Below, piece by piece: positions 1 through 64,000 of a DNA stretch of 64,000 nucleotides (position 1 is its first letter; every line of letters begins with the position of its first letter). The DNA comes from Phyllobates terribilis (lineage: Eukaryota). The notes beneath the pieces are model-generated. The model was not told where the DNA came from, made no database searches, and worked only from the letters and a program-made list of their open reading frames with translations. The translations under genes were made by a program, and so were the position numbers. The stretch covers positions 29,450,001-29,514,000 of the forward strand of contig NW_027362762.1 of NCBI RefSeq assembly GCF_046119375.1, given 5' to 3'.

Positions 1-220
1 AATACATGATGTATATGGCCCATTGGCTAGTGTTTATTGGATAGTTTCTTCTCGGGGGTGCTGGTACACTTTCCTCATCCCCTCCTGCTGCTATCTTTCG
101 CCTTTGGTGCCTTTTTCTTTCTTTTTTGTCTGCACGTTTTCCATATCTTCTTCACCTTCTTGTCCTATCTTTTTGGCTGCACATTCTCGTGAATCAGTTT
201 CTATTTGCCGCACGTGATAA

Positions 221-1218
221 TGTGGCACCCCAGGGGTCTGGTTTCCACAGTAATGCAATGTTATGTCTGAGAGCAGGTGGGAGGTCTCTTGGTCAGGAAT
301 CCTATGCATGCCACACCTCCTGCCCAGTCCTGGGAGGGGAAGGACTTCCCCTATATAAACCTGGGGCTGAGGCAGGGTTAGTGAGTAGAGAAGAAGTAGA
401 GACAGAGAAAAGAAGCAAATATAGGAACAGAACATCAGGAGCTCTGTGGGAGCAGTGTTACAAGGAGTCAGGGGCTGGCAGCTGCAGAGCTCGCCCTGAC
501 TGAGAAGTTATCACCGGACCCGGAGTCCGAGGCTGTGGGGACTAACTCCTACCCAGCAGCAGAATCCGTCAGGCAGGGGATTTCAGGTCCTCTGGCCAAG
601 AAACCCGAAGGCACGGTCACACGCATGGGACCAGCACCGCCGTCGTGGAGCGGAAGCTACTAGAAGGCCCCGAGTCACCGGCCATACGGGTGAGCACCAC
701 ACGGTACACTCAGGGACGTGGGCTACTTATACCCGCCTCTAGCAAGGTAGCCAGAAGAGTACAGTTAGTTTGGGAGGCCTACAACTCCGCCTGGCCAGGG
801 GAGATCCCATCTGCTCAAGGACTGACCAGGCCCCAATCGCTAGCCAGTACTCCGGGAGGGTCTATCTTTGTCACCAGTAAAGACCCTGAACTACACCGTA
901 CCGTCTCCGAGTGGTTCCTGCTACCCCCATCATCCACGTCGGCTGCCCTGAGGCCATACCCCTCCCGTTGGGGGTTATACTATCACGCTGCACAATTCTA
1001 CCACCGGCCTCAGCGGTCTGCCCTGCAGCAGCAGCTCCTTAGCTGTACTCAACGGGTGGCGTAGTCGTCCAACATCTACCGCTGATACAGCGCCACTTAG
1101 TCTGACTCCCTGGGCACGGACCGGATCACCGCCACGAGACTACAACCCTCAAAAGATCCGGCTCCGGGTAAGCTCCCGCGTGCGCAACGCAGCGCGACAC
1201 AGGCCCAGGGGCGCGTCA
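221..1218 (+). mobile_element. Solo LTR, Ty3/Gypsy family related to the element at 38-50 kb
   Basis: Starts TGTGGCACCCC and ends GGCGCGTCA; 4-bp TSD ATAA (217-220, 1219-1222); TATA-like TATATAAA 352-359; AGTAAA 876-881; similar along its length to the LTRs at 38148-39115 and 47915-49876. Confidence 0.92.
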
Positions 1219-1399
1219 ATAATATCTCGCTAATTAGTGCTATTATTATATATTATTATATTTTCTGCGCTGATATACATGTTATAATTAGTTACCACTA
1301 TACTGTTTGGCTGATGATTGTCTAGACCTATTTCTCCATTACCAGCATAATCTATGAGATTTCGGTAATCTCATGCCACCATTGCTTTTTTTTCCTGAC

Positions 1400-1990
1400 T
1401 GAAATGGAAACGGCTGCATTTTTTGAAAGAAGAAGAAGGGCAATTCTTTCAGAGGTTTTTCACCATTGAAAGCAATGAGAAACTGGAAAAACGCAGCAAA
1501 ACCGCTACATGTGAACATAGCCTTAGGGGTGGAGGAGGAGTTTTATTTATTTCTCTCTTTTTTTATTTCTCTCTTTTTTTTTTTCTCTCTTTTTTTATTT
1601 TGCCTTATATACAAGTAATTATACTGGAGAGAATGTTTCCTGACATATTTCCCAGGAACGTCCATTTTGGTTTCGTTTTTGAATGTTTTATTGTGAGTCC
1701 TTAAAAGTGGCGTAATACCTCTGACCACGTTGTTGACAGCAGTGACCTGGGGGTCAGAAATGCTTCCAGGGGTCTTCCCCATGCTGTCCCAATGTCATAT
1801 AAGTGCTGTTTCTATCTGTTTCAGTGATTTTCCTGCCCCCCTAGACCACCTGGTAGGGTCTGCCGGAAAAACGTTGGAGTTTCCCATTGACTTCCATTAT
1901 ACTCGGTACTCGGGTCGGGTCCGTCCAAGCATCTGACCTGCTCGATTCCAGTACCAAGCTCTCGAGCAGTTTAGCGCTCGATCATCACTA
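1400..1990. mobile_element. Terminal fragment of a TAGTGATGAGCG-type hAT element
   Basis: Ends CGATCATCACTA (TIR-like); the subterminal sequence is the reverse complement of the 19638-20140 end of the second hAT; partner end not in window; left boundary approximate. Confidence 0.7.
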
Positions 1991-2084
1991 CTTCTGATTC
2001 ATCATTTGTCATTTCTTGATGTCACTTTTCACTTTTTTCAGTTTTCTGGTATTTGCTGATTTTTGTGTGAAATATATTCAAAAC

Positions 2085-2599
2085 TGGTTAGCACAGTATG
2101 GTGGCTCAGTGGTTAGCACTGTATGGTGGCTCAGTGGTTAGCACAGTATGGTGGCTCACTGGTTAGCACTGTATGGTGGCTCAGTGGTTAGCACTGTATG
2201 GTGGCTCAGTGGTTAGCACAGTATGGTGGCTCAGTGGTTAGCACTGTATGGTGGCTCAGTGGTTAGCACTGTATGGTGGCTCAGTGGTTAGCACAGTATG
2301 GTGGCTCACTGGTTAGCACAGTATGGTGGCTCACTGGTTAGCACTGTATGGTGGCTCAGTGGTTAGCACTGTATGGTGGCTCAGTGGTTAGCACTGTATG
2401 GTGGCTCAGTGGTTAGCACTGTATGGTGGCTCAGTGGTTAGCACAGTATGGTGGCTCACTGGTTAGCACAGTATGGTGGCTCACTGGTTAGCACTGTATG
2501 GTGGCTCAGTGGTTAGCACTGTATGGTGGCTCAGTGGTTAGCACTGTATGGTGGCTCACTGGTTAGCACTGTATGGTGGCTCAGTGGTTAGCACTGTAG
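2085..2599 (+). repeat. 25-bp tandem array GTGGCTCA(G/C)TGGTTAGCAC(T/A)GTATG, 20 copies plus a partial, made of the SINE 5' A-box
   Basis: Units start at 2101+25n up to 2576; the last unit runs directly into the SINE body. Confidence 0.95.
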
Positions 2600-2823
2600 C
2601 CCTGCAGCGCTGGGGTCCTGGGTTCAAATCCCACCAACGACAACATCTGCAAGGAGTTTGTATGTTCTCCCCGTGTTTGTGTGGGTTTCCTCCGGGTTCT
2701 CCGGTTTCCTCTCACACTCCAAAGACTGATAGGGAATGTAGATTGTGAGCCCCAATGGGGACAGCGACGATAATGTATGTAAAGTGCTGTGGAATTAATG
2801 GCGCTATATAAGTGAGTAAAATA
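2576..2823 (+). mobile_element. tRNA-derived SINE (V-SINE-like core, L2-like tail)
   Basis: A-box TGGCTCAGTGG, B-box GGTTCAAATCC 2621-2631, central GGAGTTTGTATGTTCTCCCCGTG...GGGTTTCCTCCGG domain, tail GGCGCTATATAAGTGAGTAAAATA; related copies at about 17580 and 50160. Confidence 0.85.
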
Positions 2824-3129
2824 CAGGAGGAGTGAGGGCTTACAATCTATGAGGAACAAGGGGGGACACAATGGGTAAAAATGTGCTTGTCATGTACGTA
2901 TAATAGGGGGATTCACATAACACTCCATGAGCACTTAGTAACCATCTAAACAGTGTACAGTAGAGATGAGCGAATATTTCAATGTTCGGCTCGGATTACA
3001 ATCACCGATATATTTGCCGAACATTACCGAACACCATTGGATTCAATAGGAGGCAAAACCAAACGCAGCTGCCAAAACAGATCAAATTATGGGCAGACAC
3101 CAAGAAAGTGCCATCAATTGACCCAGAGT

Positions 3130-3293
3130 ACAAGTACTATAATTATTATTATTTATTATTATAGCGACATTTATTCTGTGACACTTTACATGTGAAAAGG
3201 GGTCACCGACTGGTACAAGAGGAGAGAGGACCCTGCCCGCGTGGGCGCACAAACAATCTACAGGGGATGGGTGAGGATAGGTCAGGGTACAGC
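3130..3293 (-). mobile_element. L2-like LINE 3' end fragment
   Basis: (TAT)n tail plus GAGGACCCTGCCCGCG...CAATCTACA segment typical of L2 3' ends (recognised from memory); same orientation as the L2 RT fragment at 4522-5620. Confidence 0.5.
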
Positions 3294-3295
3294 TA

Positions 3296-3875
3296 CACTG
3301 TGTTCCAAATTATTCTGCAAATAATATTTTCTCAGATTTTCCCAAATTACCTCTATGAATTGCAGTCATTGTCATTTTCCAGTCAAATAACTATTAGAGG
3401 ACAATTGAAAGGTTTTTGTACAAACTGCCGATGATAACAGGAGATTTATAAAAAAATAAAAAAAAATCAAACTGCCCTCAAAATGCATGTTCCAAATTAT
3501 TATGCACAGCAGAGTTTTCAACCTTTTCATTTTAATAAAGAACAAAAAAATGGTCATTTGTGAAATTATAAGCATTAGCCGGTTATTACACACTGAAACC
3601 AAACAGTTTTCAACTCAAAACTTTATTCTAGGTGATGTTACATTTGCACATAGGACCCCTTGTTGGAAAGGAGCTTCTGAACTCTCTCGTCCATTGAATT
3701 TGTCAGGTTTTGAATGGTTTCTGCTTCAATTGTTTTGCATGAGGACAGAATACCCTCCCAGAGCTGTTGCTTAGATGTGAACTGCCTCCCGCCATCATAG
3801 ACACTCCTTTTGATGATGCTCCAGAGGTTCTCAATGGGGTAGAGGTCAGGGGAGCATGGGGGTCACACCATAAGT
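3296..3875 (-). mobile_element. Tc1/mariner fragment (transposase C-terminus plus 3' TIR)
   Basis: Minus strand reads *PPCSPDLYPIENLWSIIKRSVYDGGRQF...SNKGSYVQM*; terminal CACTGTGTTCCAAATTATT after TA (3294-3295), with an internal repeat of this motif near 3487. Confidence 0.8.
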
Positions 3876-3915
3876 TTGTCCCCTTTTATGCCCATAACAG
3901 CCAGAGATGCAGATG

Positions 3916-4521
3916 TGTTATGTGCAGCATGAGACTGTTCCAGTCCACCAGTCTGACTACTCTCCAGCCCGACGGCCTGCCTTCCGTTCTGCCCGCCAGT
4001 CTGTCTATGGGCAAGTCCGCCTGCTTACCAGGAAGCACCTGCCAGTTGCCTGCCAGCTACCTGCCGTGCCTGCTAGCCCACTCACCTGGGAGCACTCGCC
4101 TGTTACCTGTCTGTTCCTGCCCGTTACCTGCCTGCTACCTGCCGTGCCTGCTAGCCCGCTCACCTGGGAGTACTCGCCTGTTACCTGATAGCCTACCTGG
4201 AGGCTCCTGCTGTCACTTGCCGTGACCACCTGTCTGTTACCTAGAGACATCAACCTGCTCTGCCGTCATGTGCCGTGATCACCCGTCAACTATCCAGAGA
4301 CTTCTGCCTGCCTGTTGTGTCCATCCGCTATATCGGTCAGTCCCAGTCTGCTGACCCGTGGGAGCCAGAGTAGCACCTGGTCCCTCTGCTCGGTCCCTCC
4401 CTGGTCACGGAGTCGTTAGCCGCCGTACGACCAGGGTCGGTCTGAGTTGATACTTAGTTACGCCCCTCTGGGTCCCTCCTTGCACCGCGGCACAGAGGTT
4501 CCACCACCCAGATCCGTAACA
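3916..4521. mobile_element. LTR-like element with internal short duplications
   Basis: TGTTA...TAACA inverted termini; duplicated segment CCTGCCGTGCCTGCTAGCCC at 4060-4190; interrupts the L2 fragment; no matching TSD found. Confidence 0.45.
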
Positions 4522-5620
4522 GTGGACAGACATTGTGGGATTCTAGTTAGTAATGAGGTGATATCAGGTCCAGAGGGGTAGATCTGTGTGCCATCAGCAT
4601 AGAGGTGATACTGAAAGCTGTGAGAGCTTTCCCAGGCCAAAGGTGTATATGAAGAAGAGCAGGGGACCTAGAACTGAACCTTGGGGGACACCGACACATA
4701 GGGGGCGAGATGAGGAGGTGGTGTGGGAGACGCTGAATATCCTGTCTGTTAGGTATGAGGAAATCCAACAAAGGGCAAAGTCTGTGATACCAAGAGATCA
4801 GGTAGTTTGTAGTAAGAGGGAATGGTCCACTGTGCTGAAGGCAGATGCCAGGAGGAGGAGGAAAAACTAGCGTCATTTGGATTTGGCGATTAGTAGGTTG
4901 TTGGTGACTTTAGTCAGGGCAGTTTCAGTGAAGTAATGCAGTCGGAAGCCAGATTGTAAGCGGTCAAAGAGGGAGCAGGTGGAGAGGTGGGAGGACAGTT
5001 CAAAATAGATGTGGTGTTCCCATAGTTTGGAGACATAGGGGAGAAGTGAGATGGCACAATAGCTAGACACAGAGGATGGGTCAAGGGAGGGCTTTTTGAC
5101 AGTGGGTGTAATCGAGGTATGTTTGACTCATGAGGGGAAGACACCAATTGTTAGTGACAGGTTGAAGAGGTGGGTTAGGCTTGGGATGAAGATTGTGGTA
5201 AGGTTTGGAATGAGGTGGGACTGTATTGGGTCAAGTTCAAAGGTGGTGAGATATGATTTGGAGGGTAAAGATGATCTTCTGTGATGGCGGAGAAGCTGGT
5301 TTTGGAGGAGGAGAATTGAGTAGTTATGAAGAGGGCCTGTGGGGACTTTAAGCAAAAGCTTTGCCTTATGTTGTTAATCTTCTGCTTGAAGAATGAGTCA
5401 AAGTCTTCAGCTGAGATGAGAGGAGAGGGAGGGGGAGCTGGGGGACAGAGGAGGGACTTGAAAGTACTGAATAGCTGTTTGTGATTGTGAGACAGGTATG
5501 ATATGAGAGATGAGAAGTAGGTTTGTTTTGCTGCAGTGAGCAATTGTGCAGAATTTTGACAACTTCTGTTACTGGATGGGCTACTCCACTCTGTACGCTT
5601 TGCAGATGAGGGCCAGAAAG
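4522..5620 (-). pseudogene. L2 LINE ORF2 reverse transcriptase fragment
   Basis: Frame fragments AAKQTYFSSLISYLSHN..., [43 protein letters not shown] (YADD motif degenerate); frameshifted. Confidence 0.88.
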
Positions 5621-5639
5621 AACATGTGCTCCAGTAGAT

Positions 5640-7570
5640 GGCAAACGCTACATCAAATGGCCTTTGCTCCTCTTCCTTCACCTTAACATCACACACAGTA
5701 CATTCCTCAGAGGTGGCACCCCAATTACCCTTTTTGTCCCTCGCATCACAACTCTCCAACCGCCAAACTGACTGTGGGGAACCACTGATGGGCGAGTCTG
5801 CAGAGCTGTTCACATGTTCTATTCCGGGGCATCAGAGGTCTGATCCAAAGCTTCACAGACTCAAGAGGGGGAAAGCATGTGCAGCGATGCCCCAAATTTT
5901 TTTCAGTTTAACCCCTAGGGGTGGAGGTGATCCTGATGAGACTCAGATACTTGAGATACATGCGGACTATACTGTGCTATCAGGGCAGGAAAATGAGGAG
6001 GGTGACTCTCAGGGCGAGGAGTGGGAGAACAGAGAGGATGACCATGAAGTTGTAGATCCCACTTGGTGTAAACCCCGAGGCATGCAGCTGAGTAGCTAAG
6101 CAGAGGAGGTGGAGGAGAAGGAAAATGAGGAGGTTACGTTGCGGCTTCCCGCACTGACACAGAGATATGCAACCACGACAAGCACGGCATTCTCAGCTCC
6201 AACTCTGGCAGTGGCCAGCAGCATTCGTTGGTCTGCAGTTGCCTAGCCTGGGTCTTTATTGAGACCATAAAAAATGACACAACTCACGTTATCTGACAAC
6301 TTTGTTAAAAACGACAGAGTCGAGTAAAAAAAATGCAATAATTCGACTACTACATGCATGAATTGGCACATGCGCGATCAACATGCATTAATCTGGGAAT
6401 CTCACTGTGCTAAAATGCATACTAGTGGGCCTCCTCCTCCGTCATCGTGGCAAGTGTTCTCACACAGGTCTCTGGCCGCAGAACCTTCACTTGTTTACCG
6501 GCTACAGTCGGGGTGAGTGAGAGCCCATCAGCTGTTATGGAAGTGGACATGCCTGCTGTTTTTGACTGATCTCAGACACGGAGCACACCACATCTTTCTC
6601 AATCCACGGTAACATTTCTGCCTGCACCTCTCTCACAGTCCAGCAGCTTGTCATGTTCATCCTACTCCACCCTCTCTCAGCACAGCAGCAAGCCCTCAAT
6701 CCCACATTTGTGGTCACGTAAAAGATTGTTTGCTCCTTCACATGCCAAAGCAAAGAGCTTGAACTTCACCATCTCCAATCTGTTGGCCATGGAAATGCTG
6801 CCTTTCTGCCTGGTGGATACAGATGGTTTCCGAAAGCTGATGGCTGTCGCAGTCCCCCAGTACCAGTTGCAAAGTCGCCATTATGTTTGTAAGAAATATG
6901 TGCCTGCGTTACACCAGCATATTGCAGACAACATCAACCGTTCCTTGAAAAAATCTAGGTCTGACTGGGTGCATTTCACCACTGACACCTGGACAAGCAA
7001 GCATGGCCAGGGGCGTTACATCTCGCTAACTGGGCACTGGGTGACTCTGGTGGCTCTGGGGGCAGGCAGGGAATGAGCTGCTCCACAAGTCTTGGAACCC
7101 CCAAGGCTTGCAGGGCTATTGGGGATGGAGAACTAAACCACTACCCACCAGAAGATGGAAAACTAAACTAATAGACAACAGTGGTTGGAGAACTAACCTA
7201 CTAAACAGCTAGGGATGGAGAACGAAACAAATAAACACCAGAACATGGAGAACTAAACTAAGAGACAACAAGGATTGGAGAACTAAACCCACTAGACAGC
7301 TTGGGTTGGAGAACTAAACTACTACACACCAGGGGATGGAGAACTAAAGCACTAGACACCAAGGTGTCGCTAGACAGCAAGCCTTGGAATCCCCAGGGCT
7401 TGCGGGACAAACCTCTAGTGCTTCTGCCTCCTTCACCTCCTCTAAGGCCTCCACCCATGCCCTCAACCTCTGCATTAATGAGACACATGTTCCAACACTG
7501 CAGAGAGAATGCCCCCCACCTCATAACTGCGCAGCCAGGTATCTCCGCAATCAGGCAGTGTTTAAATTAA
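5640..7570 (+). pseudogene. hAT transposase 1, N-terminal half (degenerate BED finger, FTTDTW catalytic D)
   Basis: ORF 6648-7076 LAMEMLPFCLVDTDGFRKLM...WVHFTTDTWTSKHGQGRYISLTGHW; ends at QAVFKL where the Penelope element inserts. Confidence 0.85.
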
Positions 7571-7987
7571 TCAACACAAAAACCTCAGGCTATAAACCCA
7601 CGGTTATAAGGAAGCAAAAAGAGAAAAGACTCGTAAAATAAATAATTTATTTCAATATTTTTTAAAAATACTAGTAGAAGTTAAAAAACAGGTGCCTTCA
7701 AAACAGCCCACAACAAGCATACATCCCTCTTGGCTATTACAAAAAAATCAATCAACACCCTATTTAAAATAATAGTATATTACATCAGTAACTGATATTG
7801 CACATGCCTTTTTAGTAAAGTGCTATAGTTGCTGAACAAAGTGTGTATACACATTTAAGGAAGCCTTCAATAATTAAAGTGCCAATGTGCACATATACAC
7901 ATTTAGTAAGCAACCAGGCAATGTGAACTGAGGTCTAAGATGGTAGACATGCAAGAAATAGGAGCATGTTCACACTAGCAAAAAAGA

Positions 7988-8445
7988 AACAAAACCTACA
8001 AAAGACAAAAGACAAAAATATATCTCATACCCTACCATCATTATATATAAATGTAAAGCAAAGTTGCATAATAAATATAGGGTACTTAGTGAACTATTTT
8101 TGATCAAAAAAAGTATACAAGCCGTCCCACCAGCGGCAAGGTGACCCTAAATTGGGACGGTACCTATACTGCCTATATTAAAAACCTTACTGTATATCAA
8201 AGTTGAAGCAATGCATATAAAAGGTTAGACAAATAGGACCGGGTAAGGTTTTTAATATAGGCAGTATAGGTACCATCCCAATTTAGGGTCACCTTGCCGC
8301 TGGTGGGACGGCTTGTATACTTTTTTTGATCAAAAATAGTTCACTAAGTACCCTATATTTATTATGCAACTTTGCTTTACATTTATATATAATGATGGTA
8401 GGGTATGAGATATATTTTTGTCTTTTGTCTTTTGTAGGTTTTGTT
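7988..8445. repeat. Near-perfect inverted repeat, 203-bp arms and 52-bp spacer
   Basis: 7988-8190 is the reverse complement of 8243-8445 with one mismatch seen. Confidence 0.95.
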
Positions 8446-9491
8446 ACATTTAGTAAGCAGAAAAAGTGCAAAAAAGTGTACATATAAGTAGAATTCAAGG
8501 CAGTGCAGACAAATACAAATATATATATACTCTATGCAGCCTATTCACTCAAGTAGTGAAGTTAAACCTGTAAGGTGGAGGCATTAGAGTAGAGACTTTT
8601 TTTTCCAAGGGTTACTTACATAATGTTTGCAAAAGAAAGAAATAGCCTGGGTTGGATGTGGCGCTGTAAACCCCGACGACGCCGTTTCGCCTTCAGTTTT
8701 TTCAAAAGGGGCATGTACTGAAGTGTGGTCTAAGTGCCACTATAAATGTGTAGTGGGCAGGTGAGTTTAATTAACAATAATGAATGGGGAGACATGATAG
8801 GGTTTTCGGCGCATGCGTTAGCTACACAGGGTCCCATTTATGAATGAGAACTTCCGTACTCCAGCGCGTGACGCGCAAGCGTGGAACGCATGCCGCGTCT
8901 ATTGCGCAGGACCGGAAGTTCAATGGGCCCGTTCGCGCGCATGCGCACTCTCCATCTAAAGAATTCCCATATAACAGTGGCGGAGTTCAACGGAGGCGTG
9001 GAGAACAGGAAGATAAATGTACTCTCGCGACCATCGCGTACAGAAGGTAAATATACAGGAGAGAAGTGACAGGACATTGAGAATATAATAAAGATTATAG
9101 AAAAAAGAAAAAGAAAGATTAGTGAGTGAAAACAAGAATAGGAATATATTAGTGGGTTACTAGGAATAAGTGGGTAAGAAATACCTGGCAAATAAGAAAA
9201 AATAATAAATATATCATCAAAATTAGTACAAGATAAATTAATAATGCAGACGTGAAAATATAAAAGTGCAAGAGAATAAACATAAATACATACAATTCTA
9301 CTTATGAAAAAATAATGGCGATGAAAAAATTAATAAAAAGGTGCATTTCTTAAATTTCTTTTTTCTCTCTTTTCTTCCTTTCTTTCCTTTTCCTTCTCCT
9401 AATATAAAGATAAGAGTCCCTATGGTTGAATGGGGATCCAAAGAGGGATGCCAATGTCCCTTCATTTCCTGCGAATTTGGAGACCAAAAGC

Positions 9492-12400
9492 TATCTCCCA
9501 ACGCATGCAGCTTCCAGGACGCCACACACACAGGAGGGGAAGACATCCGAAACGAGTATCTCCCAACGCACGCAGCTTCCAGGACGCCAGACACACAGGA
9601 GGGGAAGACATCCAAAACGAGTATCTCCCAACGCACGCAGCTTCCAGGACTCCACACACACAGGAGGGGAAGACATCCCAAACGAGTATCTCCCAACGCA
9701 CGCAGCTTCCAGGACGCCACACACACAGGAGGGGAAGACATCCGAAACGAGTATCTCCCAACGCACGCAGCTTCCAGGACGCCACACACAGGAGGGGAAG
9801 ACATCCGAAACGAGTATCTCCCAACGCACGCAGCTTCCAGGACGCCACACACACAGGAGGGGAAGACATCCCAAACGAGTATCTCCCAACGCACGCAGCT
9901 TCCAGGACGCCACACACACAGGAGGGGAAGATATCCGAAACGAGTATCTCCCAACGCACTCAGCTTCCAGGACGCCACGCACACAGGAGGGGAAGACATC
10001 CGAAACGAGTATCTCCCAACGCACGCAGCTTCCAGGACGCCACACACACAGGAGGGGAAGACATCCCAAACGAGTATCTCCCAACGCATGCAGCTTCCAG
10101 GACGCCACACACAGGAGGGGAAGACATCCGAAACGAGTATCTCCCAACGCACGCAGCTTCCAGGACGCCACACACACAGGAGGGGAAGACATCCCAAACG
10201 AGTATCTCCCAACGCACGCAGCTTCCAGGACGCCACACACACAGGAGGGGAAGACATCCGAAACGAGTATCTCCCAACGCATGCAGCTTCCAGGACGCCA
10301 CACACAGGAGGGGAAGACATCCGAAACGAGTATCTCCCAATGCACGCAGCTTCCAGGACGCCACGCACACAGGAGGGGAAGACATCCCAAACGAGTATCT
10401 CCCAACGCATGCAGCTTCCAGGACGCCACACACACAGGAGGGGAAGACATCCCAAACGAGTATCTCCCAACGCACGCAGCTTCCAGGACGCCACACACAC
10501 AGGAGGGGAAGACATCTGAAACGAGTATCTCCCAACGCATGCAGCTTCCAGGACGCCACACACAGGAGGGGAAGACATCCGAAACGAGTATCTCCCAATG
10601 CACGCAGCTTCCAGGACGCCACACACACAGGAGGGGAAGACATCCGAAACGAGTATCTCCCAACGCACGCAGCTTCCAGGACGCCACACACACAGGAGGG
10701 GAAGACATCCGAAACGAGTATCTCCCAACGCACGCAGCTTCCAGGACGCCACACACAGGAGGGGAAGACATCCAAAACGAGTATCTCCCAACGCACGCAG
10801 CTTCCAGGACGCCACACACACAGGAGGGGAAGACATCCGAAACGAGTATCTCCCCACGCACGCAGCTTCCAGGACGCCACACACACAGGAGGGGAAGACA
10901 TCCGAAACGAGTATCTCCCAACGCACGCAGCTTCCAGGACGCCACACACACAGGAGGGGAAGACATCCGAAACAAGTATCTCCCAACGCACGCAGCTTCC
11001 AGGACGCCACACACAGGAGGGGAAGACATCCGAAACGAGTATCTCCCCACGCACGCAGCTTCCAGGACGCCACACACAGGAGGGGAAGACATCCGAAACG
11101 AGTATCTCCCAACGCACGCAGCTTCCAGGACACCACACACACAGGAGGGGAAGACATCCGAAACGAGTATCTCCCAACGCACGCAGCTTCCAGGACGCCA
11201 CACACACAGGAGGGGAAGACATCCGAAACGAGTATCTCCCAACGCACGCAGCTTCCAGGACGCCACACACACAGGAGGGGAAGACATCCGAAATGAGTAT
11301 CTCCCAATGCACGCAGCTTCCAGGACGCCACACACACAGGAGGGGAAGATATCCGAAACGAGTATCTCCCAACGCACGCAGCTTCCAGGACGCCACACAC
11401 ACAGGAGGGGAAGACATCCGAAACGAGTATCTCCCAACGCACGCAGCTTCCAGGACGCCACACACACAGGAGGGGAAGACATCCGAAACGAGTATCTCCC
11501 AACGCACTCAGCTTCCAGGACGCCACACACACAGGAGGGGAAGACATCCGAAACGAGTATCTCCCAACGCACTCAGCTTCCAGGACGCCACACACACAGG
11601 AGGGGAAGACATCCGAAACGAGTATCTCCCAATGCACGCAGCTTCCAGGACGCCACACACAGGAGAGGAAGACATCCGAAACGAGTATCTCCCAACGCAC
11701 GCAGCATCCAGGACGCCACACACAGGAGGGGAAGACATCCGAAACGAGTATCTCCCAACGCACGCAGCTTCCAGGACGCCACACACAGGAGGGGAAGACA
11801 TCCGAAACGAGTATCTCCCAACGCACGCAGCTTCCAGGACGCCACACACACAGGAGGGGAAGACATCCGAAACGAGTATCTCCCAACGCACGCAGCTTCC
11901 AGGACGCCACACACACAGGAGGGGAAGACATCCGAAACGAGTATCTCCCAACGCACGCAGCTTCCAGGACGCCACACACACAGGAGGGGAAGACATCCGA
12001 AACGAGTATCTCCCAATGCACGCAGCTTCCAGGACGCCACACACACAGGAGGGGAAGACATCCGAAACGAGTATCTCCCAACGCACGCAGCTTCCAGGAC
12101 GCCACACACACAGGAGGGGAAGACATCCGAAACGAGTATCTCCCAACGCACGCAGCTTCCAGGACGCCACACACACAGGAGGGGAAGACATCCCAAACGA
12201 GTATCTCCCAACGCACGCAGCTTCCAGGACGCCACACACACAGGAGGGGAAGATATCCGAAACGAGTATCTCCCAACGCACTCAGCTTCCAGGACGCCAC
12301 GCACACAGGAGGGGAAGACATCCGAAACGAGTATCTCCCAACGCACGCAGCTTCCAGGACGCCACACACACAGGAGGGGAAGACATCCCAAACGAGTATC

Positions 12401-15297
12401 TCCCAACGCATGCAGCTTCCAGGACGCCACACACAGGAGGGGAAGACATCCGAAACGAGTATCTCCCAACGCATGCAGCTTCCAGGACGCCACACACACA
12501 GGAGGGGAAGACATCCCAAACGAGTATCTCCCAACGCACGCAGCTTCCAGGACGCCACACACACAGGAGGGGAAGACATCCGAAACGAGTATCTCCCAAC
12601 GTATGCAGCTTCCAGGACGCCACACACAGGAGGGGAAGACATCCGAAACGAGTATCTCCCAATGCACGCAGCTTCCAGGACGCCACGCACACAGGAGGGG
12701 AAGACATCCCAAACGAGTATCTCCCAACGCATGCAGCTTCCAGGACGCCACACACACAGGAGGGGAAGACATCCCAAACGAGTATCTCCCAACGCACGCA
12801 GCTTCCAGGACGCCACACACACAGGAGGGGAAGACATCTGAAACGAGTATCTCCCAACGCATGCAGCTTCCAGGACGCCACACACAGGAGGGGAAGACAT
12901 CCGAAACGAGTATCTCCCAATGCACGCAGCTTCCAGGACGCCACACACACAGGAGGGGAAGACATCCGAAACGAGTATCTCCCAACGCACGCAGCTTCCA
13001 GGACGCCACACACACAGGAGGGGAAGACATCCGAAACGAGTATCTCCCAACGCACGCAGCTTCCAGGACGCCACACACAGGAGGGGAAGACATCCAAAAC
13101 GAGTATCTCCCAACGCACGCAGCTTCCAGGACGCCACACACACAGGAGGGGAAGACATCCGAAACGAGTATCTCCCCACGCACGCAGCTTCCAGGACGCC
13201 ACACACACAGGAGGGGAAGACATCCGAAACAAGTATCTCCCAACGCACGCAGCTTCCAGGACGCCACACACAGGAGGGGAAGACATCCGAAACGAGTATC
13301 TCCCCACGCACGCAGCTTCCAGGACGCCACACACAGGAGGGGAAGACATCCGAAACGAGTATCTCCCAACGCACGCAGCTTCCAGGACACCACACACACA
13401 GGAGGGGAAGACATCCGAAACGAGTATCTCCCAACGCACGCAGCTTCCAGGACGCCACACACACAGGAGGGGAAGACATCCGAAACGAGTATCTCCCAAC
13501 GCACGCAGCTTCCAGGACGCCACACACACAGGAGGGGAAGACATCCGAAATGAGTATCTCCCAATGCACGCAGCTTCCAGGACGCCACACACACAGGAGG
13601 GGAAGATATCCGAAACGAGTATCTCCCAACGCACGCAGCTTCCAGGACGCCACACACACAGGAGGGGAAGACATCCGAAACGAGTATCTCCCAACGCACG
13701 CAGCTTCCAGGACGCCACACACACGAGGGGAAGACATCCGAAACGAGTATCTCCCAACGCACTCAGCTTCCAGGACGCCACACACACAGGAGGGGAAGAC
13801 ATCCGAAACGAGTATCTCCCAACGCACTCAGCTTCCAGGACGCCACACACACAGGAGGGGAAGACATCCGAAACGAGTATCTCCCAATGCACGCAGCTTC
13901 CAGGACGCCACACACAGGAGAGGAAGACATCCGAAACGAGTATCTCCCAACGCACGCAGCATCCAGGATGCCACACACAGGAGGGGAAGACATCCGAAAC
14001 GAGTATCTCCCAACGCACGCAGCTTCCAGGACGCCACACACAGGAGGGGAAGACATCCGAAACGAGTATCTCCCAACGCACGCAGCTTCCAGGACGCCAC
14101 ACACACAGGAGGGGAAGACATCCGAAACGAGTATCTCCCAACGCACGCAGCTTCCTGGACGCCACACACACAGGAGGGGAAGACATCCGAAACGAGTATC
14201 TCCCAACGCACGCAGCTTCCAGGACGCCACACACACAGGAGGGGAAGACATCCGAAACGAGTATCTCCCAATGCACGCAGCTTCCAGGACGCCACACACA
14301 CAGGATTTGAAGACATCCGAAACGAGTATCTCCCAACGCACTCAGCTTCCAGGACGCCACACACACAGGAGGGGAAGACATCCGAAACGAGTATCTCCCA
14401 ACGCACTCAGCTTCCAGGACGCCACACACACAGGAGGGGAAGACATCCGAAACGAGTATCTCCCAACGCACTCAGCTTCCAGGACGCCACACACACAGGA
14501 GGGGAAGACATCCGAAACGAGTATCTCCCAGCGCACGCAGCTTCCAGGACGCCACACACAGGAGGGGAAGACATCCAAAACGAGTTTCTCCCAACGCACG
14601 CAGCTTCCAGGACGCCACACACAGGAGGGGAAGACATCCGAAACGAGTATCTCCCAACGCACGCAGCTTCCAGGACGCCACACACACAGGAGGGGAAGAC
14701 ATCCGAAACGAGTATCTCCCAACGCACTCAGCTTCCAGGACGCCACACACACAGGAGGGGAAGACATCCGAAACGAGTATCTCCCAACGCACGCAGCTTC
14801 CAGGACGCCAGACACACAGGAGGGGAAGACATCCGAAACGAGTATCTCCCAACGCACGCAGCTTCAAGGACGCCACACACACAGGAGGGGAAGACATCCG
14901 AAACGAGTATCTCCCAACGCACGCAGCTTCCAGGACGCCAGACACACAGGAGGGGAAGACATCCGAAATGAGTATCTCCCAACGCACTCAGCTTCCAGGA
15001 CGCCACACACACAGGAAGGGAAGACATCCGAAACGAGTATCTCCCAACGCACGCAGCTTCCAGGACGCCACACACACAGGAGGGGAAGACATCCGAAACG
15101 AGTATCTCCCAACGCACGCAGCTTCCAGGACGCCACACACACAGGAGGGGAAGACATCCGAAACGAGTATCTCCCAACGCACTCAGCTTCCAGGACGCCA
15201 CACACACAGGAGGGGAAGACATCCGAAACGAGTATCTCCCAATGCACGCAGCTTCCAGGACGCCACACACACAGGAGGGGAAGACATCCGAAACGAG
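9492..15297. repeat. 65/63-bp tandem satellite, about 90 copies, with a 2.26-2.32 kb higher-order duplication
   Basis: Unit TATCTCCCAACGCACGCAGCTTCCAGGACGCCACACACACAGGAGGGGAAGACATCCGAAACGAG; the 63-bp variant lacks one CA; diagnostic variants recur at offsets 2322 and 2257. Confidence 0.97.
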
Positions 15298-15802
15298 ATC
15301 CTCCAGCGACCGCCACCAGATCCACATGGCACAAGACCCGCACAAAGGTAAGATAACTGAATAACCATAAATGGTTAAAATCAATAACAAAATAAAAAAT
15401 ATAAAATAAAAGAGGGTGCTTCACTAATTAAAGGGAATATTAGCATAAATATTATTGACATAAATATAATTAAGGTGAGAATAGAACAGGGAAAAGGAAA
15501 AGAAAAACAAGGAAAAGGGATGTCAGTAGATAATAGCAGTATTAAATTATGGACAGAAAGAATGGAGGGACAACCTATGCCAACTAATAAATATACATGT
15601 AAATCTAGAAAAGAATAAAAAATGCATAAATGATAATTAATAAGTATACGAGCCAAATTACCCATTATGATTCTCTATGGGTTTGTATTAGGCATTAAGA
15701 TGGAAATAGGCAAAGTAAGCCCATACATATTAACATAATATATATATAATGAATATAATGGTTCTAAATACAAATATAAATTATCGTTGGCATAAAGGTT
15801 GC

Positions 15803-16084
15803 TTATAAAAAGGCCCCAAACCCAAACTGCTCATTTAGTCCCTGCGGGGATAATGTACCAAGTCTAAAGATCCACCTACTCTCAAGCCTGGCCAAGGCCT
15901 GGCCCAAATCGCCACCCCTGATACCCAAATCAATCTGATCAATGGCTTTGATTCTTAGGCCCCTAGGGTCACTATTGTGACACAATTTGAAGTGTCTAGG
16001 GAGAGTACGAAGACCAAGTATCTCATCGCTCAAAGCAGATTTCTCTATGTCTAGAACGTGTTCCCGTGTTCTTACCTTCAACTC
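15803..16084 (-). pseudogene. Penelope GIY-YIG endonuclease C-terminus
   Basis: ELKVRTREH...LPRHF...IRGGD...LESRWIFRLGTLSPQGLNE motif typical of Penelope-like ORF ends; truncated upstream. Confidence 0.85.
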
Positions 16085-16409
16085 TATACACACTTTGTTC
16101 AGCAACTATAGCACTTTACTAAAAAGGCATGTGCAATATTAGTTACAGATGTAATATACTATTATTTTAAATAGGGTGTTGATTGAATTTTTTGTAATAG
16201 CCAAGAGGGATGTATGCTTGTTGTGGGCTGTTTTGAAGGCACCTGTTTTTTAACTTCTACTAGTATTTTTAAAAAATATTGAAATAAATTATTTATTTTA
16301 CGAGTCTTTTCTCTTTTTGCTTCCTTATAACCGTGGGTTTATAGCCAGAGGTTTTTGTGTTGATAAATTTTGATTGGAAGTAATAACCTTTTTGACCGTT
16401 CTGGGATAA

Positions 16410-17560
16410 TTAAATTAACATGCCTTGGATATCACAGTCATAGTCAAGAATTGTGGACAGCTATCCATGCTGAGTTTGAGCAATGGCTGTCTCCACTGAA
16501 CCTGGAGCCAGGGAAGGCCATGTGTGATAATGGTGCAAACATAGTGGTGGCCCTATGTCACGGCAACCTCATATGCATGCTTTGCATGGCTCGCATCCTC
16601 AACCTGGTGGTACAGCAATTTCTCCGCCACTATCCCTGTCTGGATGCGCTGCTGCAGAAACGATGGTCTCTGTGTGCTCACTTCCGCCATTCGCAAATCG
16701 CGGGTTATCTACTTAAGTCACTACAGAGATCTGCCGGCCTACCGGTTAACTGGTTGATATGCGATGTGCTGACATGGTGTAATTCAACTCTGCACATTTT
16801 GCAGCGACTGTGGCAGCAGCGACAATCCCTGACGCAGTATCTCATGTCATATAGCCTGGCCAGGACGGACATGATGCAAATCACACTTGCCGAGTGGACA
16901 CAGGTGAAGGACCTCTGCACCCTTCTACACATTTTTGAAATGGCTACTAAGATGGTTAGCGCTGACGATGCCGTCATCAGCATCACTATTTCAGTCATCT
17001 ACACACTTTGAATAGTCTGTGGGAAGAGGTCGTGGTGGTCCCAGGGGAAGAGGAGGAAGCAGAGGAGGATGCGGAACAGTTAACAATATCTCTAAGTTTT
17101 GGTCTGTTGTCTCATAGGCGGTTGCCATGTGAGGAACAAATGGAGAAGGACTAGAAGGAAGAGGTGATGGACGCGCAACAGTTAGGATATGAAGAGGATA
17201 ATGATTCCCTCTCTGTTGTCCGTGGTTGCCAGGAAGGTATAGAGGAAGCAAACTTGGGTGTTATCCCGCCACAAACACACTATGGACTTGGACCTCATGA
17301 AAGAGACCTTCTTGCAGCACTATCTGCAACATGATTGTTGCCCATATTGTTACGATTCTAAATAGTGCTGACCACTGGGTTGCCAGTCTGTTCGATCCAT
17401 GGTACAAAAGTACATTTTGCCAGTTGCTTATCCCCCCGGAAAGGGACGCGCCCACGCTGCAGTATCAAAACATGCTTGAAGACAATCTTGAGAGTGATTT
17501 TCCCCAAGACACACAATGTGCATCACAGTGATAGACTTACAACCCCGGGAACGTTGAATT
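16410..17560 (+). pseudogene. hAT transposase 1, C-terminal half
   Basis: CDNGANIVVAL, CMARILNLVVQ (CxxH degenerate), CNSTLHILQRL (WNST degenerate), FEMATKMVSADD; hATC dimerisation motif not seen. Confidence 0.85.
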
Positions 17561-17579
17561 GTCAACACAAAAACATTAG

Positions 17580-17810
17580 CAGCCTTTGCAGCACTGGGGT
17601 CCTGGGTTCCAACTCCACCAAGGACAGCATCTGCAAGGAGTTTGCATGTTCTCCCCTTGTTTGCGAGGGTTTCCTCGGGGGACTCATTTTTATTCCCACA
17701 CTCATACTGGTAGGAAATTTAGATTGTGAGACCGAATGGGAACAGTGCCACTAATGTCTGTAAAGCGCTGTGGAATTATTGGCTCTGTATAAGTGAGTAA
17801 AATAAATAAT
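17580..17810 (+). mobile_element. tRNA-derived SINE, 5'-truncated and diverged
   Basis: Aligns to 2600-2823 from GCAGCACTGGGGTCCTGGGTT to GTGAGTAAAATAAATAAT. Confidence 0.8.
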
Positions 17811-17989
17811 TTTTGGAAATGTTTTGTCTCCAAGTTAGGTCTCCTTCATTTGTGTCTCCTGAATTTGTCAAAGCTCTCAGAGCACCAGGCCTACACCTGT
17901 CACTCATCCACCAGTTACTGATCAAACTTTAAGCAAGAAATACTGCTCCAAGCCCTGTCCAATGCTTAAATGTGGCATGGTTTCAGGAC

Positions 17990-18950
17990 CATGCTATTAG
18001 CACAAAGAATTTATATTGTGAAATATGGACTCCTGGCTGGAGCACAATATTAGCACAAAATAATTGAAAGTTAATATGTGGCCTGCTTTATGTAGCACAG
18101 TACTAACAAAAAAAATTAGATTTTTTACTGTGGACGAGCGTTGGATACAGCACAAAAGAATTACAATCTTAGATGTGGCCTACTTTTTGGAGCACGGTAG
18201 TAACAGAACAAATTTATATTTTATCATGTGTACCCCTGTGTAGAGAACAATATCTGCACCAAAGAATTTAAAGATGAAATGAAGCCGGCTCTATCTACCA
18301 CGGTAGTAATAAAACCAATTTTGATTTTATCATGTGTACCCCTGTGTGGAGAACAATATCTGCACCAAACTGACATCCAGCATGCTGTATCGTGCTAGTA
18401 ACACAAGAAAGTCTTTTTTACTGTGAATGAGGCCTGTATAACATAGAAGATATGCTCCAAGAAATTTCAAACTGACATCTAGCCTGCTGTATCAAGTTAG
18501 TAACAGAAGTAACAAAGTATTTTTTTACTGTGTATGAAGCCTATATAGAATAGAATATATGCTCCAAGAAATTTTAAACTCAGATCTAGCTTGCTGTGTC
18601 ACGTTTGTCACAGAAAAAAATAGATTTTTTTACTCTGCAACAGCTCTGCATACAGCTGAATTTCACCACCACAAAATGACAAACTGAGACATGGCGTGCT
18701 GCATCATGCTAGGAACAGAAAAAAAATTTTTTTTTTACTCTGCATGAGCTGTGCATACAGCTGAATTTCATCGCCACAAAATGACAAGGTGGGCTATGGC
18801 ATGCTGCATCACGTTAGTCACAAAAAAAAATATTTTTTTACTCCGCATGAGCTCTGCAAACAGCTGAATTTCACTGCCACAAAATTACAAACTGAGATAT
18901 GGCGTGCTGCATCACGTTAGGAACAGAAAAAAATAGATTTTTAAAGGTGT
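17990..18950. repeat. Degenerate tandem repeats inside hAT 1
   Basis: Recurring TAGCACAAA, GTAACAGAA, TTTTTTTACTGTG and CAGCTGAATTTCA motifs at roughly 60-120 bp spacing. Confidence 0.6.
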
Positions 18951-19637
18951 AATAGTGCATGTAGCACAATAGAAGCAGTGCACAACATACTTCTATGAAA
19001 TGGGCCCTGCTGTCTTTGTGTGAACCTCAGTAATGGCACAATAAAAAAACAATCTGCTAGAAGGTCGATTTCTCAGCCACACAGGACACTAGCTACCTAA
19101 ACTATCTGACTTAGAAGCAACCACCTAGCTAACTAGATAAAATCTCTAATGAACCCAGGAGCAGACCAGAGGCAGCCTCTCTAATCTCTTATAGTTACAA
19201 AATGGCAATAAAAGAACATGGCCAGTCTTTATATAGAGAGGGACATGTGATTTCAGCTGCCAATGGCACAAGCCCTTGTATCTGGACATTGTGGATGGTT
19301 CCTGCGCCCTGATTGGCTAGCCGCAATTTACACACATAAAGTTAGGAAAAAAAAGATTAAAAGTATCTCTGAGCTCTCCCCAGCCCCTCCCCTCATCAAA
19401 CACGCACCCCCCCACTCATCATACACCACCACTACCCTAGTGAAAGTGAAAAAAATACTTTAGTGGCAACGCAATAATTTCCCGCACTTTTACTGAATGT
19501 TATCGATTTTTGCTAATTTTAAGAAAAAATGCTGGTGTTTCCGATCACAAATCCGAATGTGCAATATTCATGCCGAATTTGAAATTTGCGATAGTTTTTC
19601 GAATATATTCGCTCATCTCTAGTGTACAGTTACCAAG

Positions 19638-22600
19638 TAGTGATGAAAGAGCACTAAAATACTTGAGTACTCGTTGCTCGGGTCGAGTAAATTGGAATGC
19701 TCGAGTGCTCGGTCCAAGCCCAATGTAAGTCTATGGGAAACTCAAGCAATTTTCCGACCGCCCCTCCGGTAGCCTGCAGAGGGCCTAAAAATTGCCCAAA
19801 TTGATGGGAACAGTGCTCAAATGACAGGGGAACAGCATGGGGAAGACCCCTGGAAGCATTTCTGACTTCAAGGTCACTGCTGTCAACAATGTTGTCAGAG
19901 TATTACGCCACTTTTACGGACAATAAAACATACAAAAATGAAACCAAAATGGATTTTCCTGCGAAAAATGTTAAGGAACATCCTTTCCAGGGTAATGACT
20001 TGCATAAGGCAAAATAAATAACCAAAAACAACAATTGTCCTCCACACCTTGGGCAATGTTCACACGTAGAGTTTTTGATGCGTTTTTGCATTGCTTTCAA
20101 CGGTGAAAAATGCATTCACCAGGAAATGCCATTTTAACATTTTACAACCTTATCTGGCAATGTGGTGTGTGACACATCATCAGACATATCCTGTTTCATT
20201 TATGAAGGAGGGACTCTGAAAGTCACAAACACTATTTTTATAGGACCATCAGGCGGCCCTTACTGTTCTTAAAGGGCCAGCAGTCGGCTATGCTTTGTTG
20301 TTCCCATTATTAAGTAGTGGGTCTCCTATACTGTTATTGCGTATGCAGTGACTGCAAGGGCTGCCAAAAACCTGGACGCACTCCAATACCCCTTTGAAGA
20401 GACAGCTGCCAAAAATTTGGAGGAACTCCAATGTCTCTTGCAAGAGACGTAGAGGTCAGAGAGCCTCTTGAAAACAATGTTCCCATTATTAGGAAGTGGG
20501 TCTCCCTTACTGTTTGCCTATGCAGTGAATGCAACAGCTGGCAAAAGTTTGGTGGAACTCCAAAGTTCCTTGCAAGAGATGTAGAGGTCAGAGGGTCTCC
20601 TGAAAACAATGTTCCTATTATTTGGAAGTGGGTCTCCCATACTGTTTGCCTATGCAGTGAATACAACGGCAGCCAAAAATTTGGAGGAACTTCAATGCCC
20701 CTTGCAAGAGACGAATATATGGTGATATAGTAGATATTATGGTGATATGGTGGTGGAGGATGAGGATGAGGAAAAGGAGGAGGACAAGAGCAAATAGACA
20801 AAATCAGAAAGCCTATACCTCCAAGGCTTAGAGACCTAGTTCATGCCACGTGTTCAGCTTGGATACCCAATAATTATAAGGCACAGAGGAATCACGGAGG
20901 AAACTTTTCCCTCCTCGTGAGAATATCCCACGCCTCAGGGTCTGTGCGATGGAAGGGTCTGAGAAAACTGTCCCAGGACTTTGACTGTGTTCCCCTGCCT
21001 TGGCTGGATTGCATTTGTGTCTCTCTCGCCTGTACTCATTGGTTGTCCAACAGACTGTGACCTCTGCCGCCAGCTTCTTCAGATGGGAACTTTTTTGAAT
21101 AATTCCGCAACAAGGGCCTTCTCGTACTGTCTCATTTTATTAGGCCTGTCCAGCAAGGGAATAAGAGTCAAAAAGTTCTCCTTGTAGCATAGGTCTAGAA
21201 GTGTCACCATCCAGTAATGACTGTCACCCAAAATTTGGACAACGCGAGGGTCACGGAAACATAAACTCAGCCATGTGTGCCAGACTGCAAAGAGGCAAGA
21301 CTTCTGTGTTCTCACCAAGAGGATGACTGACCATGCTCTCCTCCTCTTCCTCCTCCTCCCTGTCCTCAGGACAGCCTCGCTGAATAGACGGTATGACAGT
21401 TCTACAAGTAGTACCGTCTATAGCGCAGGAAACTAGCTCCTGTTCTTCCTCCTCCTCTTCCTCATTGTCACCCAATCTACGTAGGGATCAGATGAGGCTG
21501 GGCTGTGTGGAATCACCCTGTATGGTTCCTTGCTCCATCTCATCATGCTCTGCCTGCAATGCATCCTCTTTAATTGTGAGCAGAGAGTGTTTGAGAAGAC
21601 AGAGAAGCAGGATGGTGATGCTAATTATGGCGGCATCATCGTCACTCACCATCTTGGTGGACTCCTCAAAGTTTTGGAGGATGGTACAGATGTCTGACAT
21701 CCATGTCCACTCCTGAGGTCTTATGAGTGGAGTCTGACCTGAATAATGACGGCCGTATTGATGCTGGTAGTCAACAACTGACCTCTTCTGCTCACAAATG
21801 TAGAGTTCCAGCACGTGGGGACATCGCACACCAGTCGGTGAGCTGGAAGCTGCAAACGCTGCTGAAGCAGGGCAAGGGCGGTGAAAGCTGTGGCTGACTT
21901 TCTAAAATGGGCACACACGCGGCGTACTTTGACAAGTAGATGTGACAGATCTTGGTAGGTTTTGAGAAATCGCTGAACCACAAGATTAAGCACATCGGCC
22001 AGGCATAGTACGTGTGTGAGTTCGCCTTGCTTCAGAGCCGCCATCAGGTTCCGGCCATTGTCACACATGACCATGCCTGGCTGTAAGTTCAGCGGTGTCA
22101 GACACAGATCTGCCTGCTCTTCCAGAGCTGTCCACAACTTTTCAGCGGTGTGCGGTTTGTCACCAAAGCATATTAGCTTCAGCACAGCCTGTTGCCGTTT
22201 GGCCAATGCAGTGCTGCAGTGCTTCCAGCTTCTGACTGATATGCTAATTTCGGAGATGGAGGCTGAAGAGGAGGAGAAGGAGGTGCAGGAGCTGTAGAAT
22301 ATGGGGGCAACCCTGATTGACACAGGGCCCGCAATCCTCAGCGTCGGGAGGAAGTGTTCCGTCCCAAGGTCCGACTGGGTCCCGGCTTCCACTATATTAA
22401 CCCAGTGTGCCGTCAGTGAGATGTACCATCCCTGCCCACAAACACTTGTCCACGTTTCCGTGGTTTGGTGGACTTTCCAGTAACTGCATTGTTGAGGGCA
22501 TGGCTACTGTTGTGGGACACGTGCTCGTGTAATGCGGGGATGGCAAACTGGGAGAAATAGTGGCGGCTGTGGACCGAGTACCGAGGGTCGGCCGCCGCCA

Positions 22601-24732
22601 TCAGGTTGCAGAAAGCTTCCATCTCCACGAGCCTAAAAGGCAACATTTTGAGCGCAAGCAGTCGCAAAATGTGTGAATATAGTAGTGTGGCCTGTGGGGC
22701 GTTGGCTGCATATTTGCGCTTGTGTTCCAAGGACTGGGCTAGGGACAACTGAACGCTGCGTTGGGACAAGGACGTGGATGTGATTGCTGATAGTGCTAGT
22801 TGAGAGTGTGAAACGACTCGTGCAGGGCGGGAGGCATCTTCGCATGCGCCATGGACAGGGGACTGCAGTGCACGCACAACAGCGGAAGAAGCAGTTGTGT
22901 CACCCACAGACACTGTTTCTGGACCCTGAGGTTTGACCCACTTAGTAGGGTGCTTTGCTGCTATGTGCCTGATCATGCTGGTGGTGGTCATGCTGCTAGT
23001 TTTGCCACCCCTCCTGATGCTGGCCTGGCAGGTGGTGCAAATGGCCTTTTTGGGGCTATCAGCAGAGTCTTTAAAAAACAACCAGACGCGGAAAGACCTA
23101 ACAGTTGTACTGGCAACTTCCGTCGTGCTGGTATTACGAGGAACGCTTTCCCACCTTGTGCTTGCGGCCACCACACTGCTTCTTCCTGCCTGTTCTGGTG
23201 CTACGCCTCCCTTCCCCTGTGTGCTGCTGTCCTCACTCTGCATGTCCCCCAGCCAGGTTGGGTCAGATACTATATCATCCACCACCTTGTCTTCCACTCC
23301 CTGGTCCTCCTCCTGACTTGCTGGCAATTGTGTCTCATCATCATCATCATCCACCTCTTGCTCATTGCACTATCCCACCTTTGCCTTCTTGTGACTGTGG
23401 CTGATCAAACATTTAGGCACCGCTGCACACATTCTCCACTTGACTTGCTTGAAGCTAGCGAGGTGAGAGGCTCGAATCTACAAATGGAAAAGTGAACTGC
23501 TCTTCTGAGTGTTCATGTGTGGGATCAGTTGTCTCCGGGCACTCCGCATGGTGGGAGAAAGGAGGGTCAGGGTGAGGAATATGCGGTCCAGACTCTCGGC
23601 TACTGAGACTTGACCATGTGGAAGACAACAACAATCAACAACCTTTTGACATTGCTCTGGGTTCAATAGTGATGTGCTGCGGTCCCCTAGCAATTGGAAC
23701 AGGAAGGTCGGGCGACAAGATGTGGGTGTTTGTTGTGGCACAATTTCAGCTTGCCCACAGCCTCGGCCTCTGCATGCACCATCACCATCACGTTCACTTC
23801 CCCGTCCCTTGCCATGCACCTTAAACATTTTAAATGGAGGACAATATTTTCTACATTCTCTAGAAATGGCTGATTTTGGAATGCTGTCATATGTGATACG
23901 TCTGACTAATATTGTTCTACACAGAGATCAAGTGTGAATAGCTTGACCGACACACTGCAACAGAATGGAAAAGTAGGCCAATATTTGCCACGTTCAGTTC
24001 AAATTTCTGGATTTTTGTCGCTGAAATATGGAACAGATCTGGCTGTTTTCTGCAGTGCTAACAAGCAAATGAAGCAGAAAAAAGTGTACTCTGGATTGCT
24101 TTTTAAGCAAATAACCAGGATTAAGATAAAAAAATAATTTCCCTGGCCCCTGATATCTGGGGCTGTGTCTACAAATATCTGTAAGAACAGCAGCAGCAGG
24201 AATGTGCTGTGGATCCCCTTGCACTATATGCACTGCTGTCTGCCACATTCACTGCCTGCCTAACTCCTGCTATCACCACTGAATATATGCAGCTGGATTA
24301 GTCCTCAGAAGGACTGTTAGTTCAGATGGATATATATATATATATACAGTATATTTATATATATATATATGTTGTGGAATACTTATACTAACTATAAAGA
24401 AGCAAATCTCTCCCTAGCTCAGCAGCAGCTCTCCCTAATGTGCCTGATTCCGTGGTAGGCTGTGACGAGCATGGCGGAGCCAGGTCTTATATACATCTGA
24501 TGATGCGGTGCAGCCAGCCAATCACTGTAATGCCACAACCAACATGGCTAAGGCTTTACAGTGCGTGGCAGGCAATCCCTGCATGTTCATTGGCCCTCTA
24601 AAGAGCGCCAAACATGCAGGGCGGAGACCCGAGCTCCCGCCAATCAACCCGGAAATACTCGCCGATCTTGTCGAGCACCGTGATGCTCGGGGGCGAGTAC
24701 CGGGGAGTGGTGAGCACGTTCGCTCATCACTA
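19638..24732 (-). mobile_element. hAT DNA transposon 2 (BED-finger transposase, inactive), 5.1 kb
   Basis: Ends TAGTGATGAAAG and CGCTCATCACTA (imperfect TIR); 8-bp TSD TTACCAAG (19630-19637, 24733-24740). Confidence 0.92.
20900..23828 (-). pseudogene. hAT transposase 2 with BED zinc finger
   Basis: VWLFFKDS...ICTTCQ...MIRHIAAKHP (BED finger), CDNGRNL, CLADVLNLVVQ, WNSTF, FEESTKMVSDDD in several frameshifted ORFs; lower boundary approximate. Confidence 0.88.
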
Positions 24733-24759
24733 TTACCAAGTGCTCATGGGTGCATGGAA

Positions 24760-25070
24760 GATGTGGAGGCAGATGAATATGAGGGACCAGACTCTGAGTA
24801 AAAGTTAGGAAGAGGGAGCAGGGAAGAGTTAGACTAGCATGGTGAGATGATAGCCCGCTCTAATGAGATGTGTTTTAGGGCACACTTAAAACTGTGGCTA
24901 CTGGGAGTAATCTGGATTGGATGCGGGGTAGTCCATTCCAGATAACTGGTGCTGCACAATACAATAACAGAATATACTCATACTTTGTCCATAAGGGTGG
25001 TGTATAGAGGAAAGCGAGGGGGGCCAAGGACTAAACCCTGAGGAACCCTGACAGTAAGAGGAGAGGGCCC
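24760..25070 (-). mobile_element. L2-like LINE fragments
   Basis: GGGCCAAGGACTAAACCCTGAGGAACCC matches the [10 protein letters not shown] region on the minus strand, as at 4660-4690; 3' UTR-like sequence to the left. Confidence 0.5.
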
Positions 25071-27165
25071 ACTGTTATAGGACGTTACACCAGTGAGATG
25101 AGCCAAAAAAGGTGATTTTTGGTAAAAGTCACATGTCTTGAATCTGTCTAATACATCTGGATAAGCAAATTGTCAAAAAAAGAAATAAAAAAACATTTAA
25201 AAAGAAATAAAACTTAACACGTGACACAAATTGTATAAAGAATAAAGCGCAAATACTAAAGAGCTGACAAATAAGAAAATGAATCCAGAAAAGTGAAAAA
25301 CAGCAACTATGAATTGGGAGTCAGAACCTTTGTCCCCAATTCCTCAAAGCGATTCCGGCAAAATTCTGCTGTAAATCGCTTTGAAAATTCACAGAATTGT
25401 TCGTGCAAAATTTCGCGACTTTTAACGTTTTTGAGTCAGTTTCTCCCAGCTCCGTCGAAAAGGCTTACAGGGGCGTAAGAGTACAGCTCGCCTAATTTTG
25501 GACCAGCCGTGTCGTACCTGACTGTGGTAAGATTTGTGGCTTAACGCAGAGAGACGCAGAACACTTCACAACTCGCCTGATTCACTAACATTTATGCGCC
25601 TCACACCCCACACCACCCTCACGAAAGACGCCGGTCTGGATGAATCGGGGTCATAATATGCAGTTGTCATCTCAGATTCTGTACATTCCTGGTGTCAGGA
25701 ACCTGCCCTCGGGGCATCACCGATCTTATGTAACAAAGTCTAATCACCCTGAATGACAAGTTCTACAACTTTCTCATAGACTTTGCTTCTAGAATTCTGC
25801 TCGCTGTCAGAGGATGACAAAACTCTATGTTTACATTTGAAGACTAAAAACCATAACTTGTCCTGAGCTTTACCCGGGGGGGATCGTACCCAGTCCAGAA
25901 ATATTCTCCGATGAAGACTGGACGCCAGCCTGATACATTGTAGCTCACAGAGCATTGTCCAGGCTGGACACAACTGTAACAATTCTGAAGCTGGTAAGAA
26001 ATTGATCAAGGAGGGTTTCGAAAAATTGCAATTGATGTATCAGTCAAAAACATCTAGAAATCCCAAAAATCAGCTCATAGTGGCGAACATAAGATAAAAC
26101 CAGGCAAACACGTGTAACATAGACTCCAAAAAGAAGAATTACAGCTAATGAAAAAAAGTCTAAAAATATCGAAAACAAGACAAAAAATGCAATAAGGAAT
26201 TGGGCCAAAATGACTCCGGAAGATATGTGGAAAAAACACATTGAAGTAAAAAGCAGAAAATTAGTTCAACCACAAATCAAAAAAGTCGCTAATTGAGACG
26301 TATTCATGGCAAAAAACTGATGGAAATGCAGTGATGAATCGGGCCTGAAGTGTGCACATGCCCCAAAGCTTCATATGCAGCTTTAATTTTAGATTTTTTT
26401 CTGCACCTCTCATCATAAAAAAGGCACCAACGGTTCCTCATCAAAATGTGCAGTTTTAATTGTTTTCTGTGTGATTTGTAGGTGATTTTTGTGACTATTG
26501 TAACTGTTTTTCATTAGTTTTTTAATAATTTTCTAGAAATAAAAATCTCCTGACTTGTACCTGTAATAAACAGGAGTAAAGAAATGCAGCGGTCCCTGTC
26601 TGAGACCACCAATGACTGAACCATTTCCTAGATAAGGAACCCTAACCCACATCCGCGCTCTCAGCTCGCAGTCTACAGTCATATTATACGGGGTCCGGAC
26701 ATCAGACTTTAGTGCTCATACTGGATGACCCTGAGTGGTCTTAACTCTTTTACGTGGATATATTGTATATATGGTGGTCTTAAGTCTATCATTTGCTGCT
26801 CTGTTTCTTTGGCCGACCCCTGCATCTACAGTCCTCAACGTTGCCCATTTCTTAATGCTTCTTTAAAGGAGCTTAAAAGGCGCATCACTAAGCCCCAGTC
26901 CGCTGTGAGATCTTGTCCCTGGGGGGAGATGTTGCTGATACATCCCAAACATCCAACCAGTCTGTAAGAATAAGGAATCGAGGAGATGATGATCCGGCCC
27001 TGGAGCCCTGATCTCACATCATCCCGTCTTTCTGGGATCACATGAAGAGACAGAAGGATCCGCACCAGCCTCAAACACAGAAGATATGGTGGAAGTTCTC
27101 CAAGAGGTTTGGCACAACCTCCTGCCGAGATCCTGCATAACCTGTGAACAAGTGACGAGAAGAAG

Positions 27166-30100
27166 TGAAGGCGACGGGCGGTCACCAGATACTGATGATG
27201 GAGGCGACGGGTGGTCACCGGATACTGATGATGCAGGCGACGGGCGGTCACCAGATACTGATGATGCAGGCGACGGGTGGTCACCGGATACTGATGATGG
27301 AGGTGATGGGCGGTCACCAGATACTGATGATGGAGGGGACAGGCAGTCACCAGATACTGATGATGGAGGTGACGGGCGATCACCAGATACTGATGATGGA
27401 GGCGACGGGCGGTCACCAGATACTGATGATGGAGGTGACGGGCGATCACCAGATACTGATGATGGAGGTGACGGGCGGTCACCAGATACTGATGATGCAG
27501 GCGACGGGTGGTCACCTGATGCTGATGATGGATGCAGTGTGCGGTCACCAGATACTAATGATGGAGGTGACGGGCGGTCACCAGATACTGATGATGGAGG
27601 TGACGGGCGGTCACCAGATACTAATGATGGAGGCGACGGGCGGTCACCAGATACTGATGATGGAGGTGACGGGCGATCACCAGATACTGATGATGGAGGT
27701 GACGGGCGGTCACCAGATACTGATGATGGAGGTGACGGGCGATCACCAGATACTGATGATGGAGGTGACGGGCGGTCACCAGATACTGATGATGGAGGCG
27801 ACGGGTGGTCACCGGATGCTGATGATGGAGGCAGTGTGCGGTCACCAGATACTAATGATGGAGGCGACGGGCGGTCACCAGATACTGATGATGGAGGTGA
27901 TGGGCGGTCACCAGATACTGATGATGGAGGTGACGGGCGATCACCAGATACTGATGATGGAGGTGACGGGCGGTCACCAGATACTCATGATGGAGGCGAC
28001 GGGTAGTCACCGGATGCTGATGATGGAGGCAGTGTGCGATCACCAGATACTAATGATGGAGGTGACGGGCGGTCACCAGATACTGATGATGGAGGTGATG
28101 GGCGGAAACCAGACACTGATGATGGAGGTGATGGGCAGTCACCAGACACCGATGATGGAGGTGACGGGCGGTCATCAGATACTGATGATGGAGGTGATGG
28201 GATGTCACCAGACACTGATGATGGTTGTGATGGGCGCTCACCAGAAACTGATGAAGGAGATGACGGGTGGTCACCAGATACTGATGATGGAGGTGATGGG
28301 CGGTCACCAGATACTGATGACTGATGATGGAGGTGATGGACGTTCACCAGATACTGATGATGGAGGCAACGGGCGGTCACCGGATGCTGATGATGGATCC
28401 GACGGGCAGTCACCAGATACTGATGATGGAGGCAATGGGCGGTCACCAGATACTGATGATGGAGGCAACTGGCGGTCACCAGATACTGATGATGGAGGCG
28501 ACGGGCGATCACCAGATACTGATGATGGAGGCGATGGGTGGTCACCGGATGCTGATGATGGAGGCGATGGGCAGTCACCAGTTACTGATGATGGAGTCGA
28601 CGGGCGGTCACCAGATACTGATGATGGAGGTGATGGGCGGTCACCAGAAACTGATGATGGAGGTGATGGGCGCTCACCAGAAACTGATAAAGGAGATGAC
28701 GGGTGGTCACCAGTTACTGATGATGGAGGTGATGGGCGGTCACCAGATTCTGATGATTGATGATGGAGGTAATGGGCGTTCACCAGATACTGATGATGGA
28801 GGCGACGGGCGGTCACCAGATACTGATGACGGAGACGGGCGGTCACCAGATACTGATGATGGAGGAGATGGGCGGTCACCAGATACTGATGATGTAGGGG
28901 ACGGGCGGTCACCGGATGCTGATGATGGATCCGACGGACAGTCACCAGATACTGATGATGGAGGCAACGGGCAGTCACCAGATACTGATGATGGAGGCAA
29001 CTGGCGGTCACCAGATACTGATGATGGAGGCAACGGGTGGTCACCAGATACTGATGATGGAGGGGACGGGCGGTCACCAGATACTGATGATGGAGGGGAT
29101 GGGCGGTCACCAGATACTGATGATGGAAGCGATGGGTGGTCACCAGTTACTGATGTAGGGGACGGGCAGTCACCGGATGCTTATGATGGATCCGACGGGC
29201 AGTCACCAGCTACTGATGATGGAGGCAATGGGCGGTCACCAGATACTGATGATGGAGGCAACTGGCGGTCACCAGATACTGATGATGGAGGCGACGGGCG
29301 ATCACCAGATACTGATGATGGAGGCGACGGGTGATTAACCAATGCTGATGATGGAGGCGACGGGCAGTCACCAGTTACTGATGATGGAGTCGACGGGCAG
29401 TCACCAGATACTGATGATAGATGTGATGGGCGGTCACCAGAAACTGATGATGGAGGTGATGGGCGCTCACCAGAAACTGATGAAGGAGATGACGGGTGGT
29501 CACCAGATACTGATGATGGAGGTGATGGGCGGTCACCAGATACTGATGATTGATGATGGAGGTAATGGGCCTTCACCAGATACTGATGATGGAGGCGACG
29601 GGCGGTCACCAGATATTGATGACGGAGACGGGCGGTCACCAGATACTGATGATGGAGGAGATGGGCAGTCACTAGATACTGATGAAGGAGGTGATGGGTG
29701 ATCACTAGATACTGATAACAGACATGGGCGGTCACCAGATATTGATGATGGAGGAGATGGGCGGTCACTAGATACTGATGATGGAGGTGATGGAAACTGA
29801 TAATAAAGATGATGGGCAGTCACCGGATACTGATGATGGAGGCAGTGTGCGGTCACCAGATACTAATGATGGAGGAGACGGGCGGTCACCAGATACTGAT
29901 GATGGAGGTGATGGGCGGTCACCAGATACTGATGATGGAGGTGACGGGCGATCACCAGATACTGATGATGGAGGTGACGGGCGGTCACCAGATACTGATG
30001 ATGGAGGCGACGGGTAGTCACCAGATGCTGATGATGGAGGCAGTGTGCGATCACCAGATACTAATGATGGAGGTGACGGGCGGTCACCAGATACTGATGA

Positions 30101-33100
30101 TGGAGGTGATGGGCGGAAACCAGACACTGATGATGGAGGTGATGGGCAGTCACCAGACACTGATGATGGAGGTGATGGGCGGTCATCAGATACTGATGAT
30201 GGAGGTGATGGGATGTCACCAGACACTGATGATGGTTGTGATGGGCGCTCACCAGAAACTGATGAAGGAGATGACGGGTGGTCACCAGATACTGATGATG
30301 GAGGTGATGGGCGGTCACCAGATACTGATGACTGATGATGGAGGTGATGGACGTTCACCAGATACTGATGATGGAGGCAACGGGCGGTCACCGGATGCTG
30401 ATGATGGATCCGACGGGCAGTCACCAGATACTGATGATGGAGGCAATGGGCGGTCACCAGATACTGATGATGGAGGCAACTGGCGGTCACCAGATACTGA
30501 TGATGGAGGCGACGGGCGATCACCAGATACTGATGATGGAGGCGATGGGTGGTCACCGGATGCTGATGATGGAGGCGATGGGCAGTCACCAGTTACTGAT
30601 GATGGAGTCGACGGGCGGTCACCAGATACTGATGATGGAGGTGATGGGCGGTCACCAGAAACTGATGATGGAGGTGATGGGCGCTCACCAGAAACTGATA
30701 AAGGAGATGACGGGTGGTCACCAGTTACTGATGATGGAGGTGATGGGCGGTCACCAGATTCTGATGATTGATGATGGAGGTAATGGGCGTTCACCAGATA
30801 CTGATGATGGAGGCGACGGGCGGTCACCAGATACTGATGACGAAGACGGGCGGTCACCAGATACTGATGATGGAGGAGATGGGCGGTCACCAGATACTGA
30901 TGATGTAGGGGACGGGCGGTCACCGGATGCTGATGATGGATCCGACGGACAGTCACCAGATACTGATGATGGAGGCAACGGGCAGTCACCAGATACTGAT
31001 GATGGAGGCAACTGGCGGTCACCAGATACTGATGATGGAGGCGACGGGTGGTCACCAGATACTGATGATGGAGGGGACGGGCGGTCACCAGATACTGATG
31101 ATGGAGGGGATGGGCGGTCACCAGATACTGATGATGGAAGCGATGGGCGGTCACCAGTTACTGATGTAGGGGACGGGCAGTTACCGGATGCTTATGATGG
31201 ATCCGACGGGCAGTCACCAGCTACTGATGATGGAGGCAATGGGCGGTCACCAGATACTGATGATGGAGGCAACTGGCGGTCACCAGATACTGATGATGGA
31301 GGCGACGGGCGATCACCAGATACTGATGATGGAGGCGACGGGTGATTAACCAATGCTGATGATGGAGGCGACGGGCAGTCACCAGTTACTGATGATGGAG
31401 TCGACGGGCAGTCACCAGATACTGATGATGGATGTGATGGGCGGTCACCAGAAACTGATGATGGAGGTGATGGGCGCTCACCAGAAACTGATGAAGGAGA
31501 TGACGGGTGGTCACCAGATACTGATGATGGAGGTGATGGGCGGTCACCAGATACTGATGATTGATGATGGAGGTAATGGTCGTTCACCAGATACTGATGA
31601 TGGAGGCGACGGGCGGTCACCAGATATTGATGACGGAGACGGGCGGTCACCAGATACTGATGATGGAGGAGATGGGCAGTCACTAGATACTGATGAAGGA
31701 GGTGATGGGTGGTCACTAGATTATGATGACAGACATGGGCGGTCACCAGATATTGATGATGGAGGAGATGGGCGGTCACTAGATACTGATGATGGAGGTG
31801 ATGGAAACTGATAATAAAGATGATGGGCAGTCACCGGATACTGATGATGGAGGTGACGGGCAGTCACCAGTTACTGATGATGGATGCAATAGGCGGTCAC
31901 CAGATACTGATGATGGATATGAAAGGTGGTCACCAGAAACTGATGATGGAGGCGAAGAGCGGTCACGAGTTATTGATGATGGAGGTGATGGGTGGTCACC
32001 AGTTACTGATGATGGAGTCGACGAGCACTCACCAGAAAATGATGATGGAGATGAAGGGCGGTCACCAGATACTGATGATAGAGATGGGCGGTCACCAGAT
32101 ACTGATAATCGAGGAGATGGGCGGTCACTAGATACTGATGATGGAGGTGATGGGCAGTCACCAGATATTGATGATGGAGGCGACGGGCAGTCACCAGATA
32201 TTGATGATGGAGGCGACGTGCGGTCACCAGTTACTGATGATGGAGGTAATGGGCAGCCATCAGTTACTGATGATGGAGGCGACGGGCAGTCACCAGATGC
32301 TAATAATGGAATTGACAAGCGCTCACCAGAAACTGATAATGGAGATGATGGGCAATCACGATAGACTGATGTTGGAGGTGACTGGCAGTCACCAGATACT
32401 GATGATGGATGCAAAGGGCGGTCACCAGATACTGATGATGGAGGCGATGGGTGGTCACCGGATGCTGATGATGGAGGAAACGGGCAGTCACCAGTTACTG
32501 ATGATGGAGTCGACGGGCGGTCACCAGATACTGATGATGGAGGTGATGGGCGGTCACCAGAAACTGATGATGGAGGTGATGGGCGCTCACCAGAAACTGA
32601 TAAAGGAGATGACGGGTGGTCACCAGTTACTGATGATGGAGGTGATGGGCGGTCACCAGATTCTGATGATTGATGATGGAGGTAATGGGCGTTCACCAGA
32701 TACTGATGATGGAGGCGACGGGCGGTCACCAGATACTGATGACGGAGACGGGCGGTCACCAGATACTGATGATGGAGGAGATGGGCGGTCACCAGATACT
32801 GATGATGTAGGGGATGGGCGGTCACCGGATGCTGATGATGGATCCGACGGACAGTCACCAGATACTGATGATGGAGGCAACGGGCAGTCAACAGATACTG
32901 ATGATGGAGGCAACTGGCGGTCACCAGATACTGATGATGGAGGCGACGGGTGGTCACCAGATACTGATGATGGAGGGGACGGGCGGTCACCAGATACTGA
33001 TGATGGAGGGGATGGGCGGTCACCAGATACTGATGATGGAAGCGATGGGCGGTCACCAGTTACTGATGTAGGGGACGGGCAGTCACCGGATGCTTATGAT

Positions 33101-35757
33101 GGATCCGACGGGCAGTCACCAGCTACTGATGATGGAGGCAATGGGCGGTCACCAGATACTGATGATGGAGGCAACTGGCGGTCACCAGATACTGATGATG
33201 GAGGCGACGGGCAATCACCAGATACTGATGATAGAGGCGACGGGTGATTAACCAATGCTGATGATGGAGGCGACGGGCAGTCACTAGTTACTGATGATGG
33301 AGTCGACGGGCGGTCACCAGATACTGATGATGGATGTGATGGGCGGTCACCAGAAACTGATGATGGAGGTGATGGGCGCTCACCAGAAACTGATGAAGGA
33401 GATGACGGGTGGTCACCAGATACTGATGATGGAGGTGATGGGCGGTCACCAGATACTGATGACTGATGATGGAGGTAATGGGCGTTCACCAGATACTGAT
33501 GATGGAGGCGACGGGCGGTCACCAGATATTGATGACGGAGACGGGCGGTCACCAGATACTGATGATGGAGGAGATGGGCAGTCACTAGATACTGATGAAG
33601 GAGGTGATGGGTGGTCACTAGATACTGATGACAGACATGGGCGGTCACCAGATATTGATGATGGAGGAGATGGGCGGTCGCTAGATACTGATGATGGAGG
33701 TGATGGAAACTGATAATAAAGATGATGGGCAGTCACCGGATACTGATGATGGAGGTGATGGGCAGTCACCAGTTACTGATGATGGATGCAATAGGCGGTC
33801 ACCAGACACTGATGATGGAGATGAAAGGTGGTCACCAGAAACTGATGATGGAGGCGAAGAGCGGTCACGAGCTATTGATGATGGAGGTGATGGGTGGTCA
33901 CCAGTTACTGATGATGGAGTCGACGTGCACTCACCAGAAAATGATGATGGAGATGAAGGGCGGTCACCAGATACTGATGATAAAGATGGGCGGTCACCAG
34001 ATACTGATAATGGAGGAGATGGGCGGTCACTAGATACTGATGATGGAGGTGATGGGCAGTCACCAGATATTGATGATGGAGGCGACGGGCAGTCACCAGA
34101 TATTGATGATGGAGGCAACGTGCGGTCACCAGTTACTGATGATGGAGGCAATGGGCAGCCATCAGTTACTGATGATGGAGGCGACGGGCAGTCACCAGAT
34201 GCTAATAATGGAATCGACAAGCGCTCACCAGAAACTGATAATGGAGATGATGGGCAATCACGATAGACTGATGTTGGAGGTGATTGGCAGTCACCAGATA
34301 CTGATGATGGATGCAAAGGGCGGTCACCAGATACTGATGATGGAGGAGATGGGTGGTCACAAGATACTGATGATGGAGGTGACGGGCGGTCATTAGACAT
34401 TGATGATGGAGGCAACAAGCGTTTACCAGATACTGATGATAGAAGCGACGAGCGGTTATCTGATACTGATGATGGAGACGACGAGCGATCACCAGATATT
34501 GATGATGGAGGTGAAGGGTAGTCACCAGATACTGATGATGGAGGCGATGGGTGGTCACCAGATACTGATGATGGAGGCGACGGGCGGTCACCAGATATTG
34601 ATGATGGAGGTGAAGGGTAGTCACCAGATACTGATGATGGATGCAAAGGGCGGTCACCAGATACTGATGATGGAGGAGATGGGTAGTCACCAGATACTGA
34701 TGATGGAGGTGACGGGCAGTCATTAGACATTGATGATGGAGGCGACAAGCGGTTACCAGATACTGATGATGGAGGTGACGAGCGGTTACCTGATAATGAT
34801 GATGGAGACGTCGAGCGATCACCAGATATTGATGATGGAGGTGAAGGGTAGTCACCAGATACTGATGATGGAGGTGACGGGCGGTCATCAGATATTGATG
34901 ATGGAGGTGATGGGCAATTACCAGATATTGATGATGGAGGCAACGGGCAGTCACCAGATATTGATGATGGAGGCGATGGGCCGTCACCAGAAACTGATAA
35001 TTGAGGTGACGGGCGGTCATGATAGACTGATGTTGGAGGTGACTGTGTCACGCCAGGTGTAAGTGCAACACAGAGGGAAAAGGGAGAGAGAGCCCAGACA
35101 CTCCAAATGTGCACACGGCCTCAAGCTCCAGAGAGGACGAAGTACTGCTCCTGCTAAGCTTCACAAGTAGAATGAATATAACCGGCGACGCCCTCTCAGA
35201 CACACCAGGCATATATACACCCAGGCCAGAGAGCTAATTAGCCAGAGGAAGGTAGTCACTCGGTCCTAAAGACAGCCTCCTATCTAAGCAGCTGTCTGCA
35301 ATGCCAAATGTGGAGATCTCCTGCAACCCACAGCAGGGCGACTGTCTGTCACCTCTGACACACCCGTGACAGACTGGCAGTCACTAGTTACTGATAATGG
35401 AAGTGACGGGTGCTCACCAGATACTGATGATGGAGGTGACGGGTGGTCACCAGATACTGACGATTGAGGCGATGGGCCGTCACCAGTTACAGATGATGCA
35501 GGCAACGGGTGGTCACCAGATACTGATGATGGAAGAGATGGGTGGCCACCAGATACTGATGATGAAGGAGATGAGTGGTCACCAGATACTGATGTTGGGG
35601 GTGACGAGCGGTCATTAGACATTGATGATGGAGGCGACGAGCAGTTACCAGATACTGATGATGGAGATGACGAGCGATCACCAGGTTCTGATGATGGAGG
35701 CAATGGACTGTCACTAGATACTGCTGATGGAGGTGACAGGTGGTCAGCAGATACTGA
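27166..35757. repeat. 33-bp tandem satellite, about 250 copies, with 2011/1902-bp higher-order blocks
   Basis: Unit GGGCGGTCACCAGATACTGATGATGGAGGTGAC; marker GGAAACTGATAATAAAG at 29792, 31803 and 33705. Confidence 0.97.
35046..35371. mobile_element. Small solo LTR (326 bp) inserted in the 33-bp array
   Basis: TGTCACG...CGTGACA inverted termini; 5-bp TSD GACTG (35041-35045, 35372-35376); an uninterrupted copy of the target unit exists at about 32361-32390. Confidence 0.85.
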
Positions 35758-36140
35758 GGGGATTTACATTTCTCTTCTCTTAGTTCACTTTGCATTTTGT
35801 GAATTGATGTCTTCTATGTATGAAGTTTCTTGCTCTGCAACATTTATCCCAACCTGGTTAATACTTTTGCACAGTGTTGTATATGGTGGTCTTATGTGGA
35901 CACTACATGGTGGTCATTTAGTTTATATGGCTGGGGCAGGCAGAAGTAGAAGACATATTGTCGCTTACACATAATATTTTTCAGATTCTTGTTCCCCTCC
36001 CTTCTGTAATATTTCCCCCCGCTGAGGCCCGTCAGGCACTGTCATCTTTACACCCTAATGGGGACATTCACTGTCTTCATCGTGTTTCTAACCAGTTTCT
36101 CCACCTTGTTTTAATCTTTGTCTGCATTCAGATACGTTAC

Positions 36141-36358
36141 TTGTCACGGCGCTGCAGTAATTCCGCACACGGGATCAGGCAGGGCTTCATTCCGCCCGGA
36201 TCTGTGTGTCTGGAGTTAGCGCTTATTACAGATGCATGCTCCTTGGGGATGAATATTAGTAATCGACCCCTCAACACTAAACCCATTATACTGTATGGAG
36301 GGTGCGGTGGGGCCCATGAAAGTGATACCGTGCTGCGTGAAAACACTAATGGGCTTCC
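36141..36358 (-). other. Possible orphan coding exon (unidentified)
   Basis: 218-bp open frame GSPLVFSRSTVSLSWAPPHPPYSIMGLVLRGRLLIFIPKEH...LLQRRD bounded by AG and GTAACG; not repeat-like; protein not recognised; weak polypyrimidine tract. Confidence 0.2.
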
Positions 36359-36572
36359 CTAGGGAATATTTCTGTGGGTCCTCATATAAAGGATGTGTGA
36401 GGTTAGTGAAGAGGCTTAAAATAAGAATTGTGGGAATGTGTCCCTCTTTGGGAGGACCGGTCCTGTGTGGAGCATGTGAAGGAGCTGAGATCCTACACCT
36501 CACACCTTCATGTGAGATCCTAGAAGTCCTGAAAGCAGAACAGCTTGAACTGGGGTGAGAAACAAGACGTCG

Positions 36573-38146
36573 CCAGCTCCTCTCCCAGCTTCTCAACCAG
36601 CTCCTCTCTCAGCTCCTCTCCCAGCTCAGCACCTCTCCCAGCTCCTCTCTCAGCTCCTCTCCCAGCTCCTCACCCAGCTCTTCTCCCAGCTCTTCTCCCA
36701 GCTCTTCTCCCAGCTCCTCTCCCAGCTCCTCACCCAGCTCCCCTCCCAGCTCCTCACTCAGCTCCTCTCCCAGCTCCTCTCCCACCTCCTCACCCAGCTC
36801 CTCTCCCAGCTCCTCAGCCAGCTCCCCTCCCAGCTCCTCACTCAGCTCCTCTCCCAGCTCCTCTCACAGCTTCTCTCTCAGCTCCTCTATCAGCTCTTCT
36901 CCCAGCTCCTCACCCAGCTCCTCTCTCAGCTCATCTCCCAGCTCCTCTCCCAGCTTCTCTTCCAGCTCCTTTCCCAGCTCCTCTGTCAGCTCCTCTCCCA
37001 GCTCCTCTCCCAGCTCTTCACCCAGCTCTTCACCCAGCTCCTCACCCAGCTCCTCACCCAGCTTCTCTCCCAGCTCCTCTCCCAGCTTCTCTTCCAGCTC
37101 CTCTCCCAGCTTCTCTTCCAGCTCCTTTCCCAGGTCCTCTCCCAGCTCCTCTCACAGTTCCTCTCCCAGCTCCTCTCCCAGCTCTTCACCCAACTCTTCA
37201 CCCAGCTCCTCACCCAGCTCCTCACCCAGCTCCTCTCCCATCTTCTCTCCCAGCTCCTCTCCCAGCTCATCTCCCAGATTCTCTCCCAGCTCCTCTCCCA
37301 GCTCCTCTCCCATCTTCTCTCCCAGCTCTTCTCCCATCTTCTCTCCCAGCTCCTCTCCCAGCTCCTCTTCCAGCTCCTCTTCCAGCTCCTCTCGCAGCTC
37401 CTCTCCCAGCTCATCTCCCAGCTCTTCTCCCACCTCTTCTCTCAGCTTCTCTCCCAGCTCCTCTCTCAGCTCAGCTCCTCTCTCAGCTCCTCTCCCAGCT
37501 TCTCTCCCAGCTTCTCTCCCAGCTTCTCTCCCAGCTCCTCTCAGCTCAGCTCCTCTCCCAGCTCCTCTCTCAGCTCCTCTCCCAGCTCCTCTCTCAGCTC
37601 CTCTCCCAGCTCCTCTCTCAGCTCCTCTCCCAGCTCCTCTCTCAGCTTCTCTCCCAGCTCCTCTCCCAGCTCCTCTCCCCACTCCTCTCCCAGCTCCTTT
37701 CTCAGCTCCTCTCCCAGCTCCTCTCCCAGCTCCTCTCCCAGCTCCTCTCCCAGCATCTCTCCCAGCTCCTCTCCCCACTCCTCTCCCCGCTCCTCTCCCA
37801 GCTTCTCTCTCAGCTCCTCTCCCAGCTCCTCTCCCAGCTTCTCTCTCAGCTCCTCTCCCAGCTCCTCTCCCAGCAACTCTCCCAGCTCCTTTCCCAGAAC
37901 CTCTCCCAGCTTCTCTCCCAGCTCCTCTCCCAGCTCCTCTCACAGCTTCTCTCCCAGCTCCTCTCCCAGCTCCTCTCCCAACTTCTCTCCCAGCTTCTCT
38001 CCCAGCTCCTCTCTCAGCTCCTCTTCCATCTTCTCTCCCAGCTCCTCTCCCAGTTCCTCTCCCCGCTCCTTTCCCAGCTCCTCTCCCAGCTTCTCTCCCA
38101 GCTCCTCTCCCAGCTCCTCTTCCAGCTCCTCTCCCAGCTTCTCTCC
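36573..38146. repeat. 12-bp minisatellite (CAGCTCCTCTCC)n, about 130 copies
   Basis: Seen directly; a remnant of about 1.5 units continues at 49877-49895 beyond the Gypsy insertion. Confidence 0.97.
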
Positions 38147-38147
38147 C

Positions 38148-39115
38148 TGCCCTGGGCCTTGGGGATACCCGGAGCCGGGCCTTGTAGATGCTGGGGGTTG
38201 TAGTCAACGTAGCGGCGACCCGGTCCGTGACCCAGGGTGGTCAAACCAGGGTAGTCTATGTGTATCTGGTTTAAATAGTCCGACTACGCCACCTGTGGAT
38301 TGCGGTTATTGGGAACCGCCGCTGCGGAGCAGTCCACTGAAGCTGGTGGTATGTGCAGCAAGGTGATGTGACTCCCCACAGGAAGAGTGGAGCTTCAGGG
38401 CAGCGTGTATGGATGATGGTGGTGATAGTGTCGGGATCAGTAATGACAACACGGAGTCTTTGCAGTGCAGTCCTAGGGTCTTTACTGGTGGTAATTATAT
38501 AGGCCCCAACGGGAGTACTTGCTAGGGATGAGGGCCTGGTCAGTCTGGGAGCAATCCTAGAATTCCTCTGGTCAGGTGGAGTTGTAGGCCTGCCGTTCTG
38601 ACTCTACTCTTTGGCTATCCCGCTTATAGTCGTGTTGTAGCCCGCGTCCCTGAGTGTGACGTGCTGTGCTCACCCGTATGGCTGGCGACTCGGATGCCGT
38701 GTATTCCTCGCTCCTCTGTGGCGGTACTGGTCCTTTCGTGTGGCTGAGCCTCCGGGCTTCTGGGAGACAGGAGACCTGCAATCTTCTGCCATGCAGTATC
38801 TGCTGCTGGGCTTGAAGGGTCCCACAGCCTCGGACTCCGGTGTCTGGTCCTCTGTGTACACTGGCCAGGACGAGCTCTGCACAGCTCCAGTCCCTGGCTT
38901 CTTACTCCTGTGTCCTGCTTGACTCCTGACACTGTCTAGACTCAGACTGACTAACCCCGCCCCCAGATCCAGTTATATAGGGCAGGATCCTCCCCTTTTC
39001 TGGTCTGGAGCAGGAGTTGTTGCATGTAGTGTGTTCCCTGACCAGGAAACTCCTGTTTTGCTCCCAGACATGGTATTACTACCACTGTAGCAACCAGACC
39101 CCCTGGGGTGCCACA
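38148..39115 (-). mobile_element. 3' LTR of the Gypsy element (terminal bases eroded)
   Basis: Begins TGTGGCACCCC next to the PPT; matches the 5' LTR; the expected terminal TGACGCGC is missing at the array junction. Confidence 0.92.
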
Positions 39116-39252
39116 TTCCCCCCTAGTAAATTTCAGTACTCCAGGACTGAACATATTTTGCAAAAGTAGAATGGATAACAATATACAATACATCAGGGGT
39201 CTCAAACACGCGGCCCGCGGGCCGCATGCGGCCCCTGAGGCTGCTTTATGCG

Positions 39253-39585
39253 GCCCGCAGGCACAGACCCCTTGACGATCCCGACCTGGTCCAGGAGGAG
39301 CCGCCGACAGCAGCGCTGCATTGCCGCACAGAGACTGTCTCCCAGAACAGCATTTCCAATGCCAGCCGCCGGCCAATCAGAGGCCAGCAGCTGATATCTG
39401 CGTGTCGGCGCAGCGAGTATGACGTCATTGCCATATGCAGATGTCAGCTGCTGGCCTCTGATTGGCCGGCGGCTGGCATTGGAAATGCAGTGCTGGGAGA
39501 CCGTCTCTGTGCGGCAATGCAGCGCTGCTGTCGGCGGCTCCTCCTGGACCAGGTCGGGATCGTCAAGGGGTCTGTGCCTGCGGGC
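39253..39585. repeat. Inverted repeat, 149-bp arms and 35-bp spacer
   Basis: 39253-39401 is the reverse complement of 39437-39585 with about 4-5 mismatches. Confidence 0.93.
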
Positions 39586-39684
39586 CACATCTGCAGGAAG
39601 GACGCCGAGGGAATGGAGGACAGGTGAGAATCATCTTTTTTTTTTTCTATTTTATGTGTGTGAAGAACAACACAGGGGGCACAG

Positions 39685-41670
39685 AGCCACAACATGGGGA
39701 CCTGGATGGGGCACATAGCCACAGGATGGGGACCTGGATGGGGCACATAGCCACAGGATGGGGACCTGGATGGGGCACATAGCCACAGGATGGGGACCTG
39801 GATGGGGCACATAGCCACAGGATGGGGACCTGGATGGGGCACATAGCCACAAGATGGGGACCTGGATGGGGCACATAGCCACAAGAGGGGACCTGGATGG
39901 GGCACATAGCCACAAGAGGGGACCTGGATGGGGCACATAGCCACAAGATGGGGACCTGGATGGGGCACATAGCCACAAGATGGGGACCTGGATGGGGCAC
40001 ATAGCCACAAGAGGGGACCTGGATGGGGCACATAGCCACAAGAGGGGACCTGGATGGGGCACATAGCCACAAGAGGGGACCTGGATGGGGCACATAGCCA
40101 CAAGAGGGGACCTGGATGGGGCACATAGCCACAGGATGGGGACCTGGATGGGGCACATAGCCACAGGATGGGGACCTGGATGGGGCACATAGCCACAGGA
40201 TGGGGACCTGGATGGGGCACAGAGCCACAAGAGGGGACCTGGATGGGGACCTGGATGGGGCACATAGCCACAAGAGGGGACCTGGATGGGGCACATAGCC
40301 ACAAGATGGAGACCTGGATGGGGCACATAGTCACAAGATGGGGACCTGGATGGGGCACAGAGCCACAAGATGGGGACCTGGATGGGGCACAGAGCCACAA
40401 GATGGGGACCAGAGCCACAACATGGGGACCTGGATGGGGCACATAGCCACAGGATGGGGACCTGGATGGGGCACATAGCCACAAGAGGGGACCTGGATGG
40501 GGCACATAGCCACAAGATGTGGACCTGGATGGGGCACATAGCCACAAGATGTGGACCTGGATGGGGCACATAGCCACAAGATGGGGACCTGGATGGGGCA
40601 CAGAGCCACAAGATGGGGACCTGGATGGGGCACAGAGCCACAAGATGGGGACCTGGATGGGGCACAGAGCCACAGGATGGGGACCTGGATGGGGCACATA
40701 GCCACAAGAGGGGACCTGGATGGGGCACATAGCCACAAGATGGGGACCTGGATGGGGCACATAGCCACAAGATGGGGACCTGGATGGGGCACATAGCCAC
40801 AAGATGGGGACCTGGATGGGGCACATAGCCACAGGATGGGGACCTGGATGGGGCACAGAGCCTCAAGATGTGGACCTGGATGGGGCACAGAGCCACAAGA
40901 TGTGGACCTGGATGGGGCACATAGCCACAAGATGGGGACCTGGATGGGGCACAGAGCCACAAGATGGGGACCAGAGCCACAAGATGGGGACCTGGATGGG
41001 GCACATAGCCACAAGATGGGGACCTGGATGGGGCACATAGCCACAGGATGGGGACCTGGATGGGGCACATAGCCACAGGATGGGGACCTGGATGGGGCAC
41101 ATAGCCACAGGATGGGGACCTGGATGGGGCACATAGCCACAAGATGGGGACCTGGATGGGGCACATAGCCACAAGATGGGGACCTGGATGGGGCACAGAG
41201 CCACAAGATGGGGACCTGGATGGGGCACAGAGCCACAAGATGGGGACCTGGATGGGGCACAGAGCCACAAGATGGGGACCTGGATGGGGCACAGAGCCAC
41301 AAGATGGGGACCTGGATGGGGCACAGAGCCACAAGATGGGGACCTGGATGGGGCACAGAGCCACAAGATGGGGACCTGGATGGGGCACAGAGCCACAAGA
41401 TGGGGACCTGGATGGGGCACAGAGCCACAAGATGGGGACCTGGATGGGGCACAGAGCCACAAGATGGGGACCAGAGCCACAAGATGGGGACCTGGATGGG
41501 GAACATTGCCACAGGATGGGGACCTGGATGGGGCACATAGCCCCAAGATGGGGACCTGGATGAGGCACATTAGTACAAGATGGGCGCCAGGATGGGGAAC
41601 GTTGCTACAGGATGGGGACCTGGATGGGGCACATTAGTACAAGATGGGGACTTGGATGGGGAACATTACT
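39685..41670. repeat. 32-bp G-rich minisatellite, about 60 copies
   Basis: Unit ATGGGGACCTGGATGGGGCACATAGCCACAAG, with 31-bp and 19-bp variants; decays at the right end. Confidence 0.96.
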
Positions 41671-42403
41671 ACAAGATGTTTTCCATTATTACTATATGAT
41701 GCTAATTGTAAGACAATATTACTGTATGTGGCCAATTGGGGGAAATAAAATTGTAAAAAAAATAAAAAAATAAAATAAAGCATGAAAAAATATTGGGCAC
41801 TAAAAATGCTGTTTTATATGTAAACTAAAGTAAACACAAAAAAGTGCACGTTTATTATCGCCACATCCATAACGACCCAAGCCATAAAAAAATAAACACG
41901 GCAAAAATGTTCAAAAGGTGTATACAAAAAAAATGGTATCACTAAAAATGTCACATTGAACAAAGAATGCGGCCCCCCAAATTCAAATTTTTTCCATGTG
42001 TGGCCCATATACCCAGCCGAGTTTGAGACCCCTGCAATACATGAACATTAGAATAGTACAAACACTACAGTCTTTATAGGTCACGGTATCGTCCGTAACC
42101 AAGTGTCCATTCCACTGAAGATGTAGTTTGAGGGACCCGTCCCAAACCCTCCACGGAGGCCCTGGGGTGGCTACAGGGCATTGATGATCCGGATGTTGGA
42201 CCACGTCTTCAGCCACCTCCAAGGGGTTTTTGTTCTGTGGTCTGGCACAAAAGGGGCACTTTGCAGGTGCAACTATTTACAGGCAAAGTTTTTTGTTATC
42301 TATTGTCCATAACCTAGAAAAGTCTCTGAAACCTGTCAGGTAACTGGAAAAACAGGTTAAATGCACACATAAAAAATTTCAACATTACAGTTATACATTA
42401 CAC

Positions 42404-45400
42404 TTAAATTATCCAACGAGCAGGAATTTGACCTCTGGTGCTTCTGGTAGACCTGCATAACACACTGTCTGTCTGTGTTCTACCTTGGTCCACTGTATTT
42501 ACCCCTGGTGTGGTGGGCTCAATGTTCACCTCACTACAGGTGTTTGGAGGTGTCTCTGGTAGGTTGGGCAGCTTCCTATGGATCCTTTGGCTTACCGTGG
42601 GTACGACAGGTTCGCTACTAGCAGAGGGTAGATTCTCCTGGTCTGCTGATGAGGAATCTTCTGTCTCCAGGGCCATTGGTTCTTCCAACTCTACTGGGAC
42701 TTCTACAAATTCTTGAGGGGCTGGTTGGAGAAATGTAAGGACTGGCACAACTATTGTATTATTTACTTGTGTCCATGACCGGGGAAATTCTCCGAGTACT
42801 GTGCTGACCATTTCTTCAACTTCCTCTGTGGGTTGAGGGATATCTTGGCCTTCTTCAGCATGCTGTAGCTGCTCTGGACATTTCTTCAGGTGGTCTCTGG
42901 AAACTGTTGCTGTTGTCTCACCTCCGTCCTTACTTATGAGGCACACCTTGGTGTTATCATGGTTTGAGGGTAGAACGGTGTACAGCTCTTTTTCCCACTG
43001 GTCATCCAACTTGTGGAGTCGCCTCTTCCTCTTTAGGACTTGCTCTCCTTGTGACAAGGGGGGCAGCAGGTGCATGTTGATTGTAAGTCCTCTCTTGCCT
43101 TTCTCTTGCTTGAGACAGAATTCTTTCAACACTTTCCTGTACCTTGCGGTATCGCTGTTGCCGCTCAGTGTCCCACTCCGCATCCGGTGAGGCGTCCTCT
43201 GGTGTCAGAACTCCCATATCCAGGTCGATGGGCAGCTTACCAGGTCTCGCTCGCATCAGGTACGCTGGTGTGCAGTTGGTGGAATTCACTGGGATATGAT
43301 TGTAGAGGTCCACCAGGTCTGGCAACTTTTCTGGCCACAGACTGCGTTCCTCCAGGGGCAATGTCTTCAGTAGGTCTATCACCACCTGGTTCATCTTTTC
43401 ACCCATCCCGTTGGTCTGGGCGTGATAAGGCGTTGTCCTGATCTTCTTGCAGCTGTACAGGTTGCAGAACTCCTGGAATACCTCTGCTTCAAAGGCCGGA
43501 CCTTGGTCAGTTAGCACACGTTCTGGGTAACCATGCGGGCGGCAGAAGTGCTGCTAGAAAGCTCTGGCCGCTGTCTGAGCTGTTTGGTCCTTGACTGGTA
43601 CTACTACAAAGAACTGGGAGAAGTGGTCTACGATGGTGAGAGCGTAGACATAGCCTGACCTGCTTGGGGACAGCTTCACATGGTCCAGGGCTACCAGTTC
43701 GAGTGGCTGCTTGGTGATGATGGGCTGCAGGGGAGCCCTCTGGCTGGCACGGTCTTTCCTTCTCAGGTTGCACGGTCCGCAGTCTCGGCACCACCTCTCG
43801 ATTACTCCTCTCATGCCAACCCAATAGAACTGTTCCCGCAGCAGGACTTCCAGCTTTTTCCATCAGAAGTGTCCTGCTCCGTCGTGGGACGCTTCCAAGA
43901 CCATAGACGAGTCCCGCCTCGGGACTACCACCTGCCAGACCAGCTTGTGCATCCGGGAGTTGACAGTTCTTCGACACAGCTTCCCTTAATAGATGAACAG
44001 CTTACTCTTTTCTTTCCACAGCTGTTTGGTCTCCTCTGGAGCATCTGCGTCAGGGTATGAGTCGGCTCGTGTCAGCAACTCTTTGACTAGGTGGACGGCC
44101 GGGTCACTGTCTTGTGTTTCTGCCCATCCGTGATGAGGCAAGGGATTGAACGTGACCTCTTTGGTGGCAGAGTACCTGTCTTTCACACAGTGGGAGCACT
44201 GAGTTATCCCATGACGGTGGAAAGCAGGGATTTCTATCTTGTCCAGTTCTTCTGGATCTTCTCCCCCATCTGGCAAGTTAGGCATCCTGTATAGTGCATC
44301 TGCGTTGGCATTCTTGCACCCAGCCCGGTACTTGATGGTGAATTCATAATTGGAGAGTCGGGCCATCCATCTCTGCTCCAGGGCACCAAGTTTCGCAGTG
44401 TCCAGGTGTGTCAGCGGGTTGCTGTCTGTGAATACGGTGAACTTGGAAGAGGCGAGGTAATGCTTAAAGCGCTCTGTCACTGCCCAAACCACTGCGAGGA
44501 ACTCTAGCTTGAAGGAGCTGTAATTTTCAGGGTTCCTTTCTGTGGGCCAGAGCTTCCTGCTGGCATAAGCGATTACCCACTCTCTGCCCTGCTGGATCTG
44601 GGACAGCACCGCTCCTTGTCCCACGTTGCTCGCGTCCGTGTGGAGGATGAAGGGCTGGCCATAATCTGGGTAAGCCAGGATCTCGTCCCCCGTGAGGGCC
44701 ATTTTCAGCTGGTGGAAGGACTCATCTTCCAGCTTGTCCCATTTGAACGGCGGCTTCTGGTTTTTGGCCTTCCTGGACTGCCCTATCAGGAGGTCCTGCA
44801 TGGGTGCTGCCATCTTGGTGAAGCCTGGAATAAATCTTCGATAGTAGCCTACCAACCCGAGGAACTGCCGCACTTCCTTTACAGTGGAGGGTCTTGGCCA
44901 GTCCTTGATTACTGTGATTTTATCGGGGTCTGGAGCTACACCGTCAGCGCTCCTCACCACGTGCCCCAGGTACTGTACCTTGGGCTTCAGCAGATGACAT
45001 TTTGAGGGTTTCACCTTTAGACCAAAGCCAGCCAGGGCGTCAAACACTTCCGCCAGGTGCTTCAGATGGTCCTCATATGTCTGGGAGTATACAATGATGT
45101 CATCCAGGTACAGCAGGACTGTCTCGAAATTCTTATGTCCCAGACAGCACTCCATCAACCGCTGGAAGGTTCCTGGGGCGTTGCAGAGCCCGAATGGCAT
45201 GCAGATGAACTCGCTGAGGCCCATCGGGGTGGTGAATGCGGTCTTCTCTTTATCCGCCTCTGCTACAGGAACCTGCCAATACCCACTAGTAAGATCCAAA
45301 GTAGAGAAATAGTTAGCAGATTTTAACGCAGCTAAAGATTCCTCTATCCTGGGTAGCGGGTATGCATCTTTGTGTGTTATGCGGTTGATTTTCCTGTAGT

Positions 45401-46609
45401 CTACACACATTCTCATTGTGCCATCCTTTTTCTTTCCAAGAACTAATGGAGCTGCGCAGGGGCTACAACTGTCTCTTATTACCCCAGCCTCCTTCATTTC
45501 TCACAACATCCCTTTGGCATTTTGGTAGTGTGCAGGGGGTACAGGCCGATACCTTTCTTTAATGGGTGGATGGTCTCCCGTGGGGATATGGTGTTGAACC
45601 CCTTTTACCTGCCCGAAGTCAAGTGGATGTTTACTGAAGACCCTTTCGTATTCCTGTACTACCCGGTATACTCCTTGTTTTTGATGTGGAGGGGTGGAGT
45701 CAGTGCCCACATGCAGCTTCTGGCACCAGTCCTCCATCTGTTCCTCGGAGCCATTACCCTCCGCCTGTTTGGATGGAGGTAAGGATTCCACTGTCTTTAT
45801 AGAATTTTGATTGACGGTGAATAGCTTGGCTAGGGTGGCATACCGGGGCAAATGGACTCCTTTTTCCCCAATGTTCAGGATGCGGACTGGCACTCTCCCA
45901 TGGTGGACATCAACCACCCCCTGGCTGTCAAAATGGTGGGCCTACTGTCAGAGTAGACGGGCTCTACCAGGGCCTGGTAATCTCTACCCCTTAGACCAAT
46001 GGCTGCCCGGCACCATATCAACATTTCACTTCTTGGGGGCATGGCAATAGGGAATGGGTCACTCATCCTAACACTGCCAATCTCACCACCAGACAGTTCT
46101 ACCTATTGTCTTTTCATCAGGGCTCTGATCTCTCTTTGTAGACCCCGTTGCTGGCTGGAACTGGCGGTCTCCGCAACCTGCTGTAACAAGACAATTATTT
46201 CTGCAAGACAATTTTCAATGACATTAGTGCCTAAGGTTATCATGGGATGACTTTCTCGGCGATCAATGTCGACAATAATCAGTCCTTGTGCTGGCTGTTC
46301 GACTTTGCCAACTTTTATGGTCACTTCTTTGAACCCCACCTGAGGTACGGGCTGACCATTGCTGGCATGAATGCTCAAATGTTCATCTGGACGGCGGGTG
46401 ATGTCAGAGTCAGTCCAGTACCGTTTGAAAAAAATGTAGGGGATGGTGGTCACCTGGGATCCAGTGTCCAGCAATGCGCTCATTGGAAAGCCGTCCAGCA
46501 CCACAGGTAGGACCGGTCGTCCTCCCACATATTTGTCTCGCCAGCTTGATGGGCCTGGTGGTCTTATGCCTGGGGGTTGGCCCTCTGCCCCAGGTTTTGC
46601 TCGTTTAAA
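42404..46609 (-). pseudogene. pol: Gypsy pol (protease, RT, RNase H, integrase) with several stops and frameshifts
   Basis: LLDTGS protease; MPFGLCNAPGTFQR and YLDDII RT; LHTDAS RNase H; LVALDH, LTDQG and NGMGEKMN integrase; lesions near 46103, 45915, 45501, 43986, 43554 and 43100. Confidence 0.95.
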
Positions 46610-47607
46610 TGACAGTACCTTGCATAATGTCCTGGCTGGTTGCAGCGGCGGCAGATGGGTTGTCTGTCCTGGTCGTAGCGGTCGCTGTTCCTCCCTCTGG
46701 ATGGTGGAATCCTCTTCTGTCGGCGCCACGGGACGTCCTCCGGACTGGAAGCCAGCTGGATCTTTCCTTTGGGAGACACCTGCAAGGACTGTACAGTTTT
46801 GGTTAGCGCAGCTACACTTTTGGTTAACTCTTGGACCTGATGGTGCAGGTCTGTAGACTGGGCATTGTCCAGAGTCTGCGCATCAGCTCCTACAGGCTCC
46901 GAGGAAAAGGGTGCCACCTCCTGGTGGTAGGTGATAGCTGGGCGCCGGTGAGCTGTAGCACCACCTGGTGCTGGTTCCCGTAGCACCCGGATGGCCCTGT
47001 CCTTAAACTGAGCAAAGTCCAAGTTAGGGTTTTGCAGAGCCATTATGCGCAGCTGGGTTCGGTGGGCGCTGGACAGTAAACCCTCAATAAATTGTTCGTT
47101 TAACAGTCTGTTTTCATCTCGCACACTGTCAGGGTCTACCTGTTTGATGGCCCTCAGCGCCTCCTGCAGGTTTAAAGCATAGTCCCGTACACTGTCCTGT
47201 GCCCGTTGTTTGCACCCATTGAACTTCATTTTTATCTCTGCAGTGGTGCGGGTGTCAAAAGTGTCCTTTAGGCGGGCCAGTATCTCTTTCACAGTCCCTT
47301 TTTCTCTGGCTGACCAGGATTTTACCTCTCTCTGGGCTGCACCAATCAACTGGCCTATAAGGATGCTCACTTTCTGCTACTCGGACAGGGGATATACTTT
47401 AAACAGGCTGCTTAGTCTCTCTTTGAAGTCACTCAGGGTGTGCGACTCTCCTGAGTACTGGAGCAGCCACGCCGCTCCCGGGATATAGGGCATTGTGAAT
47501 GGCATCACTACGGCAGCGGCCTCACTGGCGGTGGAAGTTCCCTCCATATCCGAAGTCTTCCTCCCCCCTAGTGAACCGTGGCCTACCTTCCTTCTCTTTT
47601 CCTCCAT
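46564..47607 (-). pseudogene. gag: Gypsy gag (capsid plus CCHC zinc knuckle), one in-frame stop
   Basis: CRRCNQPGHYARYC knuckle; ORFs 47377-47607 and 46564-47370 are in frame across a TAG; true start uncertain. Confidence 0.88.
46569..46609 (-). promoter_or_regulatory. Probable -1 ribosomal frameshift signal (gag-pol)
   Basis: U-UUA-AAC heptamer in gag phase (46603-46609), 8-nt spacer, 7-bp stem CCUGGGG/CCCCAGG; a -1 shift enters the protease frame. Confidence 0.75.
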
Positions 47608-47891
47608 AGGCCGCAGTTCCGCAGGCGATGGTCTCCTTGTAGGACCTGGCGTCGCACGCGTCTGACGTCAGTGCTCGCTGGGGCTCCTTCCAGGACCTGG
47701 CGTTGCATCAGCGCGTGGGGCGGGGCTTCGGACTTCGCGCGTTTCCAGCGATCTCGCCCCTCTTCTTCCCGCGCGGCGACCCGAAAATGGCGGACAATGG
47801 CGGGAAAACGGCGACAGATGGCGGGAAATCTTCACCACGGTATGCGACACAGTCTGTGAAGGCGCGCAGTACCCGGTGGTAGCGGGCACAT

Positions 47892-47910
47892 AATCCTGCC
47901 GACTACGCCA
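47892..47910 (-). promoter_or_regulatory. Primer-binding site complementary to the tRNA-Ser 3' end
   Basis: TGGCGTAGTCGGCAGGATT, 4 nt from the 5' LTR end; complementary to vertebrate tRNA-Ser ...AATCCTGCCGACTACG-CCA. Confidence 0.9.
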
Positions 47911-47914
47911 AAGT

Positions 47915-49876
47915 CGACGCGCCCCCTGGGCCGTGGGGATACCCGGAGGCGGGCCTTGTAGATGCTGGGGGTTGTAGTCACCATGGCGGCGACCCGGTCC
48001 GTGACCCAGGGCGGTCAAACCAGGGTAGTCTATGTGTATCTGGTTTAAATAGTCCGACTACGCCACCTGTGGATTGCGGTTATTGGGAACCGCCGCTGCG
48101 GAGCAGTCCACTGAAGCTGGTGGTGTGTGCAGCAAGGTGATGTGACTCCCCACAGGAAGAGTGGAGCTTCAGGGCAGCGTGTATGGATGATGGTGGTGAT
48201 AGTGTCGGGATCAGTAATGACAACACGGAGTCTTTGCAGTGCAGTCCTAGGGTCTTTACTGGTGATAATTATATAGGCCCCAACGGGAGTACTTTCTAGG
48301 GATGAGGGCCTGGTCAGTCTGGGAGCAATCCTAGAATTCCCCTGGCCAGGTGGAGTTGTAGGCCTGCCGCTCTGACTGTACTCTTAGGCTATCCCACTTA
48401 TAGTCGTGTTGTAGCCCGTGTCCCTGAGTGTGACGTGCTGTGCTCACCCGTATGGCTGGCGACTCAGATCCCGTGTATTTGACACGCCCCCTGGGCAGTG
48501 GGGATACCCGGAGCCGGGTCTTGTAGATGCTGGGGGTAGTAGTCACCGTGGCGGCGACCCGGTCCGTGACCCAAGGCGGTCAAGCCAGTGTAGTCTATGT
48601 GTATCTGGTTTAAATAGTCCGACTACGCCACCTGTGGATTGCGGTCATTGGTAACCTCCGCTGCGGGGCAGTCCGCTGAAGCTGGTGGTGTGCGCAGCAG
48701 GGTGATGTAATTCCCCACAGGTGGAGTGTAGCTTCAGGGCAGCGTGTATGGATGATGGTGGTGATAGTGCCTGAATCAGTAATAATGACATGGAGTCTTT
48801 GCAGTGCAGTCCTGGGGTCTTTACTGGTGACAAGTATATAGGTCCCGACGGGAGTACTTGCTAGGGATGAGGGCCTGGTCAGTCTTGGAGCAATCCTAGA
48901 AGTCCCTTGGCCAGGTGGAGTTGTAGGCCTGCCGTTCTGACTGTACTCTTTTGGCTATCTCGCTTATAGTCGTGTTGTAGCCCACGTCCCTGAGTGTAAC
49001 GTGCTGCTCACCCATATGGCTGGCGACTCGGATCCCGTGTATTCCTCGCTCCTCTGTGGCGGTACTGGTCCTTTCATGTGGCTGAGCCTCCGGGCTTCTG
49101 ATGGGGCCAGGAAACCTGCAATCCCCTGCCCTGCGGTATCTGCTGCTGGGCTTGAAGGGTCCCACAGCCTCGGACTCCGGTGTCTGGTCCTCTGTATCTA
49201 CTCCGGCTAGGACGAGCTCTGCACAGCTCCAGTCCTCAGCTCCTTGCTTCTTAGTGTCCTATCTGGCTCCTGACACTGAACTACACTTAAACTTGACTGG
49301 CTAACCCCGCCTCCAGACTCAGTTATATAGTGCAGGATCCTCCCCTCTCTGGTCTGGAGCAGGAGGTGTTGCATGTCATGTGTCCCTGACCAGGAAACTC
49401 CTGTTTTGCTCCCAGACTTGGTATTACTACCACTGTGGTAACCAGACCCCCTGGGGTGCCACATATTCCTCGCTACTCTGTGGCGGTACTGGTCCTTTCG
49501 TGTGGCTGAGCCTCCGGGCTTCTGTAGGCCAGGAGACCTGCAATCTCCTGCCCTGCGGCATCAGCTGCTGGGCTTGAAGGGTCCCACAGCCTCGGACTCC
49601 GGTGTCGGGTCCTCTGTGTATACTGGCCAGGATGAGCTCTGCACAGCTCCAGTCCCTGGCTTCTTACTCCTGTGTCCTGCTTGACTCCTGAAACTGTCTA
49701 GACTCAGACTGACTAACTCCGCCCCCAGATCCAGTTATATAGGGAAGGATCCTCCCTTTTCTGGTCTGGAGCAGGAGGTGTTGCATGTAGTGTGTTCCTT
49801 GACCAGGAAACTCCTGTTTTGCTCCCAGACATGGTATTACTACCACTATGGCAACCAGACCCCCTGGGATGCCACA
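47915..49876 (-). mobile_element. 5' LTR of the Gypsy element, split into 47915-48479 and 49468-49876
   Basis: The two parts join to reproduce the 3' LTR at CCGTG-TATT-CCTCGC. Confidence 0.92.
48480..49463 (-). mobile_element. Solo LTR of a sister subfamily nested inside the 5' LTR
   Basis: Complete TGTGGCACCCC...GGCGTGTCA unit; 4-bp TSD TATT (48476-48479, 49464-49467); more diverged from the host LTRs than they are from each other. Confidence 0.92.
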
Positions 49877-50159
49877 CTCCTCTCCCAGCTCCTCCTTGTT
49901 TAAGCTCTTCTTTTTTAAAGCTTATCCACAGTCCAATAAAGTCCATTTATCGCCTTTCTATAAAATAGATAAAAACTTGCTGATCACTGGGGTCTGTTTT
50001 TGGCATTACGGGTGATTTCTGGTAGTCCCATAGACAATGAATGGAGTGGAGGCTGAGCAAATGCAGAGCCCTGATCTCAGGATCCCTGGGGGTCTCAGCA
50101 GTCAGACCTCTAGCGTTCTTTAAGTTATTACATATATGATACATAGGGGATAACTTGAT

Positions 50160-50384
50160 TTTTCGTTTATTTTTATGTATTTTACTGACTTATATAGCGC
50201 CATTAATTCCACAGCACTTTACAGACATTATCATCGCTCTCCCTGTTGAGGCTCACAATCTACATTCCCTATCAGTCTTTGAAGTGTGGGAGGAAACTGG
50301 AGAACCCGGTCCTTGGTGGGATTTGAACCCAGGACCCCAGTGCTGCAAGGCTGCTGTGCTAACCACTGAGCCACCGTGCTGTCC
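50160..50384 (-). mobile_element. tRNA-derived SINE with internal deletion
   Basis: Single A-box TGGCTCAGTGG, B-box GGTTCAAATCC, same tail as 2576-2823; much of the central domain is missing. Confidence 0.85.
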
Positions 50385-52619
50385 ATATGGGAATAACGCT
50401 TTAATCCCATTTTGTCTCATATTGCAATCATAGTTGAGAAATATATGAAGAAACTTCTGTGTCTCTGTGTCCTTCTCCTCACTGCACTGTGTGGCTGGAT
50501 GGACTGCAGCAGGAGCTTCTCCCCTCTGCCTTATCTATTATAGGATAACACAATGCCGCCCTGTACAATGAGGATCGACTTTAGTCTTCCACCAGCTGAA
50601 CATGGAAGGACTGTGGGTATTACACCCTTTTACCATTGCATACCCTTAAAAATAATGACAGACATCTGACTTGGGTTAAATGGGATTGGCAAAGCTTTCT
50701 TAAACTTAACACCTCATGGCAAGATTGAAACGATGCCCTGATCAATCAATAAACTTCTCCCGCTTGGGCCATGCTGTTACTGAGGCCAGTGGGCATGTAA
50801 AATACAGGGCACTACTAGCCACCAAGGGAGGCGGACGAGAAGCCTCCTCACCCCTCCGACCACTGCTTAAAGTAAGGCCAATGGTCCTTCTCCTCCATCC
50901 AGGAGATCCAAAAGAAATATATCATTGCCCACAGCATTAGGAGGGACCGTGAGAGAAATTGTCAAGCATATAAAATCAACCAATGGAGAACAAAAAATCC
51001 AAAAGGATCCAGCGGGAACTGCTAAATAAATAATAAAACTTAGCTTTTACTTAGCCTTTTTAAAAACATGATACTCCACCATATGTTGGCATTAGCGTAC
51101 TGTAAGAGTTTCGACCTACGCATTTCGACGTTAGTCTTAATCTTGGTCAGATTCCCGCTGGATCCTTATTCGTTTTTTCCTAGTTCTCATCACAGCTGCT
51201 CTGACTGGATCCGTGTGGGATTGCACATACTCTACACCCCTCAAGGTGAGCGGTCTTGTTCCTATTTTTTTATATTGTTTTGGTTTGACTTTTGAGGACG
51301 TGGTCCAGTCTTGCACATTATCTTGGGCTTGGTATCATGGGTATCATTCATATATTTGATGTTTTAATCACTGTGTTATGTTTCTTCTCTTTTCTTTTCA
51401 TAATAAAGTTTCATATTTTCGGATGTGCCATCCTTCTTTTGCATCTACTTTTGTTTCCCATTAAGATGGACCCTGTCTGCCAACAACAGATATTCTGATG
51501 CTAAACTGCAGTCCCACCATTGCTTCTCACACAACGAGATATACGCATCTTAAGCAAATATCTCTCAATTGACGTCAAGTCTCTTGCACCCCTCCAATCC
51601 CTTTTAGGAATAATTTCAGACCCCACATGTTAGGGAGATATTAATGACAGGGACATATTAAGAAAATATTAAGCCTTTCTCCCCCATGAAGCCACCCTCA
51701 CTCCTCCCTTATCCATCATTTGTCATGAGACAAGAGCTGACACTCCATGCAGCTGTCTGTGCGCAAGTCTAAGCACACAGGAAAAGTGGCTAATTAGCCA
51801 GATGCTGGCACAAAGAGAAGGCTACAGGACCCACTTAACATACGAATGCATTTCCTCTTAACACTGACCTGGGATAGCTTGACACCTTCTCACAGGCCAG
51901 AGTTTGAAGGAAAGAGGAAATGGCTCGTTAAGTTCAAAGGCATTCACAAATAATTAGGACAATTCCCCAGCTACAGATTGCAGGATTTTCAGCACCGATA
52001 TGAAATATGGAATATTGTAAGGTCCATACGTCCGATAATAACGGGACCTATATTTTTAATGGTAGGGCCAGCCAAGGAACGTGTGCATATTTTCTCATTG
52101 CTGTAAGCCAAACCAGGGAGCTGTGGTGCAAAAGAGGCAAAATAGCAACTACATCATGTGTGGTCTCTAAATGAAGGTAAAATCATAATAGAAAATATGG
52201 TAACACTTTTGTGCTTCTGGGATCAACCAGCGATAAGCTATCCCAAAGAACAGATTTCTAATACAAACATGAAGGGTGGAGCCGAGCCCACATTATGTCA
52301 GCACGGGGGGGTGGGGGTGTGGGCAGGTCTCTCCCTTCAGTACAAAATAGTTTGCTGAGGTTGGAGATTCATTCATTGCAGGAGTAAATATTTAATATAT
52401 GCAATGGATCCTGTTCGATAACAGTCTAATCAAATCTGGAGCATCTCCCCTCCACCTATGCTGAGTCTGCCCTGCGATGGTATAGAGTAACTTTATTCTT
52501 TAATCCTTATTATTTTGTGCAACTGCATATTATGTATTGTAATGTCTCCTTTGTAAAATCCTTGTATATGTTTTTCCTAAACACTGCCTCCCTTTTAGAT
52601 TTAATATAAAATTTAATAG

Positions 52620-55250
52620 TTCTGTTTCTTTCCTGTAATCGTTTCCTCCCCTGAAGCCATATGCTATCAGAACGCAGGCGTCTGCCCAGGCCTGTATTAT
52701 TTTTCATATCTGGTTGGTGGTGGCAGCGAATAATAATATTAATCGGGCTATTGTGAAGCTGACAGTGACCGTACGGAGGGCGTAAACACATATTCCATGC
52801 GTTGGAATCCAGAGGTGTGATGCCATACGCTCACTGGTCGCTTGCTGATACCTAAGAAGTGAGTAGTCTGGATCGTGTGCTCGCGATTCTGGACGACATT
52901 CGTGAGACAGTGACGGCACGGTGAGATATTGCGTGATCTCCCCGGTGGAATATCCCAATTTTGTGAAAAACAACTTCTGAACCTCAAGAAAAAGGACTTC
53001 ATCAAGGTTATCAGTTTGGCCAAGTTCTCATGACCATTTCTACCTACGTGAATCACCAAAATAACCAGACCAACATACTTCTCTCTAATATCCGAGGATG
53101 ATACTGCACTCACTGAAGACCCTGGAACTTTGCAAAAAGAAATACATCTTGGCTACACCCAAATTTAATCCAATTCGCCAATTAGCAATTTGTCGAGCAG
53201 CAAAATAAGGAAAAATATAAACACGGTGGCTGTCAGATCTCCATCTACACCAAAACCTCTTAATACCCTCAGCCTAAAGAATCGGCCTCAGTCATAGCTC
53301 CAATTCTAAAGGAATGTGTACCGAAATAAGCGGCATCCACCACAACAGAAGTGAGGAAAGCCTTAAACTGATACAGCATAAGAGGCACATAACCTTTTGT
53401 ATGCTAGCAAATGTTGTTCTGAGGACCTAACAGCAATGCACTCCCTTATAATAAGCACTGGACAAACCACTAGATGCAGTGACCCAATAGATAGCCAAGT
53501 TCTGTTGTCAGACTGGTCAATCTTTGGTCATCGAATGCAGACTTTCACTTGATCTTCCAACAAAACTACATCCTAGTTAGTCAAACCACCCTGCTGGCCT
53601 CCACTGATTTCTTCCAATTCCACCACCTGTAAAGCAGACAAAAAGGCTAAAGCAAAGGCTGGACTAGACAACCGACTCTCACAAGAGTTCAAACCACAAG
53701 TAATGGGAATAACATGCTCCGCAATAAAGCACAGGACACCGGACTTCTATAGTCCCTTCGAATGACGTTCCTTGTTCTTTCACCCATTTACGCCACAAAA
53801 TCCTTTGTCACATCCCCGAATAAAAACAGAGTTTGAGCATAAAAAGTGATGACAACCAGATCTTTATGAGCTGCACCGACTGAAGCCCTCCCCTGGCCAG
53901 GGTGACTTGCACCAAAGGTTACCAAGGAGCGCCGAAACAGTCACGACCCATCTCATCGGCAAACAGCTGTAAATCAGCACAGAATGCCTCCTTCTCCTGA
54001 CAAACTGCTTTCCCATTGAAGGTTTGCAAAAATAAGTGCCACATTTCCAAATCCTCCCATAACAGCCTAGTGCAAATGCGCTGGTCCCTGTACACCCTGG
54101 GTAACGATAAACAACCAAAAAACACGACCCATGGATATAATTCTATCAACAGAAAACAAAAGACCCAGGAGTGACTGCAGCGGCTGCTGCAATGTGACTT
54201 TTTGGCTGACACAAACTGGTCTATGAAAGATTGCAGCTGAGCAAATTTACCCGCGGGAAGCCAAAAAAACATATTGTTCATGTCAGTCTCCATGCCTAAA
54301 AAAGAAAGCTGCATAACTGAAGCCTCTGTGTGATCCTCTGCAATGCGAACACCTATCTATGACGTAAAGACACAAAAAGAATGCAACAAAAAGGCCAAAG
54401 TGTCACCACCCTTTGAGCCAATGCACAAAAACTTAAAAAGTCATCTACGTAATGACCCACAGAGAGTAACTACATGTCTCTATTTTAATCATTCCACAAA
54501 AAGATTCAAACAGTTAAAAAAATTGCAAGAATTAGAAAACCCCACAGGCAAACACTTATCCACATAAACTTCCCCACCCACACGACGCCCTAACAAACAA
54601 TAATACGACCATTGTACGAGTAATAAATGAAATGCCGATTCATCCTCTGACTCGGCTATAAGGTCTTCCAAAACCCGTTCAACCCATTGAATTGCGACAT
54701 CAAATGACATATAAGAAACTGCTGCCTCATCCTTTATAACCTATCGTTGAGTCTCCAGGTAAGGCAAGTAATAAATTAGACAAAATTTACCTGTCTAATT
54801 TTTGGGACCAAGCCAAGAGAGGACTCCCATAAACTGGATACTCGCCCACACTGATCCCTCCTGAGCTACTGCTATATTTTCTCTGATTTCAGATGATCAT
54901 ATAATTGTAAGTGGTGGAAGGTCAAGAGGGTATGAAAACCAGCACTAAAATCCCCAGTGAGAAGTTTGTCTTCCTGCCTCTTGGGGTAATGTTTGAGCCA
55001 CAGGCCCATGGACACACAGTGGCATTCTCCGATGTGCCTGGAATACCAGGCCTTTGTCTGACAGAAGAAGAGTAGGGCCGAATGAGCTCCCTCACAAATG
55101 CAGCACTCATGATGGAGGTGGCAAAGAACATATAATGTCCTTCGTTATAGAGCTAACAAAATCTTGTGGATGGAACGCTGAGCCACCACTCCTGGAGCCG
55201 ATTTGATCCAATAGGAGTGGCACCACCAGGAAAGAACAGGGTTTGCTGTT
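52620..55250 (-). pseudogene. Ngaro/DIRS-like tyrosine-recombinase retrotransposon remnant (gag end, RT/RH, YR, SGNH-like hydrolase ORF)
   Basis: ESAFHLLLV...YVDKCLPVG (RT), QLSFLGMETD, THSFRIGA (YR box, about 53300), VILVIHVGRN...LMKSFFLRFRSCF (hydrolase-like); heavily degraded, boundaries approximate. Confidence 0.75.
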
Positions 55251-55443
55251 TTTGAGGCAAATTTGGCTTTATTTAAACATTGGTGGAATTGGGCGCCCAA
55301 CCAATAGACAGAGCAATGTTAAATCCTTCATCACAACACCCTCACGCTATATGTGGTGTCTAGAAAAATAAACAACTAGACTCTCTTCTCCAGAACATAC
55401 ACCAATGTTGTAAACCCATGAAACCGTCGGCACAACCTTTGTA

Positions 55444-57073
55444 CAATACAGACCAAAAGTTTGGACACACCTTCTCATTTAAATTTTTTTCTGTATTTTA
55501 ATGACTATGAAAATTGTACATTCACACTGAAGGCATCAAAACTATGAATTACCACATGTGGAATTATATACTTAACAAAAAAGTGTGAAATAACTGAAAA
55601 TATGTCTTATATTCTAGGTTCTTCAAAGTAGCCGCCTTTTGCTTTGATGACTGCTTTGCACACTCTTGGCATTCTCTTGATGAGCTTCAAGAGGTAGTCA
55701 CCGGAAATGGTCTTCACTTCACAGGTGTGCCCTGTCAGGTTTAATAAGTGGGATTTCTTGCCTTATAAATGGGGTTGGGACCATCAGTTGTGTTGTGCAG
55801 AAGTCTGGTGGATACACAGCTGATAGTCCTACTGAATAGACTGTTAGAATTTGTATTATGGCAAGAAAACAGCAGCTAAGTAAAGAAAAACGAGTGGCCG
55901 TCATTAATTTAAGAAATGAAGGTCAGTCAGTGCGAAAAATTGGGAAAACTTTGAATGTGTCCCCAAGTGCAGTTGCAAAAACCATCAAGCGCTACAAAGA
56001 AACTGGCTCACATGAGGACCGCCCCAGGAAAGGAAGACCAAGAGTCACCCCTACTTCTGAGGATAAGTTTATCTGAGTCACCAGCCTCAGAAATCGCAGG
56101 TTAACAGCAGCTCAGATTAGAGACCAGGTCAATGCCACACAGAGTTCTAGCAGCAGACACATCTCTACAACAACTGTTAAGAGGAGACTTTGTGCAGCAG
56201 GCCTTCAAGGTAAAATAGCTGCTAGGAAACCACTGCTAAGGACAGGCATCAAGCAGAAGAGACTTGTTTGGGCTAAAGAACACAAGGAATGGACATTAGA
56301 CCAGTGGAAATCTGTGCTTTGGTCTGATGAGCCCAAATTTGAGATCTTTGGTTCCAACCACCGTGTCTTTGTGCGACGCAGAAAAGGTGAACGGATGGAC
56401 TCTACATGCCTGGTTCCCACCGTGAAGCATGGAGGAGGAGGTGTGATGGTGTGGGGGTGCTTTGCTGGTGACACTGTTGGGGATTTATTCAAAATTGAAG
56501 GCATACTGAACATGCATGGTTACCACAGCATCTTGCAGCGGCATACTATTCCATCCGGTTTGCGTTTAGTTGGACCACCATTTATTTTTCAACAGGACAA
56601 TGACCCCAAACACACCTCCAGGCTGTGTAAGGGCTATTTGACCAAGAAGGAGAGTGATGGGGTGCTACGTCAGATGACCTGGCATCCACAGTCACCAGAC
56701 CTGAACCCAATCGAGATGGTTTGGGGTGAGCTGGACCGCAGAGTGAAGGCAAAAGGGCCGACAAGTTCTAAGCATCTCTGGGAACTCCTTCAAGATTGTT
56801 GGAAGACCATTTCCAGTGACTACCTCTTGAAGCTCATCAAGAGAATGCCAAGAGTGTGCAAAGCAGTCATCAAAGCAAAAGGTGGCTACTTTGAAGAACC
56901 TAGAATATAAGATATATTTTCAGTTGTTTCACACTCTTTTGTTAAGTATATAATTTCACATGTGTTAATTCATAGTTTTGATGCCTTCAATGTGAATGTA
57001 CAATTTTCAAAGTCATGAAAATACAGAAAAATCTTCAAATGAGAAGGTGTGTCCAAACTTTTGGTCTGTACTG
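55444..57073 (+). mobile_element. Full-length Tc1-like transposon, DD38E (Intruder-type)
   Basis: TIRs CA(A/G)TACAGACCAAAAGTTTGGACACACCTTCTCATT at both ends; TA TSD (55442-55443, 57074-57075); 1630 bp. Confidence 0.95.
55858..56910 (+). pseudogene. Tc1-like transposase, 350 codons, single premature stop
   Basis: Continuous frame except TGA at 56074-56076; catalytic WSDE, QQD and NPIE, with 38 residues between the second D and E. Confidence 0.93.
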
Positions 57074-57476
57074 TATGTTTCGTCCAAAAAAACCTTTCCC
57101 CATCAACCGTCACATGATTCATTGAAAAGAGTGACCATACATCAATGACCTCACTTTTCCAAAGCTTCTCTCTCGTTTTAGTGGACAAGTGCAAAAGTAC
57201 CCTGTGCCACAGAAAGTGGAGTCTTTGAAAGTTAAGTTAGGCAGGACTTCAGAATGCTCAGGTGTTTGACGGTGCTCAGTGGCAAAACTGTCTGACCCAG
57301 CAACAACAGTCCTTCTCTCATCGGGAGACTGGAGGCAGGTGGAAGGTTGGGGAATCACAGAAAAGGAGAATACCCAGTGCACAGTCCGACCCTTGTACAG
57401 CAAAAGCTAATTTGCTGGAAACTTAAAATAGTGATTAAAGAAGAAACACAAAGCAGATTTCTTCACCGAAGGCATC

Positions 57477-58622
57477 TGTAGCACCCTGAGGATTCGGCTG
57501 CTACAGGGGTATTGCACCTCAACCCAGAGGTGTGGTATTCCACTCCCGGGTAAGGATGGAGTGTGGAACTGAGCTCAGTAGGCTGCATGCACTACATACA
57601 TCCCATTTCCGGGGGACAGAACAACGGTACTCCCACCAGTATATGTGCAGGTACGACAGCGTCTGTCCCTGGCTGGAGTGGGAGGGGGGTGGAACATCCC
57701 AGTAGTGTAGGGGCAGATAGGGGGAGTAGTCTGGGTAAATGTAGGAGCTCATTGGGTGCTGGTCACCTGAGCTCACACATAGAGGGAGTATATAAGGTGG
57801 GCACCATCTTAGATCAGGGTCAGTCAGTCAGTCAGAGAGAGAGCCTGCAGTGAAGCAGAGGAGAAGGAAGAGAGACCCAGAGGCGCAGGACAAGAGGGGA
57901 CCCCAAGAGCCCGTATGAGAGCTGATAAGGGTGAAGGGTCGGCAAAAGGGTACCGGATCCTAAGCTGGCAGAGGCTAAAGCACACCTTAGCCAGGAACCG
58001 GAGGTCGTGGGCAGGATCTGCCACGACCCTCACCAAATCCACCAGGAAGGCACACCACGAGTAGGGCCAGGGAAGCCAGAGAAGGTTCAACCACTATGAG
58101 GCCCGAGGGAGCTGGACAGAGGTGGATCCCTGGTGGGAACGGCCAGAAGAAGGGAGAGTCAGAAAGGAGCTCAGGACCATACTCAAGAATTGCCCGGGAG
58201 TTGACCGAGTCCAGGACCTGGTGGACGCAGCACGGCTTGGGTGGTCACTGCTGTACACAGTGACCCGAGCAACACCAGTAAGTAAAACCCTGGAACTGCA
58301 TTTTATGCCTCTGAGTCTCCTTGCTGCACCTTCACAACCACCATCCTCCACGGCTGACCCCCTGAGGCTATACCCCTCCCGTTGGGGGTTATACTACCAC
58401 AGCTGCACACACACCACCAGCCTCAGCGGATCATCCTGCAGCGGCGGCCTTTTGACCGCAAATCAACGGGTGGCGTAGCCGACACTAAAAACATCTACAA
58501 GGACTGCCGCACACTGAGTTTGACACCCTGGGCACGGACCGGGTCACAGCCACTCGGAGACTACAACCCCCATCTGATCCGGCTCCGGGTATCCCTAACA
58601 ACATGGCCCAGGGGGCGCGTCA
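57477..58622 (+). mobile_element. Solo LTR, same Gypsy group but with a different U3
   Basis: TGTAGCACCC...GGCGCGTCA; 4-bp TSD CATC (57473-57476, 58623-58626); the 3' part resembles 221-1218, the 5' part does not. Confidence 0.9.
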
Positions 58623-58864
58623 CATCCATTTAATCAGTATTACAGCCCCATTACAGCCGTGTCTTTACTTTAAAGTTCTCTTCAAAGACTCACCAAAATC
58701 AGGTGTTGTTGGTACTTCAGGAGTTACTTCTGGCTGTGATGGCACAGGAGGCGCTTCAGACAATTGTTTCATTTGAATCGAGTAGCTCACACCACGTTTG
58801 CCAATTGGATCTTCTCTTTCGTTGCATCGCACATCCTTTCCTGCAGTATTGGTCACAGGGATGT

Positions 58865-59205
58865 TCTTGAGCAAACTCGTTTCAGTCCGTGAGTGATGTG
58901 AGACTGGGACGGAGCTTCACCTTCAAACAAGACAATGACCCAAAGCATTCTGCTAAAGCAACACTCGAGTGGTGTAAGGGGAAATGAGGAAATGTTCTGG
59001 AGCGGCCGAGTCACAGCCCAGACCTTAATCCAATGGAGAATCTGTGGTCAGAGTGAAGATTGCTGTTCACCAGAGGAACCATCTAACTTGAAGGAGCTGG
59101 AGCAGTTTTGCCTTGAGGAAAGGGCAGAAATTCCAATGGCTAAATGTGGAAAGCTCATAGAGACTTATTAAAGGTGACATGCAGTTGTAATTGCCGCAAA
59201 AGGAG
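58865..59205 (+). pseudogene. Tc1 DD34E transposase C-terminal fragment
   Basis: FKQDNDPKH...SPDLNPME (34 spacing), NLKELEQFCLEE, AAKGGS; degraded. Confidence 0.82.
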
Positions 59206-59299
59206 GCTCCACTTATGTAAACGCTCAAAAAAACAGTGAAATTCCAGGTTGTGATGTAGCAAAACACAAAAAATGCTAAGCTGGGTAAATACTTTCTTA

Positions 59300-60256
59300 A
59301 GCCAATATATGTATACCCCTCAGGGGTAAATGTTTTTAATGTTTTTCAGCCCTTTCACTTAGTGCATACAGTAGGCTTTACCAGACTAGGAGCTCCACTC
59401 CTTAAAAATGGGAACAAAAATGTTTTCTGATGCCCTCCGTTACGTGTCTTCCAGGGTGTACTGCAGTCCCTCCTTCTAATTTTTGGACAGTCCTTGCACT
59501 TAGTGCATATTTAGTGGAGTCCCACTACCTAACAATTGTAACAGAATGTGTATGAGGCCTCCTTTAGGTCTACTACAGGCAGTATCCGAGGCCCTCTTCC
59601 TTCTAATTTTTGGCAGCTGTTGCATTGTCCGCATAGGCTTTGTGACTTTCAGAGTCCCTCCTTCATGAATTAAACAGGATGTGTCTGACCATGTCACACA
59701 CCACAGCCCAGATAAGGTAGTAAAATGTTAACATTACATTTACCAGTGACTATCAGTTGGTGCATTATTTTTCCCCCCTCTACTTTGTCATCTACTGTAG
59801 TCATAGGTGACGGGGAAATATGGTGAGAGATGGCACAGCTATTAAGGAGTGGATGGGGCGGTTTTTTTTCTCTTTTTAATTTTGCCTTGTATACAAGTCA
59901 TTACCCTGGAAAGAATGATTCCTGACATTTTTTCCAGTAAAATCCATTTTGGCTTCCTTTTTGTATGTTTTATTGTCAGTCCGTAAAAGTGGGGTAATAC
60001 CTCTGACAACGTGACCTGGGAGTCAGAAATTCATCCAGGCGTCTTCCCCATGCTGTTCCCATTCCACTTTCGTGCTGTTTCCATCCATTTCAGAGATTTT
60101 CCTCCTCTCCCCAGACCTCCTAAGTCTGATGGAAAAATGCTCGAGTTTCCCATTGACTTTCGTTATACTTGGTACTCGAGTCAAGCCCGTCCAAGCATCC
60201 AACCTGCTCGATTTGAATACCAAGCACTCGAGCATTTTAGTGGTCACTCATCACTA
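59300..60256. mobile_element. Terminal fragment of a TAGTGATGAGCG-type hAT element
   Basis: Ends CACTCATCACTA; reverse complement of 19638-20700; partner end not found. Confidence 0.75.
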
Positions 60257-60289
60257 TTGAATATTACTACATCTTCATTGTCTTCATTG

Positions 60290-60699
60290 TCATTCAAGGG
60301 ACCTGTTAACAGTAATACCGAGTGCCGGACCTCAGTGAAGTGATGTCGTAGTGGGAGCCAAGTTTTCCCACAGCAGATGCTTGATTTGTGGCTTGGAATA
60401 TGGCCCCTAACGTGTTGGGTGGTCTCGCCAATATATAGTAAGCTGCAGGGCCATTTTACAACATACACCACAAACTTTGAGTCACATGTGAAGTAGTCTT
60501 TGATGAAATATGTTTTACCTGTCCTTGGGTGAGTGACTTCGCTGGTTTTAATGACTTTGGAACAGGCTGCATAGTTAAGGCAAAGAAATGTACCCGTCCT
60601 TCCAGTGTTAAGGAAAAGTTGGGTAGGTTGTTTCTGTGTGCTGCCAATGTCAGCCCTTCAGCCCTTACCAATTGGTCCATTTTATTGTGAGGTCTTTTG
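60290..60699 (-). pseudogene. Penelope GIY-YIG endonuclease fragment
   Basis: RPHNKMDQLVRA, GTFLCLNYAACS, HPRTGKTYFIKDYFTCDSKFVVY...CSLLYIGETT. Confidence 0.8.
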
Positions 60700-60960
60700 T
60701 GTTGCACAGCTTCACAGAGCAGATTACATGGGATAACAAGCTTTTACTTCTCATAACATGATTTAAGGAAAAAACGCACAGTCACACAGTACTGCACCAG
60801 GAAGTAAGAACAAAACAGAAAAAATACAAGAGAGATTTTTTTCTTTTTTACAATACAGTAAACAAGGAAACTTTACACAACATCGCCATCTACTGTCAGA
60901 TCAGCATAAAGTCCTCCTTCACACAAACAAAGAAGTCCACAACTGTTGCATATACCAACA
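60700..60960 (-). mobile_element. Probable 3' LTR of the Copia element
   Basis: Starts TGTTGG right after PPT GAGAAAGGG (60961-60969); candidate end GCAACA at 60700, where the Penelope frame resumes. Confidence 0.6.
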
Positions 60961-60981
60961 CCCTTTCTCAACAGTAAAGAC

Positions 60982-63900
60982 TTATTCAGTCAAACCCAAT
61001 TTCTTCATTAGTCTCTGATGTTTTTCAGCATTCAACGCCTTTGTGAAAATGTCTGCTGTCATATCTTCAGTTGGACAATATTCTAATTTCAGGATTCCTT
61101 GTTCCTGATGGTCCCTCAAGAAACGATACTTCACATCAATGTTCTTGGTTCTTGGGTTAACTATTTCCATCTGAACAAGAACAAGACATCCCTGATTGTC
61201 CTCATTTATTTTTGTTGGTTCCAACTGTGCTTGTCCTAGGTCTGTTAGCAATTGTCTTAACCATAGAACTTCTTGACTCGCATGTGCCGCTGCAACATAT
61301 TCTGCTTCTGTTGACGACAGTGTTACTATTGATTGTTTTTTACTAGTCTAACTAATTGGTCCACCTGAGAGAAAGAAAAGATTGCCACTGGTAGATTTTC
61401 TGTCAGATGGATCTCCAGCCCAATCTGCATCAACGTATCCAGTTAAAATGCATTTATCACTTGTAGGCAGTTTCAGTTTAACATTGCTGGTTCCTTTCAA
61501 ATAACGTATTACTCTCTTCGCAACATTCCAATCCACTTTATTCGGCTTGGACACTTTTCTACTCAGAATTCCTATTGCTGCTGCAATGTCTGGCCTTGTA
61601 ACATTGGCTAGATACAGTAATTTTCCTATTGCCATTCTGCACTCTTCATTATTTGGTAACACATTTTTCTCACTACTCATCTCTTTAAGATAATTAGTTT
61701 CCGTTGGAGACTTTGCTGGTTTTGCATCCTTCAATCCAAATGTTTCGGTTATGTCTTGAATCATGTGATTTTGATTAAGTAGGAGACTTCCATCTTCTTC
61801 TCTTTCTATCTGTATTCCTAAGGACTGTTTCACATTTCCCAAGTCTTTGATCTCAAAATGTTGATTTAGGATTTTTAGTATGTCCTCTTTATCCCTTTCT
61901 TTTTCAAAACAAACTAAAATGTCATCAACATATATGAGTACATAGATCCATCTGTCCATTAGTCCTTTTGTGTACAGGCAAGGATCAGCTTTGCTTCTTT
62001 TAAATTTTTCATTTTTGAGCACCTCCGTGATTTTATCATTCCACGCTTTAGCAGCTTGTTTTAAACCTCTATATACTTTAGTACTTTACTTAAACCGTAT
62101 ATACTTTTCTGTAATTTGCAAACCATGTTTGGGTTACTTTCATCTTTGAATCCTGGAGGTTGTTTCATGTAAATATCTTCTGTTAAACTTCCATTCAAAA
62201 ATGCTGCCTTTACATCCAGATGTTTCAGTTCCATTTGTTTCATTGCTGCAACTGCAAACAAAGTTCTTATTGTAGCATGTTTCACAACTGGAGCAAATGT
62301 TTCATCATAGTCTTCTCCATATTTTTGAGAATAACCTTTAGCTACGAGTCTTGCTCGGTATCGTTCAGCTGTGCCATCTGTTCGGTACTTTACTTTAAAA
62401 ACCCATTTACATCCTATAGCTTTTCTTCCTTCTGGTAATTCTGTTAGTGTCCATGTTTTTGAGCCATGCATGGATTTTATTTCTATTTCTGTGGGCTCTA
62501 TCCATTTATTGGCTTCTTCTTCAGGAAGTCGAGATATGTCTTCCTAAGAGGTAGGCTCATAAATTTTACTTGTACTTGCCTTGTATGAAAGGCGTATTGG
62601 TGGTTTTCCTCTGTTTTCTCTTATTGAACGTCTTGGTTCTGTGTCTGTTTGTAGTTGTTTCTCTTCACTTTCAGTATTCTGTTTTTTATTCATTTCAACT
62701 TCTTTTTCATCAGATATTTCTTCAGCTATATCATTGCTGTTTTTCTAATTTTTTTTTCCAGTGAAATCATAGTGTCTTCATTTAGATCCTCAATGAATGT
62801 CACACTGTTACTCACCATAACTCTGTCTGTTTTGGGATCTAGGATTCTATTTCCTTTGCAATTTTCACTATATCCAACAAATATTCCTTCCAAGGACTTA
62901 CAGTATTTTGAAGTTTGGAACGTTTTTCTGTTGGAATGAATACAAAAACTTTACAACCAAAAACTCTTAAATGATTTACACTTGGTTTCATACCTTGCCA
63001 CAGTTCATATGTTTGTTTTTTTTCAGTTTTCTAGAAAAAAAGTCAGTTTTGTAGATATGTAGCTGTCATGGCTGCTTCACCCCAATATTTCTCTGATAGT
63101 TTGGAATCTGTCAGCATACACCTTATCATTTCAGTCAGAGTTCTGTTTTTCCTTTCTGCTACTCCATTTTGTGTGTGTAAGGAACAGTCTTTTGATGCTC
63201 TATACCATTTTTTCTTAATTAGTTTTCTATTTGGTGTCCTGTGAATTCACCTCCATTATCACTTCTATTGACAATTAGCTTCCTCTGAAACTTGTTATTC
63301 GACTTTGTCACGTAGTCTACTAGTTTATTGAAAACTTCGCTTTTGTTCTTGATCAAGTATGTGACTGTGTATCTTGAGTAGTCATCTATAAAAGTCACCA
63401 TATATCTATTGCCTCCTGATGTAGTCACTTTCATGGGTCCACATACGTCAGTATGCACTAAATCAAGTCGTCTTGTGCTTTTCGTTTCACTTTCTTTAGG
63501 AATAGATATCCTTGTGGCTTTGGATTTCACATCTTACGGTAATTGAGCAATCAGATATCAATAGATCCTTTGTCAATTTTTTCCTTTGCAGCTCCATTAT
63601 ACTTTCAGGATGTCTGTGTCCTAGACGTCTATGCCACGTCTAGGACGTGAATACAATTCCTGTGATCTTGTGTACACAACTTCATCTGTTCCTTTAATGT
63701 GTCTAGATGATATAATTGTTCATCTGCCTTGACATTGGTTATTACCTTGTTTCCTGCTAAGATTGTACACTCATCATCTTTGAATTTTACAGTAAGTCCT
63801 TTAGCTGTTAGGCATTTTACAGATAACAATCCTCCTTCTAATCCTGGAACATATAACACATCTTGTACAAGTATTTTTGAATCATGCCCAAACTTGTGAG

Positions 63901-64000
63901 CACAGTTTAGCATTCCTTGCCCAACACCTTCTGCAGTTATTTTGCTTCCATCTGAAAGATAAATGGCTTCCGTCTTATTTAAATTAAGTTCAGTAAAGAA
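60982..64000 (-). pseudogene. pol: Ty1/Copia pol (protease end, GAG-pre-integrase, integrase, RT, RNase H), runs off the window
   Basis: IN-RT-RH order; LVHTDVCGP, FIDDYSR, RSDNGGEF, NGVAERKNRTL, YVDD, YVDADWAGD, EDNQG; several stops and frameshifts. Confidence 0.95.

What the first reader, a model, noticed from the sequence alone, without database searches (positions are those of the whole stretch)
26975..35881. An 8.6-kb satellite born from the last codons of a Tc1 transposase
The Tc1 C-terminus (SPDL...EVWHNL...RR) runs straight into the first unit, and Tc1 3' UTR, TIR and TA resume right after the last. The unit (GGAGGCGACGGGCGGTCACCAGATACTGA) matches the typical Tc1 ending LKAKGGHTKY-stop, and some units retain GCAAAGGG, reading DAKGGH (32410, 34314, 34641). 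The transposase at 56860-56890 ends similarly (KAKGGY). Both junctions and the parent sequence are readable, a clear case of a satellite arising from transposase coding sequence.
Basis: partly seen in the sequence, partly recalled or inferred. Interest (0 to 1): 0.75.

Follow-up and report, generated by a model that had tools for sequence, protein, structure and literature searches.

The report
Tandem array grown from Tc1 transposase tail
A dead Tc1 transposon in this (probably poison-frog) genome has amplified its last nine codons and stop codon into about 250 tandem 33-base copies; the origin is unusually easy to read, but it is an ordinary, probably functionless case of repeat DNA arising from a transposon.

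Summary

**The array.** A 33-bp tandem array of about 251 units runs from 27169 to 35757. A 336-bp non-repeat insert breaks it at 35044-35379.

**The flanks.** I fetched three real reference elements of the flanking Tc1 family from metagenome contigs (L012, L022, L036). L022 has an intact 341-aa transposase.
- The left flank (26966-27167) is collinear with their coding sequence, at 78-79% identity.
- The first unit is their last 9 codons plus stop: 23 of 28 bases match, with one 2-bp gap.
- The array ends on the stop codon at 35755-35757.
- The 3' UTR, terminal inverted repeat and TA follow at 35758-35881, at 74-76% identity.
- The unit's best match anywhere in the 1.6-kb element is the stop-codon region. 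Only 2 of 1000 shuffled units score as well.

**New points.**
- The source segment lies inside the family's roughly 207-bp terminal inverted repeat.
- About half of the array comes from two recent 2-kb block duplications (98.6-99.2% identical).
- 46% of unit variation is CpG decay, so the 'retained GCAAAGGG' units are weak evidence.
- A Ranitomeya imitator gene model carries the same damaged Tc1 remnant and the same repeat in a different genomic context.

**Context.** Other unchecked notes from this scan report similar arrays on other DNA of this genome.

**Verdict.** This is a new member of a known kind, transposon-derived tandem DNA.

The parts
26768..26782 (+). Left copy of an exact 15-bp direct repeat (TATATGGTGGTCTTA) just outside the composite Tc1 remnant
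   Evidence: the 15-mer occurs only twice in the 64-kb window, here and at 35880-35894. Chance expectation is 0.12 matches.
26784..26942 (-). Inverted internal fragment of the same Tc1 family (reference element positions 466-624, N-terminal coding region)
   Evidence: 77% identity over 161 bp to the L022 element on the minus strand. tblastn matches aa 24-63.
26966..27167 (+). 3' part of the Tc1 transposase coding sequence (reference positions about 1198-1418). It is decayed, with several frameshifts and an 11-bp deletion of the codons I-D-A-V just before the array
   Evidence: Alignment A1: 78-79% identity to L012, L022 and L036.
27168..27195 (+). First unit, which is the transposase's own last 9 codons plus stop (K-A-K-G-G-H-T-K-Y-stop in the references)
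   Evidence: 23 of 28 bases match the reference tail, with one 2-bp gap. It is contiguous with the upstream coding sequence.
27169..35043 (+). Main 33-bp tandem array, 239 units, consensus AGGCGACGGGCGGTCACCAGATACTGATGATGG. It contains three roughly 2-kb blocks that are near-identical
   Evidence: Block pairs: 27840-29810 vs +2011 (99.2%), 30520-32430 vs +1902 (98.6%).
35044..35379 (.). Non-repeat insert that splits one unit. Its right end holds an inverted copy of 13 nt of the unit. Identity unknown
   Evidence: no other copy in the window; no Rfam match.
35380..35757 (+). Distal 11.5 units of the same array, more diverged. The last unit ends on the stop codon TGA at 35755-35757
35758..35879 (+). 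Tc1 3' UTR and right terminal inverted repeat (reference positions 1449-1588), ending CAGTGTTG
   Evidence: Alignment A2: 74-76% identity to the references.
35880..35894 (+). TA target dinucleotide (35880-35881) and the right copy of the 15-bp direct repeat

Best explanation
The array is a transposon-derived minisatellite. Its founder unit was the last nine codons, the stop codon and a few neighbouring bases of a Tc1 transposase gene. That segment also lies inside the element's roughly 207-bp terminal inverted repeat.

**Shown:**
- The flanks are one Tc1 family in collinear order.
- The first unit is the coding tail itself.
- The last unit ends on the stop codon and is followed directly by the 3' UTR.
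- All units share a 2-bp deletion relative to the coding tail.
- About 4 kb of the array comes from two recent duplications of roughly 2-kb blocks.
- Nearly half of the unit variation is CpG decay.

**Inferred:**
- The first duplication arose by replication slippage or unequal exchange between short direct repeats that bracket the segment in intact elements. ATTGAT occurs twice, 40 bp apart, and TTGA twice, 29 bp apart.
- Small deletions then fixed a 33-bp period.
- Unequal sister-chromatid exchange grew and partly homogenised the array.

The host copy is a dead, rearranged fragment. The array most likely has no function.
For: - **Array:**
- **Reference elements:** searches give real elements of the family. 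L022 has an intact 341-aa open reading frame. The L012 open reading frame matches Pfam DDE_3 at 51.8 bits against a cut-off of 28.6.
- **Junction alignments:**
- **Identity:** flanks are 74-79% identical to the references and the first unit is 81%.
- **Unit against the whole element:** a unit dimer aligned to the 1585-bp element has its best hit at positions 1404-1446. The stop codon ends at 1445. Only 2 of 1000 shuffled units reach that score anywhere on either strand.
- **Long terminal repeat:** 207-238 bp, and it includes the coding tail.
- **Block duplications:**
- **CpG decay:** 282 of 612 differences fall at 6 of 33 positions.
- **Not coding:** eleven units of 40 or 55 bp break every reading frame.
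- **Second locus:** a Ranitomeya imitator model, P0001, has the same out-of-frame Tc1 remnant and the same 11-aa repeat.
Against: - The references come from metagenome contigs of unknown host.
- No consensus of this genome's own Tc1 copies could be built.
- The exact breakpoints of the first duplication cannot be recovered. Six of the 33 bases (TGATGG) can be derived either from the codons just upstream or from the first bases of the 3' UTR.
Confidence: 0.88

Rival explanations
1. The array was not born at this locus. It arose earlier in another copy of the Tc1 family, possibly a still mobile one, since a duplication that starts after the first stop codon need not damage the gene. It reached this place by transposition or segmental duplication. 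The origin from the coding tail still holds; only the birthplace differs.
For: - P0001 from Ranitomeya imitator carries the same Tc1 remnant with the same net 1-bp deletion and the same 33-bp-period repeat.
- Its upstream part, a LINE fragment, is absent from the window.
- A 15-bp exact direct repeat flanks the whole composite here.
- Unchecked notes from this scan report other arrays from Tc1 last codons in this genome.
Against: - The copy here has no left terminal repeat within 7 kb upstream and is rearranged, so it could not move as it stands now.
- No array-bearing element with two ends was seen.
- The species of the window is unknown, so P0001 could simply be a diverged orthologue or paralogue.
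Confidence: 0.3
2. An unrelated minisatellite expanded or inserted by chance at the end of a Tc1 gene, and its likeness to the coding tail is coincidence.
For: The unit differs from the reference tail at 5 of 28 bases plus a 2-bp gap. It also carries 6 bases with no unique counterpart.
Against: - No separate copy of the 30-nt coding tail exists on either side of the array. The units themselves occupy its place, in phase at both junctions.
- The best match of the unit in the whole element is exactly that site. Only 2 of 1000 shuffles score as well anywhere.
Confidence: 0.03
3. The repeat is a protein-coding tandem-repeat exon (G-D-G-R-S-P-D-T-D-D-G, 11 aa per unit) of a real gene, as the Ranitomeya gene model suggests.
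For: - The period is 33 bp, or 11 codons.
- Open reading frames of up to 531 aa run through the array.
- P0001 is an annotated protein that reads the same repeat.
Against: - Eight 40-bp and three 55-bp units shift the frame.
- P0001 is a chimera of a LINE fragment, an out-of-frame Tc1 remnant and the repeat. It has no Pfam domain.
- There is no protein-family signal in the Atlas; all scores are below 0.9.
- The variation is CpG decay, not codon-structured.
Confidence: 0.02
4. Part of the array's length, in particular the three near-identical 2-kb blocks, is an assembly artefact.
For: The blocks are 98.6-99.2% identical, and tandem arrays are prone to mis-assembly. No reads could be laid on the region.
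Against: The blocks differ by 16-27 substitutions each and have different lengths (2011 and 1902 bp). That pattern fits real duplications better than a duplicated read layout.
Confidence: 0.1

Closest known systems
miDNA4, a Tc1/mariner MITE of Xenopus tropicalis that carries a satellite motif (Scalvenzi and Pollet 2014, as summarised in PMC12628747 and PMC12054243)
   Same: - A frog Tc1/mariner-type element with an internal tandem array of variable length.
- Short direct repeats beside the motif are proposed to drive expansion.
- Long arrays can outlive the element's ends.
   Different: - miDNA4 is a non-coding MITE thought to have captured a pre-existing repeat.
- Here the unit is the autonomous element's own last codons and stop, and both parent junctions are still readable.
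Xstir arrays derived from the Xmix MITE in Xenopus (Hikosaka and Kawahara 2004, as summarised in PMC12628747 and Table 1 of PMC9659126)
   Same: - Tandem repeats derived from internal or terminal-repeat sequence of a DNA transposon in a frog.
- Element, array and composite forms coexist.
   Different: - The source is a MITE terminal repeat, and the proposed mechanism is stem-loop processing between neighbouring elements.
- Here a single element fragment is the source, and the unit hairpin is not significant.
Tetris foldback transposon and its satellite in Drosophila virilis (PMC4079207)
   Same: Tandem repeats inside long terminal inverted repeats of a DNA transposon supply the building blocks of a satellite.
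   Different: - Tetris repeats are a normal part of its terminal repeats and the satellite is genome-wide.
- Here the intact family has a single copy of the segment, and the genome-wide abundance is unknown.
Satellites that contain transposon coding sequence: chicken HinfI/CR1 ORF2, Phodopus PROsat/L1 ORF2 (Table 1 and section 2.2 of PMC9659126)
   Same: Part of a transposon open reading frame became the monomer of a tandem array.
   Different: - Those are retrotransposon reading frames with long monomers.
- Here the source is a DNA transposon, the monomer is 33 bp, and it spans the stop codon.

Membership tests
Tc1-like element (Tc1/mariner superfamily), the host of the array | DDE transposase of the Tc1/mariner type | tested here: met
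   - The reference L012 open reading frame matches Pfam DDE_3 at 51.8 bits, cut-off 28.6.
- L022 has an intact 341-aa open reading frame.
- The window fragment is too decayed for Pfam but is 78-79% identical in DNA to these references.
Tc1-like element (Tc1/mariner superfamily), the host of the array | Terminal inverted repeats beginning CAGT and flanked by a TA target duplication | tested here: inconclusive
   - The right end is present...CAGTGTTG followed by TA at 35880-35881.
- The references have both ends.
- No left end was found within 7 kb upstream in the window, so only one end and one TA can be checked.
Tc1-like element with IR/DR-type long terminal repeats (as in Sleeping Beauty) | Long terminal repeats of about 200 bp, each with an outer and an inner transposase-binding direct repeat | tested here: inconclusive
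   - Long repeats of 207-238 bp are present in the references.
- The candidate inner repeat, 198-213 bp from the end, resembles the outer one no better than shuffles do: score 9 against a null of 7.4 +/- 1.2 with maximum 13.
Transposon-derived satellite or minisatellite DNA | Head-to-tail array whose monomer is homologous to a segment of a transposon | tested here: met
Satellite DNA in the strict sense | High copy number at several loci, in long arrays independent of the parent element | tested here: inconclusive
   - One array of 8.6 kb is still bounded by its Tc1.
- One further locus is known through the Ranitomeya protein P0001.
- The window holds no other copy.
- The genome itself could not be searched and reads were not available.
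- By unit length (33 bp) it is a minisatellite.

The most novel reading that the evidence does not exclude
The stop-codon segment inside the long terminal repeat of this Tc1 family may be a recurrent seeding site for tandem arrays in poison-frog genomes. Because the first repeat unit keeps the stop codon, array-bearing elements could stay coding-competent. They could then carry the arrays to new loci, making Tc1 both nursery and vector of satellites in these very large genomes.
Probability: 0.2. Interest if true: 0.6.

Novelty: new member of a known kind. Interest (0 to 1): 0.38.

Why it matters
Tandem DNA arising from transposons is well documented. Usually only the likeness between monomer and element survives. 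Here the parent gene, both junctions, the microhomologies that could have started the duplication, and later growth by block duplication can all be read at one locus. That makes it a clean teaching case.

It also adds an autonomous Tc1 coding tail to the list of source segments. That list is dominated by terminal repeats and untranslated regions (PMC9659126). If the many similar notes in this genome hold up, Tc1 elements would be a systematic source of tandem DNA in frogs with giant genomes. Tc1 makes up about 6.6% of the Dendrobates tinctorius assembly (PMC11152451).

On its own the locus is most likely functionless.

Tried and rejected
- **Self-BLAST of the flanks and the 336-bp insert.** No other copy in the window.
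- **Word-index protein searches.** I used the open reading frame that starts in the Tc1 remnant, the 42-aa in-frame piece, and P0001 residues 338-380. None found an intact relative.
- **Exhaustive search with the 42-aa piece.** It found only P0001.
- **DNA for the P0001 locus.** Not available because the sample file is too large.
- **A 3' UTR pattern in metagenome and viral contigs.** Nothing found.
- **The tail pattern in prokaryotic genomes.** Nothing found.
- **Left terminal repeat.** Not found upstream.
- **An earlier alignment.** It stretched Tc1 homology leftwards to 26852. BLAST shows this was forced. That stretch is an inverted internal Tc1 piece.
- **Unit hairpin GGTGAC/GTCACC.** Folding is no better than for shuffled sequence (z = -1.2 and -1.1).
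- **Codon-position bias of flank differences.** None: 23, 12 and 14 differences at positions 1, 2 and 3.
- **Gradient of ancestral bases along the array.** None.
- **Rfam, protein Atlas and a literature search for the tail peptide or the terminal repeat.** Nothing found.
- **Homology between P0001 upstream of residue 339 and the window.** None.
Full report
**1. Observation**

Tandem Repeats Finder reports a 33-bp array at 27169-35043. It has 239.2 copies, 82% matches and 3% indels, with consensus AGGCGACGGGCGGTCACCAGATACTGATGATGG. A further 11.5 copies lie at 35380-35757.

A 22-nt core motif with up to 3 mismatches occurs 220 times. All hits are on the + strand, all lie inside 27180-35709, and none is elsewhere in the window. 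Of the 232 intervals between successive anchor-motif matches, 196 are 33 bp. The rest are 30, 40, 55, 63 or 66 bp.

The two stretches are separated by 336 bp of non-repeat sequence at 35044-35379, which splits one unit.

**2. The flanks**

The window holds no second copy of either flank, so a reference had to come from elsewhere.

- Three word-index protein searches found no intact relative.
- The exhaustive search with the 42-aa in-frame piece at 27012-27137 found one protein, P0001.
This gave 36 loci, all Tc1-like C-termini.
- Three of them (L012, L022, L036) have an upstream protein sequence that matches the window's broken reading and P0001: ...GVLEVMVWPPQSPDLNIIESVWDYMKRQKD...

L012 holds a 1585-bp element with both terminal repeats. 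Its open reading frame matches Pfam DDE_3 above the curated cut-off. L022 holds a 1588-bp element with an intact 341-aa transposase.

**3. The junctions**

*Left junction, alignment A1.* Window 26966-27167 is collinear with the last 250 nt of the coding sequence at 78-79% identity. It carries several 1-bp indels and an 11-bp deletion that removes the codons I-D-A-V.

The next 28 nt (27168-27195) align to the references' last 30 nt, AAG GCA AAG GGT GGT CAC ACC AAA TAT TGA. There are 23 matches, 5 substitutions and one 2-bp gap. This is the first unit of the array.

*Right junction, alignment A2.* The last unit ends on TGA at 35755-35757. Window 35758-35879 aligns to the 3' UTR and terminal repeat at 74-76% identity, down to CAGTGTTG. 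TA follows at 35880-35881.

In the references nothing but the 30-nt tail lies between the two flank homologies. In the window the array occupies exactly that place, in phase at both ends.

**4. Is the unit's likeness to the tail more than chance?**

I aligned a unit dimer to the whole L012 element on both strands. The best hit is at element positions 1404-1446, and the stop codon ends at 1445. Only 2 of 1000 shuffled units reach that score anywhere. That the best site is also the site predicted by the flanks adds further weight.

The identity of the first unit to the tail (81%) is in line with that of the flanks. This is what one expects if units and flanks have decayed together.

**5.

(a) *The family has long terminal inverted repeats.* The left and right ends of L012, L022 and L036 match over 207-238 bp. 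This includes the last 22 or so codons, because the stop codon lies 140 bp from the right end. The source of the array is therefore both coding sequence and terminal-repeat sequence. A possible inner binding repeat just upstream of the array is not statistically supported.

(b) *The host Tc1 is not a whole element.* Window 26784-26942 is an inverted piece of the same family (element positions 466-624, 77% identity). It abuts the 3' fragment, which starts at element position 1198. No left terminal repeat lies within 7 kb upstream.

(c) *An exact 15-mer flanks the composite.* TATATGGTGGTCTTA occurs only twice in the window, at 26768-26782 and 35880-35894, just outside the two ends of this composite. 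Tc1 integration duplicates only TA, so this is unexplained.

(d) *The array has higher-order structure.*
- 27840-29810 repeats at +2011 bp with 16 differences in 1971 bp.
- 30520-32430 repeats at +1902 bp with 27 differences in 1911 bp.
- About 4 kb of the array is therefore the product of two recent block duplications.

(e) *Much of the variation is CpG decay.* 282 of 612 differences from the unit consensus are CpG transitions at the three CpGs of the unit.
- Units that look ancestral, such as GCAAAGGG or GGGTGG, can arise by decay of the CpG-rich consensus.
- The three GCAAAGGG units share one 42-nt context, and two are the same unit in duplicated blocks.
- I do not count them as evidence of retention.

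**6. A second locus**

P0001 is CAJ0915565.1, an unnamed protein product of Ranitomeya imitator from assembly GCA_958301615.1. Residues 339-389 read the same Tc1 remnant. This includes the passage from the true frame (DHMKRQKD) into the same wrong frame (TQKIW...FGTTSC). That requires the same net 1-bp deletion as in the window.

Residues 390-481 read an 11-aa repeat, GDGGDRWSPDTDD alternating with GDGGNGWSPNTGD. This is the same 33-bp period and the same 2-bp-deleted form of the tail. The SPNT units imply CCA AAY, which is the ancestral A where all 196 33-bp window units have G. This is inferred from the protein, not read from DNA.

The LINE-derived N-terminal 338 residues of P0001 have no counterpart in the window. 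The Tc1 part of P0001 keeps GVLEVM, closer to the references than the window's GIEEMM. The array-bearing, already damaged Tc1 copy therefore exists in at least two genomic contexts. The window's species is not known. DNA of that locus could not be fetched.

**7. Mechanism**

*Shown:* the positions, phase and homology described above; the block duplications; the CpG decay; and the absence of a maintained reading frame. Eight 40-bp and three 55-bp units break every frame. P0001 has no Pfam domain and there is no Atlas signal.

*Inferred:* in intact elements the segment is bracketed by short direct repeats. ATTGAT occurs in the codons I-D and again across the stop codon, 40 bp apart. TTGA occurs 29 bp apart (sequence shown).
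- Slippage or unequal exchange between such repeats would give a first tandem duplication of 29-40 bp.
- Small deletions, among them the shared 2-bp one, would then set the 33-bp period.
- The six bases TGATGG at the unit junction can be aligned either to the codons just upstream or to the start of the 3' UTR, so the exact breakpoints stay open.
- Growth to about 250 units would follow by unequal exchange. This is the standard two-stage model reviewed in PMC12628747.

The + strand is G-rich (GC skew 0.35). The unit contains a 6-bp inverted repeat, but folding is no better than for shuffled sequence.

**8. Comparison with what is known**

Reviews list many tandem arrays that arose from transposons, mostly from terminal repeats and untranslated regions and sometimes from reading frames of retrotransposons (PMC9659126, section 2.2 and Table 1; PMC12628747, section 4).

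In frogs the nearest cases are the Tc1/mariner MITE miDNA4 of Xenopus tropicalis and Xstir/Xmix of Xenopus laevis. Neither involves the coding tail of an autonomous element. A full-text search for the tail peptide or the terminal repeat found no paper. The Dendrobates tinctorius genome paper, which reports Tc1 at 6.57% of the assembly, does not mention tandem repeats or satellites.

This is therefore a new member of a known kind.

**9. Earlier notes of this scan**

Searches of the scan's notes list many first-reader notes on other pieces of this genome about arrays from Tc1 last codons, with 71-bp and 33-bp units. One followed-up case was judged ordinary and functionless. These are leads that I could not test. 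They fit the idea that the phenomenon recurs in this genome.

**10. Limits**

- The references are from metagenome contigs of unknown host.
- The genome itself could not be searched for other copies.

Noticed in passing
window 26784-26942 (minus strand): An inverted internal fragment of the same Tc1 family (element positions 466-624, 77% identity) abuts the 3' Tc1 fragment. This would fit an internal inversion or two broken copies placed head to head.
   Followed up: partly
window 26768-26782 and 35880-35894: The exact 15-mer TATATGGTGGTCTTA occurs only at these two places. They lie just outside both ends of the composite Tc1-plus-array. This is far longer than the TA duplication that Tc1 makes, and it is unexplained.
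   Followed up: partly
window 35044-35379: A 336-bp non-repeat insert splits one unit. Its right end carries an inverted 13-nt copy of the unit and a 9-bp perfect hairpin. There is no other copy in the window and no Rfam match.
   Followed up: partly
L012, L022, L036 (metagenome contigs): Elements of this Tc1 family have terminal inverted repeats of 207-238 bp that include the last 22 or so codons. The coding tail is therefore present twice per element, once in reverse. L016, from another family, also has the tail on both strands.
   Followed up: partly
window 55858-56910: A second Tc1 family ends KAKGGYFEEPRI-stop. It is 47% identical in protein to the L022 transposase over 338 residues. A further fragment of it lies at 55610-55714 on the minus strand.
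   Followed up: no
window 2085-2598, 9492-15297, 36573-38147, 39676-41678: The window holds four more tandem arrays, with units of 25, 65, 12 and 32 bp. The 12-bp array starts about 700 bp to the right of the Tc1 end. The region is unusually rich in tandem DNA.
   Followed up: no
P0001 (Ranitomeya imitator CAJ0915565.1): This annotated protein is a chimera of a LINE reverse-transcriptase N-terminal fragment, an out-of-frame Tc1 remnant and the translated 33-bp repeat. It is very likely a spurious gene model.
   Followed up: partly
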